Shown here piece after piece: positions 1 to 64,000 of a stretch of DNA of 64,000 nt. The number at the start of each line of letters is the position of its first letter. Position 1 is the first letter of the stretch. The notes beneath the pieces were generated by a model. That model made no database searches. It saw only the letters and a list, made by a program, of their open reading frames with translations, and was not told the origin of the DNA. The stretch is taken from IMG/VR virus record IMGVR_UViG_3300031521_000009. One strand, 5' to 3'. The stretch is from a virus. A program made the translations under genes and the position numbers.

Positions 1-1342
1 TATCAGTATTTACTACCCAATTACCATAATTACCAAGATCATTGGAAAATTGAGAAAGTAATGTTGGACGATTACCAATTTCGGTCCATACATAAGATGG
101 TTTTACTGATTCTTTAGCCCATAAATATACATCACTTGCCGGCAAAGTAGTAGGATAATTTGGAAGTCCATAACCACTTGTTGTTGTTGGATGATTATCA
201 GTACTCCATTGTAATACATTAGAGACGTTTGAAAGACCTATATCAGACTTATTTAATACAACAGTACCTACATAACCATTTACAGAACTTACTGCATCTG
301 TGTTATCTACCTTGCCCCATACAGAACCATTTGCTATCAACCAATCTCCTACTTTCCATTCACTAATTGAACCCATAGTAGTAGAACCGGCTACAGATAC
401 TATATAATAATCACCATTTGAAGTTGGGGTTGATGGTAATGATGGTAATCCAGTTGACGCATCCCATAAACCTTTATAGTTTACTTGGCCCAATAAAGAT
501 ACTGGTATTTGAGATAATGGAATTTTTGTATCACTTCCTAATGTAGCTAATCCATTAGCAACACCCATCAATGAACTTGATAATTTATTATTAAAAGTAT
601 TCCAATCAGTAAAACTTAATGAACCTGTAGAATTTGTAGAAGAAAGTCCTAAAGATAATTCTTGTTCATCCAATGTAAGGCCATTAGAAGAACCCAAAGT
701 AAGTGGATTATGGTTTTTATAACTAAGCTTCTCTATTGCGCTTAAAACAGTGTCAGATGCGTTTACATTACCATCTGTTGCCACATACCCATTCAAGTAA
801 GTTCCAAGAACTCTATTAGTAGTAAAATAAAGATTATCTTCTTCAGTCACTTCGATAGTTGTATAATAAGGTTTAGAAACAGAAAGAGCCCAAGTAGGAA
901 TATTTGTTATTCCATAACCTTGGACTGTTGTTGGCTTATTTAATAAACCGGAGAATGATAATTCATGTACGTTACCAGTAGACTGAGAATGGTCATAAGC
1001 TATCTTACCTAAGTCACCATAATAAGCATTAGTATGTAATTCACCAAGAAGAAGATTTTGTTCCGGAAGTAATAAAACCCATTGACCATTTTTACGACCA
1101 TAAACTTGTTCATCAGGAGCATCACCGATACCACTAGTAAAAAATATATTTGAAGGTTCAATTAAGTATGAAATTTTAGTATCATGAACATCAATATCAT
1201 AATGTGGTGTAGACTCATCAATTATTACTTGATAAGTAACTACAACATTATTTAGATTCAATTCAAAAATTGATTCTTTTACATTAATATCCTCGGTGTT
1301 ATTACCACCAGTATTATTTACTAATATATCAAAAGTATCCAT
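1..1342 (-). CDS. Tail fibre protein (runs off left edge; absent from ORF track)
   Basis: Manual translation from ATG 1342 (MDTFDILVNN...) is open to the edge; foldon-like GDAPDEQVYGRKNGQWVLL, KPTTVQGYGIT and VSSVNGYVGTVVLNKSDIGLSNV fibre motifs. Confidence 0.85.
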   Translation of the reverse strand, partial: MDTFDILVNNTGGNNTEDINVKESIFELNLNNVVVTYQVIIDESTPHYDIDVHDTKISYLIEPSNIFFTSGIGDAPDEQVYGRKNGQWVLLLPEQNLLLGELHTNAYYGDLGKIAYDHSQSTGNVHELSFSGLLNKPTTVQGYGITNIPTWALSVSKPYYTTIEVTEEDNLYFTTNRVLGTYLNGYVATDGNVNASDTVLSAIEKLSYKNHNPLTLGSSNGLTLDEQELSLGLSSTNSTGSLSFTDWNTFNNKLSSSLMGVANGLATLGSDTKIPLSQIPVSLLGQVNYKGLWDASTGLPSLPSTPTSNGDYYIVSVAGSTTMGSISEWKVGDWLIANGSVWGKVDNTDAVSSVNGYVGTVVLNKSDIGLSNVSNVLQWSTDNHPTTTSGYGLPNYPTTLPASDVYLWAKESVKPSYVWTEIGNRPTLLSQFSNDLGNYGNWVVNTD

Positions 1343-1344
1343 TA

Positions 1345-1701
1345 TTATCTTATTGTACTAATTGGCAAGACTTCTCTTCTTCCTGGTGCAAAACCAGTAA
1401 TTTTTTTACCTGTTGAAAGAATGATATTAAAATCAAACTCATAATCTGCCGGTTCAGCAGTCATTTCATGTTCAGGAATAGTAATGATATTATCTGCTGT
1501 AGTAATAGTATTATCTGCTGTAGAATATTGTTTTCCTAATACATTACCATTCATCAAATTCATAACTATATTAGCGCCATCTAATACTACCGGTACACGT
1601 ATTTTTTGCCCAACATTATCTGGATCATCTATTAACGCATTTACTTCAATAGTCATTTCTGGAACTGTAGATTTATAATAAACTGGGTCAAGTACTAACA
1701 T
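1345..1701 (-). CDS. Putative fibre adaptor, BppU-like beta-sandwich protein
   Basis: 118 aa, beta-rich, YEFDFNII motif, directly upstream of the fibre gene. Confidence 0.5.
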   Translation of the reverse strand: MLVLDPVYYKSTVPEMTIEVNALIDDPDNVGQKIRVPVVLDGANIVMNLMNGNVLGKQYSTADNTITTADNIITIPEHEMTAEPADYEFDFNIILSTGKKITGFAPGRREVLPISTIR

Positions 1702-1706
1702 AATAA

Positions 1707-2381
1707 TTATTTGTTTGCTCGTGGAAATTCATCAGTAATCGTAATCTTTGATACTTCTTTTTGGTTCTCAAACATTGTGGCCGAAGAACGTTTCTTAATG
1801 GCATCTTTATTTACATTTGCCAAAACCTTATTATAATAATCATACAAATCACTGGCTTGTTTTAAAGCATCAAGTCGTTCTTTTGTATTTGGGATTTCTA
1901 TCTCAACATCATGAACTCGGTCAATCATTGACTCACCATCTTCATCAAGTTCTTTATGTGTAACCTTAATTTTCTTTTTAATCATATGAGGCATCTTTTG
2001 TACTACCTCAGAAAACATATCAATATCTTCTTTTAGTGTATCAAGTAATATCTCATTACGTGTTCTTGAAAATTTAAGGTACCCGGCAATACATTTTTGT
2101 ACCCATTCATTCTCTTCAAAATCACTTACTTTTTTATAAGTCCCGGTATGACTTTTTACCGCTTGTGACCTACGTTGTTGCAAAGGTTGATTATGAAGGT
2201 AGGAACGCTCTTCTCCAAAGACTTTGTATACATAATAGATATAAGCCATGGCCTTATAAAAAAAGACCTTATTTGTACTTGTATCATAACGTTTAAAATC
2301 TCTAAACTCTGGCATTTGCATTGCCATATCAGTAACTTTTATTACCGATTCTTCAAGATATAAAAAATCTTCTACTTGCAT
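1707..2381 (-). CDS. Conserved crAss-like hypothetical protein (possible small terminase-like)
   Basis: 224 aa; PEFRDFKRYDTSTNK...AMAYIYYVY resembles a motif I recall from crAss-like late genes; function is inferred. Confidence 0.45.
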   Translation of the reverse strand: MQVEDFLYLEESVIKVTDMAMQMPEFRDFKRYDTSTNKVFFYKAMAYIYYVYKVFGEERSYLHNQPLQQRRSQAVKSHTGTYKKVSDFEENEWVQKCIAGYLKFSRTRNEILLDTLKEDIDMFSEVVQKMPHMIKKKIKVTHKELDEDGESMIDRVHDVEIEIPNTKERLDALKQASDLYDYYNKVLANVNKDAIKKRSSATMFENQKEVSKITITDEFPRANK

Positions 2382-2384
2382 TGT

Positions 2385-2672
2385 TTAATATGTTTTATAA
2401 ATTCCTTCTCGATTAATAAACATCATAGATTCCAAAACACCTTTTAAAGCAACATCTAAAGGTATAAGTTCTTTTGAATGCATTATTTCTGTCTCAGTAA
2501 TATTATTAGAAACATGTTTTACTTTAATACCTATTAATCTACTTACACGAATAGAACTTCCATTCTTATCTTTTATCTCTTTGCTTTTGAAAATAGCATG
2601 GTCAACTACAAAGACTTTTTCTAAATTTGTGATATTCACTACAGGAATACCTGGCTTTATCCAATTTGACAT
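2385..2672 (-). CDS. Hypothetical protein
   Basis: 95-aa ORF with its own TATCTTTG promoter, tightly packed. Confidence 0.7.
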   Translation of the reverse strand: MSNWIKPGIPVVNITNLEKVFVVDHAIFKSKEIKDKNGSSIRVSRLIGIKVKHVSNNITETEIMHSKELIPLDVALKGVLESMMFINREGIYKTY

Positions 2673-2696
2673 ATATTAGTTTTTAAATGTTATGTG

Positions 2697-2704
2697 CAAA
2701 GATA
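2697..2704 (-). promoter_or_regulatory. Bacteroidota sigma-A -7 element TATCTTTG
   Basis: Matches TAnnTTTG, about 25 nt upstream of ATG 2672. Confidence 0.7.
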
Positions 2705-2718
2705 TAAATTGTTTTTGC

Positions 2719-2755
2719 AAAAAAGAGAAGATAGTATTTAAACTACCTTCTCTTT
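2719..2755 (-). terminator. Intrinsic terminator after SSB-like gene
   Basis: Minus strand reads AAAGAGAAGGTAGT-TTAAAT-ACTATCTTCTCTTT-TTT. Confidence 0.75.
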
Positions 2756-2761
2756 AACATG

Positions 2762-3190
2762 CTAAAATGGAAGGTCCGAACCTTCACCACTACCTACTGG
2801 AATACCACCAGTAACAAATGGTTTTGCTCCACCACTATTTTCATTAGGATAAATAACAGCACCGGCCGGTGGCATCATACTATTACTTTCTGGAATAGGC
2901 ATACCAGGAACATCTGCCGGCACTTCCGGTTTCTGTATGGAAACAATAGTAAGTTCATTGAAATACTTATCTTGCCATGGCTTACCCTTTGTCTCAATCT
3001 CACAATCAATATGCAATGTAGGATTGGCCAAGAAATATTCATGGATGTCAGTAAAACACTTTACACTAAACTCAACATTGTCAATCACACTTTTCACAAT
3101 CCATGTACCAATTGTATAAGGACCATTTTGACCTTCTCCATCATAATTATGGAAATTCTTTACCAACGCTATTCTTTGTACTACTTTCAT
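2762..3190 (-). CDS. DUF3127-family ssDNA-binding (OB-fold) protein
   Basis: KGKPWQDKYFNEL motif, Pro/Gly linker and SSB-type C-terminal tail SDLPF. Confidence 0.75.
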   Translation of the reverse strand: MKVVQRIALVKNFHNYDGEGQNGPYTIGTWIVKSVIDNVEFSVKCFTDIHEYFLANPTLHIDCEIETKGKPWQDKYFNELTIVSIQKPEVPADVPGMPIPESNSMMPPAGAVIYPNENSGGAKPFVTGGIPVGSGEGSDLPF

Positions 3191-3936
3191 CTCTTTGTTC
3201 TATTTGTTCTCCTTTTGGTTCTATTTTGAAATACCATTCTTTTCTCACCATTCTCAACTACCGTATTCCATTCCCAACGATAACGCATTACTTCATAACC
3301 ATAGTTTACTGACAGAAGCAAATGGAATAGCCTATAAGCCTCGATTGGAACCGAAACAGTACCATGGTTCAATAAAGTAATCAACCACGTAGAAAGCATG
3401 TGTGAGTTGTTTATCTGACGTTCATTATCCTTATCAATATCACTCATTATTAAATCAGGGACAAATACCGGAGTAGTCAACAAACCACTAATGATTTGTT
3501 CTTTTTCCAATAAGTTTTCAGATAATGATAAGTTAGTTGCAAACGCCTCAGAAAACTGCCTTTGAGAAGTAGATAATAAATTCTGCAAACTCAATAGAAC
3601 CTTACCTAAATCATCTCTTGAAAAATAAACATCTCCTTTTTTGATACTGTCAATAAAATCTTCTACAGATTCTTTTATAGAAAGAAGACCATCTTCACTA
3701 CTAGAATAAAATTCAATTCTTACACGATAATCAGTAAACTTGATTAAACGAATACCATTAAACTTTTTTACAAAAGTACTTTCAGTAGAACTAAATACTC
3801 TACCACACTTTTGACAACTATACAAATAACTCTCATTACCCCGTGCATCTACTATACTACCATGGAACAATGAACCTCGCGTATCACAACGCCTTACTAA
3901 GCACTTAATAAATGCTCCTAATGAACGATCACTCAT
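3187..3936 (-). CDS. Hypothetical protein with N-terminal Zn-ribbon
   Basis: 249 aa, CQKC motif, upstream TATCTTTG promoter, overlaps the next start. Confidence 0.65.
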   Translation of the reverse strand: MSDRSLGAFIKCLVRRCDTRGSLFHGSIVDARGNESYLYSCQKCGRVFSSTESTFVKKFNGIRLIKFTDYRVRIEFYSSSEDGLLSIKESVEDFIDSIKKGDVYFSRDDLGKVLLSLQNLLSTSQRQFSEAFATNLSLSENLLEKEQIISGLLTTPVFVPDLIMSDIDKDNERQINNSHMLSTWLITLLNHGTVSVPIEAYRLFHLLLSVNYGYEVMRYRWEWNTVVENGEKRMVFQNRTKRRTNRTKR

Positions 3937-3962
3937 AAATTATTCTCTTTAAAATTATACCC

Positions 3963-3970
3963 CAAAGATA
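3963..3970 (-). promoter_or_regulatory. Bacteroidota -7 element TATCTTTG at the head of the minus-strand block
   Basis: Consensus match about 27 nt upstream of ATG 3936. Confidence 0.65.
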
Positions 3971-4185
3971 ACTAATAAAAAAACAACTACCTAGTAATAA
4001 TACTATTATAAATTACCATTAACATCACAACCATTCCAACGAAGAACATATCCTACACTACCATATACAATATACAAGCCCCCCGTATACCCACTACCAA
4101 ATTACGAAAGCCTTGGATACTCTCTGCTAACTCCCCCCGGTTAGACGTATAAAAAAATTAATTACAAATTAAAAACAAAATTATT

Positions 4186-4548
4186 ATGAGCAAATTATTG
4201 TACAAAGCAGACAAAGCTGCTGAATTGAAATTCGACCTTAGTGACATCGTGCCAACATCATTTGAAATCGTTGGACAATTCTATCGTGACGGAAGTCAGA
4301 AGACTGCTGCCGGCAAGTTGGTAAAGATTGAAGCAGATGATGCTGATGTATCTAATCCAAACTTACGCATCTGGTGTAACATGGCTATCGCAGGAATGAC
4401 TGACAACTTCTCTCAAGAAGTGACACGCATGAACTCATGTGGGTTCGAGTCAGTGATTGACAAAGATCAAGCTGCTAATGGTATCATTAAACTTAAAGCA
4501 GGTGCTAAGATTAGCTGCTTAGGTGGTGTAATCAAATACAGCATGTAA
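4186..4548 (+). CDS. Hypothetical protein, first gene of the plus-strand block
   Basis: 120 aa, A-rich leader, followed by a terminator. Confidence 0.8.
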   Translation: MSKLLYKADKAAELKFDLSDIVPTSFEIVGQFYRDGSQKTAAGKLVKIEADDADVSNPNLRIWCNMAIAGMTDNFSQEVTRMNSCGFESVIDKDQAANGIIKLKAGAKISCLGGVIKYSM

Positions 4549-4555
4549 GAACAAC

Positions 4556-4585
4556 AAAGGGAGATGTAATGTCTCCCTTTTTTTT
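4556..4585 (+). terminator. Intrinsic terminator
   Basis: AAAGGGAGAT-GTAAT-GTCTCCCTTT followed by a T run. Confidence 0.85.
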
Positions 4586-4696
4586 AAATACTATTACCTC
4601 GAAATACTTACTTGCTAGAGTTGTTGCGGACTGGCTTGTTTAAGTGATTCCTACGCACGCATTACTATTATTATACACACACTAATACTTATCATT

Positions 4697-4870
4697 ATGA
4701 AACCTTCTAAACATATCATTGAGCATATTATATATGCCTTTATATTCGGTGTTGCATTTATATTCTTTGCTACTCATACATATATATATGGTAGAGCAAT
4801 TCTTATTGGTGCATTGTTCTTCTTTGTACTACATGTGCATGAAGCAATAGAACATTATAAGAATAGATAA
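4697..4870 (+). CDS. Small two-TM membrane protein (57 aa, below track cutoff)
   Basis: MKPSKHIIEHIIYAFIFGVAFIFFATHTYIYGRAILIGALFFFVLHVHEAIEHYKNR. Confidence 0.65.
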   Translation: MKPSKHIIEHIIYAFIFGVAFIFFATHTYIYGRAILIGALFFFVLHVHEAIEHYKNR

Positions 4871-4876
4871 TACTAC

Positions 4877-4963
4877 TAATTGATGGCGTTACTCGTGAGA
4901 GTAGATGCATTTGATTCTATCGGTACCTCATTTCACCCAACAAGGTGCAGAAGCCATCAATTA
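4877..4963 (+). ncRNA. Candidate structured RNA (three-way junction)
   Basis: 11-bp closing stem TAATTGATGGC/GCCATCAATTA, TACTC-GTGA-GAGTA GNRA hairpin, TGCATTT/AGGTGCA stem. Confidence 0.5.
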
Positions 4964-4971
4964 AATCTATT

Positions 4972-5460
4972 TCAATAACCTTGATTATCTTTTAATATCT
5001 TACCAAAGTAATCAATCCATTTAAGTCTATAAGGTTTGTTGATATGTTTATTCTTATACATTGTCAACTCCTCATATGTCTTAGTAGAATAGAACTCTTT
5101 GTATTGACTCATTGCTAATGTATCATCATCTAATTTTTCTTCTATTGGTTGAATAACAACTTGGTCGTTATTTGTCATTATGACAATATTATTGGCTATT
5201 TGTTGTCTAGGTTCATCAATAGACTTATTTATCACTGGTGGAATAGCATCATGCTTATAGTTCTTTTCTTTATCGGATTGATAGTATTCAACACCTACAT
5301 AGATAGTATAAATACCTGATTGATACATTCCTATATCATTGTATTTACGTATTACAGTACTCAATGATACTTCTAAGAATAATGCTAAGTCTGTTTTAGA
5401 TTTAATACAGACGGCTATATTCGTTTCTCTGTGAATTACTATTGCCAATTTCTTTGCCAT
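4972..5460 (-). CDS. Hypothetical protein with possible N-terminal HTH
   Basis: KSKTDLALFLEVSLSTVIRK is HTH-like; start moved to MAKKL, downstream of promoter 5489-5496. Confidence 0.65.
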   Translation of the reverse strand: MAKKLAIVIHRETNIAVCIKSKTDLALFLEVSLSTVIRKYNDIGMYQSGIYTIYVGVEYYQSDKEKNYKHDAIPPVINKSIDEPRQQIANNIVIMTNNDQVVIQPIEEKLDDDTLAMSQYKEFYSTKTYEELTMYKNKHINKPYRLKWIDYFGKILKDNQGY

Positions 5461-5488
5461 AATGAAATGTTTTAATGGATTTATTACG

Positions 5489-5496
5489 CAAAGATA
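5489..5496 (-). promoter_or_regulatory. Bacteroidota -7 element TATCTTTG
   Basis: Consensus match about 29 nt upstream of ATG 5460. Confidence 0.7.
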
Positions 5497-5528
5497 ATTA
5501 TTATTATTCATTCATAAACTATACAATC

Positions 5529-5807
5529 ATGCAAACATTTAATTCTAGAACAACTCAAATACTGTTGTTATTTTCATTGATAATAATACTTATTATCACT
5601 TTTGTATCAGTAACTTACAAGGTAGAAACACCACGTAAACAACCTCTGAGAATCGTACAGAACATTGTAATAGACATTGTGCCTTCAAATATAGAAAAGG
5701 ATATGTCATACATTATTATCCAAGATAAGCGCTCTGGACAGCTAAATATAGAGTCTGTTGGCAACGAACAACTACAATATTTCAAGGTAGGTGATACGCT
5801 ACAATAG
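5529..5807 (+). CDS. Membrane-anchored hypothetical protein
   Basis: N-terminal TM (ILLLFSLIIILIITFVSV) and C-terminal FKVGDTL. Confidence 0.7.
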   Translation: MQTFNSRTTQILLLFSLIIILIITFVSVTYKVETPRKQPLRIVQNIVIDIVPSNIEKDMSYIIIQDKRSGQLNIESVGNEQLQYFKVGDTLQ

Positions 5808-6116
5808 GCTACAGTAAAGGGTTTCAGAGCTTTTGAACACCCTCTGTACACTCCTATTCTCTGCTATTGCTATCTATAGTCTCTCTTAGTATATAAAGCT
5901 TATAATGCGTTGAATTCGTCGTTATATGTATTAGTACGGTTTATTGAGATATAGTGGTGGCATTGGTGAGTTGGTTGTATTCCTTAAGTATTCATTTCTT
6001 ATAATAGAGTATAGTGTGTTGAATCTATTGGTCTACATTATATTAGATTATTTGATAGTGGTTGTGATTGGTGTAATCCGGTGTATCAGATACTATATAA
6101 TATTGTAAGATTTGAT

Positions 6117-6124
6117 TACTTTTG
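6117..6124 (+). promoter_or_regulatory. Possible -7 element TACTTTTG for the early operon
   Basis: TAnnTTTG in the non-coding gap, followed by the repeated GGCTTGTTTAAG motif. Confidence 0.4.
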
Positions 6125-6289
6125 CGGGCTTGTTTAAGCTACTTTCTTTTATTGATATGATACATAGTGTCATTCTATTGCTATTCGTTCAACAGTGAGC
6201 TTTCTATGCGTTGAAATGACGTGTGTGGTTAGTGTGAATGATAGCTTATTTGCTATATATATAATTTAAAACTACAAAAACTTATTATA

Positions 6290-6763
6290 ATGGAAAAAAT
6301 AAATACAATAATTGAAATAAAGCATTTTATTGAATGTCCATATTGCCATAATTCAAAAAACAGAATCGACCACTTATTTAATGAAGAAGGAAAAGAAATT
6401 AGTTGGGGATATTGGTATTGCGATGAATGTGGTGGTGGTTACAAAGGAATAGTAAAAGGTAAAGAAGTTTTTATTGAAAAAACAATAAAAAGAAAAGACG
6501 ATTCTATTATTTTTCTTAAAAATGGAAACATATTACTTGCTATAAAAGGAATGTATTTTAATGGTAATCATGATATAGAAAATGATAGATATTTTTATGA
6601 AGAACATACTTGTCCAATAAATTATTTAAAAAATGTAGAAATGATTATTAATTTAGAAGATGATAATATTGATCCACATGGTATTTTTAAATTTATTACT
6701 TCTATACCATATATTAATTTAGAAAACGTTGAAGATATTAAAACATTATTACCCTCTTTTTAG
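6290..6763 (+). CDS. Zn-ribbon hypothetical protein
   Basis: CPYC...CDEC; very AT-rich. Confidence 0.75.
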   Translation: MEKINTIIEIKHFIECPYCHNSKNRIDHLFNEEGKEISWGYWYCDECGGGYKGIVKGKEVFIEKTIKRKDDSIIFLKNGNILLAIKGMYFNGNHDIENDRYFYEEHTCPINYLKNVEMIINLEDDNIDPHGIFKFITSIPYINLENVEDIKTLLPSF

Positions 6764-6843
6764 CATAAATATAGCTCATTTCTATTATTGTCTATTTATT
6801 CCTTTATATAAACTATTTATTATTCATTTAAAAACAAATTCTT

Positions 6844-7086
6844 ATGAAAACAGGTGACTTAATTATTTTGAAAGAAATCTACATCAATGGATGTGGTAGA
6901 GATTATCCAGCAAATTCTATTGGTACATTAGCTAGTGTAGTACCAGATAGTGATGGTGATTTACGTGTTGTATTTGCAATACATAGTAATGGTAATTATA
7001 CTTATGTTCCAGCTGATAAAGTAAAATTAATCCCAGAAGATAGTATTACAAAAGCTAAAGATATTTGCGAGAATGCTGTGCTCTAA
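6844..7086 (+). CDS. Hypothetical protein (SH3-like)
   Basis: MKTGDLIILK start, small beta-rich ORF. Confidence 0.65.
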   Translation: MKTGDLIILKEIYINGCGRDYPANSIGTLASVVPDSDGDLRVVFAIHSNGNYTYVPADKVKLIPEDSITKAKDICENAVL

Positions 7087-7435
7087 CGACCCAATCATTA
7101 TGCTACTGTATCTCCTTATGGGATTTGCAGTAGCTGCTCTTGCTCTTTGCTTTCAGCATATACAAGAGCCTGGAATGATATTCGACTGGTATCATGACTG
7201 GTTATACAAATACGTGCGATATAAGCGACTTTTATCTAAGTATGGTAAGAATATACGTTTTATATCTTTTATGGCCTATATAGCAAAGCCATTGGGCTTA
7301 TGTCCCTATTGTAATGGGATATGGATTGCTATCATCACTTACTTGATTGCTTTTGGATTCTATTGGGATATATTTCTATTCATTGGCATATCATGGTTCT
7401 TTATTCGATTTATTCAACAAAACAAAATCATTTGA
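7073..7435 (+). CDS. DUF1360-like membrane protein
   Basis: Several TM segments and KPLGLCPYCNGIW motif. Confidence 0.6.
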   Translation: MLCSNDPIIMLLYLLMGFAVAALALCFQHIQEPGMIFDWYHDWLYKYVRYKRLLSKYGKNIRFISFMAYIAKPLGLCPYCNGIWIAIITYLIAFGFYWDIFLFIGISWFFIRFIQQNKII

Positions 7436-7436
7436 T

Positions 7437-7652
7437 ATGATCATTAATAATATACAACAAGTTTATGATATTGTTGGTAATGAAATAATGTTATCCGGGT
7501 TAAGTAATAGTCAAATAGCAACGAAAGCTGGAGTAACTGAAAGTATGGTTAGTTCAGTAAGAGGTGGAAGATATATACAAGTTAGTTTTGAAAAATTCAT
7601 TGTGATTTGTAAAGCTTTAGAAATTGAACTTCAAATTAATATTAAAAAATAA
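7437..7652 (+). CDS. XRE-family HTH regulator
   Basis: GLSNSQIATKAGVTESMVSSVRGG...ICKALEI. Confidence 0.8.
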   Translation: MIINNIQQVYDIVGNEIMLSGLSNSQIATKAGVTESMVSSVRGGRYIQVSFEKFIVICKALEIELQINIKK

Positions 7653-7656
7653 TAGT

Positions 7657-7935
7657 ATGCTTGAAAATAAAGGAATAGAAGATAAAATCTTCTACATGCA
7701 CAATAACAAGATTGAACATAAAGCAATCTTAGGTATATCAACATATGTTGGTAAATGTGAAGTATTAATGAGTAGCAATAAAATTGTTCCAGAAGGTGAA
7801 TTTCTTGTTATTTATCACATGGGTTCATATCAAGAAATTGATGCAATAAATGCTTATGATACTCTTGATGATTTAATGCAAAGTCTAACAACACCATTAA
7901 ACTTACCAGATGGCATACAAAGTAGAGAATCCTAA
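7657..7935 (+). CDS. Hypothetical protein
   Basis: Tightly packed ORF starting MLENKG. Confidence 0.65.
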   Translation: MLENKGIEDKIFYMHNNKIEHKAILGISTYVGKCEVLMSSNKIVPEGEFLVIYHMGSYQEIDAINAYDTLDDLMQSLTTPLNLPDGIQSRES

Positions 7936-8176
7936 AGGATTTAAAGTAATAAACACTACAGCTGTTGAATGCCTAAAATGGGGTGGATTTGGTGTATGTG
8001 ATCATTGTAATCAATCTTCTAATGAAGGTCGATTTATTGCAGTTCTAAATCATTGGGTATGTCCTGAATGCTTTGATAAATGGCTTAAACGTGCTGTTGT
8101 CTATGAAGAGGACAAACCTTATGAGACTAAAGTATTTAATCGCTATGCCAAATTGCTTGGCTTACCGATTGAATAG
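7910..8176 (+). CDS. Zn-finger phage protein
   Basis: CDHC...VLNHWVCPECF. Confidence 0.75.
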   Translation: MAYKVENPKGFKVINTTAVECLKWGGFGVCDHCNQSSNEGRFIAVLNHWVCPECFDKWLKRAVVYEEDKPYETKVFNRYAKLLGLPIE

Positions 8177-8258
8177 TGATTGGAATAGCTTGGATAATTA
8201 TCTCGTATCTAGTCGTGTAGAATAATGACAAATAATTATTAGGTAGCTAACAATTACA

Positions 8259-8339
8259 GGGAGTGTAGCTCATCAGATAGAGTTTACTGCATAGAAATAT
8301 GTGTTGTAAGGGTCGGAGGTTTAAGTCCTTCCACTCCCA
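8259..8339 (+). ncRNA. tRNA-like RNA 1 (anticodon loop replaced by a GAAA-capped extended hairpin)
   Basis: Acceptor GGGAGTG/CACTCCC, D stem GCTC/GAGT, T arm GGAGG-TTTAAGT-CCTTC; central arm TTAC..GCATA-GAAA-TATGT..GTAA. Confidence 0.75.
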
Positions 8340-8364
8340 CAAATATTAATAAAAACTATTTATA

Positions 8365-8658
8365 ATGAGAAATTTGAATAAGATTGTTTCTATTGTATTA
8401 AAAATGATAGAGAATAATGAATGCGAAGATTTGACTAATGAAGAATTAGAACAAATATCAATACTCATTCATAGACCTACCACAATGGGTCGAGAAGATG
8501 CTGCTAAGTTTATGGGAGTATCTTTGACTAGGTTTCATGAATTAAAAGATTATGGTATAATACCTGAACCACGTAAAGTAAAAGGATTTCGTGAAAAATC
8601 ATATTATGTTTCAGATTTAAAAAAAGCATTAGAATTAAAGAAACAACTAAAGCTATAA
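8365..8658 (+). CDS. Excisionase/AlpA-like winged-HTH DNA-binding protein
   Basis: MGREDAAKFMGVSLTRFHELKDYGIIPEPRKVKGFREKSYYVSDL. Confidence 0.8.
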   Translation: MRNLNKIVSIVLKMIENNECEDLTNEELEQISILIHRPTTMGREDAAKFMGVSLTRFHELKDYGIIPEPRKVKGFREKSYYVSDLKKALELKKQLKL

Positions 8659-8688
8659 AATTCATTAGTCCTAGATTACAGTAGTATA

Positions 8689-8719
8689 TAATTTTGAGGT
8701 GTCAACAATTCAGTTGGCA
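8689..8719 (+). promoter_or_regulatory. -7 element TAATTTTG plus 5' UTR hairpin for the QCCC operon
   Basis: TAnnTTTG with no -33 TTTG; hairpin TGTCAAC-AATTCA-GTTGGCA. Confidence 0.55.
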
Positions 8720-8736
8720 ATTAAAAACTATATATT

Positions 8737-9480
8737 ATGGCTTTAACGTTAGACGGTATGTTGCCAGCTGCTTCATTAGGCGGTGGTAGTTCAATGGGTT
8801 CCGGAGTAGGTCTTGGAGCAGTAGGTGGTGGTGTTGCAGGTTTAGTACTTGGTTCACTTCTTGCAAGTAATGGTAATGGTGGTTTATTTGGTGGTGGTAA
8901 CAATAATGCAAATGTTGCTGAATTTGGTGCTATCAACAATCAATTACAATCATTAGGTGGTCAAATCAATGGTACAGCATTGACAGCTCAAATTCGTGCT
9001 GATACTATTGACCTTTCTCAAAGTATTAGTACTGTAGGTACACAAATAGGACAATTGGCAACTGCTCAAGCTGCAGCTAATTTTACTACTTTGGATTCAA
9101 TCAATGGATTGGGAAGAGATATTACCGCTTCTCAAAATCAGAATGCTCTTCAACAATTAAACAGTTTCAACAACCTTACCACAACTACATTGCAAGGCTT
9201 CAATAGCTCAGCAATGCAAGTACAAAATGCTACGAATCAAATCATAGCACAAGGTACAGCTTCTGCAGCTGCAATGGCTCAATGCTGTTGTGAGATTAAG
9301 AGTACTATTCTTGCCGATGGTAATGCAACACGCGCACTTATCAATGATTTGAATGTTCAAAATTTACGTGATCAACTTGCTACTGCAAATGGTAAAGTAA
9401 GTAACAACGAACAAAATCAGTATTTGTTGAGTACTATTTTGCATCACATTACTCCTACGGTTGGTAGTACAATAGTTTAA
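8737..9480 (+). CDS. Gly-zipper / coiled-coil QCCCE-motif phage protein
   Basis: Hydrophobic GxxxG-rich N-terminus, Q/N-rich helical body, MAQCCCEIK and NATRALINDLNVQNLRDQL. Confidence 0.8.
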   Translation: MALTLDGMLPAASLGGGSSMGSGVGLGAVGGGVAGLVLGSLLASNGNGGLFGGGNNNANVAEFGAINNQLQSLGGQINGTALTAQIRADTIDLSQSISTVGTQIGQLATAQAAANFTTLDSINGLGRDITASQNQNALQQLNSFNNLTTTTLQGFNSSAMQVQNATNQIIAQGTASAAAMAQCCCEIKSTILADGNATRALINDLNVQNLRDQLATANGKVSNNEQNQYLLSTILHHITPTVGSTIV

Positions 9481-9491
9481 TCCTTATAATC

Positions 9492-9770
9492 ATGTCTAGT
9501 CCATTAACTGTGGGAGCCACTGCAATAGTTGCAGTACCCGCAAACAGACATAGAGTTGATGTAAGGTTTCAGAACACTGGTGCTACTATTCTTTATTTAG
9601 CAAGAGCGCCAATTGTTCCGACAGCATTAAATTATGAAATCATGTTAGCTATTCCAACAGCAGGTGAAATTAATGAAGCATTCATCAGTACTAATAGTAC
9701 TGCTCAATTCAATGTATTAAGTTCTGCTGCAGCCGGTGTATTAGCTATTTATGAAACTAACAGAGTCTAA
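9492..9770 (+). CDS. Small beta-sandwich protein
   Basis: 92 aa, VRFQNTGATILYL, same operon as the QCCC gene. Confidence 0.7.
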   Translation: MSSPLTVGATAIVAVPANRHRVDVRFQNTGATILYLARAPIVPTALNYEIMLAIPTAGEINEAFISTNSTAQFNVLSSAAAGVLAIYETNRV

Positions 9771-9789
9771 CCTTTAAAATTAGAATAAA

Positions 9790-9975
9790 ATGGAAGAAAT
9801 AACATTGCATTTGCCTCTTATTAAAGTTATAGAACTTGTTAGGCAAGAAGAAAGAATGATGATTAAAAAGTTTTTAGCTACAAATGTAGGTCAATCAACT
9901 GCTGATATTATAGATCAATATATACCAGTTGAATCTGAAGTATTGGCTATGTTTACATGTCCTGGTATTGGATAA
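9790..9975 (+). CDS. Hypothetical protein
   Basis: 61-aa ORF before a terminator. Confidence 0.6.
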   Translation: MEEITLHLPLIKVIELVRQEERMMIKKFLATNVGQSTADIIDQYIPVESEVLAMFTCPGIG

Positions 9976-9992
9976 ACTTTGTAGTACTATAT

Positions 9993-10029
9993 AAAAAGAG
10001 TTATGATTAATTTTGTAACTCTTTTTTTT
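9993..10029 (+). terminator. Intrinsic terminator
   Basis: AAAAAGAGTTAT...GTAACTCTTTTTTTT. Confidence 0.75.
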
Positions 10030-10053
10030 GTTTAATTTATAAATAATATTGAT

Positions 10054-10371
10054 ATGGAAAATGAAAAATTACCTATTGCAGATTTAGGTGTAAAACAAGT
10101 ACCTGCAAGTGAAGCTATAGATGGCGGTAATCAACCTTTAGCTGGTACAGCTACTACTAAGCCAGTGCTAAACTATCCACGTAATGAAGAGCTTGTTATT
10201 CAATGTGTGATTAATAGTGAAGCCGAAGGATATGCTCTTTTAAGGGCATTACAAATCGTTGTGAATACATTTGGTGCCACTACATGTACTCAGCTTGTCA
10301 CTAAGCTTGAGAATAAACCTCAACTTGCTGATACTGTAAGAAAGTATATTCCTATTGTACTAGCAATGTAA
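10054..10371 (+). CDS. Hypothetical protein
   Basis: 105-aa ORF. Confidence 0.7.
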   Translation: MENEKLPIADLGVKQVPASEAIDGGNQPLAGTATTKPVLNYPRNEELVIQCVINSEAEGYALLRALQIVVNTFGATTCTQLVTKLENKPQLADTVRKYIPIVLAM

Positions 10372-10380
10372 TAATGGAAC

Positions 10381-10604
10381 GATCTAATGGCGGAATTGGT
10401 AGACGCAAGTAGAATGTAACTGATTGGGAGCTCAGATAATAGCCTAATAGGAAATGATTAGGTAGGAGAATGGAATATTCGATAAATGATTATCTAAGAA
10501 GTCTGAAATAGAGCTTCGACACTTAAAAGAGTGGGAATGAAACACTACGGCTCCAACGATACGAAAGTAAAACAATCATCCTGGTTCGAATCCGGGTTAG
10601 ATCA
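10381..10604 (+). ncRNA. tRNA-like RNA 2 with about 173 nt structured insert
   Basis: Acceptor GATCTAA/TTAGATC, Leu-type D arm GCG-GAATTGGTAGA-CGC, canonical T arm CCTGG-TTCGAAT-CCGGG; no anticodon arm. Confidence 0.8.
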
Positions 10605-10668
10605 CAGACCAGTCTGTACACTGGTAGTATTGAAGTTTAGTTACTCAATCGAACAAATGTATGGGATC

Positions 10669-10819
10669 GGTCTATTAGTGTAAATGACGCACAATCTGGA
10701 ATGAAACAATCAAGCAACTAGTGATCACTAGTGACAGACATTTCAAGGTAATTCTTGACTGAATAGCATGTTAGTAATTCAATTTAAGGATAGAGAGGGT
10801 TTGATTCCCTTATAGATCA
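10669..10819 (+). ncRNA. tRNA-like RNA 3 with about 90 nt multi-hairpin insert
   Basis: Acceptor GGTCTAT/ATAGATC, D stem GTGT/GCAC, stub stem ATCT/GGAT, T arm GAGGG-TTTGATT-CCCTT. Confidence 0.75.
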
Positions 10820-10845
10820 CAAACTAATAATCAAATAACAAATTT

Positions 10846-11160
10846 ATGAATGAAACTATTTTTACTCAACCTGCTGTATTTCCACAAGCAACATTAAACA
10901 CATATACTCCTAGTCCAATATATGTAGAACAACAATCTAATTGTTGGCATCAAGAGGATTATCATAATGGTTATCCTAATACATGTAATCCTTATTGGCA
11001 TGTTGCAGGAAGATGTTGTCAGCATGGTTGTAGTCTTTGTTATGACAAGCCTTGGAATACAGTGCCAGTTGGTGATGGAACGTTCATCCTTGCCCTGTTT
11101 CTGACAGTTTATGCGCTATTCAAATACTTTAAAAGACAATCTCATGAAACTAAAACGTAA
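10846..11160 (+). CDS. Cys/His-rich protein with PID-CTERM-like sorting tail
   Basis: VPVGDG followed by a TM helix and basic tail KYFKRQ. Confidence 0.65.
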   Translation: MNETIFTQPAVFPQATLNTYTPSPIYVEQQSNCWHQEDYHNGYPNTCNPYWHVAGRCCQHGCSLCYDKPWNTVPVGDGTFILALFLTVYALFKYFKRQSHETKT

Positions 11161-11296
11161 AAAGACATTTATGTTATTATTTGTATTGGTGGTATTGATA
11201 GGACTTATGTTCTTCTCTGGTGCTATCATTGAGATATTTGATATTGAGTTAAGCAAACCTGCTCGTGTTTATTATGAACCCGACGAAAATAAATAA
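11144..11296 (+). CDS. Small single-TM protein
   Basis: Basic N-terminus then FMLLFVLVVLIGLMFFSGAII. Confidence 0.6.
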   Translation: MKLKRKKTFMLLFVLVVLIGLMFFSGAIIEIFDIELSKPARVYYEPDENK

Positions 11297-11297
11297 A

Positions 11298-11879
11298 ATG
11301 AAGAAACTATTACTATTAATTGTCCTATTACCTATAATGGTAGTAGGACAATCTTTTTTATCTATTACAGGTGCTATTATTGCTCCAAAAACAGATACCG
11401 GTAATGAAACTGGTGCCAGTCTATCCGCTTCATTCAATCATATCATTGGACCAGTAGTAATACAACCAGTAATGGCTATTACTATGATGTCCGGGATAGA
11501 TAATGAACGACGTAGAGAACGCCAATACTCATATAATGTAGAGATGGCTTCAATAGGTATCAATCTGCTTAGCACTGGTGTGTTCTATGGTGTTGTTGGA
11601 TTTCATTTAAATGGTAATACTTTAAGCAATCAGTTTAAATTAGTTCCCAATCAATTTGATCGTACCTCGCGTAATAATCTATTCTTTTCTGAATATATTG
11701 GCATTGGTTATCGTACTTCTGTCAATATTGAATTTGGTCTTATGTATGCCAATACAAACTATATGGAAGGATATTGGCCTATTACTTCAAAGCATAACGA
11801 TATGTACTTGCAATTTAAAGTATCGTATGATATTCCGCTTCATAGTAAATGTAATTGCGAACATAGAAATTATTATTAA
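11298..11879 (+). CDS. Putative outer-membrane beta-barrel protein
   Basis: Signal peptide MKKLLLLIVLLPIMVVG-Q, alternating beta-strands, terminal strand YLQFKVSY. Confidence 0.65.
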   Translation: MKKLLLLIVLLPIMVVGQSFLSITGAIIAPKTDTGNETGASLSASFNHIIGPVVIQPVMAITMMSGIDNERRRERQYSYNVEMASIGINLLSTGVFYGVVGFHLNGNTLSNQFKLVPNQFDRTSRNNLFFSEYIGIGYRTSVNIEFGLMYANTNYMEGYWPITSKHNDMYLQFKVSYDIPLHSKCNCEHRNYY

Positions 11880-11889
11880 ATAAATAATT

Positions 11890-12177
11890 ATGGGAAATAA
11901 AAAAATACTAAAAGAAAAAGATGTATTTCCATTTGGTAAATATAAAGGATGTGTTATTGAAGAAATATTTAAAACCAAAGAAGGAGTATCTTATTGTTGG
12001 TGGTTTATGAAAAATATAGAAGGATATGAATTTGAACTTAAATTTACCAATTTAATTTATAAAGAATATAGTAGATATTTCATGAAAGAAAGCTCAAAAA
12101 AATCATATGATTCAATTCATATGGGTAGTCATGGAAATGAATGGGCTTCTGAAAATGGATATATGGAACATTTTTAA
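11890..12177 (+). CDS. PFGKYKG-motif (DUF3820/ExoX C-terminal-like) protein
   Basis: FPFGKYKG...SYCWW. Confidence 0.7.
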   Translation: MGNKKILKEKDVFPFGKYKGCVIEEIFKTKEGVSYCWWFMKNIEGYEFELKFTNLIYKEYSRYFMKESSKKSYDSIHMGSHGNEWASENGYMEHF

Positions 12178-12201
12178 TATTATTACTAAAACTCAAATAA
12201 A

Positions 12202-12531
12202 ATGAAAAAAGAAAAAGTATGTGTAGGTAATACTATCGTAGTCGATGTGTGTCAACCGAAGTTCGGTAAGTTCCTAATAGGGCGTTTTCAGGAGATGATA
12301 TGTAAACTTACCTATCCGGATGGTCTGAAAAGATTAGAATACGGATGTGTGATAACAGCAACAGTACTTGTCATTAAAGATAAGTCGTTATCTGTTCTTG
12401 TGGAAGAAGTAATAAAGAGTGCTGCTGCAGTAAATGCTGAATTAAGCAAATCAATCACTTCTCTTGCTACTTTATGGAGTAAACCAAACAATCATACAAA
12501 GAAAGATAAATCTATCATTAGAACGCTTTAA
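12202..12531 (+). CDS. Hypothetical protein (possible OB-fold)
   Basis: 109-aa beta-rich ORF. Confidence 0.6.
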   Translation: MKKEKVCVGNTIVVDVCQPKFGKFLIGRFQEMICKLTYPDGLKRLEYGCVITATVLVIKDKSLSVLVEEVIKSAAAVNAELSKSITSLATLWSKPNNHTKKDKSIIRTL

Positions 12532-12541
12532 AATCGATATT

Positions 12542-12718
12542 ATGAACGAAGAAAATAAATATATAGGTGATGGCGTATATGCTTCATTTGATGGTTATCA
12601 AATATGGTTAGCTGTAGACAATCACCACAATAAAGTTGTTGCATTAGAACCAGAAGTTATGCAAGCTTTAATAAATTACCACAATAGTCTTTTATTAAAA
12701 CAAAATAACGAGATATAA
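12542..12718 (+). CDS. Conserved small phage protein
   Basis: YIGDGVYASFDGYQIWL...VALEPEV motif. Confidence 0.7.
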   Translation: MNEENKYIGDGVYASFDGYQIWLAVDNHHNKVVALEPEVMQALINYHNSLLLKQNNEI

Positions 12719-12720
12719 TT

Positions 12721-13740
12721 ATGGACTTAGAAGAAAACATAAGTAAACTTGAATCATTGGCTAAAGAATTTCTTCTTAGTAAGAATATTATCACTGTCGG
12801 AAATACAACTACCGGCAGTGAGGTAGACTTGTCTAATGTACTTGCATTATTTGTTGAAAAGATGCAAAAACCACAACCAATGCATAATCTAATGAAAATG
12901 TTTAAAACTGCAGAAGGAATACTTGTAGTAAAACCACCAAAAGATATAGATTTCGATAAGCTTGTTGAATTGATAAAAGGTATCAGTAAGAAACCTACAT
13001 TTGTTCAAGAAAATGAATCTGGTCTTGGTTTACATGGTATGCCTTTTAATGTTGAGTTTTCAAAAGATTATCTTTGGAATGAACCGGTTATTATGACAGG
13101 TTTCAAAGAATACAAAGAATACATGCGCGATTGTCCTGACCCATCTTTTAATTTTGAAGATTGGAAAGATATGATGGATAAATACAATCAAGTAACCAAA
13201 GAAGCATTAGATGAAGTTATTGAACCATTTACATGGATTGATAAAGATAGTTTTGATGTATTATCTGGTAAGAAAGAACCAACACGTATTGGTATCATTG
13301 GTAATGTAGATAATGGTAAATCAATAATGATGCATAGATTGGGTGCTCGTAACATAGGAAAGACTTTAATGGCTTCTATTGAACAAATACCATTTGAATT
13401 AAATGGATTAGGACAAGCACATCATAAAGGTATTATTGCTATTGTTCCTGATAAAGCTACAATGGATTATGCCAGTGAAATTACTCGTATGATTGCTAAA
13501 GATACATCTATTAAAAATATAATAGTTGTTACTAAAGAACAGTATGATGCACAAGGAAAAGATTCTTTATTGAAAGCCAGTTCTATTGGTATTACTCAAC
13601 AAATGAATGAAGTTCCTGTATTTAATTATGATATAATAAATAAAGATTCTGTAATATCAGGATTAAAAGAATTATGGGATAAATCATGGGACACTAAAAA
13701 GCAAAAACGTAACAATTATAAAAAGAAAAGGAGAAAATAA
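12721..13740 (+). CDS. Mosaic hypothetical protein with P-loop-like fragments
   Basis: 339 aa; IGIIGNVDNGKS and GARNIGKT. Confidence 0.7.
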   Translation: MDLEENISKLESLAKEFLLSKNIITVGNTTTGSEVDLSNVLALFVEKMQKPQPMHNLMKMFKTAEGILVVKPPKDIDFDKLVELIKGISKKPTFVQENESGLGLHGMPFNVEFSKDYLWNEPVIMTGFKEYKEYMRDCPDPSFNFEDWKDMMDKYNQVTKEALDEVIEPFTWIDKDSFDVLSGKKEPTRIGIIGNVDNGKSIMMHRLGARNIGKTLMASIEQIPFELNGLGQAHHKGIIAIVPDKATMDYASEITRMIAKDTSIKNIIVVTKEQYDAQGKDSLLKASSIGITQQMNEVPVFNYDIINKDSVISGLKELWDKSWDTKKQKRNNYKKKRRK

Positions 13741-13742
13741 TT

Positions 13743-14276
13743 ATGAAAACTTTATTTACAAAACAAGAATTACTTTCAAGAAAAGGATGTTATTCATCTA
13801 ATGATATTGAAACATTATTTCCAAATAATAATGATGTTACAATAAAAGAGATTTTGTCAATTGAATCAGTAAATATTAAAGATAAGCGTTGGTTTATATA
13901 TAATAGTTGTGAACTAACTTTAGATGAAAAGAAAGAACTATCATTATTATTATCATGGGCTGTTTTACCAATATTTGAAAATAAATATCCTGATGATAAA
14001 AGAGTTCGTGAATGTTTAGATGGAATTGTAAAATTTAATAAAAATCTAATTACTAAAGATGAATTAATTATTCTTAGAAAAGCTGCTTATGCTGCTTATG
14101 CTGCTTATGCTACTACTGATGCTTATGCTGCTGCTGATTATGTTGCTTATGCTGCTGCTGCTACTGATGCTTATGCTGCTGCTGCTGCTGCTGCTGCTTA
14201 TGCTGCTGATTCTAAACAAAAATATTATTCTGAAAAATTAAAAGATGTACTAATAGCTTTTACTAATTCAAAATAA
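13743..14276 (+). CDS. Imm5-like domain protein with Ala/Tyr repeats
   Basis: VLPIFENKYPDDKRVRECLD followed by an AAYAAY tract. Confidence 0.65.
   Translation: MKTLFTKQELLSRKGCYSSNDIETLFPNNNDVTIKEILSIESVNIKDKRWFIYNSCELTLDEKKELSLLLSWAVLPIFENKYPDDKRVRECLDGIVKFNKNLITKDELIILRKAAYAAYAAYATTDAYAAADYVAYAAAATDAYAAAAAAAAYAADSKQKYYSEKLKDVLIAFTNSK
14082..14210 (+). repeat. In-frame GCT/TAT/GAT low-complexity repeat
   Basis: GCTGCTTAT units and a pure GCT run. Confidence 0.9.
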
Positions 14277-14280
14277 TTAT

Positions 14281-14301
14281 TATATTTGTATCATGATACA
14301 A
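14281..14301 (+). promoter_or_regulatory. -7 element TATATTTG overlapped by a 16-bp palindrome (operator-like)
   Basis: TATATTTG 14281-14288; TTGTATCATGATACAA 14286-14301. Confidence 0.55.
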
Positions 14302-14460
14302 TCAATAATTCATCCCATCACCGGACAGACGTTTGCAATATGCAGCGACACACTACTATGCGTGATTACGGTTATTATTAGATTTGTTTCGGATATCAAT
14401 CACCTTTTTAAAAAGGTATATTGTCAAATTATACAAGAACTATCTAGTTCATATGGTTAG
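14293..14460 (+). CDS. Possible leaderless 55-aa peptide
   Basis: ATG 4 nt after the -7 element, open to TAG; coding status uncertain. Confidence 0.3.
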   Translation: MIQSIIHPITGQTFAICSDTLLCVITVIIRFVSDINHLFKKVYCQIIQELSSSYG

Positions 14461-14499
14461 CTAATATATCTTTCAGTAAATAATAGATTGATATAAATT

Positions 14500-14540
14500 A
14501 AACGTCCAGATACTTTATTGTATCTGGACGTTTTCGTTTT
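14500..14540 (+). terminator. Intrinsic terminator (14-bp perfect stem)
   Basis: AAACGTCCAGATAC-TTTATT-GTATCTGGACGTTT-TCGTTTT. Confidence 0.85.
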
Positions 14541-14557
14541 AAATTAAAAATTAAATA

Positions 14558-14755
14558 ATGGCAACTGAAATAAATAAAGAAGCATTGGAATTAATAGATA
14601 ATTTTATTATGCTTAATCATCAACATGCTATTGATAGCAAAGAAGATTATGGTATGTCTTATTCTTATCATATCAAATGTGCATTATTAGTAGCTGAGAT
14701 TCAAAAAAGAAATGATTTACTAATTGAATTAAATAATATTTTAAAAAAGGAATAA
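14558..14755 (+). CDS. Hypothetical protein
   Basis: 65-aa ORF with A-rich leader. Confidence 0.65.
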   Translation: MATEINKEALELIDNFIMLNHQHAIDSKEDYGMSYSYHIKCALLVAEIQKRNDLLIELNNILKKE

Positions 14756-14756
14756 A

Positions 14757-15032
14757 ATGAAAACAATAAAAATGTTGTTCGTAAAAGAACCGGTAGCTAT
14801 CGTACCAACTATTGAGTTGCGTAGATACTCTTATGATACCAAAGAAGAACTAAAAGTTGGTGAAGTATATTCTTCTCCATCTTATCCAAAAAACTTCTTA
14901 CAAGTAGACTCTATTGAGCCGAAAGACGATAACCTTGCGTTGCCATATAAGATTAAAGAACTTGTTATTGGTGAACCGCCGGCGATTGCAGTAAGTAACA
15001 CAAACTTAGTATATCTCAAAAAAGTAAATTAA
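14757..15032 (+). CDS. Hypothetical protein
   Basis: RRYSYDTKEELKVGE motif, tightly packed. Confidence 0.7.
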   Translation: MKTIKMLFVKEPVAIVPTIELRRYSYDTKEELKVGEVYSSPSYPKNFLQVDSIEPKDDNLALPYKIKELVIGEPPAIAVSNTNLVYLKKVN

Positions 15033-15033
15033 G

Positions 15034-15435
15034 ATGAAAAATCTCATTTATAGCATATTGTCGATAATTTTGTTTATCGGTATGTTCCTTGGTCTTGAAT
15101 ATGATTTCCGAACAAACAATAATCATGTTCTTGGCTTATTCTCACCTATTCAATGGATGGCAGTACTATTCCTATTTTGGATAACTATTGTACTTTTGAA
15201 TATATGCCTTGCTTATGCACTAAAACGTGTACATAAAGCTTCAAGCCTATTATTCTATATTGAATCAGATGATGAATGCCAGTTATATGTTATACCTTTT
15301 ATGCAAGTCATTGTGCTTATAAATAATTTATTTTGTTGGCTTGCTATTATCAATGGTCGTATAAATGACGAAGATCGAATACAAGAAGAGTTTGAAAAAG
15401 AGTTTCATAAAAAAACTATTGGTTCAAAAAGGTAG
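15034..15435 (+). CDS. Membrane protein (about 3 TM)
   Basis: Three hydrophobic segments. Confidence 0.7.
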   Translation: MKNLIYSILSIILFIGMFLGLEYDFRTNNNHVLGLFSPIQWMAVLFLFWITIVLLNICLAYALKRVHKASSLLFYIESDDECQLYVIPFMQVIVLINNLFCWLAIINGRINDEDRIQEEFEKEFHKKTIGSKR

Positions 15436-15733
15436 TTCTCTCCTTAATGGCTTTCGTTATTATCATATTTCTTCTTATACATCTTTCAAGAAACACTTTG
15501 TAGATTATTCTTCTTTCAATCGGAGCTATTCGTATGCACCGGTTGAATTTGTGTGTCTTGTATACTGATAATGTAAGAAAACCTCCACGCTTAATGATAT
15601 GGGAAATTACTTGACCATAATAGTTCAGTAGTCTTTCTATATCGTTACGCGTGACAGATTTAAAATTTACTGGATCCTGTTCTTTTACTTTGGCCAGGAC
15701 TCTTTTACTTATTTCCTTATTTGTAAATAGCAT
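15416..15733 (-). CDS. HU/IHF-like DNA-binding protein
   Basis: TNKEISKRV...VTRNDIERLLNYYGQVISHIIKRGGFLTL resembles the HU helical body; has its own promoter. Confidence 0.55.
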   Translation of the reverse strand: MLFTNKEISKRVLAKVKEQDPVNFKSVTRNDIERLLNYYGQVISHIIKRGGFLTLSVYKTHKFNRCIRIAPIERRIIYKVFLERCIRRNMIITKAIKERTTFLNQ

Positions 15734-15750
15734 ATCATAATGATTTGCGA

Positions 15751-15758
15751 CAAAGATA
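15751..15758 (-). promoter_or_regulatory. Bacteroidota -7 element TATCTTTG
   Basis: Consensus match about 18 nt upstream of ATG 15733. Confidence 0.7.
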
Positions 15759-15782
15759 ACACTTTCATAAAACATAACGTAA

Positions 15783-16148
15783 ATGAAAACAAAATTAGTA
15801 AAACCAAATTTAAGCTCGTTTGAGCTATCTAAATTGAATTTCTATGCTGACTACTTAGGTTACATATTTAAGTTCAACAGAGAGAAGCAAAGCGCCCTTT
15901 TTGAAACCATAGAAAAAGAAGTTGCATACATACAAATGGATGAATACAATCATCTCTTTCTTGTGTGGAAAAATGATGAACGTATAGAATTTATTGATGA
16001 AAAGATAAATATTTGTATGAAACTACATGATATCAATATTTTCCCTGATGTATTTTCTACATTATCATTAATTATTGGTATGCATGTAATAACTGGAGAA
16101 ACAGTTTCAAAACAAAAATATAAAAAGCTATGTCTACACACTCTGTAA
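15783..16148 (+). CDS. Hypothetical protein
   Basis: 121-aa ORF overlapping the next start. Confidence 0.65.
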   Translation: MKTKLVKPNLSSFELSKLNFYADYLGYIFKFNREKQSALFETIEKEVAYIQMDEYNHLFLVWKNDERIEFIDEKINICMKLHDINIFPDVFSTLSLIIGMHVITGETVSKQKYKKLCLHTL

Positions 16149-16465
16149 CTACAACCTATGATGAGTTCTTAGATAAGCTTTATGTTCTTTGTCCTATTGG
16201 TAATGCTGAGGTAATATACCAGGTTATGCTTACCATATTGAATAAACCACTTCCTACTAAAGAATTGTTGACATTTGAATTACTATGCAAGCGATTCAAA
16301 GATTATCAGAACTTCATTAAGCCGTTCAATGCCGGCGAGAAACAGTTCATCAAAAAAGACAAAGAAGAGAAAGAACTTGGAGCATATATTCAATTGGAAA
16401 TGTACAAGAATGATTACAGTAAACAACACAACGATCCTAATGATTTTTATTTATTTGGAGTATGA
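16130..16465 (+). CDS. Hypothetical protein (possible replication accessory)
   Basis: 111 aa, coupled to the helicase gene. Confidence 0.6.
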   Translation: MSTHSVTTTYDEFLDKLYVLCPIGNAEVIYQVMLTILNKPLPTKELLTFELLCKRFKDYQNFIKPFNAGEKQFIKKDKEEKELGAYIQLEMYKNDYSKQHNDPNDFYLFGV

Positions 16466-17856
16466 AAGATAAACCTATTGATTTATTTAACCAACCTAAA
16501 GTAGTAAAACCAAAGAAAGAAAAGAAACCAAAGAAGTCAGCTGACCGGGACCCGAATGTTACTCTCAATAAAGAACAAGAAGAAGCCATTCAGCTATTAC
16601 GAGCTTTTTTGAAATCTGATACTGATTTTGATTTTACTATTGAAGGTAAAGGAGGAACCGGAAAATCCTTTCTGATTCAAGAGTTATTTAAACGCAAGAA
16701 ACAGAACTCAGATGAATGGTATGTTCCGAATACCGTAATTGGTGTATGTGTTACTCACATGGCACGTATCAACCTTATGAAGTCAATACCGAATACTACT
16801 ACTTATGCTTCTGCAGCTAATCTTACAGCAATGTATGATCCTAATGGAACATTGTATTTTGTAGAAAAGTATGGTGGTAGTCAGTTTTCGGAACTTATGG
16901 GATATAAGTACATCGTAGTAGATGAATGCTCTATGTTCTCAAAAGGTATGATTGCTATGCTTCGTAAGTGTTGCTCTAAAACAGCTAAGATTATATGGCT
17001 CGGTGATTCTAATCAGTTGCCACCAATTGAAGCTGATGGAGATAATGATAGTCCTACTTTTGATTTCAAGAACAAGTATCGACTTACCATTAAAATGCGT
17101 CAAGAGAATGAAGATCATATAGCAATTCTTGGTGACGAAATTTGTGAACATATTGCCGGTGATAAAGATGTTTCTTTCCTTTCTACTATGACTCAGCAAT
17201 GGGATGCAGTAAAAGGTAAAGGATATTCAATTACAACCATGGACAAAGCCATAGACAGCTATGTAAAGAACTTTCAGGCTGGAATGGATATTCGTATCAC
17301 TGCATACAGAAACAAGCGTATAATCGAACACAATAAAGTAATTCGGAATATGCTTTGGGTGGAGAACTCAAATGAAATGTATGTTCCCGGCGAACTTATT
17401 GTTATGAATGAACAGTATGCACCACACATGAATATTATCGCGTACAATGGACAATCATTCCGTATTCAAAATCTACATATTGAAATGGTAGAGTTTGTTG
17501 AATGTTTTGTCATATCAGTTCCAAAAGTTGGAAGAAAACCTAAATCAAAAGAGACAGTGCAATTGCTTGTTCCTACTGAAAATGGTTATCCTCTTTACAA
17601 AAACCATTTGGATAAGCTGAAACGTACTGCGATAAAAACGCATGAATGGTCCGAACATCAAGCTTTCAAAGGAAAGTTTGCCAATATATCGTATGGCTAT
17701 GCTATGAATAACTATAAGATACAAGGTAGTACCATAAAGGGATGCTATGTAGATTTAAGTGATATCATGAGTGTAAAGCCTATATCAAACAAACGTAAGT
17801 TACAAGCTTTTTATGTCGGAGTAAGTAGGCCGACTTCATTTTTAGCAATATTTTAA
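16462..17856 (+). CDS. Dda/RecD-like SF1B DNA helicase
   Basis: GKGGTGKS, VVDECSM, GDSNQLPPI, KMRQ, YAMNNYKIQGST, YVGVSRP. Confidence 0.92.
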   Translation: MKDKPIDLFNQPKVVKPKKEKKPKKSADRDPNVTLNKEQEEAIQLLRAFLKSDTDFDFTIEGKGGTGKSFLIQELFKRKKQNSDEWYVPNTVIGVCVTHMARINLMKSIPNTTTYASAANLTAMYDPNGTLYFVEKYGGSQFSELMGYKYIVVDECSMFSKGMIAMLRKCCSKTAKIIWLGDSNQLPPIEADGDNDSPTFDFKNKYRLTIKMRQENEDHIAILGDEICEHIAGDKDVSFLSTMTQQWDAVKGKGYSITTMDKAIDSYVKNFQAGMDIRITAYRNKRIIEHNKVIRNMLWVENSNEMYVPGELIVMNEQYAPHMNIIAYNGQSFRIQNLHIEMVEFVECFVISVPKVGRKPKSKETVQLLVPTENGYPLYKNHLDKLKRTAIKTHEWSEHQAFKGKFANISYGYAMNNYKIQGSTIKGCYVDLSDIMSVKPISNKRKLQAFYVGVSRPTSFLAIF

Positions 17857-17859
17857 ATT

Positions 17860-18015
17860 ATGATAATATCAATATTTGATTACAACATCAGTGGTATTCC
17901 ACCAGTTGTCGGCCCTATTGATTACCAACCTCATATGCAAGGTCATATTCATTTCGAAGAACGTAAGTTTCCGATAAGTGATATTACTCTTGAATTTATT
18001 TATGTAGGATTTTAA
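17860..18015 (+). CDS. Small hypothetical protein (51 aa)
   Basis: Manual ORF MIISIFDYNISG... fills the gap exactly. Confidence 0.55.
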   Translation: MIISIFDYNISGIPPVVGPIDYQPHMQGHIHFEERKFPISDITLEFIYVGF

Positions 18016-18025
18016 AACAAATAAA

Positions 18026-18325
18026 ATGAAAAAATTAATTCATAGTCCAGCACCTTGGTATCCTATTCAATTTGCAGGAATATATATGCTTAATGATTCT
18101 GATAATTACGAATCAAAAGTATTATTATATTGTGATGAAGTAGGTGAAGATATTGCTGAAACAAATGCTATAATAGCATCTAAGGCACCAGATATGTATA
18201 AAGTATTATTTCAAGTAATACATCATGATGATAATGTAAAAGAATATTTTAGATTGCCTGATCCTGTAAGAGAAATAATTGATAATATTTTAAAAGATAT
18301 TGAAACATTAAAAACAAAAACATAA
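18026..18325 (+). CDS. Conserved phage protein (HTPGPW...ANA..AAAP family)
   Basis: HSPAPW and TNAIIASKAPDMY. Confidence 0.7.
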   Translation: MKKLIHSPAPWYPIQFAGIYMLNDSDNYESKVLLYCDEVGEDIAETNAIIASKAPDMYKVLFQVIHHDDNVKEYFRLPDPVREIIDNILKDIETLKTKT

Positions 18326-18577
18326 ATGATTAAAATTGGACTAAAAGCAAATGCTCAATGGTCTTTTGAAGCAATGAATGGCAATACGCTTGGTGGTGAA
18401 ACTGATACTTCACGACAATTTAGTAGTATTATGCATCTTAGTCCGGAACAGTTCTTTGATTATAAAGAACTTCTTGACCAACATGGATTTGATAGTATTA
18501 AGTCACTGACTGAGCTTACAGAGAATCAAAAAACTGAGTATAAATGTGACTATATATGTCATGTAATTAAAAAGTAA
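18326..18577 (+). CDS. Hypothetical protein
   Basis: 83 aa, tightly packed. Confidence 0.65.
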   Translation: MIKIGLKANAQWSFEAMNGNTLGGETDTSRQFSSIMHLSPEQFFDYKELLDQHGFDSIKSLTELTENQKTEYKCDYICHVIKK

Positions 18578-19075
18578 ATGGCAAAAATTTGTAAACACGA
18601 AACATGTACGTTTCCAATATTCTCTCACAACTATTGTCGTAACCATCAACACCTACGTACTGATGATAAAGCACAAAAAGTAAGAACAGCAATAACTACT
18701 TCTATTAATACAAAGAGTAAAGCTATAAAGCCTAAGTTTCGGCAGCCGACTGGTGAACTTGAATTATTCAAAGAAGTATGGAACGAACGCCCACATGTTT
18801 CAGAACTTAGTGGTGATAAACTATACTTCTTTGATATCAATAATTTCCACCATTTGCTTACTAAGAAAACGTATGAGCAATTTCGGTTGTATAAACCAAA
18901 TATCATTCTTCTTACAAAAGGTGAACACTTTCAAATACATAATGTAGCTCAAAGTGTGCTTGTATCACAAGATAGTAGATGGCAGAAAGTATTTGAGAAA
19001 TATCAACAACTAAAAGAGAATTACAACTATGGCCGAGAAACGGAATTACAACAGAAAACCACCATTACCGGCTAA
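18578..19075 (+). CDS. HNH/NinG-like nuclease-fold protein
   Basis: N-terminal C..C..C..H; NFHHLLTK...NIILLTKGEHFQIH. Confidence 0.65.
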   Translation: MAKICKHETCTFPIFSHNYCRNHQHLRTDDKAQKVRTAITTSINTKSKAIKPKFRQPTGELELFKEVWNERPHVSELSGDKLYFFDINNFHHLLTKKTYEQFRLYKPNIILLTKGEHFQIHNVAQSVLVSQDSRWQKVFEKYQQLKENYNYGRETELQQKTTITG

Positions 19076-20534
19076 TGATTTTGGTAAACTCCCACCACAA
19101 GATATTGAATTTGAAAAAGCAATTCTTTCAACAGTCATTAATTATCCTGATAGTTTGGGTTTTGTGCTTTCTATTATTAAACCTCAATGTCTTTATAAAG
19201 TAACACATCAAAAGATACTAGAAACATTAATGGGAATGTCTGAACAGGAGGTTCCCATTGATAATACTACTCTTGTGCATGCTTTACGTAAGAATGAAAT
19301 GATTGATGATGTAGGTGGTCCATATGCAATAATAGTACTTGCCGGTGAACCTCATTCACAACAAAACTTGGAATACTATTGCTATGTGATATTTGAAATG
19401 TATGTTCGACGTACTATGATTGAACTGTTCTCAAATGAAATCAATAACTTATACAAATACGATGTAGATATTAAAGAAATCTATGAACGTGTTTATGAAG
19501 AGTTAGAAAAGATATTTGAGAACTTCAATGATAAACAGATTAAGCACATGAAGAACTCAGTTGATAAGGCTATCAATGAAATTCAGAACTACTCAAGTGG
19601 TAAAGATATTTCATACCTTAGAACTGGGTTTAAATTGCTTGATGAACATGTATATCTTGCTCCAAAGTTTATCCTTGGTATAGCAGCATCACGTGGTGCC
19701 GGTAAGACTAGATTTCTTATTGAACTTATGCGTTCGATATTTGAAATCAATCCGGAAGATGTAGCTGCTCTATGGTATTCAATGGAAGATAGCGATACAA
19801 AGATCATTAGACTGTTCGCTGCAAAGAAAACAGGACTTACTGAGGCACAAATGCAAGGTAAAGGGTACAAACTATCCAATGACGAATTAAAGTCCGTTAC
19901 AGGAGAGATAAACAAGTTTTCTAAGTATGATATAGATTTTGTAAATGAGCAAGAAACAATGTCAACCATATCACGTACTTTCAATCGATTCATAAAGAAA
20001 AGAGAAAAGAAAGTATGTTTTCTGATTATTGACAATATCATGCTTATTGATGATTTGTATAACAGCCCAGCCGGTTCCAACCAAATTCAAATTGAAGATA
20101 AGGTTGCGGCCAGCATTCGCGCTATCGTAAACAATGCCGATAAGAAAGGACATAAAGCTATTGTGATATTCTTGCACCACATGACAAAGGAAATGGAGAG
20201 TAAGAATAATTTCGAAGAAGCCTATCGTCCTAAGCTTAGTCACATGAAAGGAACCACTCGTTTTGCTGATGTTGCCAATGGTATTATTCTATTGAATAAC
20301 CCGGGCATGCATAAAGATCTTATCAAAAAGCATTCTTCTCTTCCGGATATCAATTGTATCAATTCAAATGGTACTTCTATGTTTGTAAAAAGAGAAAAGC
20401 TTTTAAAGAATATGCTTATTGCTGAGGTAGCAAAGAATAGAGATGGTGATATGTCTGACGACTCTAAAGCTATCCAACGATGGATAGTTGATTTCGGTAC
20501 TATGAAGTTTAATGAATTAAATACTCAAAAATAA
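19029..20534 (+). CDS. dnaB: Replicative DNA helicase DnaB-like
   Basis: GKLPPQDIEFEKAIL N-terminus, Walker A AASRGAGKT, YSMED, IIDNIML, AKNRDG. Confidence 0.92.
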   Translation: MAEKRNYNRKPPLPANDFGKLPPQDIEFEKAILSTVINYPDSLGFVLSIIKPQCLYKVTHQKILETLMGMSEQEVPIDNTTLVHALRKNEMIDDVGGPYAIIVLAGEPHSQQNLEYYCYVIFEMYVRRTMIELFSNEINNLYKYDVDIKEIYERVYEELEKIFENFNDKQIKHMKNSVDKAINEIQNYSSGKDISYLRTGFKLLDEHVYLAPKFILGIAASRGAGKTRFLIELMRSIFEINPEDVAALWYSMEDSDTKIIRLFAAKKTGLTEAQMQGKGYKLSNDELKSVTGEINKFSKYDIDFVNEQETMSTISRTFNRFIKKREKKVCFLIIDNIMLIDDLYNSPAGSNQIQIEDKVAASIRAIVNNADKKGHKAIVIFLHHMTKEMESKNNFEEAYRPKLSHMKGTTRFADVANGIILLNNPGMHKDLIKKHSSLPDINCINSNGTSMFVKREKLLKNMLIAEVAKNRDGDMSDDSKAIQRWIVDFGTMKFNELNTQK

Positions 20535-20731
20535 TGGAAGAAGAAAAATTAGGACAAAAACCAATTTGTCCATCATTAGGATATGGTCTTGGAATGTCTC
20601 AAAGATTATTTATTGCTACAATGGCAATGCAAGGATTTCTTAGAGGTGATGATACTTTAATACATTCAGAAGATGTTGCAAAATTATCATTTGAATATGC
20701 AGATGCTCTTTTAAGACAAGAAAATGAGTAA
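20534..20731 (+). CDS. Conserved small phage protein
   Basis: GMSQRLFIATMAMQG...YADALL. Confidence 0.75.
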   Translation: MEEEKLGQKPICPSLGYGLGMSQRLFIATMAMQGFLRGDDTLIHSEDVAKLSFEYADALLRQENE

Positions 20732-20942
20732 GATTGATGGTAATGTACCAAAACGTTTTCCTAATACTAAAAAGGATTACGTAAAGTATCTGAATGAGCT
20801 TGGTGAATCTCTCGGGGATGATGAATTTATCATTGCCGGCATAATGCGAAAGAGAAGAGATAACTATGGATAACTATTAAAAGACAATGATCCGGTTGCT
20901 TTCAACCTTGGTTACAATGAATGGAAATTAAATCAAAAATAA
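20724..20942 (+). pseudogene. Small phage gene interrupted by in-frame TAA
   Basis: MSKIDG...DNYG*LLKDNDPVAFNLGYNEWKLNQK; stop at 20871-20873. Confidence 0.6.
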
Positions 20943-20946
20943 ATAA

Positions 20947-21138
20947 ATGGAAAACGCGTATAAAATTGTAGTAAGCAAAGTGTATTACATATCTCATGAA
21001 GAAGCACGTCAACGTAAAGCAAATGATGAAACAGAACGTGAATGTGCAAAACGTCTTGCTCTACGTAATATGGAAGAAGATGGACGTAATGGGTTCCTAG
21101 AGCCTTGTGAAGATAATTTTCAAGTTCATATAATATGA
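20947..21138 (+). CDS. Hypothetical protein
   Basis: 63-aa packed ORF. Confidence 0.65.
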   Translation: MENAYKIVVSKVYYISHEEARQRKANDETERECAKRLALRNMEEDGRNGFLEPCEDNFQVHII

Positions 21139-21380
21139 ATAATGCAATAGAAATTAATTATTCTCTTTTTAAAGATGGATTGGGAATGGATGAAATTAGA
21201 AATATGTTTTATTCATATTGGGAATCAAACACATTTCAAAATGATGCAGTATCAAAAGGACTTCTAGAATTTACAAAAGGAAGTAAATTTATTCAAATTA
21301 AAAATGAATCAAATGAAACTGTAAAAAGTATCTTAGTTGATAGTAATACAGGTTCAATAATAAAAATAAATCATGAGTAA
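21135..21380 (+). CDS. Hypothetical protein
   Basis: 81-aa packed ORF. Confidence 0.65.
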   Translation: MNNAIEINYSLFKDGLGMDEIRNMFYSYWESNTFQNDAVSKGLLEFTKGSKFIQIKNESNETVKSILVDSNTGSIIKINHE

Positions 21381-22266
21381 AATATTCGATTTTAAATCAA
21401 ACAATGTTCAAGAAATGGAACTTGATGTTCTAAAACAAACATATCATGAAAAAAACTTCGATGGTAAACCCTCTTTCAATGGTATCTATCACTATGAACT
21501 TATTGAACGTATTGCTGCTATAATAGCAAAAAACAATATCAACTTCAATATTGAGTCAATCTTTGCCGCTAACAACAAAAAGGCCGGTCGTGATGGTGTA
21601 TCAGTATCAAAAGAATTAGAAGCTCAGTATGGAGATAATTCTATTCAAGCGCATGTTCTTCGTCGCGTATTTACTACTATCCGGATTAATGATTTGGAAG
21701 ATGATGAAACGAACACCGGTCTTGCAGTTGCATTTCACCAAGATGGAATTCAGATAGCTATTGGCCCTAACGTAAAGATTTGTCATAACCAATGTATTCT
21801 TGCAGCTGACAGAATGATTTCTACTTATGGTGGAGATGGCAAGATTAAAGACCTGGACAAAGTATTTCAAATCATTGATGATTGGATGCAGAACTTTACT
21901 GAGCAACGTTCACATGACCAAAAGGTAATATCGCGCATGAAAGCAATTGAAGTGTCTTACAACGATACTATGGCGCTTATTGGCCGGTTGAATACTATAC
22001 GTGTTGTAAAAGATTCTTCTGAAAAATCATTGAAGAAACTTGAAGCAAATGTAGGTAGAAATTATCCTCTTAATCAAACACAGATTTCAACATTTGTTGA
22101 GAACTATCTATTGGAATGTATTAAGCGTGATTCTACGAATATGAGTTTGTGGGATATCTACAATATCTCTACTGAATTGTATAAGCCCGGGCAAACTGAT
22201 TTTCCAAATATTATTGGACAGAACATTGCTTGGTCTGAGTTCTTAGTAAAAGAATATAATCTTTAA
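21373..22266 (+). CDS. DUF932-like protein
   Basis: IAIGPNVKICHNQ and SLWDIYNISTE motifs. Confidence 0.65.
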   Translation: MSKIFDFKSNNVQEMELDVLKQTYHEKNFDGKPSFNGIYHYELIERIAAIIAKNNINFNIESIFAANNKKAGRDGVSVSKELEAQYGDNSIQAHVLRRVFTTIRINDLEDDETNTGLAVAFHQDGIQIAIGPNVKICHNQCILAADRMISTYGGDGKIKDLDKVFQIIDDWMQNFTEQRSHDQKVISRMKAIEVSYNDTMALIGRLNTIRVVKDSSEKSLKKLEANVGRNYPLNQTQISTFVENYLLECIKRDSTNMSLWDIYNISTELYKPGQTDFPNIIGQNIAWSEFLVKEYNL

Positions 22267-22276
22267 AAATATCATT

Positions 22277-22735
22277 ATGGAATTTGTTGTAAAAATAGAA
22301 GATAATTGGATTGAAAATATTTATATTGTTGATGAAATAAAACATCAAATTATACAAAGTCTTTCAAAACAAATCACAGAAAATTTATTAGAAGGACATG
22401 TAAGATTAGTTGGTGAAATTGCAAGTAAAAAAGTTATTGAATCATTTGATGCAATGGCAAATAAAGCAACTGCTGATTTTATTGAAACTGGTAAATTAAA
22501 ATCAAGTAGAAGTTCGGCAATGATTAGTGTTGCAGAATATATTGCTGAAAAATTTGAGTATAATTCAAATTACAATAGTCAAAAAGAATTGATTGAAAAA
22601 CTTGCTAATAATTATTCTGTTGAAATGAAAAACAGATATGATATGATGTTTGCTTCTCAACTCGTTATAAAAATGAGTGAACAAGGTTTATTGAAAGAAG
22701 GAGTATTTGATTCATTGATGAAAAAGGATGAATAG
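22277..22735 (+). CDS. Hypothetical helical protein
   Basis: 152-aa ORF. Confidence 0.7.
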   Translation: MEFVVKIEDNWIENIYIVDEIKHQIIQSLSKQITENLLEGHVRLVGEIASKKVIESFDAMANKATADFIETGKLKSSRSSAMISVAEYIAEKFEYNSNYNSQKELIEKLANNYSVEMKNRYDMMFASQLVIKMSEQGLLKEGVFDSLMKKDE

Positions 22736-23342
22736 CATGAAAGACGTAAATATTGAAAATGCTTTTGTAGTATTGAAAGGTAATCACATGTCAAATGACA
22801 TTGAGCTTGGTAGTATCTTTCTCGAATGTAAATGCGAACGGTTCAAATTGAAAGTTCTTTCTTATGAACGTAAATTTAAAGATGGGAATACTATTTTTGA
22901 ACTCGATATTGAAAATCCACATGATTTCAAAATGGCTGTATTTATCAATAATGAAGTGTCATTGAGTTATTGGACAAAGAAACGTTCTGATGTGTTTATC
23001 ATTGGTATGATGCCAGTTATCTTAGCTGATGGAACAATTCGATATTTTGTATTCAATCAGTTTGCAGAAGAAAAATTGTACATTGCTCCAGGTAATCATT
23101 TAGGAATGGAACTAACAGTAGTAAAATACAAAAGTTGTACTGCTACATTTGGTGAAGGACCTGGTTGGGCGACTATCTACAGTATCGATAGCCATCAAGA
23201 AGGACAAGGACATGCTCAGGAACTACTTATTCAAGCAAAAGCGTATTATTCCTTACTTGATAAAGAAATGGCTTCTACAGTAGCTTTAAACCCTACTGTG
23301 GAGCATATCTTGGAAAAACTTTCTATTAAAGAATACAAATAA
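22728..23342 (+). CDS. Two-domain protein with C-terminal GNAT-like acetyltransferase
   Basis: IYSIDSHQEGQGHAQELL (acetyl-CoA motif A) and ALNPTVEHILEKL. Confidence 0.6.
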   Translation: MNSMKDVNIENAFVVLKGNHMSNDIELGSIFLECKCERFKLKVLSYERKFKDGNTIFELDIENPHDFKMAVFINNEVSLSYWTKKRSDVFIIGMMPVILADGTIRYFVFNQFAEEKLYIAPGNHLGMELTVVKYKSCTATFGEGPGWATIYSIDSHQEGQGHAQELLIQAKAYYSLLDKEMASTVALNPTVEHILEKLSIKEYK

Positions 23343-23353
23343 TTAGCGAATTG

Positions 23354-23483
23354 TTTGGTAAACTTATAGAATTGTCTTTTCTTTGCAGTGTTCAATCGGA
23401 GTGACTATCGAATGAACATTCGGTAGTACCCTTTTGATACACTTAAGACCCCGAAGGAATGTCACTCCCTTTCGGGGTTTTTT
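23354..23483 (+). promoter_or_regulatory. Promoter plus structured leader/attenuator with complementary loops
   Basis: TTTG-N20-TTTCTTTG; GGAGTGAC in hairpin 1 is complementary to GTCACTCC in the terminator loop; stem ACCCCGAAGG/CTTTCGGGGT plus T run. Confidence 0.75.
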
Positions 23484-23497
23484 GCGTTTAATAATTA

Positions 23498-24283
23498 ATG
23501 AATATGCGTACAATAAAATTATCTATATCACAAGCTAAATTGGCAGTACAATCTAAGAGTAGATTGGAAGCTTTAGCATTTGCTATTCAGATAAAAGGTA
23601 TGTATGTTTCATCTTGTCTAATGGATTGCTCTTCTAGTGATAAAAGTATAAAATACTCTAAGCTAAAAGAGCAATTTCATTTAGGACATGACAAGATTAA
23701 GAGAATAATAAAAAATGGTATTGAATATAAATATATTCGATTTGAAAATGGAAAATTAATAGCTAATAAAATGTATTCTGAAAAAGAATTAATTATTCGT
23801 CTTGATTTCAATTCAAAAGAATCTCTTTATAACAATAATCAGATAAAATCTCTTATTCAAAAAACAGTTATTATTGACCATATCAATAAAATTTCATTTA
23901 TCAATGATACAATATATACGGTGAAGAATTGTAAAGTTTCTTATAAACAAAGAAAAACAGCAATGAAAAAATTATATAAGTATGCAGTGAATATTCCAAA
24001 TGAATTAATAGGATTGAGTTATGATAGCATTTCTAAAATTGCAAATGTAAATAAAAACAAAGCCATTTTTTATATCAAAGAGTTAGTGAGTAAAAATGTA
24101 ATAAATAAGTCAGTAAATCTTATTTTTACTGGTATTAAAGCTAAATCAAAAGATAAATCAATTCAAATTGAATATAAGAAAAATGGTAATAGTGGCTATT
24201 TAAGAAAAATAAATTATATGTATTACATACAAAGCAGTAATATATATTCTATATCCAATTTTAGTTTAATTAAGTATGCATGA
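23498..24283 (+). CDS. Putative replication initiator / winged-helix DNA-binding protein
   Basis: Very basic; two HTH-like segments (YSKLKEQFHLGHDKIKRII, LSYDSISKIANVNKNKAIFYIKEL). Confidence 0.5.
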   Translation: MNMRTIKLSISQAKLAVQSKSRLEALAFAIQIKGMYVSSCLMDCSSSDKSIKYSKLKEQFHLGHDKIKRIIKNGIEYKYIRFENGKLIANKMYSEKELIIRLDFNSKESLYNNNQIKSLIQKTVIIDHINKISFINDTIYTVKNCKVSYKQRKTAMKKLYKYAVNIPNELIGLSYDSISKIANVNKNKAIFYIKELVSKNVINKSVNLIFTGIKAKSKDKSIQIEYKKNGNSGYLRKINYMYYIQSSNIYSISNFSLIKYA

Positions 24284-24327
24284 TTTCTTCACCCAAATAT
24301 ATGTGTAATAAAATAGGAGAGTAATAT

Positions 24328-24648
24328 ATGTCAATGAATAAAGAATTAATTGATAAATATGTTTTCAATTCAATTAAATATGGTTCTAAAGCAGAACAAC
24401 TTTTATTGAGTAAATTAATGATGTCTAATATTGATTTTAAATATAAATATAAAGTGCCTAATGATATAACTTATTACATGGCAAATTTTTATATTCCACA
24501 TAAAAATATAATTATCAATATTAGTCTTTCTATAAATGTCAAACAAGCAGAAATTGTCAAAGATGATTTTTGTAAAAGCAAAGGTTTTAAAGTCATTCGT
24601 ATTTTAGAATCAAACATTTCCTCATTTGATATTTCCTCTGTGCTATAA
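24328..24648 (+). CDS. DUF559/Vsr-like endonuclease fold, probably inactive
   Basis: SKAEQLL, YMANFY, IIINIS, KDDFCKSKGFKVIRI. Confidence 0.65.
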   Translation: MSMNKELIDKYVFNSIKYGSKAEQLLLSKLMMSNIDFKYKYKVPNDITYYMANFYIPHKNIIINISLSINVKQAEIVKDDFCKSKGFKVIRILESNISSFDISSVL

Positions 24649-24678
24649 CTGCACAAACAAATCTATATTTATTTTATT

Positions 24679-26349
24679 ATGAATGAAATTGTTCAAATTC
24701 CATTAGTGTATATTGTTGCGTCCAAGTTAAACCCTCGGAAAACAATAAACCAAGACTCTATAATTGAGTTATCACAAAGTATTAAATCAGTAGGGTTGTT
24801 GCAGCCTATTACTGTACGTAAAATTGAAGAAGATGATTATCCAACAAATGATGTTTATGAAGTAATCATGGGTTATCGTCGTTATTGTGCATGTAGTCAT
24901 CTTGGAATGACAACAATGCCATGTATCATTGTAGAAATGGATGATGAAGAAGTACTGGATGCAATGATCATTGAGAACTTACAACGCCAGGATATCGAAC
25001 CTATGGATGAAGCGCGGGCATTTGCTAACCTCAATAACAAAGGTTGGACTGGTGAAGATATTGCTGTAAAGGTTGGTAAGCCGGTTCTATTTGTAATGCA
25101 TAGAATACGCTTGCTTGAGCTTATTGCTGAGTTTGTAAAAATGTTTGATGAAAATGAATTATCCATTTCTCATGCTTATGAATTATGTAAGCTTGACAAA
25201 GATATTCAGTTAGATATTTACAAAACTCGTTATAGCGAAGAAGCCAGTGATTACTATCGGTGGAATGATCTTAATCTAAAAGATTTAAAATCGAAAATAC
25301 AAAATCTTGCAAAGAACTTAGACAATGCTTCTTTTAGCTTGGCTGAGTGTATTACTTGTCAGTTTTGTACTTCTATCCATGGTTCTTTATTCCCGGACTA
25401 CAAAATCAATTCTTGTACTAATAGCTTCTGTTATGATGATAAAATCTTTGAACATCGTATGAACAATATTATTCTTGCACATGAAGAAGATACTACTATT
25501 ATGATTCGTTCATTAGGTACAAGTAATCGGGTTCTTGATAAGCTGAAAGAATTGCATATACCAGTTGTAGTGTTTAGTACCGAAGAATACGATTTTGAGC
25601 ATGATAAGAGCGATGATCTATCCTTTCATGATAAAATGGTCAAGAAAGGATTTGAAGCTGTTTACGGGCTTGATACATGGTCTGGTGGTGATAAGATGTT
25701 TTATATAAAAGCAAAGATTACCAAAAAAGATATTGCTGCTGCAGGAACAGTTCATCCGGAACTTATAAAGCTTGACAAAGACCTTGTTCGTAAAGAGGAA
25801 ATCAAAGAGGAAAAGATTAATGCTGATCTTAGAAGTCTTATTTCCGGTAGTAACTATCGTGAGATAAGTACACCACTACTTCCTATTGAAGAAACTGCTT
25901 TTATGGCTGTCATATTCTATATGGCTTCTAACAGTAAATTAAAAGAGATAAGAACAAAATTCAAGAAAGATTTGTCTTACATGGAAAACATACAAAACAT
26001 GTTACCCGAGGATATTATTACATTGAAACGCTGCTTTATCAAACAATGTATTGTTGGAACAGAAGTAACTCATGATGCAGATGTACAGAATATCCTTTCA
26101 AACATTTCTAATGTCTTTTACTCAGATAAGTTTGGGGAGATTGTCGAAGAACATACGGCTACATGTAACAAACGTAAGGATCGTATTGCTATTCGTAAAC
26201 AAGTCATTCTTGATGAATTGAATCCAGTAAAGAAAGAACTTGTTGAAAAGAAAACAGTATCATTAGCTGATGCTGATGCACAGGTACCTTATATCCCTAA
26301 GCAAAAAGAAGAAAATGAATATGTCAAATTTGGTAACATTGGAGAATAA
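24679..26349 (+). CDS. parB: ParB/Spo0J-family protein (long, PRTRC ParB-like)
   Basis: NPRK, SIKSVGLLQPITVR, GYRRY, IENLQRQDIEPMDEA, HTH. Confidence 0.88.
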   Translation: MNEIVQIPLVYIVASKLNPRKTINQDSIIELSQSIKSVGLLQPITVRKIEEDDYPTNDVYEVIMGYRRYCACSHLGMTTMPCIIVEMDDEEVLDAMIIENLQRQDIEPMDEARAFANLNNKGWTGEDIAVKVGKPVLFVMHRIRLLELIAEFVKMFDENELSISHAYELCKLDKDIQLDIYKTRYSEEASDYYRWNDLNLKDLKSKIQNLAKNLDNASFSLAECITCQFCTSIHGSLFPDYKINSCTNSFCYDDKIFEHRMNNIILAHEEDTTIMIRSLGTSNRVLDKLKELHIPVVVFSTEEYDFEHDKSDDLSFHDKMVKKGFEAVYGLDTWSGGDKMFYIKAKITKKDIAAAGTVHPELIKLDKDLVRKEEIKEEKINADLRSLISGSNYREISTPLLPIEETAFMAVIFYMASNSKLKEIRTKFKKDLSYMENIQNMLPEDIITLKRCFIKQCIVGTEVTHDADVQNILSNISNVFYSDKFGEIVEEHTATCNKRKDRIAIRKQVILDELNPVKKELVEKKTVSLADADAQVPYIPKQKEENEYVKFGNIGE

Positions 26350-27298
26350 TCAATTAGATAAGGATTTAATAAAAGAACACAATGAATTAATCAAATCAAA
26401 AAGCAAATCTCCTAGGATATATGAAATTCGAATGGCCATTTTTAAAAAATATAAATGTACATGGGATGATGAAACCGGATTAATTTATTTAGACCTTGAT
26501 TATAATCCAATTAAAGAAAGTTCAAACAAAAAAGAACAAGTAAAAAAACAAATAAGTGAAATTTCTATGAATGCAAAAAACATATTATTACAATGTACAG
26601 TAGTACAAAATCGCGTATATCTACCGGACGAACAAATCGACCGTAAGCTTTATATGGAAGTTGCAAAAGCGTTAGAACTTATCGGTGGTAAATGGACTGG
26701 TGGTAAAATAAAGGCCTTTGTGTTTGCTGAGGACCCAACAGATTTATTAGCCGAGATAGCTAGTGGTGAAAAACGTAATCTAAAGAAAGAACATCAATTC
26801 TTTGGTACTCCGCCAGAACTTGCTGACAGACTTATAGAACTTGCTCAATTAAACAACTTTGATCGTGTTCTAGAGCCTAGTGCCGGACAAGGTGCTATCG
26901 TTGAAGCAATGCAACGCAAATGGCATAATATCGTGCCTACATGTGTTGAGAATATGGGACTCAATTCTATTGTTCTTACAAAGAAACAGATTACCCATTT
27001 CTTTCAAGACTTTCTTACTTCAGAATGTAGTAAGCCATTTGATAAGGTTATCGCTAATCCACCATTCACAAAGAATCAGGATATTGATCATATCTATAAA
27101 ATGGTAGAAGTCTGTAAACCCGGGGGAATAGTGGTATCATGTGCTTCTAATCATTGGAGAGAATCAAAGAACAAGAAAGAAACTGAGTTCAGAGCTTTTC
27201 TTGATGGTATGGGTGCTGTTATCGAAGAAATACCAGCCGGTACCTTTAAAGAAAGTGGAACTATGATTGCAGCTTGTATTGTAATCATTCATGTATGA
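26315..27298 (+). CDS. N6-adenine DNA methyltransferase
   Basis: Motif I VLEPSAGQGAI, motif IV NPPF, GTFKESGT. Confidence 0.9.
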   Translation: MNMSNLVTLENNQLDKDLIKEHNELIKSKSKSPRIYEIRMAIFKKYKCTWDDETGLIYLDLDYNPIKESSNKKEQVKKQISEISMNAKNILLQCTVVQNRVYLPDEQIDRKLYMEVAKALELIGGKWTGGKIKAFVFAEDPTDLLAEIASGEKRNLKKEHQFFGTPPELADRLIELAQLNNFDRVLEPSAGQGAIVEAMQRKWHNIVPTCVENMGLNSIVLTKKQITHFFQDFLTSECSKPFDKVIANPPFTKNQDIDHIYKMVEVCKPGGIVVSCASNHWRESKNKKETEFRAFLDGMGAVIEEIPAGTFKESGTMIAACIVIIHV

Positions 27299-27504
27299 CA
27301 AACGATAGTACCTTGAATAATGACCTATTTGCTATGTATCAAGAGCAAGAAGCCCTTGAATTTAGTAGATGGGTCAATTCGGTAGAGAAGCATGTAAGTA
27401 CGCTTAAAACGAAGCTATGTAAGTCATGCAACAAAAACAAATTAGAAGTAGTAAGTATGTATAAAGCAGAATGTACAAATTGTCTAACATTAAACTCATT
27501 TTAA
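27295..27504 (+). CDS. Small Zn-ribbon protein
   Basis: CKSC...CTNC. Confidence 0.65.
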   Translation: MTNDSTLNNDLFAMYQEQEALEFSRWVNSVEKHVSTLKTKLCKSCNKNKLEVVSMYKAECTNCLTLNSF

Positions 27505-27505
27505 A

Positions 27506-27769
27506 ATGAAAAGAGAAAATATAAAACGTGCTTCTGAATTAAGTTCTGAAATAACTGGACTTGAACAATTGCTAGAAGATATAAAACTTCAAGAAAAAAC
27601 CAAAATTGTAAGTGGATTTTCAATTATGATTCCAGCAAATAGAAATTCATCTGGAGTTTCTATTACTAGATATATATCAAAAGAAATGAGAGATATATTA
27701 GTAATTCTAGCTAAAAATGAAGTAGAAAGAATTATTGCTGAAAAAGAAAAAGAAATCGAAACACTTTAA
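27506..27769 (+). CDS. Hypothetical protein
   Basis: 87-aa packed ORF. Confidence 0.7.
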   Translation: MKRENIKRASELSSEITGLEQLLEDIKLQEKTKIVSGFSIMIPANRNSSGVSITRYISKEMRDILVILAKNEVERIIAEKEKEIETL

Positions 27770-27779
27770 ATAACACAAC

Positions 27780-28064
27780 ATGTCACAAGAAATAGAAAAG
27801 TTTATATCATTAATTAGAGATTCGTTTGTTGGTTCTCAGCAAGTATATACAAATGGAAGTTGTTATCATTTTTATCTTATACTTAAAAATATATATCCAA
27901 GTGCAAAATGTTGGTATGATGAAAGTCATATTATTACAGAAATTGATGGTAAGTTTTATGACATTACTGGAGAAGTACAAAAAAATTCAAATCTTTTAAT
28001 TATGGATCATCCAGCTCATTATAGTTTAAAAAATCCATTTAATATTTACAATATACAAAAATAA
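27780..28064 (+). CDS. Conserved phage protein with Cys-His-Asp pattern
   Basis: NGSCYHF, SHIITEIDGKFYDITG. Confidence 0.65.
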   Translation: MSQEIEKFISLIRDSFVGSQQVYTNGSCYHFYLILKNIYPSAKCWYDESHIITEIDGKFYDITGEVQKNSNLLIMDHPAHYSLKNPFNIYNIQK

Positions 28065-28068
28065 AAAT

Positions 28069-29544
28069 ATGTCAGAAATTAAAATTCATATCAAGAATTA
28101 CAAACTTCTCAAAGAAGGAGAATGGGATTTATCAAATGGTACTATCTTCTTCGCACAAGGCGGAAACAAAAAAGGTAAGACTTCTTTCTTGAATCTTATC
28201 CAAGCACTCATGGAAGTAAAAGATACTACTGTCAATCCAGTAACTTTTGGTGAGAAAGAAGGATTTGCTACCGGTACAATACCTGGCGCTGATGGTTTAC
28301 AATACCAATTTCGTTACGACTTTAATATTGATGGTAAGAACAAATTTCAGTTCATTGCTCCAGACAATAAAGTTGTCAAAGGAATTACTGAAATGCGCGC
28401 TATCTTCAATTATACTCATTTTACATTGGAAGAGTTCTTTGAATGGAGTAAAACAGAACCGGGCCGTGCTAAACAACGTGCTATCTTCATGAACTTACTT
28501 TCAGAAAAAGAACGTGAAGAGATAATGAAAATAGATGCTGAGATTCATCCTACAAAAGGAACAATGATCGATTCGCGTAAAGAATTGAATAAGTCAGTTG
28601 ACTTCTTGAAAAAGAGTATTGACAATATCGTATTCAATCCGGAACAACAAAAACTTATTACTGATGCTCCGGCTATTCAAAAGTTGTTTACTGAACTTAC
28701 TGCTCGTAAAGAAGAGATTGATGAAACAATTAAAGGATTCGATACTTATCAAGTGAAGTTGGATGCAGAAAATGAAAAACTGGATCCACTAAAAAAATCA
28801 CATAATAAGCAAGTGGAAAGTCTTACTAACTCCATTCGTTTTGCCAAAGAAGAAATTGACCGTCTTACCAAAGAATTGGCAGCCGATGAAAAGAAACTGG
28901 AAACTGAGAATGCTGAGTACGAAACTTCTGAAAAAGCAATCACTGCAGCAATCACTGAATTGAATACTAAGTTCGATGTGAAAGTACTTGAAGCTGCAAA
29001 ATTAGAATTAGATGGTGATGGTACTGAAAAGAATATTGGTCTTGCCAAACGATTAGAGATTGGCCAGACAAAAATCAATCAGTATAATCAATTGGATGTA
29101 TTAGTAAAACAAAAAGCAAAGAATGAAGAAGATCATAAAAAGAAGGAAAGTGAAGTTAGTGAGTTGGACGAGAAGATTACGACTCTCCGCACCAAGAAAA
29201 AGGAAATCATCAAAAACAGTCAGAACATGCCGGTTGGTTGGTCGATTGATGATGATTATGTTACTATCGATAATATTCCTTTTCTGGAAACTGATATTTG
29301 TAAGTCGGAAGCGACTGCTGCTATTGCTCAATTGATGATGCGCGTAAATAAGGCTCCATTGATGCTTATGGGCGATGCTGAGGCCTTGGGATATGAAGTA
29401 CTCAATAAGCTTGAGGAAACAGCTAAGAGTCTTGGTAAGGTAATGCTATTCGCTGAACATGTTCGTTCTGCTGATGAAATGCAGTTGGTTGGTTATGATC
29501 AAATCGACCATGAAGTAAAGAAAGAAGATAAAGAATTATTTTAA
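28069..29544 (+). CDS. SMC/Rad50-like coiled-coil ATPase
   Basis: N-terminal Walker A GGNKKGKTS, long coiled coil, C-terminal LMLMGDAEAL. Confidence 0.8.
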   Translation: MSEIKIHIKNYKLLKEGEWDLSNGTIFFAQGGNKKGKTSFLNLIQALMEVKDTTVNPVTFGEKEGFATGTIPGADGLQYQFRYDFNIDGKNKFQFIAPDNKVVKGITEMRAIFNYTHFTLEEFFEWSKTEPGRAKQRAIFMNLLSEKEREEIMKIDAEIHPTKGTMIDSRKELNKSVDFLKKSIDNIVFNPEQQKLITDAPAIQKLFTELTARKEEIDETIKGFDTYQVKLDAENEKLDPLKKSHNKQVESLTNSIRFAKEEIDRLTKELAADEKKLETENAEYETSEKAITAAITELNTKFDVKVLEAAKLELDGDGTEKNIGLAKRLEIGQTKINQYNQLDVLVKQKAKNEEDHKKKESEVSELDEKITTLRTKKKEIIKNSQNMPVGWSIDDDYVTIDNIPFLETDICKSEATAAIAQLMMRVNKAPLMLMGDAEALGYEVLNKLEETAKSLGKVMLFAEHVRSADEMQLVGYDQIDHEVKKEDKELF

Positions 29545-29545
29545 T

Positions 29546-29579
29546 AACTAGAACCTTCTCACTGGTATAGGTAAAGTGA
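29546..29579 (+). promoter_or_regulatory. Repeated 5' UTR motif, copy 1 (pseudoknot-like)
   Basis: AACTAGAACCT..TCACT-GGTATAGGTAA-AGTGA; core ends 14 nt before ATG 29589. Confidence 0.6.
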
Positions 29580-29588
29580 TATTCTATT

Positions 29589-29957
29589 ATGAGTGAAAAT
29601 ACTGGTTCAAGACCTGCAAGTATTGCAGAAGTTATTGCTCCTATTTGCTATCAAGCAAATAAAGCATTTTGCGAAAGTTATGGTGATTATTCTCAAAAAG
29701 ATTGGTATCAAGCCGATGATTGGCAAAAACAAAGTGCTATTAAAGGTGTACAATTTCGTATTGAAAATCCGGATGCTGGACATGATGCACAGCATAATTC
29801 ATGGATGGCTGAAAAAGTTGCTGATGGATGGGTATATGGAGAAAGTAAAAATGCAGAAGCAAAAACTCATTCATGTATTGTTTCTTTCGAACAATTACCT
29901 ATTTTCCAACAAAAGAAGGATGCATTATTCTGTGCTATTGTAGATTCTTTGAAATAA
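29589..29957 (+). CDS. RyR-domain protein
   Basis: QHNSWMAEKVADGWVYG...KTHSCIVSFEQLP..QQKKD. Confidence 0.88.
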   Translation: MSENTGSRPASIAEVIAPICYQANKAFCESYGDYSQKDWYQADDWQKQSAIKGVQFRIENPDAGHDAQHNSWMAEKVADGWVYGESKNAEAKTHSCIVSFEQLPIFQQKKDALFCAIVDSLK

Positions 29958-29986
29958 AACTAAAACCTAGTGCGGTATAGGTAAGC
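29958..29986 (+). promoter_or_regulatory. Repeated 5' UTR motif, copy 2 (pseudoknot-like)
   Basis: AACTAAAACCTAGT-GC-GGTATAGGTAA-GC; core ends 14 nt before ATG 29999. Confidence 0.6.
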
Positions 29987-29998
29987 CAATCAATAATT

Positions 29999-30325
29999 AT
30001 GGATTTTATACAAGCTATCAACACTTATCCAATGATTCAAAGAATTGGATGGAATGGTAACGGACTATTTGTATTTCAACAAATACCTTCTGAAATACCA
30101 ATTTTTGTTGTCCTAAAAATGCAATCATTACCTGAAGCAGTAAAAGATGAATTTGCACGTCGTTTTGAAGTTCCAATGACAAAAGAAGAAGCAAAACCAT
30201 TTTTGTCTATTCGTTACAACAATCAATTAGCAATAGTTGATAAGGAAAACAATATCAATGGATGGGCACCTTCTGTTTCTGATGCATTGGCCGAGGATTG
30301 GATTGGATATATACCGGAGGTTTAA
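29999..30325 (+). CDS. tad2: Tad2/DUF2829-family anti-defence sponge-like protein
   Basis: MDFIQAI, RIGWNGNGLFVF, GWAPSVSDALAEDW. Confidence 0.82.
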   Translation: MDFIQAINTYPMIQRIGWNGNGLFVFQQIPSEIPIFVVLKMQSLPEAVKDEFARRFEVPMTKEEAKPFLSIRYNNQLAIVDKENNINGWAPSVSDALAEDWIGYIPEV

Positions 30326-30326
30326 A

Positions 30327-30692
30327 ATGGGAAAAGTATCAACAATTGATACCAAACGCAATCTTTGTGGTAATTGTAAAAGCAGCTACCCTGATTGCAC
30401 TGGTCAGCCGGAATTTGGCGATAATGTCGGAAATAATAATGTTATCCGATGTAAGAAGTATGTAAAGAAAAAAACAAATGTTGTTCGCGTATCAGTAGGT
30501 GAAGAGTATTTTGTTTATATTTTGAAAAATCAAAATGTTTCTATGAATGATTTCATTTCAAGAAAAAGAGTAGAAACAAACAACACTACAGATAATCTGT
30601 ATTATGAAGTTGGAAACTATTTTCTGACAGAGGGAGATTGCAAATCAGAGATTGAACGAGTAACAAAATTGAAACGTAATGGCACAAGGTAA
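30327..30692 (+). CDS. Cys-rich hypothetical protein
   Basis: NLCGNC..YPDC..FGDNVGNNNVIRC; GNYFLT. Confidence 0.7.
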   Translation: MGKVSTIDTKRNLCGNCKSSYPDCTGQPEFGDNVGNNNVIRCKKYVKKKTNVVRVSVGEEYFVYILKNQNVSMNDFISRKRVETNNTTDNLYYEVGNYFLTEGDCKSEIERVTKLKRNGTR

Positions 30693-31302
30693 ATTAATCA
30701 GTTTCGTACCACTGATGAAAAATGGCGTACAAGATACATATAGTGGAAGTAATGGTATGCTTTATAAGTTTACTGTTACTCTTGATAATGCCGGTACACA
30801 AGTAACCGGAACAGCAAATAGTAGCAAACAACAACCATCATGGAAGATTGGTGAAGAATATACTTATGAAGTAGCAATACAAGGAAACTATACCAATATC
30901 AAAAATATGAAGTCTATAAATCAGGCTGGTGGTTTTGGTGGCAGTGGTGCTCGTGTTCCTAATCCTAGCTTTGTAGTACAGAAATGTCTTGAAGCTTCAT
31001 TGGAATGTACTTTCAAATTCTTTGAACTTAATCCGGATGTGTACAAAAGTCAAGCTGCAGAAGATGGTGTATTGAATTTGTTCTATACATTCACATTAAA
31101 AGGTGATGAACAACAACGATGGATGAATATTGCCGGACTTCGCTTTGCCTTACAAAAGATGCAAGCGAATGGTATGTTTGATAAAGCAGAAGGAGTAACA
31201 CTTACTGCGTGGACTATTGAAAAGGCTAAAACTATTGCAGCTTCTATGTCCTCAGTAGTAAAAGCTCAAGTAGAATTTGAAAAGGCTAATCCACCCAAAT
31301 AA
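30679..31302 (+). CDS. Putative ssDNA-binding (OB-fold) protein
   Basis: Beta-rich N-domain (GMLYKFTVTL, WKIGEEYTYEV), Gly-rich linker, recombination neighbourhood. Confidence 0.55.
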   Translation: MAQGKLISFVPLMKNGVQDTYSGSNGMLYKFTVTLDNAGTQVTGTANSSKQQPSWKIGEEYTYEVAIQGNYTNIKNMKSINQAGGFGGSGARVPNPSFVVQKCLEASLECTFKFFELNPDVYKSQAAEDGVLNLFYTFTLKGDEQQRWMNIAGLRFALQKMQANGMFDKAEGVTLTAWTIEKAKTIAASMSSVVKAQVEFEKANPPK

Positions 31303-31305
31303 TTT

Positions 31306-31452
31306 ATGCCAGATAGATATTCAATTAAAAAGAATAAAGAGAATGGATTATTTAATGTTTATTTTGGAACAATGTATTGTTTTACTTATGATACTTATCA
31401 AGAAGCAAAAGACCATATTCAAAATATGAAAAAACGATATAAAAATGAGTAA
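31306..31452 (+). CDS. Small hypothetical protein (48 aa)
   Basis: Manual ORF MPDRYSIKK... fills the gap. Confidence 0.55.
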   Translation: MPDRYSIKKNKENGLFNVYFGTMYCFTYDTYQEAKDHIQNMKKRYKNE

Positions 31453-32377
31453 GACATATATCAATCAGTCATTAATAAAAAAGTTCTTCTACAAAGGAGA
31501 AAAACGTGATTACTGTGCTATGGCCATAAAGGCTAATACTATTGATAAAACAGTAAGTCGGGAATCACTATCAATGACATGTGGTAATTATTTTGAAACA
31601 CAATGTCTGGGTGCTTCTATTGGTGGCAAGAAAACACTTGATTTGCCAAGAAAGAAACTTACTGCTAAGCAAATTCTTGCCGGTCAAACAATAGGTGATA
31701 AAAAAATTGATCAGATACGTATTGACCAGCAAGTGATGATGTTCAACAAACTCAAAACTGAATATCAGATACCAATAGAGAAAGAGATGAATACCCAAGT
31801 CGGTGTAAAGAAAATATGGAGTAAGAATGACAATATTATCTTACAAGGTGAGATTGATATATTCCCTGCTTCTATTGCATTACCGACACGTGGTTTACGA
31901 CTTTGTGCTATTGATTTAAAGCTTACTGGTACATTCTCTGACTATGGTGAGTTCTGTTGGGGTTCTCCAACTAATTTAGACGGCATACAAGGCAAGATGT
32001 ATCATGAGTTGATACGTGACATTGATTTGGACTTTAATATGCAGGAAAACCCTAATAGTACAATTCATCAAGTTTTTACTCCAACAGTAAGAAACATATT
32101 AAAGAACAACGATCCTTTATTCTTCTTTTGGGTATTCAATTATAAAGAAGCAATAAACAATAAATTTATTGAAGTAGAATATAACAAACTTGCTCAGGCA
32201 GAACTTCATGAATCTATCCGTAGAACTGTAGAAGAATTGAATAAGAATGAACGTGATAACTGGCAAGGTATGGTTCCTAATATTGATAACTGTAGCCAAT
32301 GCGCGTTGCTATCTTGTCCTTCCCGAACAGAGAAAAAAAAAGAAATAGAAGAACAACAAAATTTCGAAGTCATTTAA
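31445..32377 (+). CDS. PD-(D/E)XK exonuclease, Cas4/AddB-like
   Basis: GEIDI, IDLKLTG, QGKMY, N-terminal Cys plus CSQC....C. Confidence 0.8.
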   Translation: MSKTYINQSLIKKFFYKGEKRDYCAMAIKANTIDKTVSRESLSMTCGNYFETQCLGASIGGKKTLDLPRKKLTAKQILAGQTIGDKKIDQIRIDQQVMMFNKLKTEYQIPIEKEMNTQVGVKKIWSKNDNIILQGEIDIFPASIALPTRGLRLCAIDLKLTGTFSDYGEFCWGSPTNLDGIQGKMYHELIRDIDLDFNMQENPNSTIHQVFTPTVRNILKNNDPLFFFWVFNYKEAINNKFIEVEYNKLAQAELHESIRRTVEELNKNERDNWQGMVPNIDNCSQCALLSCPSRTEKKKEIEEQQNFEVI

Positions 32378-32574
32378 TGAGTAACGAAAATATCAAATCA
32401 GCTATGAATACCTACAATAATGCAATGTTGCTGCGTAGGTATTTGTTGTCTGACTATATCAAATCAAGAATAGATACAAAAGAGCTTATAAAGGGCATTC
32501 AAATGTGTGAAATACTTATTATTACTAATGCATTAATTATAAATAAAAATGGCCGGATGGACGAAAGCAGATAG
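32377..32574 (+). CDS. Hypothetical protein
   Basis: Start-stop overlap; MSNENIK. Confidence 0.55.
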   Translation: MSNENIKSAMNTYNNAMLLRRYLLSDYIKSRIDTKELIKGIQMCEILIITNALIINKNGRMDESR

Positions 32575-33262
32575 AGCAAAGTTTCTTGAACGATGTGATT
32601 CAAGAAAGAATATAATGCCACAAGAAGTAATATCAACACAAGGTAGTCTTTTTGAAGAAGTCATTGAAACAGACAGTGTAAATCCTCGATATCAGAAATT
32701 ACGATTAGTATTACTCTATCCGGAACTTGATACAAATGAAAAAGGTAATCCTATTCCTAAGCAATCAGCGCGTTTTATGGTTACCCGTTATAGTAATGGA
32801 CCCAAGAAAGGAGAAATCCTTGTTTATCCAAATAAGCATACCGGTAAGCCTGATGTACTTATTAAATCATATCAAGATGCACGTATCACCAATACAGTAA
32901 AAGCATTACAATTACAAGTATTGAAGCAACTTGGAGAAATATCATTTACTAAGTTTCGTGGTGCTGTATTTGTTACTCGTCTTGAATTTATATTTAAAGT
33001 ATCTGATTCGGCACCTAAGTACATGAAAGATGATCTTACTGCCGGTACTAAGATTTACTTTAAAGATACGGCTCCCGATTTAGATAACCTTGAAAAGATG
33101 ATATGGGATGCTATGCAAGCTGAAAAGGCTGAGAAAGATGTAAAGAATGCTCTTGTAGGTCTTGTGTATGATAATGATGCACAGATAGTATCTAAGAATG
33201 GTATTTTTAAACGCTGGGGTCTTAGGCCAGGCGTCATCGTAGAAATGGAAGGCCCAATTTAA
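32549..33262 (+). CDS. rusA: RusA-like Holliday junction resolvase
   Basis: PKQSARF, PDLDNLEKMIWDAM, YDNDAQIV. Confidence 0.85.
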   Translation: MAGWTKADRAKFLERCDSRKNIMPQEVISTQGSLFEEVIETDSVNPRYQKLRLVLLYPELDTNEKGNPIPKQSARFMVTRYSNGPKKGEILVYPNKHTGKPDVLIKSYQDARITNTVKALQLQVLKQLGEISFTKFRGAVFVTRLEFIFKVSDSAPKYMKDDLTAGTKIYFKDTAPDLDNLEKMIWDAMQAEKAEKDVKNALVGLVYDNDAQIVSKNGIFKRWGLRPGVIVEMEGPI

Positions 33263-33272
33263 TAAATATTGT

Positions 33273-33473
33273 ATGATTGAAATTAAAAAAGGAATTGTAT
33301 TTACTGATGAAAAAAAGGATATACAATATACTATTTCCTTAGTAACTAAAACAATTGTTCAAGTTACATATGAAGGAGAAATGGTTGAATTTACAAGAGA
33401 AGAATTTGAAAGTATAAATAAGTTATCACGATTTGAAACAGTGAAAAATGATAAAAAGAAAAGAGCTAACTAA
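33273..33473 (+). CDS. Hypothetical protein
   Basis: 66-aa ORF. Confidence 0.6.
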   Translation: MIEIKKGIVFTDEKKDIQYTISLVTKTIVQVTYEGEMVEFTREEFESINKLSRFETVKNDKKKRAN

Positions 33474-33999
33474 CTACACTAATTCCATAAAGGAAAACAT
33501 ATTTGAAATATACGATAATAAAAAGCATCGGTTATCAAATGAATATTTATCATTAGATGCTATTAAAAGTCTTTGTGATTGTTCTCTTGCTAAACGTAAA
33601 GGTAAAGAAGCTAATTTTAAATCATTTGGATTAAGTAATAATGCCGTTGAACAATACTATGATTATAACTTTGAGGTATTCATAAAGGATAGTGTTGAAT
33701 ATTATCTTGCAATGGCCTATATTCAACTAATTGCTTATGGTTGGATACATGGTATGGAAATAAGTTTTGAACGCTCTAAATCGATTGATTTCATCCGTTT
33801 TAATTCAGCAGATTGTATTACTATAATAGTATCTGAACTACAGTTTGAAGAACATCCAAAAATGGAAAAGATAATTAATCAAATGCTATTTCTTATTGAA
33901 CTTCTTTGTCGACAATGGAAAATTGATTTACATTCTATAGTAGACCAAACAATAAAATATATTCAAGTAAATAATAAATACAAAATACATGAAGTATGA
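33448..33999 (+). CDS. MazG-like fold protein, apparently degenerate
   Basis: LSNEY..IKSLCDCSLAKRKG...IKDSVEYYLAMAYIQL. Confidence 0.5.
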   Translation: MIKRKELTNYTNSIKENIFEIYDNKKHRLSNEYLSLDAIKSLCDCSLAKRKGKEANFKSFGLSNNAVEQYYDYNFEVFIKDSVEYYLAMAYIQLIAYGWIHGMEISFERSKSIDFIRFNSADCITIIVSELQFEEHPKMEKIINQMLFLIELLCRQWKIDLHSIVDQTIKYIQVNNKYKIHEV

Positions 34000-34373
34000 T
34001 TCCAACAAAATTTTATACTAAAGCAGAAGTTGCTGAAAAAGAATCAAGAGTAGAAGCATTGATATATCTTGTTCATCAGCTTGCGGACATACAAGAAGGA
34101 TATATTCTTGATGCAATGGAAATACTGAAAGATGTAGGTGATTACCGGTTCCGTATAAAACAAGATATTGATAAGTTGAAACACCTTACCGGAACACTTC
34201 GAGAAGAAGTATGGAAACGAAACAAAGATAATATTTCTGCTGTCGTATTATTTGGAGAAGAAAGTGAATCACTCAAAAACGTAATTGAGAATTTCTTCTT
34301 TAATCTTGATCTTAATGAAATGGTTCCGGCATGTACTGACACAAATGACATTTATCATGAAAAACATAACTAA
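33996..34373 (+). CDS. Hypothetical helical protein
   Basis: 125-aa packed ORF. Confidence 0.7.
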   Translation: MIPTKFYTKAEVAEKESRVEALIYLVHQLADIQEGYILDAMEILKDVGDYRFRIKQDIDKLKHLTGTLREEVWKRNKDNISAVVLFGEESESLKNVIENFFFNLDLNEMVPACTDTNDIYHEKHN

Positions 34374-34671
34374 TCTAGCAAAGCAATATGCTACTGAAAT
34401 ACTAAAGAGTAATTCTTTTGATAGTATTCATAGTTTTATTGAAAATGGATATATCAATGGATTTAATAAATGTGATGAATTTATTGATATGACATTATTA
34501 AAGCATCCAATGAATACTGATATCATAGTAAAAACCCATAAAGGGAGTACTTACTTTGGTAAATTCATTTTAATATATGATAATGTTCTATTTCGACCAG
34601 ACCTTACTAAAGGTGATGAAGATTTAAAATTTGAATATATAAAAGAATGGAAAAACGTAATTAATAAATAA
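34357..34671 (+). CDS. Hypothetical protein (DUF551-like)
   Basis: PMNTDIIVK...IKEWK. Confidence 0.6.
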   Translation: MKNITNLAKQYATEILKSNSFDSIHSFIENGYINGFNKCDEFIDMTLLKHPMNTDIIVKTHKGSTYFGKFILIYDNVLFRPDLTKGDEDLKFEYIKEWKNVINK

Positions 34672-34676
34672 GTAAT

Positions 34677-34922
34677 ATGACAATAGATAATTCAAACAAT
34701 TGGATAATAATGACAACTGAACATGTTGTTTTATTTCAAGGGTCAAAAGAAATGATACAAACAACTTGGGACTGCAATACTCGTACATTAGAGGACTTAC
34801 AAAGTGAGTATCGACATCTTTATACTGCAGAAGTAATGAAGAAGATTTATGAAGAAGAACAGATTGATTACAAAGGAGAATTATTATTAATGGAAATACA
34901 TAACAGCTTAGTCAATGATTAA
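34677..34922 (+). CDS. Hypothetical protein
   Basis: 81-aa packed ORF. Confidence 0.65.
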   Translation: MTIDNSNNWIIMTTEHVVLFQGSKEMIQTTWDCNTRTLEDLQSEYRHLYTAEVMKKIYEEEQIDYKGELLLMEIHNSLVND

Positions 34923-35241
34923 AGTAAGAGATATCACCGAAGCAAAAGCAATTGATTTGTTTACTTCTCAGTTTGGAAATGATGTTCTTTCTCGTTTTGA
35001 TAAATTCAAAGAAGAAGTAAAAGAATTATATGAAGCATTTGATGAATATGAAACATATATTGCTAATGATGTTGTAATGCCACCAGAAGCATTAGAACAC
35101 CTATTAGACGAGTTTTCTGACGTTCAAGGTACGTTTACTCATCTATCTAGTTTATTTGGCTTATATCAACAAGAAATGCTTCATAACTGTATAGACAAAG
35201 TAACAGGTAGAATGATTGATCCAAACTATAAAAGAAAATAA
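34915..35241 (+). CDS. MazG-like NTP pyrophosphohydrolase
   Basis: KFKEEVKEL...LLDEFSDV. Confidence 0.8.
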   Translation: MIKVRDITEAKAIDLFTSQFGNDVLSRFDKFKEEVKELYEAFDEYETYIANDVVMPPEALEHLLDEFSDVQGTFTHLSSLFGLYQQEMLHNCIDKVTGRMIDPNYKRK

Positions 35242-35242
35242 T

Positions 35243-35614
35243 ATGTCAACACTAGACGAAAAAGCAAAAGAAAATCAATATCCATACAATTATCCTAAAT
35301 TTGGAATGTGGGCTGTTGAAATAACAGAATATATAAGTCGTAATTGGTTTAAAAAAGGTTATGAGTTATGCAAAAAGGAATTTGAAGATAAGCTTCAATG
35401 GATTTCAGTTGATGAAAAAGAACCTGAATGTACTATTGAAGATGAAGGCATTTATTGGTCGGAATATCTTGAAATAAAAGTCAAAGGTTATAATCATCCT
35501 TTCATTGGTTATTATGTAAAAGCAAATGACGATCAGTTCTTTGATTTTATTCATAAAACAGTTGATGAAGGAATTAAACAAGAAGATATTACTCATTATC
35601 GTTTCATACCTTAA
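35243..35614 (+). CDS. DUF551-like protein
   Basis: WISVDEKEP...ITHYRFIP. Confidence 0.7.
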   Translation: MSTLDEKAKENQYPYNYPKFGMWAVEITEYISRNWFKKGYELCKKEFEDKLQWISVDEKEPECTIEDEGIYWSEYLEIKVKGYNHPFIGYYVKANDDQFFDFIHKTVDEGIKQEDITHYRFIP

Positions 35615-35652
35615 AAATATAAATTTGTATATAATAATTCTATCTTTTTATA

Positions 35653-35799
35653 TACATTTGTACGTGTTATTTAAAAAGTGAGATTTTTGCAATTTTAGTT
35701 AGATTTTTTATACGTCAAAGAGACAGAATGCTGTGAAGTATGTAAAGCTCAAAAAGAAAGCCATCTTTCCTATTCGTAGGTTAGATGGCTTATTTTTTT
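35653..35799 (+). ncRNA. Candidate sRNA (about 130 nt) between convergent blocks
   Basis: TACATTTG promoter, U-rich body, ATGCT-GTGA-AGTAT hairpin, ends in terminator. Confidence 0.45.
35751..35799. terminator. Bidirectional terminator at the block convergence
   Basis: AAGCCATCT-TT-CCTA-TTCG-TAGG-TT-AGATGGCTT flanked by A and T runs. Confidence 0.85.
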
Positions 35800-38700
35800 A
35801 ATTCAATTTTTCAAGATCGTCAACTTCTTTTTGTAATCGCTTAGCTCGTTTATCAGCAACTTCTTGATAGTGTTCTTTCAGTTCCTGAGCATTCATATCA
35901 TTTATTTTCTTACGTGCTGTCCAGTCTTGAAGCATGTTGTCATTATCTCCTAATAACTCCATAAACCATATAGCATCATATACTGGTCCAGTATAAGCAA
36001 ATAAACGCGTCCACTTCTTTTGTCCTGTCATAAGCCCCATGATGTTGTCTATAAGGCCTGACATTGGAACAATATTACTCTTTATGGAGTCATAGTTCGA
36101 ATAAGAAAGAAGTTCGCTATAAAGCCATGAAAGTTTGTCCTTATCTCTGTCACTCATTCCATTTGCTGCAAGCATGTTTATACCTACTAAAATAGAAGTA
36201 AAGAAAGTAGCACTAATCATTGACCGGGCAAGATTGTATTTTGTCATTGGGTCCATCTCTTCCAAATCAGAAAACTTCATATCCTTAGTACGAACAACTT
36301 TTACTACATCAGAAAGATAGTTCCACATAGAAGCAAGTGTTCCCTCTATCATAATTTGTTTCTTGATAGTTTCCCATTCATTATTTTCATTCAGTTCTGC
36401 AGTAACGTCGGCACCATAAGATGTCATTCTTCTACTACCAACTAAATTGAATATCTTCCCTGGCAAGAAAGTACGGAACTGAGTAAAGATACGACCCGAG
36501 AATGTATTCCCTAAAAGCATCTTTTGATATTCATCCATAGCACCAATAATATACTTGTCAGCATACCATTTGAAACGAGTGTTTACTTCTTCAAAATCAT
36601 AACCCACTTCCATATTTTCAGTATCTTTTATGATACCTTGGTCAATCATCTGTTTTGTCTTTCTATCCCAGATAGCTTGTTCTTTACCACTGATCATTTT
36701 ACCCTCTTTATCAAAGTAACGAGTATCTTTCAACTTATCATATTTCAATGTATCAGTTGTCTTATCATAGGTATGAGCTTCATAAGAACCATCATGTATC
36801 ATAAATCCGACCATGGTAGTTAGTCTGGCCGCGATATCAGAATAGTAATTACCAATATGTGCCAGTTGTGATTGGAAAACGTTCTTATCAATATTTGTTG
36901 TAAAAAATGACTCAATAGCTTCCATCTCACTACCATTTACTAAACCAAACTTCTTACCTAGCGCCATAACTTTTTTATGGTTCATAGCAAGTTCAAGATT
37001 TGCTTTAGTCATATCTTCTGGAGTAGGAAAGTTCAATCGTTTATTTTCATCAGTAAACATATTAGCAGCCTTAGTAGACAATGCTTCTATGATTTGTGAC
37101 TGAGTATTGAAATAAGCTGAACGTACCCATACAAGTGGACGATAACCAAGAGCCATGAAAGAATAAGCATTAGTGATATTCTTTACAATAGCTGCAGTCT
37201 TATCAGTAGGATCATCTTGTGACTTTCCTTTGATAATTCTGTCAGAATATTCTTTCAAAAATTCATTAGTATATTTCGTTTGAATGTTATACTCTTCTTT
37301 TAATATCTGATTCCATTGAATAGCTTTATTCATGGCAGGGATCATTCTATTCTCAATCTCAATAGTACGAATGCTATCATCTACAAACATGCTAAATACA
37401 TATTCTAAGTTCATAGTCTTTTTACCATAGAATTTCAAATCACCTTTGTATCTATTAGGTGTAGTACTGTCTGTTGGCATAAGTCCCATACGTATCATCT
37501 GTTGCTGTATAGACTGCTGAGATCGAAACCGTGAGTTCATATGTTGATAATTATCTGAAATCAAATCATTATCAATAGTCACATCTTCTATTCCGGACAT
37601 AAACTCAGAAATAGCTATTTGATCCCACCCTTTACGAACCATCTCTTTGTATTTCTTGTCGCGGAATAACTCTTGTTTAGTCTTTTCCAAAACAGGAATA
37701 TGCCCTGGAACCATTTTACTCAATAACTCATTACGCAACTCTTCTTCTTTCTTTGGCGTTGACCGGCGCGAGTTATCATGCATTGCATTGGCAAGGTAAC
37801 GTTCTTTTACTGTTTCAAGAATAAGGTCGGCCAGAGCAATATCTTCTGTAGTAAGTCCGGCTTTCTTAGCTTCTTCGACATTGTAAGATCCATACAATTG
37901 ATTATTGAGAATGATAGGAACAATATCACCTTTCTTATTCTTATCACTATCCTCAGTAAGCAATAACTCTCCTTTCTTGAATAAGTGACCAAATACTTTC
38001 TCGGGTTGATTACCGAGGATGTTTAATGACATACCACGCGATTCAAGTGATTTTGTCAGTGCATCATTAAACTTTGCTTTATAGTCATTCAATTGATTGA
38101 CAATAATAGATTTTGTTGCTTCGGCTTCTACAGAATAGTATTGAAGGATATCAGATTTAATATTGTGGATATTAGTAAACTTCAACCAAGTCTTATTGAT
38201 ATCTTTTACTTGTCCGTTATTGATACCTACACCTTGTTTGAACCATACAAGATACTGAGTAATCAATTTGTGTTCCGGATTGTTTATCCAATTCTTGTCT
38301 TTTATCTCTATTGCCCGGGCACGATCGCTAAGTAGTTTGAAATGTTCATAACTGTTGAAGTTATCAGTCATAGCATTTTTCTGTACTTCATCCATATTCA
38401 ATGATTGATAGTAAGCAGCATAATACGTTTCTAGCTTATCTCTCCAACTCTGGTATATACTATCCTCATTCCATGCTTTATCATCGCTTAAAAGCTCTTG
38501 AAACCATTTATACGATAATGATTTTTCATCCATGACAGCTTGTACTGATGGAAGAGTAAATAAATCTCTACCATTGGCCATTGCTTGATGAAGAGTAGAA
38601 AGCATACGTGGTTGAATAGAAGTACCATTAAAACCAATAACACCATAGCGACGTAAGGTAAGTTTCTTATTATTCTCTTGAGCAAGTTTATTCATGCCGG

Positions 38701-40975
38701 CAATAGTCACTCCGAGTAATACTTGTCGTATATCTCCCTGACTATTGCTCATATTAAACTTACGACCTTTTTCTGATTTGTCATTACCTAAGTTTGAAGC
38801 AAGTGATTTCTTATGTGAATCCATAAGGTTATCTTGAAACCCAAGAACGGAACCGGTTAAGTCAATAAGTGATACATCAACTTTGCTGTCAGACATAGTA
38901 TGTACTATCACAATAGGATTAAAACCAACAATAGCATCATTGTATAATGGTGCCAGCGCTTGTACGTTTGTCATATCCCGATAGTTCATAACAGTAGTCA
39001 TAGGTTCGTTTATACCAAGCAATTTAATAGAACGAACAATGTTCTCAACTACTGTATCAGAGAAACCATATTCAGAGAAAGTATCTTGAATAAGTGTTTC
39101 AAGTGGAACAGAAGTATCTGAGATATGCTTATTAAGTATTTCGACAATATTGTTGTTGAATGAGTTCATCATCTGCTGACGACGTACTAGCATTTCATTC
39201 TTTATACTGGCCATAACTTCATTGTCCGGCATACTATTAGGATAACTATACATCTTACCATAGTCAACATAGATACGATCCTTATCTCTTTGCCAAAGGT
39301 TCGCAAATATGTTTTCAACCATCTTTTCTTTTGCTTCCGGATTTTCAAAGTTAAGTTGTCCGTACTCTTCATTGTTGATAAGGAATGGAACTACCTCAGC
39401 GACATTCTCAATAGGCTTAAATCCTATATCAGCTTCATAGAAACCATCACTATAATAGTTCTTCAATAACTGTTCTACCTCTACCGGCCCAAAATCAATA
39501 ATCTTTCTACCATTAAGAATATCTTCTGTCAATGCATTGAAAATGTCATTCAATGTACCTTTCTCAAAGTTTACATTATCAAGTGCTGAGTTAGCAGTTA
39601 TTTTACCAGATACTAGATTACCTATTGAAGAGAATAAGCTACTGACAATATCATATACTTTTCTGAATATATCTTTTGATCGAATAGAAGATACATAGCG
39701 ATTGTTACGAGCAAGAAACTTGTTTACTTCTTTCTGTGAAGTCATACCACTTACTGCAGCAGCATATTCATAGAGTTGATGAACCTCGTCAAGCTGCCAA
39801 TACTTTTTGCGTATCGAGTCCATGATTTCTTTATTGTCTGCAATTGAATCACGTACTTTACTCATAAACTGATTGTACTTATATCCATCAGTCATTTCAA
39901 GAACGTGAATCCATACGTGTGTAAGCTCATGAATAGGAGTATCAACATTCATTGATTGAGTATTCAAGTGTATTCCGGTAGCATCTACCCACGCGCGATC
40001 AGTAGCATGTTCGGTATTACGTGTTGTCTCAAAACTTTCAACTTGTATTTTAAATCCCGGTACCGCTTTCTCCAATGAATGAATAAACGAATTAGTCTTT
40101 TCTGCTGTTGCAATAAACTCTTTACGTAGCTTGTAGTCTTTAATACCTTCCGTTTCTGCCACTTTCTCCCCTATCTGAATAGATTTACCCGACTTAGTGA
40201 TAATGTTGTCATTTTCGTCAAGTATGTAATCATTTTCTGATATAGTATTCTTAGCAACAAATTTTTTGAATCCAGTAATATCTAATTCAGAACCTAATTG
40301 ATATACATCATTCTTAGTATATATAGATAAAACTTGATTACCCGCATCTAATCCAACAACAGTATCACTATTATCAATTAATTTATCAATATCTATATTT
40401 TTATTTACCCATAAATTTTCTCTTTCAGTTTCTCTTCCGCTTTTATCTATAAGTTCAGCATCTAATTCAATATTGTATTTCCTTAAATCAAGTACATTGT
40501 TTGAATTTATGATAAATGGTTTTACATTTTTACCAAATACTTTAGCATAATTTTCATCCGGTGTAAAGTATTTCCCATTTTTATTATTTTCGTTTTCACC
40601 TCTAAATAATATTTCTTTGTTTTTGCTATCAGGGAATATACTTTCAATATATTTTGAATATTGTTGCTTAGTTCCAATAGTACTAAGTTTATCATTATCA
40701 TTAAATAATTGATCAACTCCATTTTTAATCTTAGTTGTATCTTGACCACTGAGAACAGAAAACTTTTCAGTAAACATATTCGCGCGATACTTCACTGCTT
40801 TATCTACACCATAGCGTTCCACTAACTGCTGGTATATTAAAGATGGATTCCCATCAGCCGTTAAGCTGACAGGATTACCATTGTTCTTTGCATAGATAGT
40901 ATGTGCTTTACCATCTCCGACGATTGCTGATAAGGCTTTGTATTCCTTATCATTTTTGTTAGGACATTTACTCAT
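35798..40975 (-). CDS. Large virion cargo/polyvalent protein (ART-like and zincin domains)
   Basis: crAss-type N-terminus CPNKNDKEYKAL; IGTKQQYSKYIESIFPDSK..LFRG..KYFT; TPIHELTHVW. Confidence 0.8.
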   Translation of the reverse strand: MSKCPNKNDKEYKALSAIVGDGKAHTIYAKNNGNPVSLTADGNPSLIYQQLVERYGVDKAVKYRANMFTEKFSVLSGQDTTKIKNGVDQLFNDNDKLSTIGTKQQYSKYIESIFPDSKNKEILFRGENENNKNGKYFTPDENYAKVFGKNVKPFIINSNNVLDLRKYNIELDAELIDKSGRETERENLWVNKNIDIDKLIDNSDTVVGLDAGNQVLSIYTKNDVYQLGSELDITGFKKFVAKNTISENDYILDENDNIITKSGKSIQIGEKVAETEGIKDYKLRKEFIATAEKTNSFIHSLEKAVPGFKIQVESFETTRNTEHATDRAWVDATGIHLNTQSMNVDTPIHELTHVWIHVLEMTDGYKYNQFMSKVRDSIADNKEIMDSIRKKYWQLDEVHQLYEYAAAVSGMTSQKEVNKFLARNNRYVSSIRSKDIFRKVYDIVSSLFSSIGNLVSGKITANSALDNVNFEKGTLNDIFNALTEDILNGRKIIDFGPVEVEQLLKNYYSDGFYEADIGFKPIENVAEVVPFLINNEEYGQLNFENPEAKEKMVENIFANLWQRDKDRIYVDYGKMYSYPNSMPDNEVMASIKNEMLVRRQQMMNSFNNNIVEILNKHISDTSVPLETLIQDTFSEYGFSDTVVENIVRSIKLLGINEPMTTVMNYRDMTNVQALAPLYNDAIVGFNPIVIVHTMSDSKVDVSLIDLTGSVLGFQDNLMDSHKKSLASNLGNDKSEKGRKFNMSNSQGDIRQVLLGVTIAGMNKLAQENNKKLTLRRYGVIGFNGTSIQPRMLSTLHQAMANGRDLFTLPSVQAVMDEKSLSYKWFQELLSDDKAWNEDSIYQSWRDKLETYYAAYYQSLNMDEVQKNAMTDNFNSYEHFKLLSDRARAIEIKDKNWINNPEHKLITQYLVWFKQGVGINNGQVKDINKTWLKFTNIHNIKSDILQYYSVEAEATKSIIVNQLNDYKAKFNDALTKSLESRGMSLNILGNQPEKVFGHLFKKGELLLTEDSDKNKKGDIVPIILNNQLYGSYNVEEAKKAGLTTEDIALADLILETVKERYLANAMHDNSRRSTPKKEEELRNELLSKMVPGHIPVLEKTKQELFRDKKYKEMVRKGWDQIAISEFMSGIEDVTIDNDLISDNYQHMNSRFRSQQSIQQQMIRMGLMPTDSTTPNRYKGDLKFYGKKTMNLEYVFSMFVDDSIRTIEIENRMIPAMNKAIQWNQILKEEYNIQTKYTNEFLKEYSDRIIKGKSQDDPTDKTAAIVKNITNAYSFMALGYRPLVWVRSAYFNTQSQIIEALSTKAANMFTDENKRLNFPTPEDMTKANLELAMNHKKVMALGKKFGLVNGSEMEAIESFFTTNIDKNVFQSQLAHIGNYYSDIAARLTTMVGFMIHDGSYEAHTYDKTTDTLKYDKLKDTRYFDKEGKMISGKEQAIWDRKTKQMIDQGIIKDTENMEVGYDFEEVNTRFKWYADKYIIGAMDEYQKMLLGNTFSGRIFTQFRTFLPGKIFNLVGSRRMTSYGADVTAELNENNEWETIKKQIMIEGTLASMWNYLSDVVKVVRTKDMKFSDLEEMDPMTKYNLARSMISATFFTSILVGINMLAANGMSDRDKDKLSWLYSELLSYSNYDSIKSNIVPMSGLIDNIMGLMTGQKKWTRLFAYTGPVYDAIWFMELLGDNDNMLQDWTARKKINDMNAQELKEHYQEVADKRAKRLQKEVDDLEKLN

Positions 40976-40983
40976 AGAATTGA

Positions 40984-43900
40984 TTATTTACATTTATTTT
41001 TTTCATCATTATTATCTGACTCATTATCTTGTGCCGGAGTACCAATAGCGGGTTCACCTTCTGCAACTTCTTTCTTGCTATCTTTCTTTGCTATCTCACT
41101 ATCGAATAGTTCAAGTGATCCTTCCAATGTATTCAACATTTCAGAACGTTTGCTTTCTGTTGCTTTCATCTCAGCACGTACTGCCGGATTAATCATTTCA
41201 ACAATAGCACTACGAGCAACCTTTCCATAAGTAGTAATCCCTACTGACATATCTTCAACTTCTTTATTGAAAGTAGTTTTCTGATTAGCTAAGAAATCAG
41301 TTGATGAAATCTTACTAGTAAGTTGTTCCACCATGTTCTTTCCTTGACTACTGATATAAGCCAATGCACGTGCTTGTACTAATGCTTTTACTATCAATGA
41401 TTGTTTGAAATTGAGTTGTGCCATAGCAATCTTTATTTGCTTAATCTCATTGGCATTCTTCTCAGTTTCCACAACTTGAACATCATCAACTAAATTACGA
41501 ATATATTTATTGATTTTGTTTCTTCTGTGTTCTTCATTTTGATAGTTCTTCAAGTCCCAAGGAAAGTTCTTTGTCTTTTCTCCGATAGTACTTAATACTT
41601 TGTATTTGTAAGCATCAAGAACCTCATTGATAGAATTGAATTTGTTCTTATTGTCAAAAATTGATATACGAGTTTCAACACCATCATTTGTAAGAGTATT
41701 TATGTTCAACTGACTTAAGAACATATTCCCTTTTACTTTGTATTCCATTGGTTTTGTAACTTCATTCTCAGTAAGTGAAGTAGCATTCGGATCAAAAATA
41801 GAATGTTGTAATGTTCCCTCCTTAAGTTGAATCCTATTGTTACGTTTCTGAGTATCCATTTCCTTTTGTTCCATACGATAAGTGATATCTGAATCGTTAG
41901 CAAGACGATATTCAAAATTAGTTCCTTTTACTTTAATAACACGTATTAATTTTCCACTTCTTGTATATAGAAATTGTCCTTCCGATACCCATGCACGTGA
42001 ACCTTGATGTAATATCAAATCATTATTATCCCGATTAGCAAGACTAAGATTGTATTCTTCTTCCGGTGTAGTCTGAAATGAGCGTAATTCAGAAGTCATA
42101 TTCTCTCCGGCCATAGTAGACATACCTAAAGAAGTAATGTTTCCAAATACTTCATAAGCATTGTTATCATTCAGTTTTAAATTTATTCTATGTCCGGTGT
42201 TTACTTTCTCACCATCTATAGTTTTTGTCTCAAACTGATAAGCATACTTAGGACTATTTTCATTTACTACTGCTTTTGGACTTAGATATTGTGCAAACTC
42301 AGGTTGTAATCCAAGATAGTCATAGATACGCTCACGAATGTCTGAATTGAATGTAACGGACTTTCTGTACTTATTTGGTACAAGACTATCAAGACCAAGA
42401 GAAGAGCGCAATTCGGCGTATGTATCGTTATACACTTTGCTTATTGGTCCTTTGTAGAAATCTACACCTATCACTTGAAGTAAACCACCTTGACGATATG
42501 ACATTCTATTGGCAATAATCTCATAGTTGATAAGCATTTCTTTATATTCTTTTGGAAGAGAATTAAAGTAGTCTTTCAACTGAGCAACGCGCTGTTCTGT
42601 CATTTCTTTAGTATTGACATCAAGTAATAATTTCACATCAAACTTACCACCAATAGTAAATAGTTTGATAAGAGGATTAACTGCAAATCTTATCCATTCT
42701 TCTGCCGGCAACTCACTTTGTACTGTCTTATTCAAATAATCAATATTATCAGAATGCTCAACAATATCCATCATAAATTGAGGAAAGTTCTTTACAAATG
42801 ATTGTCTATCAAAAAGACTTGATAAATCCAAGTTCTGTGATGGGTTTTCATAAGTATTACCAACAGCTTGATAGATATACTGACCTTTCATGATAGCACT
42901 TTCTCCAATGGTAGCATAGTACTTGTCAAGCATAATATCGTTTATCGCGGTACTTACTGCAGCGACTTCACCACCGAAGTTCAGTGTTGTTCTATTCTGT
43001 AATTTCAAGAATGATTTTACAACATCTTTTTCAATAGCTTCATTATCGGCCATAAATGACTGTTTAGTGATAAGTTCTTGACGATACAGTTCTTGCAAGA
43101 TATAATCAATCTGAGGTAAGTTCTTGATAAGTTTACCCATATTAATTTCATTAGCTACCAATTGTTCTTGGGAGAACATAAAAGCTTTTTTCTTTTCATC
43201 TTGTTCTTTATTGTAAGCATCATTGTTTATGGTATAGTAAGCCATATGTTTAGCAACATTCATATCACTTGCCGGATTAGAATTGTATTCTTGCAATGAC
43301 ATACCAATAGTTTGTTGTACGGTATTAATCATTGTTCTGAAATCCTTATCCAATGAAGGAATACCATTACGCATTCCCATGATAGTAGAAAGACGATACA
43401 AAGCATCTGCGGTAACACTAAGCTTAGGAACCATTTTCATGTAACGTAAACCTTGTATGTCGGTCCTGGCAATATTTATGTTTGCACGAGAACGCACCAT
43501 TAGTTTTAATTCATTAGCAACTTCTGTAGAAATGCTATCCAAGTCTTTAATATCAAAATTCGATACATCAGTTTTATCAAAAACAATTTTATTGTTCTTA
43601 TAAGTAAATAGGTTTTCATCATCAAATCCATTATCTTTTTTCCATTGTTGAAGTAATTGTTCTTTATCTGATCCAGTAAAGTCATAAGGACTATTTTTGA
43701 ATGCTTCTTTATTGTTTTTATAATATGAAGTAAGTTCTTTCATTAGAAGATCATCAATAGACTGTTGTAATAATACATCAGTTGTTTCAAGTTCTAATGA
43801 ATACTTTTCTGTATCATGAACATTACTTTTCCATGATAGTCCTTTTGATTCTAACCATTGAGATACATTGGTATTATTGAAATGTTCAATACGAGAAGCT

Positions 43901-46900
43901 ATTTTATCCACTTCTGTTGAGGCCATCTTCCAAAGATTGAAGTCAGCACTCTTAGTCATTATAGAAGTCTTACCAGAGTAAGTATGGAATAGATTACGTA
44001 TATTCTTGTTATTAAAGAAATCATACACTTCACTATTATTCATACCATTCAATTTCAGTACTGCAAGAATATTGATACCAACCGGACTAATTGCGTAGTT
44101 CGCGAATGTATTGTTCTTGGCATTATCCAATGCTCCTTGTCCCCATGTTCCTAGTTCAATAACAAAACCATTCAGACCGGTCTTGATTTTACCTTTAGGT
44201 GCATTCTCATTGATAAAGTTTTGTATTCCAGAATGGGTACCAGTTTCTACAAACTTATTTACTGAGCTTGAAATAATAATGGACGATACTGTCAATGAAT
44301 TAGCAAGAATACCAATAGCATCAGCACCGGCTTTATTTCTTGAATACGATTCATAGATAGAACGAATAGAGTTGTTCTGTAAATTATCTACTAATTTTTC
44401 TTTCTGTTTCATCACTTCATTAATCTTATCTAATGAAGAGGTAAGGAATAAAGACTCTTGATTGCCACTATGAAGCGTAATAGTGTTACGTAAGGCATTC
44501 ATTTTGTTTCTATGACCATCTGCACCTTTTTGAATAATATGGCCTTTAGAATCAAGAGAATTAGAATACATTGTCAATGCATCAATATCATAATCGGAGT
44601 CATTACGTAATGTCATACCCGTTGGGATATAAACCACGTTACCACCATTATGAAACATTGCTGTTTTGAACACACCACCCGATCCTAAGAACGTTGCCGG
44701 AACACGTGATAAGAATGAAGTATTTGATTCTTCAAAATCTTTCAATAATTGTTGTGCTTCAGTAAGAATTTGTTCGAGTATTTCACCACTACCCATTAAT
44801 GCAGCAATTACTTTGTCTGGATTAGCCAGGTCAGTAGATTGCAGTTCCATTGAATTGATAGCTTCTAAGATTGATTCATTAGTAGCATTTACTTCTGATT
44901 GTAATTCCTCAGTAGTCATTTCTCTAGTACTATCAATCAAGTTAGCAATACGTTTACTGATAAAACGCTTTCCATCATTATCAACAGAAGGATTTATAAG
45001 TTCATCAACATACGTTTCTATTTTCAAGTTTTTGATAGCTTTACGTATCATTGGTGAGTCTACAAATGCACTCCATTGATTCAATGACATATCAGCATCC
45101 TCAGATAGACCGGCCATTAATTTATCATATAAATTAGAACTGTCCAATGCAATTCTTTCAGTACCCAAATTGATATGTTGAATGTCTATCAATGATTCAT
45201 TACTTCTATGACCATATACTTTAGCATATACATTTGGCATGGAGATATGACCAACAGTAGTTTTACCATTTACGATATTCATATCTTGTAATCGTTGCAT
45301 AGTAAATCCTGCAGCAGCGAGTTCTTGATTCATAGCATCACTATTATATTCATCAAATGAATAGTCACGATAATTTGTACCGGGTCTTAATTCATTAATA
45401 GCATCATTACGAGAATATATCTTACCATCACGTACAAACTCTTCTAAGTACTCTCCAACAGTTTGTGTAAGACGAATACCTTTTGTTCTTGCTTGAATAG
45501 ATTGATTGGCCATGTTACGGTATGACTGTAGTACTTTAGAACGCATCATAGGCAATTGCATAGAAACATCCATATCACTGAATAATTCAATGAATGCCAT
45601 ATCTTGTCCAGAAGTACGCAAGCTATTTACTACACGATCACGCATAAAGTCCATCAATTGTTTTATTGCTGGATCAATTTCTGATTTTTGTTGTTCGGTA
45701 AGTGTAGAAACATCATACTTAGACCAATCAATATTTTTGAATTGTTTTGCAGCTTCTACTTCTCCATACTTAGATATTGATTCTTCAAGTTCTTTACGTA
45801 ATGCTGTTTGAAGTCCTTGTTTGTTCTCCATATAAGCACTGTAAAGACTTGATATCTCAGGATTATTACTAACACCTAAACCGGTAGCATCTTGTTGTGA
45901 TGGTGCTGCCTGCAGTTTTGCATTGATATCAGTATCTTGTGATGGATTCATTACTATCTTAGTCTTGGTATTATCCACAACATCCATGTTTAATGGCTGA
46001 CTGTAATCAACGTCATTTAAGGCATCGTAAGTATTGACTGAGGTAACTGAACCTTTCTGTGTAGATACTGGCGCCATGAAAGCCACAATGCTATTGTACA
46101 TGTGTCCGGCACGTTCTATACCATCAGGATTAATAGTTATTCTATCTTGATAGTATTGTTGGTTATCTATCCAGTTCATCATATCTACAATGATGTCATT
46201 AAACTCTTTTTGATTGTTTTTATCATCATACAATTCTTTGAACTTATCAGTAAATGAAAGTTTGTTTTCATTAAATGATTCTTCACCAACCCTAGCAACT
46301 AACTGACGATCTGTTTCAGCAAGCATACGCATAAACATATTTCGGTAGTAGGTATGTTGCATATCAAAACCAGTAATGACTTTATCCCCACGTTTAATCT
46401 GTGAGTAAGTACCATCAGCTCTTCGAAAGTTAGTAAGACCTTTATACATGGAAGCATTACCAATTACTGTTTTAGTACCACCAATAGAGTTTAAGGTCTG
46501 CAAGTAATGGAATGGATTAATAGTTATCTGACCATCTTCCGGTTTCATCATATTACCATTATTTGCCAATACTTTTTGACCATCAATTTCTTGATAAGTA
46601 TTACCACCATCAACCATATTATCCCTATAGAATACAATAGGACTTTCTGTAGTCAATGTAGGTGTATGTAATTGATATCTTACATTATTCTGTACAACTT
46701 CTTTCGTTCCTTGGGTAAGTACACTTTGTGCCGGTGTATGAATAGGACCATTACGTTTTACCTTATCAAGATAGTTCTTGAAAGAGAATGGATTCAATGA
46801 AAAATCATCAATATGATTATTGGCAAACATAGTAGCCATATAGAAACCAAACATAGGTTGATTAAAACGTATCTCTGATTTTTCAAGTTGTTGATAATAC

Positions 46901-49900
46901 GGATTCTTATCAGTAGTATTTGTTGGGTTTTTATCACCAATAGTATTTTTGGTAAGATTATTCATTGACTGAACCGGTTTAAAACCATAGTTCGCAATCA
47001 TATCAGTAAACTTAGCAAAGTCATTTTCAAATAACCGCATGATAGCTCTTTCCAATTTAGGAAGACTTTCTACTTTTCCACTCTTTACATCATTAGTAAG
47101 ACTTCTAATCTTTTCAATTTTTGATTGTTTATTAATCATATTGAATTGATCTATTTTACCGGTTACTGCATTACCTGGTATAATGACATCAATACCATCA
47201 ACTGTTTCATAAGAAAGTTCATAACTTCCTTTACCGCTTAAATCTTTAGTAAGAGAAGTTGCATCAAACATATTACGTAATTGGTCAAAAGTACCATTTG
47301 CTTGAGCTTCTTTGGAAACATCAATCATCTGTTTACGTAATCCTTTGGTAAAATGAGCTTCATTATTTTCTGCCGGTGCATTCAAGAACTTCGTTTTGGT
47401 AGATAATGATTTGTTTATCTCCATAAGTGCGTTGTTCAGATTTGAACGTGAAGTATTAATACGTTTTTTGATTTTATCGTATTCACGTAATACTTCTGTT
47501 CCGGCAACTGAATAATCAATATTAAAACCATTATCGGTATTGATAAGTGTTGACTCTACTTTGGCAAAGATTATTTTACCAGTATCCGATACTGTTGTAG
47601 TAGGAACATAAATAACCGGCCGAGCTTTTGATTTTACCATTTCTTGCATAAACATGTTGATACTCGTGTCAATGAAGTCAGAAGTATCAATTTTTGTTTT
47701 TCCAATAGAAGTAAATCCAAGTGAACGGTTTTCTCCGATACTTTCTATAAAGCCAGTAATCTTAGTTGTATCTGTAGGGTCTTGTTTAAAGGCATCAAAC
47801 TCTTCATTGAGTGTAGTCTTTAAAGCAACTGAATAAGTGGCTGTACCCTTAGCTGTGTAACGATGGGTATCATTTGTTTGTCCACCTAGTTTCTGCTGTA
47901 TAGAAGCAATCATATTTGATGATACAAACATATCTTCCGGAGTAACATATCTCATAGAAGATACATCATTAGTTATCTCTTCATTTTCTACAATGTCAGG
48001 TTGTACTTCAAAAGTAATAAGGTTCTTTGGTGTTGTTCTATTTAGGAAGCCAAGAACTATATCACTTCCGGTAATACTCTGGATGCGTGTCAATGGTGAT
48101 AAACTTTCTTTTGTATTATATCGAATATGATTTAATAGGTTACGTTGTATGATAACTTTCTTAGCCGGTTTATTAATGTCCTCATTAGCTTTTAAAGTTT
48201 CTTCTGTATAGTTTTTAGAATATTGATTATACAATGTAATCATGGCACCTAAATAATCAGCCATAAAATCTGATGGAGTAGCATAATTGGCTTGTATCTC
48301 AGAATTGAAATTACTTACATATCCAATCTTATTAATAGTTTTCATATTATCAGTAACCTCTGACCAACTATTAGCAACCATAAGACTCTTGAACATGGCC
48401 GGAGTAACACCTTTTAATGCAAACTGTCCTTTGATACGATTAAAGATGTCTACTATATGCGCGTATTCTCCTTTGGTATTAAGCATATCAGTAGAGAAAG
48501 GTGACATAGTAGTATTACCAAACTTTTTAGATGTAGCAATAACACCTTCTTTATTTGCAAATTTGAATCTACCATTTTCGTATTTTAAGAAACTAGTTTT
48601 ATTAGTAACATTATTATACCGGCTTACCTTAATATCAGTATAGTCAATAGACATATTTTCTTTAAAGAATGATATTGAATTTGTGTTCAACTCACCATTC
48701 AAAATCTTATATCCTTGAATACGTTTAATCTCTTCGGCGGTACCTCTCCAAAAGTCTTTATAGTAATGAGTAGACTTCATAGTATCATCATAGTAAGTGA
48801 ACTTAACCTGGTCTTTTACATTGAAAGAAGTATATACACTTACCAATGAATTTAAAAGGTCTTTAGCCTGTTCTATCTTACGTTTTTGATCTTCTTGTTT
48901 AGCATCCCATGACCATGTAGCATCAGAGTTCTGCGCTCCTACTTCTTGTTTCCATTCTTGTTCATTTTGATAAGAACGTTCAAGTAGTCCTTTATAACGA
49001 CCATCATAGTTTTCTTCTGAGATATAATGATTAGAATAGTCAAGTGAGAAATCAGTTCCTTTACCTTTTGCTTCAAACATGTAGTTGTACATGCTATGAA
49101 TTACTTCGGCTGCCGGATTCAAATATCTGTTTGATTCATCAATTTCAGAATTATCAATGAATCCTTCCATAATAGATTTTAATGCAGATACTTTATCAGT
49201 AACACCATCCATTTGACTTACTCGCATACCAAGGTCTATCATCAATGAATGAACTTGTTTCTGATCTAAGAACTTTACTTTTCCGCGGGCATCAAATACA
49301 GCACTACCATTTGTATTGATAAGTGGTATAGAACTAAGATATAGTTTTTGTATATCGGAAACATTCTGTTCAGAAGAATAACCATCCCAATCAAAACGTT
49401 CACCGGCACCCACTTCTTTTTCAAATGAGTCATTCATCATATCATATGATGGAAGCATAGTCTGCACAATCATTCTAATATTTTTATCAGAATAGATTTT
49501 GTATGCATCAATACTATTCCGGCCATTGATATCAGAAAGTTTAATATTCAAAGGTTCTCCATTCTCAACAATATCTTTTACTGCCATTTCATTTTCTTCA
49601 AGTTCTCCTTGTTCATTTTGAGTAATAACAGTGGCCATAGTTTCACCATACAATTCTTGATATTCTTTTCCTTCTTCAATAATAGAATTAATACTTTCCG
49701 ATAATGAATTAATATTACTGTTTTTTGTATTGGAGAAAATAGAGTTTTGAAGTATAGACATTCTTAGTCCGGACTTAGCAATAACTAATGATTCAGTATT
49801 GTAAAGTTCTTTCTTTAATGCTTCTTCCATCTGACTGGCAATAAGTAATCGTTTGCTAGAACTTTCATTTGTTGATTGTACTGTTTCTTCAGAAGTAGTA

Positions 49901-52900
49901 TCACTTTCATATTCTTCAAAAGCAATATCTGATTTTTCAGTATTCATTTCTGGAACCCTATTAGCAAACTCGCCATTGTTTATTTGATTGTATAAGTTCT
50001 TCAACTGTTTGTTTGAACCATATACACCGCGAAGTCCCATAACGATATCTTTCAAGAAACTCTTGAACTGATTGTATAAACGCAAAGCAATATTTACATT
50101 CTTGTCTTTAGTAGTCGCACGTTCTTGTTTTGCATAATCACGAGCAATCCATTCTTCAAGTTCTTTATCACCATTGATAGGTGTTCCTTGTTCATACTTG
50201 TTGATTACCTGGGCCGCTTGTAATAGCATTGCTTTAGCATCAGTATTTATGAAGTTACGATAGACAACATGTAATACTTCATGGTCAACTGTAGAACGTG
50301 GCATCATACCATTCTCTGCTGCTAATGTCATGATAGTATTATCTTGTACCATACCACTTGCAGTAAGACCATTTAAACGAATCTTTCCTTCTTGTGTAAG
50401 GAATAGTTCAGATTCAGTATAAGACTGTCCTAAACGTAAAGCAACACGGTCTATTGACTGTTGTATAGGTTCTACATCAGGAGAAGAGTATTGTGTTTCT
50501 TCAAGTCCTATATTTGGAAGTTTTTTCTTTCCCGGTTTATTTACTGGTGGAGTTGGTGAAGTTATTGGTTCTACTTTATCAAGACCTACATAGAATGATT
50601 TATTGTTTATGCCCAAAGCTTGTACATTAAGCATATCAATAGTTTCTTTACCACTAACATGAGTAGTATAAGTTTCATTGTTTAATGTCAAGAAATCATA
50701 TAATCCGGACATAGCAAGATTATCTTTCTTAGAAAGAAAATCACTTAGTTCTTTATACTGTGAATCAAAACCACTATTACGATCTTTATCTGTCTTGAAA
50801 GAATCAAGATTGATATCCAAGAATGTTTTACTTTTTTGCTGAATCTTAATAAATGCAAAGATTGCTTTATCAGTTGCCTGAGTAGAGTTCTTTAAAGTAG
50901 AAAGGTTCGCGCGCAATAATTTATAAATAGTAGTTTTTGAGAATGCTGTTTGTTTGGCTTTCCACTTTTGTTCATCTGATAAAATAGTAGATGATAATAT
51001 TTCTTGTGAAATAAAGTCCTCTTCTGCCTTAATACGTCCAATGATAGAATCCATAGAAGCATTTGCGCGCTGTTTAATGGTTTCATTCTTGCTAGTAATA
51101 GACTGGCTAAACTTAGGCATTTGTACTACTAAACGAATACTTTCATTACTATTTAATTGAACATTTAAACGTAATCTGCCATCAATATACAATGGAGTTA
51201 TATCAGTTTGTGCGCCAGGGAAGTCTTTCAACAAATCAGTTACCGTTGTCAAATCACTTTCATTATTTGAATACTCTACTTTACGAATACCCATATCATG
51301 AAAATCAACATTTACCTTATCAGTAATACTTGCATGAGTATCATAGATAGACATGTTCATATCACGTTGTTTAATCAATTCAGATTGAACCGGTGCGAAA
51401 ATAGGATTATTGATAACAGCATTCCATGCATCTACTAGTCGTTGTTTCTCAGTTTTCTGTTTTTCAAGTTCAGTTTCCTTTACATCAAATGAAGTATAAG
51501 AAATCTTACCACTTCCATCAATACTAATAACTGATGGTAGAGTCATAGAACCAATAGCATTGGAAAACTTACCACCATTTAATCCCGGAGTAGTAAATAT
51601 GTCATTGATGATAGAATATACTGGTATATCCATTGCTTTTATAGATGTACCATTAGGATTTACTGAATGCTTTTTAATAATGGCATTTACATAATCCTCA
51701 GCAATAGTTCCCATAAAGATATCTTGAATGGCTTGTAACTGTTCTCCTACCAATCCTTTGTTAGTTGGATCAAAAGAAAGAACAATCATATCGTACTTTG
51801 CAGTCTTATTATCCTTATCCCATCCGGTAGTATTTTGTTTCTCAGCTTTTAATTGAAACAAATGTTTATACTGTGATAGGTTCGATATAAAGGCGTCATT
51901 TATTGCACGACGTAACTTACCATTCTCTTGACTTAAACTATCGCTAGCACCAACTAAAGTAGCACTGGTAGCCCAGAAAATATGTGACTTGTTTTTGTTC
52001 TTATCGAATATAGCAGTAGAGTTGTTCAAGAAGCGTTCACGCGATAACTGACTTACTTCATTTGGAACAACTGGTTTCACTTCTTCAATGATTGCAGTAG
52101 GTACCGAGAAATCTTCGTTATCTGAAAGTACTGTTGATACTGTTTGATTTTCGTCAGGGTATATACCGGTTATCTCATACTGAGTAGAGCCATCAGAGAA
52201 TACAGATTCATTGATAGATAATAATTGAAATATGTCTTTTTCATTATTGTCATAATAACTTTCACCAACCTTTAATGCAGTTCCTTTATGTTCATAATCT
52301 TCAACAGAATTTTCTTCTACTAATGTAATAGGATTCTCTGTTGATTGACTTGTACGAAGAATACTTTCAAAACCCGTAATATGTTTGATAAGATTATCTT
52401 TAATTGAAATATTTGGATCAATAGTATTATTGAATTTTGTTTGACCATTCCAATTAATAGAAAGGACATCACGATTACCAACTTTCTTTATTTCCCAATC
52501 AGCATCTACTGTTGCAGTATCTATTAAATCACCATCAGCATTAAAGTAATTAATCTTTAATCCTACCTCTTTACCCGAAGTTTGATTCTGATTATTATTA
52601 CTAGGGTTTGGAGTGGTCACTGTAGGGTTAGCAATAGGTGCTGTTGCCACTTTCTGTGCTTCCATACTCATACTATTCATATCAGTATTTAAACCCTGTA
52701 AACGCAATGTTTCAATAGCTCTGAATTTTTCCTTTTGTTGTAGCTGAATAGCATTCAATGCTTCTTCCGGTAAACCAGTAGATGCAGCAAGAGAACGGTC
52801 AACATTCAAAGAAGTATCACCAACCATACCATACCAAGAGCTAGAACGACCAATAGCAGTATAAAGTGCTGAGGCCATTAAACTTGTAGTAATAGGTTTT

Positions 52901-55900
52901 GCTATCTGACTACTATCAGACTGTCTGAATACAGCATAGATTTCTTTCTGACGTAATCCTTGCAGTAGTTTATTATCATTGACACCGCGACGTAAAGCAA
53001 AATAGATTTTATCCTTATTTGCTTCTATTTGTTTTTTAAGTGTATCATTGTCTTTAGTAAACGCATCCAGTGCATCCTGATCTAAGAAAATAGCTGCTCT
53101 ATCCGGATTGGTAGCAAGACCATCTATGAACGAGTTCCATACATCCATGTGTGATGCAAAGAAACGCGCTCCTAATTTAGTCTTACCACTTATATCTTCT
53201 GTCACCTTATCAAACTTTACTATTCTACCAATGGCACCAATAGCCGGGCGACATGCTTCTGCAAGTTGACGAAGTAATGGAGAAGTAGCACTAAATTGTT
53301 CAGTAAGCATGTGCGTAGTCATTGTCTGCAACATCATCAAAGGATAATGACCTACAGAACCTGCATCACGCATTTGGAATACATCACCCATGAATACTAA
53401 TTTGGCTTTTGTATTTACAAAATGTTCTTTGATAGCTTTCATTTCATTTTCAGAAACAAGTGATGCTTCATCAATAACATAAGTATTTCCTTCTGTAGTA
53501 TTCATACTCTTCATTCCTTTGATAAAATCAGTATATGATATTACTGTTGGATTTTCAGCACCAAAAGATTGTTTATGTACCTTAGAAAGTTCTTCCGTAA
53601 TACTTACTACTGTTAGTTTACCTACTGATGATTTCTTATCAGTACTATATCCATCAAGTCCGCGAAGTATTCTAAATGCTCTTCCTACAGTGAACTGAGT
53701 CTTTCCAGTACCATAATCTCCACCAATAGTCAATGCATTGCTTAGATAGCTTTCTATGAAGTGATGGCCACCCTTCTCAGTAGCTATTGAATGCATAGGT
53801 AAAAAGTAATTTGCAAATAACGACAAAGGACTTGTAAGCGTTTTATTGCTTAAAAGTCCAACTATTGAATTGATTGCAGCTTCTTGTTCTCCCGTTTCTA
53901 ATGGTGTATTTGACTCATTAGTAAATATCATTTTTCGTATCTTGAACATATCGTTCATACTGTATTTACTACCTATCCAGATAAGCGTGTTCAAGTGTTC
54001 GCGCAGTCGGGTAATATCATTTGCATTAGAACTGGAAAAATTGTATTTACGTTTGGAAACACCACCAACATTCTCCATAGTAAATAATGGATTACGGGCA
54101 TGTAGTTCACGAGTAGAATTTGTCAATGAACCATTCTCTCCAATATGTGAAGATGAATCATCAGCATGTAAAAGAGTACCTTCTGAATTAAGTACTTTTC
54201 CATCTTCTCCAATAGAATCATTGGCAACATAAAACTCACGGAATATCTCAAACAACAAATCTTGATTGTCCTTAGAAAATAATTCAGAATTTTCTTTATT
54301 ATATTCGACATTCATTTCAGAAAGGATATTGTTTACGATATTCTCTCTTTTAGATAACTGAGTAAGTTGTGCTTCGGTAAGTTGTCCTTTTGCATCAAGA
54401 ATAGATGGATCAAGTTCTCCAATAGCATTTAATTCTTCAATTAAGTTCTGACTGATTATTTGCGTGCCATCAGAACGACGTAATCCAAGAGTAGTAAATA
54501 ATTGAACACTCTTGAATGTATTCTCATGAATGATAACACGACTATGCAAACGTAACATTTGATTGGCCAAGTCAGCACCATCAATCTTACTTGCAAGTTC
54601 ATCAGCCATACGTATAGCATCACGTAATTGAATCTCATAGGTATTGTTACCATTAGCATTTTTACTTGCCAATTCAGAAACAAATTCACGTTCCGGTTGT
54701 GACTGATGATCACTTACTTTCTTTTCATTAGCAATACGTTCAGAAGTCTTGAAAGTATAAAGGAAATGTTCATTCTTTTTTACTCTATCAATCTCTTGAC
54801 GAATGATTTCAGAACCATTAGTACCATAAAATTTACCATCAGGATATTCTTTCTTATAAGTTTCTCCCTGGTCAGTAAGAACTGAATTAATCCATACCTC
54901 AGCTTCTTTCATCGTATCTTGTAATTCTGTGAAGTAATTACTCAAAAATGTTTTACCATTTGGAGTATTCTGTTCACGCATTAGTTTAATACGTTTTTGA
55001 AATTGTTCCGGAGTTTCATTAGCATGTTCTAATGTCTGTCCATCAATACGCATAAATGGAAGTTTACCTTTCCCATTAAATGAAGAGTATTGATTATTTA
55101 CGTTTTCAAGTCCCAGCGCGCGTGCAGCAGCATTCAACTGATTATCATGAGAGAATTGTTCATCATCAAAACTTTCAATTGTACGTTCGGCTTTTCCTAC
55201 TTCTTCTGCAGCAGTTTGACTTTCATCTTGATAATGTTTCAATTCTTGTTGAATAGCATTTAGCTTATCAGTTTCTTGTTGACGTTGTTCATCGCTGGTT
55301 TCCGCCGGTAAAGAATTGATAGTTTCTAATTGAGCATCATATTCAGATTGTTTAGTAGTAATGAATGGTTCCAATTCAGCAACACGTTTACCATACATAT
55401 CAATTTTTTCATTGGCCGGAGTAAGAATCTTACCTTCTGCTTGCTGAGCGATATTAGAAGTAAGTCCTTTTGCAGCATCATACATTGATGAAAACTTATT
55501 TTTAAGTTCATCAAGTTTACTATTATCCATTGTAGTACCAAATACATTTCCACTTGTTTGGTCATTGAATACAGATAATTCTTTAGCTAAACGATTAGAC
55601 AATCCGGCAACATCAGTAATCAATGATTTATGCTCAGCTTCATTATACGGTTTTGAAAGAGTATCACCTATTCGTTGTTGTAAGGCATTTAAATCACTCG
55701 ATAATGTTGCATGAGTAGTTTGGTTATCTATATCATTAATAATGGCATTAGCATGTGTCTGTTGAGCTTGTGCAGCTTCATCTACACGTTGACGTAAGTT
55801 CTCAATGTTTTCATACGTAAAGTTCTTCTTAATTACATTCTCCCATGATGCAGCATATTGACGTTGGAAGTTAGGATCGTTTTTCATCTCCCGAGTAAAC

Positions 55901-58488
55901 TCTTTTGAGTTAGTAAGAGCTTGCATTTCCATTTCAACTTGTTTCATAACGGTAACGTTACGTTTCATCAAGTCATTGGCCGCTTTAGAGTTTTGAGTTC
56001 CCTCTTCACGTTTAGTATAATACTCGTATTCAGATAAAGCTTTATTATACTTATCAACTAATGGTTGCTTAGCTTCTTCATTTTCTTTTTGAAGTTGAGC
56101 AATCTGTTCATCAGTAGCAGTAGCACCTGCTTCTTTTGGTTGAAATGATTCAATAGCAGCTTTACTATCGCGCATATCCATGAAAGCTTGACCAGATTTG
56201 TTTAATGATATCTGACCATCAAATCCAGCCTGAGAAAGAATGTTTCTATCAACATCATTCAACCCCATACTTTCATTCAACTCTTTATACGAGTCCACTA
56301 ATTGCACAAATTCGACATACCTCATTTCAGCGAAGTTGTCGATTAATTGTCCCTCTTGATATCCCAATTTTTGTAGAGATGGACTCTTAGGTACTGAGAA
56401 TAAACTTGGATCAAATTGTTCTCCTACAGTAGCATCTTTGATAAGGATATCTTTCACTCCCCACATACCACCATCAGGTTTCTGAATATGATCAGTAGCT
56501 ATATTGATAAGTTCATCACCTTGGCCTTTCAGAACTTTCCATTTCAGTAATTCTTTTTGTTGAGTTTCTGTTTTACTGTCGGGAATACCTTTAATCTTTT
56601 TGATTACGTGAGGAACAGCACCAGTAATAGCAGTCATTAAAGTAGTAGCAAATATGGTTCCTAAAGAAGTATCTGAAAATCCTTCAAATACACCAGTAGT
56701 ACCTATCTGTCCATTACCAACTTCGGAATATGCTGGAGCAGCTTTATCAACTTGCATTTGAACAGTATTGTATAATGCTTGCTCAAAATTTTCTTGAAAG
56801 ACTTCACTAACATTTGCTTTGGCTACATTAGCAAGATAACTTTCATTGTCAACAATACCTTTAATGAATTTGCTATTGTATATCTTAGAGAAACTATCGT
56901 AAACAGCTTCTTTAATAGTCTTGTCAGTAAGTGTACCGGCAGCTTCTTTAGCAGCTAATTTTTGAGCCATTGGAGCATAGATTTCTCTCATAGCCTTTTC
57001 AGCAATGTTTGGTCCTAGTTGTTCACCAATCCATTTATTTGTAAAATGTTCAGTAACGTATGTCAATGGTAAAGCAAAGAATCCAAATTTAGCAGTTGTT
57101 TCCGGACTAACACCATTTTCATCAGCTACACGTTGAAATGAACTATAAGACTGTGAAGTACCAATAGCATTTACTAGAAACTCAGTACCATACTGCAAAG
57201 CTTTTGTTGCAATACCTTTACCAGCAAATGCTGCAGTACCTTCTAATGCAGACATAGCACCACCCGAAGCCATACCTACAGCTATCTGAGGAAGAAGATA
57301 ACCAAGTGTCGGAGCTTGACGTACCATCCAATCAATAGCACCGGTTCCTTGTTCTGTAGATGCTGATTGTTTAAATTCAGCTTGTTTCCAATCATTGAAA
57401 AAACCTTGTAATGCTTTATCTCCTTTTGACCAATTAATCGGTTGTGCTTCTCTACGTAATGAATTACCTACATTAGATGGAAGAGAGCCATAAGAGTAAT
57501 TGAATGCTTTATTCATAGCATCATAATCACCAGATTCAAATGCTTTATCAAGTTCTTCTACAGCCTTTACATTGCCTTGTGCTAAGTTAGCAGCACGTAC
57601 TTTATCATAATGTTTCTGAATGGCTTCATTACCTTGTTTGTAAAGATAAGTTTCATCATGATTCATTGCATTATTGAAAAGTGCACCAACAGAAGAAAAG
57701 GAACTCATAGTACCGGCGGTTGCTGCACTGTAAGCTCCTACAAAGAAATCTTTAATAGAACTACCAAATGTTTCTTTTGGACCCCACTTAGTTGAGTACT
57801 GTCTATCTCCTGCAACAAAAGCATCTGATGGTAATACATCAAATACTTCACGTCCATTGGTAGGGTCAATAGTTGTTGTTACTACTGCCTTTCCATCACC
57901 AAACATCTTATCCATTCCATCCTTTCCAGGGTTAGGAATACGTTTACCATTCTTCAAAATGTATGGTGCAGCAGAAGCACGTTCTTCACCGGTACCGCGT
58001 TCATTATCTTCATTACGAAATGGATCATGATAAGGCCCCCAATCAGGTCTGATATCTTTTACATTACCCAAATCTTTATCATGAACTGCTCTACCAGTAA
58101 CTGCTGAGTTTTGTGTGTCGTGATAAAACTTTAATGCTGATAAGTCAACACCTCTTTTATTTAAACTTACTTTCTTTGCATTCTCTACTTTTGCCTGATT
58201 AAAAGTTTTGATTATTTGACTTGCTGGTAAAGCTTCCGTATCAGTAGGATTTTTTTCTTTTGAGTACTTATCTACATAATAGTTTATATCGTTGAAAACA
58301 GGCTGCTCAGAATGCGCCATAGAGGTAAAGATATCTGCAGTTGATTGCTTATTCTTCAAAGCATCACCAACTACATCAACCTTACCTTGGTAATTTCCTT
58401 CTTGGTCTACAAATGCATCACTAGTCTGTGCTTGATATTTTTCTTCAAGTGTTGGTACTACTGGTTGTGCTTGTTCTTGGTTATCCAT
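40984..58488 (-). CDS. Giant virion RNA polymerase polyprotein with SF1 helicase and zincin domains (5834 aa)
   Basis: SRVP...VYIP...NDSDYDIDAL (about 44581-44607); GDYGTGKT, IDEAS, GDVFQ, LYTAIGR; HEVLH. Confidence 0.88.
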   Translation of the reverse strand: MDNQEQAQPVVPTLEEKYQAQTSDAFVDQEGNYQGKVDVVGDALKNKQSTADIFTSMAHSEQPVFNDINYYVDKYSKEKNPTDTEALPASQIIKTFNQAKVENAKKVSLNKRGVDLSALKFYHDTQNSAVTGRAVHDKDLGNVKDIRPDWGPYHDPFRNEDNERGTGEERASAAPYILKNGKRIPNPGKDGMDKMFGDGKAVVTTTIDPTNGREVFDVLPSDAFVAGDRQYSTKWGPKETFGSSIKDFFVGAYSAATAGTMSSFSSVGALFNNAMNHDETYLYKQGNEAIQKHYDKVRAANLAQGNVKAVEELDKAFESGDYDAMNKAFNYSYGSLPSNVGNSLRREAQPINWSKGDKALQGFFNDWKQAEFKQSASTEQGTGAIDWMVRQAPTLGYLLPQIAVGMASGGAMSALEGTAAFAGKGIATKALQYGTEFLVNAIGTSQSYSSFQRVADENGVSPETTAKFGFFALPLTYVTEHFTNKWIGEQLGPNIAEKAMREIYAPMAQKLAAKEAAGTLTDKTIKEAVYDSFSKIYNSKFIKGIVDNESYLANVAKANVSEVFQENFEQALYNTVQMQVDKAAPAYSEVGNGQIGTTGVFEGFSDTSLGTIFATTLMTAITGAVPHVIKKIKGIPDSKTETQQKELLKWKVLKGQGDELINIATDHIQKPDGGMWGVKDILIKDATVGEQFDPSLFSVPKSPSLQKLGYQEGQLIDNFAEMRYVEFVQLVDSYKELNESMGLNDVDRNILSQAGFDGQISLNKSGQAFMDMRDSKAAIESFQPKEAGATATDEQIAQLQKENEEAKQPLVDKYNKALSEYEYYTKREEGTQNSKAANDLMKRNVTVMKQVEMEMQALTNSKEFTREMKNDPNFQRQYAASWENVIKKNFTYENIENLRQRVDEAAQAQQTHANAIINDIDNQTTHATLSSDLNALQQRIGDTLSKPYNEAEHKSLITDVAGLSNRLAKELSVFNDQTSGNVFGTTMDNSKLDELKNKFSSMYDAAKGLTSNIAQQAEGKILTPANEKIDMYGKRVAELEPFITTKQSEYDAQLETINSLPAETSDEQRQQETDKLNAIQQELKHYQDESQTAAEEVGKAERTIESFDDEQFSHDNQLNAAARALGLENVNNQYSSFNGKGKLPFMRIDGQTLEHANETPEQFQKRIKLMREQNTPNGKTFLSNYFTELQDTMKEAEVWINSVLTDQGETYKKEYPDGKFYGTNGSEIIRQEIDRVKKNEHFLYTFKTSERIANEKKVSDHQSQPEREFVSELASKNANGNNTYEIQLRDAIRMADELASKIDGADLANQMLRLHSRVIIHENTFKSVQLFTTLGLRRSDGTQIISQNLIEELNAIGELDPSILDAKGQLTEAQLTQLSKRENIVNNILSEMNVEYNKENSELFSKDNQDLLFEIFREFYVANDSIGEDGKVLNSEGTLLHADDSSSHIGENGSLTNSTRELHARNPLFTMENVGGVSKRKYNFSSSNANDITRLREHLNTLIWIGSKYSMNDMFKIRKMIFTNESNTPLETGEQEAAINSIVGLLSNKTLTSPLSLFANYFLPMHSIATEKGGHHFIESYLSNALTIGGDYGTGKTQFTVGRAFRILRGLDGYSTDKKSSVGKLTVVSITEELSKVHKQSFGAENPTVISYTDFIKGMKSMNTTEGNTYVIDEASLVSENEMKAIKEHFVNTKAKLVFMGDVFQMRDAGSVGHYPLMMLQTMTTHMLTEQFSATSPLLRQLAEACRPAIGAIGRIVKFDKVTEDISGKTKLGARFFASHMDVWNSFIDGLATNPDRAAIFLDQDALDAFTKDNDTLKKQIEANKDKIYFALRRGVNDNKLLQGLRQKEIYAVFRQSDSSQIAKPITTSLMASALYTAIGRSSSWYGMVGDTSLNVDRSLAASTGLPEEALNAIQLQQKEKFRAIETLRLQGLNTDMNSMSMEAQKVATAPIANPTVTTPNPSNNNQNQTSGKEVGLKINYFNADGDLIDTATVDADWEIKKVGNRDVLSINWNGQTKFNNTIDPNISIKDNLIKHITGFESILRTSQSTENPITLVEENSVEDYEHKGTALKVGESYYDNNEKDIFQLLSINESVFSDGSTQYEITGIYPDENQTVSTVLSDNEDFSVPTAIIEEVKPVVPNEVSQLSRERFLNNSTAIFDKNKNKSHIFWATSATLVGASDSLSQENGKLRRAINDAFISNLSQYKHLFQLKAEKQNTTGWDKDNKTAKYDMIVLSFDPTNKGLVGEQLQAIQDIFMGTIAEDYVNAIIKKHSVNPNGTSIKAMDIPVYSIINDIFTTPGLNGGKFSNAIGSMTLPSVISIDGSGKISYTSFDVKETELEKQKTEKQRLVDAWNAVINNPIFAPVQSELIKQRDMNMSIYDTHASITDKVNVDFHDMGIRKVEYSNNESDLTTVTDLLKDFPGAQTDITPLYIDGRLRLNVQLNSNESIRLVVQMPKFSQSITSKNETIKQRANASMDSIIGRIKAEEDFISQEILSSTILSDEQKWKAKQTAFSKTTIYKLLRANLSTLKNSTQATDKAIFAFIKIQQKSKTFLDINLDSFKTDKDRNSGFDSQYKELSDFLSKKDNLAMSGLYDFLTLNNETYTTHVSGKETIDMLNVQALGINNKSFYVGLDKVEPITSPTPPVNKPGKKKLPNIGLEETQYSSPDVEPIQQSIDRVALRLGQSYTESELFLTQEGKIRLNGLTASGMVQDNTIMTLAAENGMMPRSTVDHEVLHVVYRNFINTDAKAMLLQAAQVINKYEQGTPINGDKELEEWIARDYAKQERATTKDKNVNIALRLYNQFKSFLKDIVMGLRGVYGSNKQLKNLYNQINNGEFANRVPEMNTEKSDIAFEEYESDTTSEETVQSTNESSSKRLLIASQMEEALKKELYNTESLVIAKSGLRMSILQNSIFSNTKNSNINSLSESINSIIEEGKEYQELYGETMATVITQNEQGELEENEMAVKDIVENGEPLNIKLSDINGRNSIDAYKIYSDKNIRMIVQTMLPSYDMMNDSFEKEVGAGERFDWDGYSSEQNVSDIQKLYLSSIPLINTNGSAVFDARGKVKFLDQKQVHSLMIDLGMRVSQMDGVTDKVSALKSIMEGFIDNSEIDESNRYLNPAAEVIHSMYNYMFEAKGKGTDFSLDYSNHYISEENYDGRYKGLLERSYQNEQEWKQEVGAQNSDATWSWDAKQEDQKRKIEQAKDLLNSLVSVYTSFNVKDQVKFTYYDDTMKSTHYYKDFWRGTAEEIKRIQGYKILNGELNTNSISFFKENMSIDYTDIKVSRYNNVTNKTSFLKYENGRFKFANKEGVIATSKKFGNTTMSPFSTDMLNTKGEYAHIVDIFNRIKGQFALKGVTPAMFKSLMVANSWSEVTDNMKTINKIGYVSNFNSEIQANYATPSDFMADYLGAMITLYNQYSKNYTEETLKANEDINKPAKKVIIQRNLLNHIRYNTKESLSPLTRIQSITGSDIVLGFLNRTTPKNLITFEVQPDIVENEEITNDVSSMRYVTPEDMFVSSNMIASIQQKLGGQTNDTHRYTAKGTATYSVALKTTLNEEFDAFKQDPTDTTKITGFIESIGENRSLGFTSIGKTKIDTSDFIDTSINMFMQEMVKSKARPVIYVPTTTVSDTGKIIFAKVESTLINTDNGFNIDYSVAGTEVLREYDKIKKRINTSRSNLNNALMEINKSLSTKTKFLNAPAENNEAHFTKGLRKQMIDVSKEAQANGTFDQLRNMFDATSLTKDLSGKGSYELSYETVDGIDVIIPGNAVTGKIDQFNMINKQSKIEKIRSLTNDVKSGKVESLPKLERAIMRLFENDFAKFTDMIANYGFKPVQSMNNLTKNTIGDKNPTNTTDKNPYYQQLEKSEIRFNQPMFGFYMATMFANNHIDDFSLNPFSFKNYLDKVKRNGPIHTPAQSVLTQGTKEVVQNNVRYQLHTPTLTTESPIVFYRDNMVDGGNTYQEIDGQKVLANNGNMMKPEDGQITINPFHYLQTLNSIGGTKTVIGNASMYKGLTNFRRADGTYSQIKRGDKVITGFDMQHTYYRNMFMRMLAETDRQLVARVGEESFNENKLSFTDKFKELYDDKNNQKEFNDIIVDMMNWIDNQQYYQDRITINPDGIERAGHMYNSIVAFMAPVSTQKGSVTSVNTYDALNDVDYSQPLNMDVVDNTKTKIVMNPSQDTDINAKLQAAPSQQDATGLGVSNNPEISSLYSAYMENKQGLQTALRKELEESISKYGEVEAAKQFKNIDWSKYDVSTLTEQQKSEIDPAIKQLMDFMRDRVVNSLRTSGQDMAFIELFSDMDVSMQLPMMRSKVLQSYRNMANQSIQARTKGIRLTQTVGEYLEEFVRDGKIYSRNDAINELRPGTNYRDYSFDEYNSDAMNQELAAAGFTMQRLQDMNIVNGKTTVGHISMPNVYAKVYGHRSNESLIDIQHINLGTERIALDSSNLYDKLMAGLSEDADMSLNQWSAFVDSPMIRKAIKNLKIETYVDELINPSVDNDGKRFISKRIANLIDSTREMTTEELQSEVNATNESILEAINSMELQSTDLANPDKVIAALMGSGEILEQILTEAQQLLKDFEESNTSFLSRVPATFLGSGGVFKTAMFHNGGNVVYIPTGMTLRNDSDYDIDALTMYSNSLDSKGHIIQKGADGHRNKMNALRNTITLHSGNQESLFLTSSLDKINEVMKQKEKLVDNLQNNSIRSIYESYSRNKAGADAIGILANSLTVSSIIISSSVNKFVETGTHSGIQNFINENAPKGKIKTGLNGFVIELGTWGQGALDNAKNNTFANYAISPVGINILAVLKLNGMNNSEVYDFFNNKNIRNLFHTYSGKTSIMTKSADFNLWKMASTEVDKIASRIEHFNNTNVSQWLESKGLSWKSNVHDTEKYSLELETTDVLLQQSIDDLLMKELTSYYKNNKEAFKNSPYDFTGSDKEQLLQQWKKDNGFDDENLFTYKNNKIVFDKTDVSNFDIKDLDSISTEVANELKLMVRSRANINIARTDIQGLRYMKMVPKLSVTADALYRLSTIMGMRNGIPSLDKDFRTMINTVQQTIGMSLQEYNSNPASDMNVAKHMAYYTINNDAYNKEQDEKKKAFMFSQEQLVANEINMGKLIKNLPQIDYILQELYRQELITKQSFMADNEAIEKDVVKSFLKLQNRTTLNFGGEVAAVSTAINDIMLDKYYATIGESAIMKGQYIYQAVGNTYENPSQNLDLSSLFDRQSFVKNFPQFMMDIVEHSDNIDYLNKTVQSELPAEEWIRFAVNPLIKLFTIGGKFDVKLLLDVNTKEMTEQRVAQLKDYFNSLPKEYKEMLINYEIIANRMSYRQGGLLQVIGVDFYKGPISKVYNDTYAELRSSLGLDSLVPNKYRKSVTFNSDIRERIYDYLGLQPEFAQYLSPKAVVNENSPKYAYQFETKTIDGEKVNTGHRINLKLNDNNAYEVFGNITSLGMSTMAGENMTSELRSFQTTPEEEYNLSLANRDNNDLILHQGSRAWVSEGQFLYTRSGKLIRVIKVKGTNFEYRLANDSDITYRMEQKEMDTQKRNNRIQLKEGTLQHSIFDPNATSLTENEVTKPMEYKVKGNMFLSQLNINTLTNDGVETRISIFDNKNKFNSINEVLDAYKYKVLSTIGEKTKNFPWDLKNYQNEEHRRNKINKYIRNLVDDVQVVETEKNANEIKQIKIAMAQLNFKQSLIVKALVQARALAYISSQGKNMVEQLTSKISSTDFLANQKTTFNKEVEDMSVGITTYGKVARSAIVEMINPAVRAEMKATESKRSEMLNTLEGSLELFDSEIAKKDSKKEVAEGEPAIGTPAQDNESDNNDEKNKCK

Positions 58489-58507
58489 AATTTATATTGA
58501 GTATTGA

Positions 58508-60778
58508 TTATTGAATTGATTGTCTACTTCCAAAATTGTAATTGTCATTTGGATTGGCATTTTCTTGTTTTTGTTTATCAAGCATATTAAGATATTCAGC
58601 TTTCTCTCCAGGTTGTAGTTTACCAGTACTTTCAAGATTATTGATAATACCAATACTTTTTAAATAAGCTCTTTGTGGATCAGCTTTAAAATCAATATTA
58701 TTCTTTGCTTGAATATCTACTAACCTTGCTTTTGGAGTTGTTCCAACATATACTTTATTTGTAGCTTGATCATCTATAAACCCATTCCTAGTAAATCTTT
58801 TTTCAAGATTTGCTGTACGTGCATTAGCTGTTCTTTGTTGAGCTGCATTAGCATTCTGTTCTCCACCAGCAATAAGATTACTTTCAGTTAATGTTTCTTG
58901 TTGTTTGCTAGTATTGTACTTATTGATAGCATTACGTCCTTCTTGAGCTGCCGTAGATGGTCCTTCAACTTGTAATGGTACTTGATAGATATCTTCTCCA
59001 AAACCAAATCCAAAACCAGGTGCATCACTAATCTTTGTAATATGATTTTTTGGATTCTTGGCAAGTTCTGATATCGGAGTAAGAACTGGTGTCTTACCAT
59101 CGACTGCAAAAGGTATCTTAGTATCGCCAGTCAATTGAGTAGTAGCTGTCACATAGTTTTGAACAATAGGTTTACCATTTTCATCCGCTTGAATACGTGA
59201 AAGCATATATCCACCTTTCTCTCTTGGAACCTTATCAAATCGTGCTGTTTTCATTAAGTCCGAAGTAAGACCAGTAATCTTGGCATTCTTATCATTTGCA
59301 AATAATACATCCGGTTTAAATGGAACACCATTAAACATAGCGATTGGTTGATTAGTGATTTGCTCAGTCTTACCTTGTACATTTAAATCAGGGAACAAAG
59401 AGTTTTCAAGTGTCTTACGTTCATCACCGGTAACAGTACTTGTATAGTATTTCAATGAACCAAAACCTTGCATTCCATCAGTAGGATTTTCAACAAAGAA
59501 ACTTCCGGTATTTGGATTGGTAGGTTTAGAGTAAATGATATCAATAGACGACATAGCATTCTTATCTTGTGCTTCATCATGTTTAAGTTTTTCTGATATT
59601 CCAGATTTCTGAGTATTATTAAAATCTCGTAGTCCTTTAGTATCATTTGCAGCAGTAGCATAAACATAACGTTGTGCTTCTGTCATGATAGCATCAGCTA
59701 ATCGTTTCTGTTCTGCTAAATTTTTATCCCGGGCTTCTGTATCTGATGTAGGTATTCTTTTTGCTTGTTGTTTAAGCAATTCAATACTTGCAATAACTTG
59801 CTCACCACTAGCACGAGTATAATCATTCTTAGTAATAGTTCTACCTTTTGCATCTTTAGCTATTGATGTGGTTCCAGTAGGTACTATCAATGTTCCATTC
59901 AATGCTGAACTCATAGCATAAGCCCGAGCATCTTCTGGTAAGTTTTGCCACATACTACTAGCAGCATTTTTCATATTGGTATAATTATCAGAACGTGACC
60001 AATCCCAACTTCTTAATCCATCATCTCGATTCCCAGCATTAGCCATTTGTTTAGCTGAAGCAGCATCTATTCTACCTTTAATTTCTTTACTGAAATCAAG
60101 TGAGTTCATCATTTTTAGTGATGGGTCTAATGTATGACTTGGAGCAATACCACCACTACCATTAGCAGTAATGCCGGCATCCCACGAGTTACGTTCTTGA
60201 AGAGTATTATAACTATGAAGCTTTACTGCATTACGGCCACCAGGTGTTTTAGTAAAGTCTAATGCAAATGGTTTATCTAGTTGTAGAAAATCCTCAGCAC
60301 TTTGAGCCTTACCTAAATTTGGATTGGTAACAGCTATCTCTTGACCAATACCTTTTTTAGTAATTTCATTGTTTACATTTTCCCATTGAGACTTAGCAAA
60401 CTTAGCTTGTTGTTCAGCAACTCCAAATTGTGATTTCTTTTGAAACAAATCTTGCAACTCAGCATCATAAGCAGTTTCATATTGTTTCAATTTTTCCGGA
60501 TCAGATTCATTCTTTATCTTTTCAGCATAAATGTTTGGTAGCATGCTGATACGATTTGTAATTTGATTACGATAATCATACAATGCTTTTGTATGACCAG
60601 GTAATAGTTCTTCCATCTTATCATCAGACGCAGCTTTAGGACTAGCAGTAGCTCTTGCTCTACTAACCCTATTACCATCATTAGCCAATAAGATGCGTGG
60701 GTCAAGAGATATGCCAGGACCTACTTGTGTCTGTGTAGCATATCCAACCGGATTAATATTGTTTCCCCATATTGACAT
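58508..60778 (-). CDS. Putative virion cargo (ejected) protein
   Basis: 756 aa, position between muzzle-like and RNAP genes. Confidence 0.6.
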   Translation of the reverse strand: MSIWGNNINPVGYATQTQVGPGISLDPRILLANDGNRVSRARATASPKAASDDKMEELLPGHTKALYDYRNQITNRISMLPNIYAEKIKNESDPEKLKQYETAYDAELQDLFQKKSQFGVAEQQAKFAKSQWENVNNEITKKGIGQEIAVTNPNLGKAQSAEDFLQLDKPFALDFTKTPGGRNAVKLHSYNTLQERNSWDAGITANGSGGIAPSHTLDPSLKMMNSLDFSKEIKGRIDAASAKQMANAGNRDDGLRSWDWSRSDNYTNMKNAASSMWQNLPEDARAYAMSSALNGTLIVPTGTTSIAKDAKGRTITKNDYTRASGEQVIASIELLKQQAKRIPTSDTEARDKNLAEQKRLADAIMTEAQRYVYATAANDTKGLRDFNNTQKSGISEKLKHDEAQDKNAMSSIDIIYSKPTNPNTGSFFVENPTDGMQGFGSLKYYTSTVTGDERKTLENSLFPDLNVQGKTEQITNQPIAMFNGVPFKPDVLFANDKNAKITGLTSDLMKTARFDKVPREKGGYMLSRIQADENGKPIVQNYVTATTQLTGDTKIPFAVDGKTPVLTPISELAKNPKNHITKISDAPGFGFGFGEDIYQVPLQVEGPSTAAQEGRNAINKYNTSKQQETLTESNLIAGGEQNANAAQQRTANARTANLEKRFTRNGFIDDQATNKVYVGTTPKARLVDIQAKNNIDFKADPQRAYLKSIGIINNLESTGKLQPGEKAEYLNMLDKQKQENANPNDNYNFGSRQSIQ

Positions 60779-61752
60779 TATTTAGTTCCTCCCCAAGTTC
60801 GTTTATAAAATGATTGTTGACTAGCCTTAGCTTTAGTAAGATTATCATATATTACTTTTCGTCTTACTGGATTATCTTCTGTCGCTAATTGATTCTCTAA
60901 TGCAGCTACTGTATCATCTTCGATAGCTTGATTCTTTGTTGCTGCAATACTCTCGTTATTGATAATCGAATTTAAACCACTTGTAAGGTCGTTTTTAATC
61001 TGACTGATACCTTGACCTATCACACCTGATTTAAATCTGTCAGCTTCGTTCTGAATAGCTGTGTTAGCTTGATTACGCTGTGCTAAGGTCTGTGCATTCA
61101 TAGCTGCAGTTTGATTATCTGTCTGAGCATTGATTTGCTGTTCTTGATTCTTTATCTTACTAATCTCAGATGATATTTGATTCTGTCCATAGATACCTTT
61201 TGCAACTAATGATGGATCAACTAAACCAAAACGACGATTTGTTTCTCTACCCTGAGCTAATTGTCCAGTAATACTATCTTGCATTGCTTGCTTTTGTTCT
61301 GCATCAATAAGAGATACATGAGTTGCTTCAATAGGTGCCTGATAAGGAATAAGTGCCGGCTTATAATCACTAGCTCTATTTATCCCTACAAGGTCTGTAG
61401 CGACACTTAATGCAGTATTGACACCAGTAGCTATGTTAGCCCATTTAGATAGCCCATAGATACCTTTCTTATCACCAGGTGGTGGTACATCTTTTGGTAG
61501 TCCTTCCGGAGTATTATCAATATACCGTGTTTGTGCTAATGCATTCAGTGGTTTAGAACTTACTGCAACTGGTGTCGGAGTTGGTAATGGTAAAGTAGAA
61601 GGAGTTTGTTCTTTACGAAGTGCTAAGCGTTGTTCGTCATTCATCAATGGAACAATAGGATCAAGTTTCTTTTTCAGTAATATATTCGCTCCATTATCCA
61701 TATTTGTATATGGTGGTGTGAATGATAATTTTGGATTAAATAGTTTTGCCAT
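60778..61752 (-). CDS. Putative virion cargo protein
   Basis: Pro-rich N-terminus, A/Q/N-rich helices. Confidence 0.6.
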   Translation of the reverse strand: MAKLFNPKLSFTPPYTNMDNGANILLKKKLDPIVPLMNDEQRLALRKEQTPSTLPLPTPTPVAVSSKPLNALAQTRYIDNTPEGLPKDVPPPGDKKGIYGLSKWANIATGVNTALSVATDLVGINRASDYKPALIPYQAPIEATHVSLIDAEQKQAMQDSITGQLAQGRETNRRFGLVDPSLVAKGIYGQNQISSEISKIKNQEQQINAQTDNQTAAMNAQTLAQRNQANTAIQNEADRFKSGVIGQGISQIKNDLTSGLNSIINNESIAATKNQAIEDDTVAALENQLATEDNPVRRKVIYDNLTKAKASQQSFYKRTWGGTK

Positions 61753-61756
61753 AATA

Positions 61757-62158
61757 TTACATTAATCTTTGGTTTATAATTCCAGTACCACCTGCTGATG
61801 GAACTGGATTAGAAGGATTGATCATTTGATTAATCGACTTCAAACTTTGACTTACACCTTCTTGTGTGTACATCATTTTATTTTGTTCTGATACTTGCTG
61901 AGAAGAAGCTAATTGATTTTTCTCACCTACAATCTGATTTTGATAATCCTCTTGATAAGCTTGTTGTCTTTCTTCTTCTTTCTTTTTAGCACTAGCTCCA
62001 AACAAACTAGCGATACCACCAATACCTGCAATTACTGCACCTGGTACTGCACCAACACCAGTAGCACTAAGAGTAGCACCAAGTGTCATTAAACCAGAAC
62101 CACCGGCAGACAAAGTGTCGCCAGTGGAATTTCTTTTAGGGGGTTGATAAACGGCCAT
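61757..62158 (-). CDS. Putative membrane-inserting ejection protein
   Basis: Gly/Ala hydrophobic stretch (GVGAVPGAVIAGIGGIASLFG) then a coiled coil. Confidence 0.65.
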   Translation of the reverse strand: MAVYQPPKRNSTGDTLSAGGSGLMTLGATLSATGVGAVPGAVIAGIGGIASLFGASAKKKEEERQQAYQEDYQNQIVGEKNQLASSQQVSEQNKMMYTQEGVSQSLKSINQMINPSNPVPSAGGTGIINQRLM

Positions 62159-64000
62159 TACGAATAAGATATTATAAAGTTAGTAATTACATTCTTCAAG
62201 TAAAAATACTTTGGAATATGTGTTCTATAGGCATTACCCATTACACGTTTTCCTTTGTATATTATCTTGACTTTAATCCATTGACCACGCATTTGTGATT
62301 TTGCTTCAAAGGTATTAAAACTTTGAGTACTTAATGGACCAAAATTATTTTTATTGGTTGAAGGAATTATAGGAATTTCCCATGCATGTTCCTTATATTC
62401 AGGATTAGTCCAAAATTCTTTCGCGTTTATAAAAGAAACTTTAGAGGATTCTTGATATTCTGTTTGCCAACTAATATTTTCAAGTTCTTCTGGACACATA
62501 ACCATTAAATGAGAACGAAATTCTTTTTCAAATGAACTAGCATCTTGTTTCTCAGCAGAACAATTAATAATAAACTCTAATTCGAAATTATCCGAAGCTT
62601 TATTATCATAGAAATATTGAAAATCTCCAACATTATGTTCCCACATATTTGGCCTTGAAGCAAGTTGTCCATGTGAGAAAGCAAATAGCCGGGCATCCAA
62701 TTTCATATAAAGATTTGTATCGTATGAATAGAACCCAGTGAAGATATCAAGCTTCTCATTAAAAACCAATGTAAAGAACTTACCAGTACCCAATTTGAAA
62801 GTAAATAATACCTCTTTTGTTTCTTCATCGAAAACACTTATAATTCCAGTCTGTGCTTCTGAATACAAGTCTTGTGGTAGTACTTTGATATCTCCTTTGA
62901 TTAATTTGAAGATATCAGTTATTTGTTTTGAAGTTACTAAGTCCTCAGCGCCAAATAATACATTACCACTTGTTGTTGAAGCGCCGGATAATCGCCATAT
63001 CTTTTCATTATCCCAATCAACACCATAACCACCTTTATCACCACTACAAATACTTTCTTTATGAGTAGTTCCAAAATCAGCTATCTTTCTTGACTGAGAA
63101 GAAAGAATAGTCTTATCACCAAGAATAATATCAGAACTGTCTTGACTCGATTGAAGTTTTGTAGAACCATATAATTGAATAATATTCTTACGTTGGATAA
63201 TGAATAGAGTTGAATTAATGGTAATCAGCTTTTTTATCTCTCCACCTTCAAAATTAAAGTCTTGATATTGTCCTATTGGCAACTGTCGATACTGATCTAC
63301 AAAAGCACCATCAACATGTACATTGCTAAAGTAAATTCTATTTGCTGCAGTGTTGCTTTTCATAGTAAAGATATCATCAAATGGCAAAAGAGTATAGACA
63401 CCTTTTGTTTCATTATATCCACCATTTATTTCCCATGACTCTTTGAAAAATTGATTTGATTTGTTTTTCCAAATAAAATCTTGTACAATACTATCATAGC
63501 TTGCTTCTGATGCATTTTTAAGTACGTATGGATAGAATGTATCATCTACAGTAGGAACTCTCAAATTTGAGTTGGTAAATGACTGTAGATAGACATTGAG
63601 TGCTATACCTGATTGCCATGAACGTTCCCAGTCTTGTGTATATGCCGGAAGAGTATTCCATCGAACACAACGCATGAATGTTTTTTGAGAAAATAAGTCA
63701 CCTTTGAAAAGTTGTTTAGCAGTATAATTATTTGCAGCAAAAAATGAATTGTCATTTTCAATGATTGAATAGTTTTCATCAAGAATATTATATGAGTTTT
63801 CAATTGAATCAATGTATTCAGCTATTGTAGCATACTTACAGATATCAACAATGGCATTATTCAAATTACGATAGTCAGGATTATCATCAGTAAACACTGT
63901 TGCTTCTGAATGATATTTACCAACTTTTACAGTCTTACAACCAAAGTAAGATGTAGCTGTCATAGACATATTGGTAGCAACTACTGGTAATGAGTTTTTA
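62158..64000 (-). CDS. Tail muzzle/stabilisation protein (5' end beyond the window)
   Basis: Frame open to the right edge; NRIYFS, VFDEETKEVLFTF, TLVFNEKLDIFTGFYSY, QMRGQWIKV. Confidence 0.75.
   Translation of the reverse strand, partial: KNSLPVVATNMSMTATSYFGCKTVKVGKYHSEATVFTDDNPDYRNLNNAIVDICKYATIAEYIDSIENSYNILDENYSIIENDNSFFAANNYTAKQLFKGDLFSQKTFMRCVRWNTLPAYTQDWERSWQSGIALNVYLQSFTNSNLRVPTVDDTFYPYVLKNASEASYDSIVQDFIWKNKSNQFFKESWEINGGYNETKGVYTLLPFDDIFTMKSNTAANRIYFSNVHVDGAFVDQYRQLPIGQYQDFNFEGGEIKKLITINSTLFIIQRKNIIQLYGSTKLQSSQDSSDIILGDKTILSSQSRKIADFGTTHKESICSGDKGGYGVDWDNEKIWRLSGASTTSGNVLFGAEDLVTSKQITDIFKLIKGDIKVLPQDLYSEAQTGIISVFDEETKEVLFTFKLGTGKFFTLVFNEKLDIFTGFYSYDTNLYMKLDARLFAFSHGQLASRPNMWEHNVGDFQYFYDNKASDNFELEFIINCSAEKQDASSFEKEFRSHLMVMCPEELENISWQTEYQESSKVSFINAKEFWTNPEYKEHAWEIPIIPSTNKNNFGPLSTQSFNTFEAKSQMRGQWIKVKIIYKGKRVMGNAYRTHIPKYFYLKNVITNFIISYS

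Follow-up and report, generated by a model that had tools for sequence, protein, structure and literature searches.

Two neighbouring intergenic spacers within a 12-kb block of co-directional viral genes carry the same pair of sequence blocks, one ahead of a RyR-domain gene and the other ahead of a Tad2-like gene, and the question raised by this locus is what the repeated element does there. In the window, which is the whole 64-kb stretch of DNA that was analysed, and in other phages, the element is small, folded and previously uncatalogued, and it recurs in unrelated phages, often before genes that disarm bacterial immunity. If it is a real cis-acting signal, it would join the very few structured elements known in crAss-like and other Bacteroidota phages, in which gene starts without a Shine-Dalgarno sequence are still poorly understood.

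Motif copies in the window

Both copies lie on the + strand and make up all of the spacers in which they are found. The first (29545..29588; 44 nt, 58.9 bits with a covariance model) follows the gene of a 491-aa AAA-type ATPase (28069..29544, + strand; SbcC/AAA_15-like, PHROG 1499), whose stop codon TAA at 29542-29544, with a second TAA next to it, adjoins the motif. Homologues of this ATPase match PF13175 and PF13476, and the gene is syntenic in contigs L378-L395. After copy 1 comes the first cassette gene, which encodes the 122-aa RyR-domain protein (29589-29957, + strand; Pfam PF02026, 6e-9). The second copy (29958..29998; 41 nt, 44.8 bits) precedes the second cassette gene, which encodes the 108-aa Tad2-like protein (29999..30325, + strand; Pfam PF11195, 4e-10). 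The names RyR and Tad2-like, originally given in a reading of the sequence alone, are upheld by these Pfam matches. Directly after the cassettes, with no spacer, a conserved gene for a Cys-rich 121-aa protein (30327..30692, + strand) forms the right edge of the variable segment; its homologues are in L232, L379, L381, L387 and L384, and none was found at the corresponding place in L378.

The motif is composed of a box, AACTARAACCT, followed by 1-3 nt, a variable stem arm, the 11-nt loop block GGTATAGGTAA, the second arm, and 9-12 nt leading to the ATG. In copy 1 the box AACTAGAACCT (29546-29556) ends in ACCT (29553-29556), the predicted 5′ arm of the box-loop helix S1, and a TC spacer separates it from TCACT (29559-29563), the 5′ arm of S2, the stem closing the loop. 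The loop (29564-29574) contains AGGT (29569-29572), the predicted 3′ arm of S1, and is followed by the 3′ arm of S2, AGTGA (29575-29579), and by an A/T-rich tail of 9 nt (29580-29588), with the ATG at 29589. In copy 2 the box AACTAAAACCT (29958-29968), with the spacer AGT after it, overlaps ACCTA (29965-29969), which is complementary to TAGGT (29978-29982) within the loop (29974-29984); the stem arms are GC (29972-29973) and GC (29985-29986), and a tail of 12 nt leads to the ATG at 29999. The sequence-only reading had placed an invariant block 14 nt before the ATG, closed by the complementary flanks TCACT/AGTGA in copy 1 and GC/GC in copy 2, with an upstream ACCT(A) able to pair with (T)AGGT in the loop; its coordinates and all of these elements proved correct at both copies. 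Of the distances within the leader, only that from loop to ATG (14 nt) is shared by the two copies; box and loop are 7 nt apart in copy 1 but 5 nt apart in copy 2.

No further match to GGTATAGGTAA with 0 or 1 mismatch was found elsewhere in the 64 kb on either strand. Two covariance models retrieved only these 2 sites in the window (45-59 bits), the next matches scoring at most 14 bits, and by our estimate two neighbouring spacers would both carry the two blocks in this order with a joint chance of ~1e-6. With Rfam 15, no family reached its gathering score across the whole window; a search of 29400-30100 on both strands with E up to 10 gave two unrelated weak matches, both outside the motif. 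The window contains no tRNA or tmRNA.

Recurrence and folding of the motif

Thirteen solid copies were found, 13/13 on the sense strand, in five lineages: a crAss-like clade syntenic with the window, a phage with a complete 129-kb genome (G005), an integrase-bearing integrative element (L236), and two phages of Shine-Dalgarno-using hosts. The genes downstream are Tad2-like (three), RyR (two), Acb2/Tad1 (one), a holin, a membrane-like ORF of 38-81 aa, and orphans. The link to anti-defence genes drawn in the sequence-only reading is therefore sustained, the motif standing before Tad2-like, RyR and Acb2/Tad1 genes in unrelated phages. Co-regulation of such genes by a shared regulator is not, since each genome has only 1-3 copies, all within one cassette hotspot. 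Holin and orphan genes are preceded by the motif too. The same stem type occurs before unlike genes, TCACT being found ahead of RyR, Tad2-like or a 72-aa ORF, and Tad2-like genes have three different motif versions upstream, those of L378 and L379 with other stems than copy 2. Between L378 and L387, the 93- and 94-aa genes are 30% identical, yet the motif stem is the same and the loop nearly so; judged from these sequences, the constraint on the motif is stronger than that on the flanking genes.

The intercistronic spacers measure 38-46 nt and hold nothing but the motif. The upstream stop codon is 4-9 nt before the box (AACCT), and the base of the hairpin is 9 nt from the ATG in 8/11 copies from phages without Shine-Dalgarno enrichment. 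In L043 and L480, from Shine-Dalgarno-using hosts, the motif and the ATG are at least 23 nt apart and an ordinary Shine-Dalgarno sequence lies between them, and in L082 no gene follows closely, so a fixed distance to the start is not universal. Gene starts show no Shine-Dalgarno enrichment in the window, G005, L236 and L378; in G001 and G002 the sequence is present at 34-47% of starts, against a background of 8%. The 11-nt loop and AACCT are identical among phages that have no detectable protein in common, which, together with the differing translation regimes, points to a universal reader such as the ribosome, a polymerase or a metabolite.

In scans of public collections, the pattern AACCT-N5-7-loop gave 102 matches in viral contigs, mostly coding or due to chance, and only those in L043 and L082 are real; a wider gap of N8-14 in the same contigs gave no convincing copy. 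A scan for the variant GGTATAGGATA produced one possible copy, in L480, to which the model gives no score. Species genomes gave 121 matches (L275 being doubtful), whose stem lengths are those expected by chance, so bacteria do not carry it as a general element. Among eight viral contigs with RyR homologues the motif was present in L008 only; L002 has a faint resemblance, not scored by the model. A Tad2-based locus search of viral contigs yielded no relatives and the last ATPase-based viral scan no new copy. Among GenBank phages there was no close DNA relative for the 3.5-kb region and no match for the motif itself, and a literature search for the 11-mer or a 9-mer returned primer coincidences only and no paper describing the motif.

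Around the same loop there are ten different stem sequences (permutation test, combined p 1.4e-8), including TCACT/AGTGA, ACGGT/ACCGT, ACGAT/ATCGT, GTGGGT/ACCCAC, TGGGGT/ACCCCA, TTGCGGT/ACCGCAA, CGAC/GTCG and TCGGT/ACCGA. In alignment A5 both sides are changed in 5/6 stem pairs, the covariation score is 0.282, a value reached by 0/500 shuffles (0.10), and pairing amounts to 77% in the stem register against 16-48% in slid registers. The stem has 2-7 bp and the loop 9-12 nt with UAnAGG, the variants among copies being GGTATAGGATA, AGTATAGGATG, GTACAGGCA and ACGTAGGGA. No G-U wobble was seen among ~60 stem pairs of the 13 solid copies, which is unusual for an RNA family; the only one is in the uncertain copy L480. 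Local folds are weak, with z-scores from -1.5 to +0.9, so that hairpins standing alone would need some stabilising factor.

The box-loop helix can be followed in the orthologue of copy 1 in L378 (6510-6554), whose neighbouring ATPase is 59% identical. It keeps 33/35 core positions, and its changes, ACCT to ATCT and AGGT to AGAT, alter exactly one predicted pair. This compensatory double change, the sole such event for the box-loop helix, supports the pseudoknot pairing predicted from the sequences. In copy 2, where the stem has 2 bp, the 5-bp helix ACCUA/UAGGU is the minimum-energy fold, and the helix has 2 bp in L378b and L379 and 3 bp in L381, L387, L008_2 and L008_3. A cis-regulatory structured RNA, as first proposed, agrees with the conservation, the covarying stem and the one compensatory change; the part that fares less well is the box-loop helix, with 2-3 pairs in six copies.

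A candidate start module and its rivals

The best reading, held tentatively and at somewhat less than an even chance, is that the motif may be a portable cis-acting mRNA structure serving the downstream start. We infer that it would act as RNA rather than as single-stranded DNA; the step concerned would probably be translation initiation, and the partner a host-universal one, the ribosome, rather than a phage protein. In the polycistronic mRNA, an A-rich box ending in AACCU would be followed by the hairpin, and a compact H-type pseudoknot would form by pairing of CCU/ACCU in the box with AGG/AGGU in the loop. The element occupies the whole spacer between two genes lacking translational coupling, with the base of the hairpin at about -10, and is proposed to be an autonomous start module for whichever cassette gene follows, keeping the A/U-rich start region open and insulated from the sequence upstream; it might also dock on the small ribosomal subunit at the usual position of the Shine-Dalgarno helix. 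With just 4-9 nt between stop codon and box, the element would be melted transiently by a ribosome that terminates on the upstream gene. Being short and conserved, the element would travel with accessory genes and mark junctions of phage-to-phage swaps. The identity of loop and AACCT across differing translation regimes suggests a universal partner or a self-contained function, although an invariant loop would be no less expected of a sequence-specific reader (a protein, a ligand or a polymerase) than of a structural role alone. Complementarity to, or mimicry of, the 16S rRNA of one Bacteroidales genome was limited to 6-8-nt matches at chance frequency. A recoding signal (frameshift, readthrough or bypass), checked by eye, was rejected: the sequence has no slippery heptamer and no matched pair of take-off and landing codons, two of its frames contain stops, and the genes downstream are in another frame.

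The start-associated sequences (SAS) and extended SAS of Cluster K mycobacteriophages (Pope et al. 2011, PMC3203893) share several traits with the motif: they are short, conserved and asymmetric, keep a single orientation and an almost constant distance to the start codon, and precede non-structural genes from various families. An inverted repeat stands beside the conserved sequence in each case, and the upstream stop can fall inside the element; for both, a role in translation initiation is proposed, not established. The SAS is a 13-bp sequence, GGGATAGGAGCCC, with a Shine-Dalgarno core, located 3-7 bp from the start in up to ~19 copies per genome of one phage cluster, whereas the motif has no Shine-Dalgarno core but a hairpin loop and an upstream box, and occurs in 1-3 copies in unrelated phages of different host phyla. 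Sequence and distance differ, and the motif is an analogue of the Cluster K SAS only.

An unlikely alternative to such a start module, though the likeliest of the rivals, is an RNA operator for a trans-acting protein that would read the loop whatever the stem beneath it and would stop early anti-defence translation or set its timing, in a manner that might resemble Aca1/Aca2 on acr-aca 5′ UTRs, T4 RegA, or gp32 on its leader pseudoknot. Protein operators classically combine a conserved loop with a stem that varies, the weak hairpins need a stabilising partner, and the motif precedes Tad2-like, Acb2/Tad1 and RyR genes. On the other side, a phage-specific reader is made less likely by an identical loop in phages whose hosts belong to different phyla, and the only protein common to the motif-bearing contigs is the RyR protein itself, although several contigs are fragments and a partner might be encoded beyond their ends. 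ParB was considered as partner and rejected: it co-occurs within the crAss-like clade and is absent from the complete 129-kb G005. The Cys-rich 121-aa protein was likewise rejected, as it was not found beside the two copies of L378 and is present in the motif-less L384. The T4 gene 32 leader pseudoknot is an autogenous translational operator and shares with the motif an H-type pseudoknot and, from there into the start codon, an A/U-rich stretch free of structure; it acts on a single gene, from ~40-70 nt upstream, by nucleating the cooperative binding of gp32, and the likeness drawn here is one of architecture. A further comparison is with the Aca1/Aca2-bound structured 5′-UTR motifs of anti-CRISPR operons (Feussner et al. 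2026, PMC13551039), in which repression of translation is documented in anti-defence operons; these too are structured leaders before anti-defence genes of mobile elements, with translational control documented for them and proposed here. The Aca motifs have a co-encoded HTH regulator and overlap its DNA operator, whereas our motif is intercistronic and no co-occurring regulator was found.

Alternatively, and with rather little probability, the motif could work mainly at the DNA level, as a cassette-border sequence promoting homologous or hairpin-directed recombination, any effect on expression being secondary. In L232 and L238, relatives that are 93% identical, a 72-aa ORF replaces the RyR gene, copy 2 and the Tad2-like gene; the replaced segment is 29591-30323, and on the left the break coincides exactly with the ATG that follows copy 1. 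All stems are purely Watson-Crick, as expected for pairing DNA, and the exchange of stem types and genes described above is in keeping with this reading. Against it, other indel borders in the same relatives lack the motif (26247-27305, 27506-27768, 31303-31441), identities of 11 nt are short for homologous exchange, no recombinase co-occurs in the motif-bearing contigs, and recombination requires neither sense orientation nor a fixed distance to the ATG, nor covarying stems with an invariant loop. Integron attC sites, bipartite palindromes of at least 57 nt (RYYYAAC ... GTTRRRY) located 3′ of each cassette and accompanied by an integron integrase, were rejected as a match, for the motif is ~35 nt long, has no GTTRRRY at its 3′ side, and no integrase is common to the contigs. 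Cassette junctions of T4-type phages are reportedly formed by promoter-early stem-loops (PeSLs; Arbiol et al. 2010). A junction of this kind has a well-founded precedent in the PeSLs (Comeau et al. 2014, PMC4122927): like the motif, they are small conserved intergenic stem-loop elements that border the variable accessory genes of hyperplastic regions, and they are found where close relatives differ by an indel or a replacement, as copy 1 is here with the left breakpoint at 29591. As described there, a PeSL is a composite terminator/promoter read by the host polymerase, whereas the motif has neither a promoter nor a terminator consensus, conserves its loop rather than its stem, and reaches to 9-12 nt from the ATG.

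The sequence-only reading had offered a phage promoter as the alternative to an RNA element. It could be of a phage-specific two-block type, or an N4-like hairpin on extruded single-stranded DNA for an injected virion RNA polymerase, and either would give very early anti-defence expression; we regard this as improbable. Two conserved blocks are indeed present, with a start-to-start distance of 18-21 nt (counted on the sequences), anti-defence genes need immediate expression, and giant virion-type proteins are encoded by both the window and G005. The hairpin promoters of N4 have a 5-7-bp stem and a 3-nt loop, occur in few copies at the early genome end, and start transcription ~11 nt from the loop; the motif has loops of 9-12 nt, against 3 nt, and stems of 2-7 bp. 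Bacteroidota sigma-A promoters carry TTTG at -33 and TAnnTTTG at -7; by eye no such -33/-7 match was found, nor any TAnnTTTG in either spacer. A scan with the sigma-70 consensus (TTGACA-17-TATAAT) gave no + strand site at either copy, and sites of this type show no excess in the region (69 vs 70.7 expected). In the crAss-like phage phi14:2 the virion polymerase transcribes denatured DNA, but no common motif was found upstream of the early transcripts and the middle promoters look sigma-70-like (bioRxiv 10.1101/2020.03.07.982082). What disfavours a promoter, besides the lack of a sigma-70 match, is that the block spacing varies by 2-3 nt while the stems covary. There are, moreover, only 1-3 copies per genome, with none elsewhere in the 64-kb window or the 129-kb G005; the leader would be of 9-12 nt only; the motif is also found in the integrase-bearing L236 and before a holin gene in phages of Shine-Dalgarno-using hosts; and the window copies lie inside the 12-kb co-directional block, whose single terminator-like site is at 23464-23478. 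An intrinsic terminator would have a short-looped, G+C-rich stem running directly into a U tract; a scan for such sites called neither window copy. Among the copies from phages without Shine-Dalgarno enrichment, none has a T run behind its stem, while T-rich stretches lie 3-6 nt beyond the stem in L043 and L082.

Less probable still is a riboswitch-like aptamer, in which the pseudoknot would bind a small molecule and tune the sponge gene behind it, the candidate ligands being an immune signalling nucleotide, NAD/ADP-ribose derivatives or a 7-deazaguanine precursor. At ~35 nt, with an H-type pseudoknot, freely varying stems and invariant nucleotides in loop and tail, the motif is close in size and design to the smallest aptamers, an identical core across phages of different host phyla fits a universal ligand, and the genes that follow include three of sponge families in two unrelated lineages. 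The preQ1-I riboswitch (RF00522) is likewise an H-type pseudoknot of ~34 nt that combines variable stems with invariant loop nucleotides and a single strand rich in A; this strand is 3′ of the hairpin, whereas that of the motif is 5′, and no Rfam match covers the motif on either strand with E up to 10. Folds of eight copies share no alternative structure, and only copy 1 can pair a stem arm with the RyR start. Loop positions vary among copies, the box-loop helix often has 2-3 bp, and the motif also precedes a holin gene and orphans. The riboswitch-like function first suggested is accordingly not favoured, an aptamer-like core being present but no conserved expression platform. In its sharpest form, a tiny aptamer would sense a nucleotide of abortive infection (gcADPR, cyclic oligonucleotides, NAD/ADPR) and switch on the sponge gene, which we consider very doubtful; if it were true, phages would make the antidote (Tad2-like, Acb2/Tad1 and perhaps RyR) only once the alarm has been raised. 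A bold reading, in which the RNA itself would be a decoy titrating a host defence protein, completes the range.

The cassette hotspot

The motif marks a variable hotspot just after the conserved AAA ATPase gene, which accommodates Tad2-like, Tad3 and RyR cassettes and, in another phage, Acb2/Tad1. Cassettes whose start overlaps the stop of the ATPase gene at the same hotspot do not have the motif, whereas nearly all spacers of ~40 nt at this position consist of it. Because it marks a variable anti-defence hotspot, the motif could serve as a handle in the search for new anti-defence genes among orphan ORFs.

The element in the window

With a G+C content of ~32%, the window is rich in A+T. It has the look of a crAss-like phage fragment, with replication and accessory genes grouped in a + strand block (~6 to 35.6 kb) and giant ORFs (1725 and 5834 aa) on the - strand. 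Shine-Dalgarno sequences are not enriched at its start codons (6 of 70; background 5%). The gene of a 491-aa AAA-type ATPase (28069-29544; PHROG 1499, homologues with PF13175 and PF13476) is followed by an RyR-domain gene (29589-29957) and a Tad2-like gene (29999-30325). The spacers before these two genes, of 44 nt (copy 1, 29545-29588) and 41 nt (copy 2, 29958-29998), match their description in the sequence-only reading: in each, 1-3 nt separate the box AACTARAACCT from a hairpin with a short stem and the loop GGTATAGGTAA, after which 9 (copy 1) or 12 (copy 2) A/T-rich nt lead to the ATG. The 11-mer loop has no further match at up to one mismatch in the 64 kb, and neither of two covariance models scores any other site in the window. 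Both copies sit within a 12-kb co-directional block in which a single site resembles a terminator (23464-23478) and promoter-like sites are no more frequent than expected.

The 5' arm of copy 1, TCACT (29559-29563), finds its complement AGTGA at 29575-29579 and again at 29591-29595, in RyR codons 2-3. In the fold of lowest energy (-9.3 kcal/mol, z = -0.7) the motif pairs with the RyR start region instead. This pairing is found in no other copy and is probably due to chance.

Copies in other phages and structure of the element

In total, 13 solid copies from five lineages were collected, several of them related by descent. Public collections were scanned with exact patterns only, so divergent copies were certainly missed, and several of the contigs are fragments. 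Among viral contigs the matches were mostly chance or coding ones, with two intergenic copies, in L043 and L082, which combine AACCT and the window loop with perfect stems (TTGCGGT/ACCGCAA and TGGGGT/ACCCCA, respectively). A stricter pattern applied to metagenome contigs returned L232, L235 and L238, three contigs related to the window at ~93% identity, and an unrelated integrative element, L236, with the stem GTGGGT/ACCCAC and an ATG 9 nt on, where the motif neighbours a DNA methylase, an excisionase-like HTH protein and a tyrosine integrase. A four-copy model picked up three divergent copies in a 129-kb phage (G005/L008), where they occupy successive spacers; they have stems CGAC/GTCG, TGGT/ACCA and TCGGT/ACCGA and 9-nt loops GTATAGGTA, GTACAGGCA and ACGTAGGGA.

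Every copy is in the sense orientation relative to the genes that flank it. The distance from hairpin base to ATG is 9 nt in 8 of the 11 copies from phages without Shine-Dalgarno enrichment, and 10-12 nt in the rest. The L043 and L082 phages have ORF starts rich in Shine-Dalgarno sequences (34-47% vs 8%); in L043 the gap between motif and start is wider and holds an ordinary AAGGAG, and in L082 no gene follows closely.

With any 9-12-nt loop allowed, permutation gave p = 0.002-0.1 per copy, except for copy 2 with its 2-bp stem (p = 0.88); over the ten copies whose stems differ, the combined p is 1.4e-8. In a plain MAFFT alignment both sides change in five of six stem pairs; the covariation score of 0.282 compares with 0.10 after shuffling, with none of 500 shuffles reaching it, and pairing falls from 77% to 16-48% when the partner is slid by 1-3 columns. 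By these tests the hairpin can be regarded as established. None of the 13 solid copies contains a G-U pair.

The second helix, between ACCT of the box and AGGT of the loop, has invariant central C-G pairs with a single exception. In the L378 orthologue of copy 1 the box reads ATCT and the loop AGAT, its only differences in a 35-nt core; this double change restores exactly one predicted pair, with an estimated chance below 1%. In copy 2 this helix has 5 bp and is the best fold given by RNAfold. Its end pairs are often lost, leaving 2 bp in L379 and in the second L378 copy (L378b) and 3 bp in four others. These losses, like the lack of G-U pairs in the 13 solid copies, speak against the pseudoknot proposed from the sequence, which is plausible on the strength of a single compensatory change.

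Gene exchange around the element

ATPase homologues occur on contigs syntenic with the window and, in the closer subclade (52-59% ATPase identity), the site just after this gene is a variable hotspot in which each ~40-nt spacer is the motif. L378 has two copies, before a Tad2-like gene and a 93-aa orphan, L379 one before a Tad2-like gene, and L381 and L387 one each. The motif is absent where cassette genes overlap the ATPase stop with their own start, or where the cassette is missing (L380, L382-L386, L388-L395). The hotspot spans 29545-30325 in the window, 6510-8727 in L378, 6452-7353 in L379, 6456-8325 in L381 and 5452-6110 in L387, and across the clade it holds Tad2-like, RyR and Tad3 genes and many orphan ORFs (64-173 aa), which are candidate new anti-defence genes. 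Tad3 (PF25185) occurs in L378 and L381, a few genes downstream.

The genes behind the motif are Tad2-like in three copies, RyR-domain in two (in two unrelated phages), orphans of 93, 94 and 112 aa in three, a holin in one (L043), an Acb2/Tad1 hairpin-domain protein of 95 aa in one (L008 3975-4262; PF24729, 1e-8) and, in one, a membrane-like ORF (L008 3691-3936) whose length, 38 to 81 aa, varies with the reading of one TAG. In L381 the motif is directly followed by no more than a very short ORF; 95 nt on comes the next called gene, the Cys-rich 123-aa homologue. One stem type precedes different genes, Tad2-like genes carry three versions of the motif, and L378b and L387 share nearly the same motif before homologous genes only 30% identical. 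In L232 and L238 a 72-aa orphan gene replaces 29591-30323 and comes next after copy 1, the left breakpoint being at the ATG behind that copy. Since stems are shared by different genes and the motif is kept at 30% gene identity, the element, judged from these comparisons, is under stronger constraint than its genes and sits at exchange points. RyR is the only protein shared between any motif-bearing contigs; ParB and a Cys-rich 121-aa neighbour were considered as partner proteins and rejected.

Further replacements or deletions between the window and its 93%-identical relatives (L229, L232, L238), at 26247-27305, 27506-27768 and 31303-31441, include a methyltransferase-like gene and an 87-aa gene; no border carries the motif. 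The Acb2/Tad1 protein of L008 adjoins the RyR-domain gene and a GroES-like one (3327-3650), an arrangement that suggests a small anti-defence cluster in this unrelated phage. Its RyR gene (2818-3321; IMG/VR contig 3300025913_000022) carries an in-frame TAG opposite a Q of the window protein (EPW*QDS vs DDWQKQS); this TAG could be read as Gln, or the gene could be broken. TAG is absent from the large ORFs of that contig and may act as a genuine stop in two small genes nearby.

Possible modes of action and other conserved sequences

The covarying stems around an invariant loop, with block spacing varying by 2-3 nt, point to an element acting within the transcript on the start that follows it, as do its strict sense orientation, its intercistronic position in an operon, the fixed distances to stop and start, and its use only where genes are translationally uncoupled. 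The loop is identical across phages that lack common proteins and differ in host translation regime, which argues for a universal reader or a self-contained fold and hence favours a portable start module. We tentatively prefer such a module, or an insulator, which would act on the next start and for which the 30S subunit is a possible docking site. Among the nearest elements described are the start-associated sequences found in Cluster K mycobacteriophages, an analogue and not a relative (PMC3203893).

An operator for a regulatory protein like Aca or RegA is unlikely; the Aca-bound leader motifs of anti-CRISPR operons (PMC13551039) resemble the element by analogy, not by descent. Next in order comes a recombination junction of the PeSL type, itself improbable; the PeSL junctions of T4-type phages (PMC4122927) are likewise analogues and not relatives. 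Ranked after it, a promoter, the alternative named from the sequence, is also improbable. The study of the crAss-like phage phi14:2 (bioRxiv 10.1101/2020.03.07.982082), with no motif upstream of early transcripts and sigma-70-like middle promoters, lends it no support, although other phages may differ. A ligand-sensing aptamer, the riboswitch-like leader of the sequence-only reading, is very improbable. The motif is absent from Rfam families, the literature and GenBank phages, and the combination of a hairpin loop and upstream box, a start-fixed intercistronic position, occurrence in phages of different host phyla and a link to nucleotide-sponge genes appears to be undescribed.

Other non-coding sequences are conserved in the syntenic phages. 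GTGCTATAACTGCAC, a GTGC/GCAC hairpin with the loop TATAACT ~25 nt upstream of a ParB-like gene, is shared by three of them (window 24640-24654, L379 1968, L381 3000) and may serve that gene as operator or leader. Long non-coding spacers in L379 (1465-2004), L381 (1969-2153) and L387 (959-1477), and also in L380, L384, L388 and L393, share the blocks AAAGAAATTAAGG, TTTGAAAACTCTGAC and GGTTTTCTCTTTTAT, whose exact forms are absent from the window; this suggests a conserved non-coding RNA or an origin-like region in the clade.
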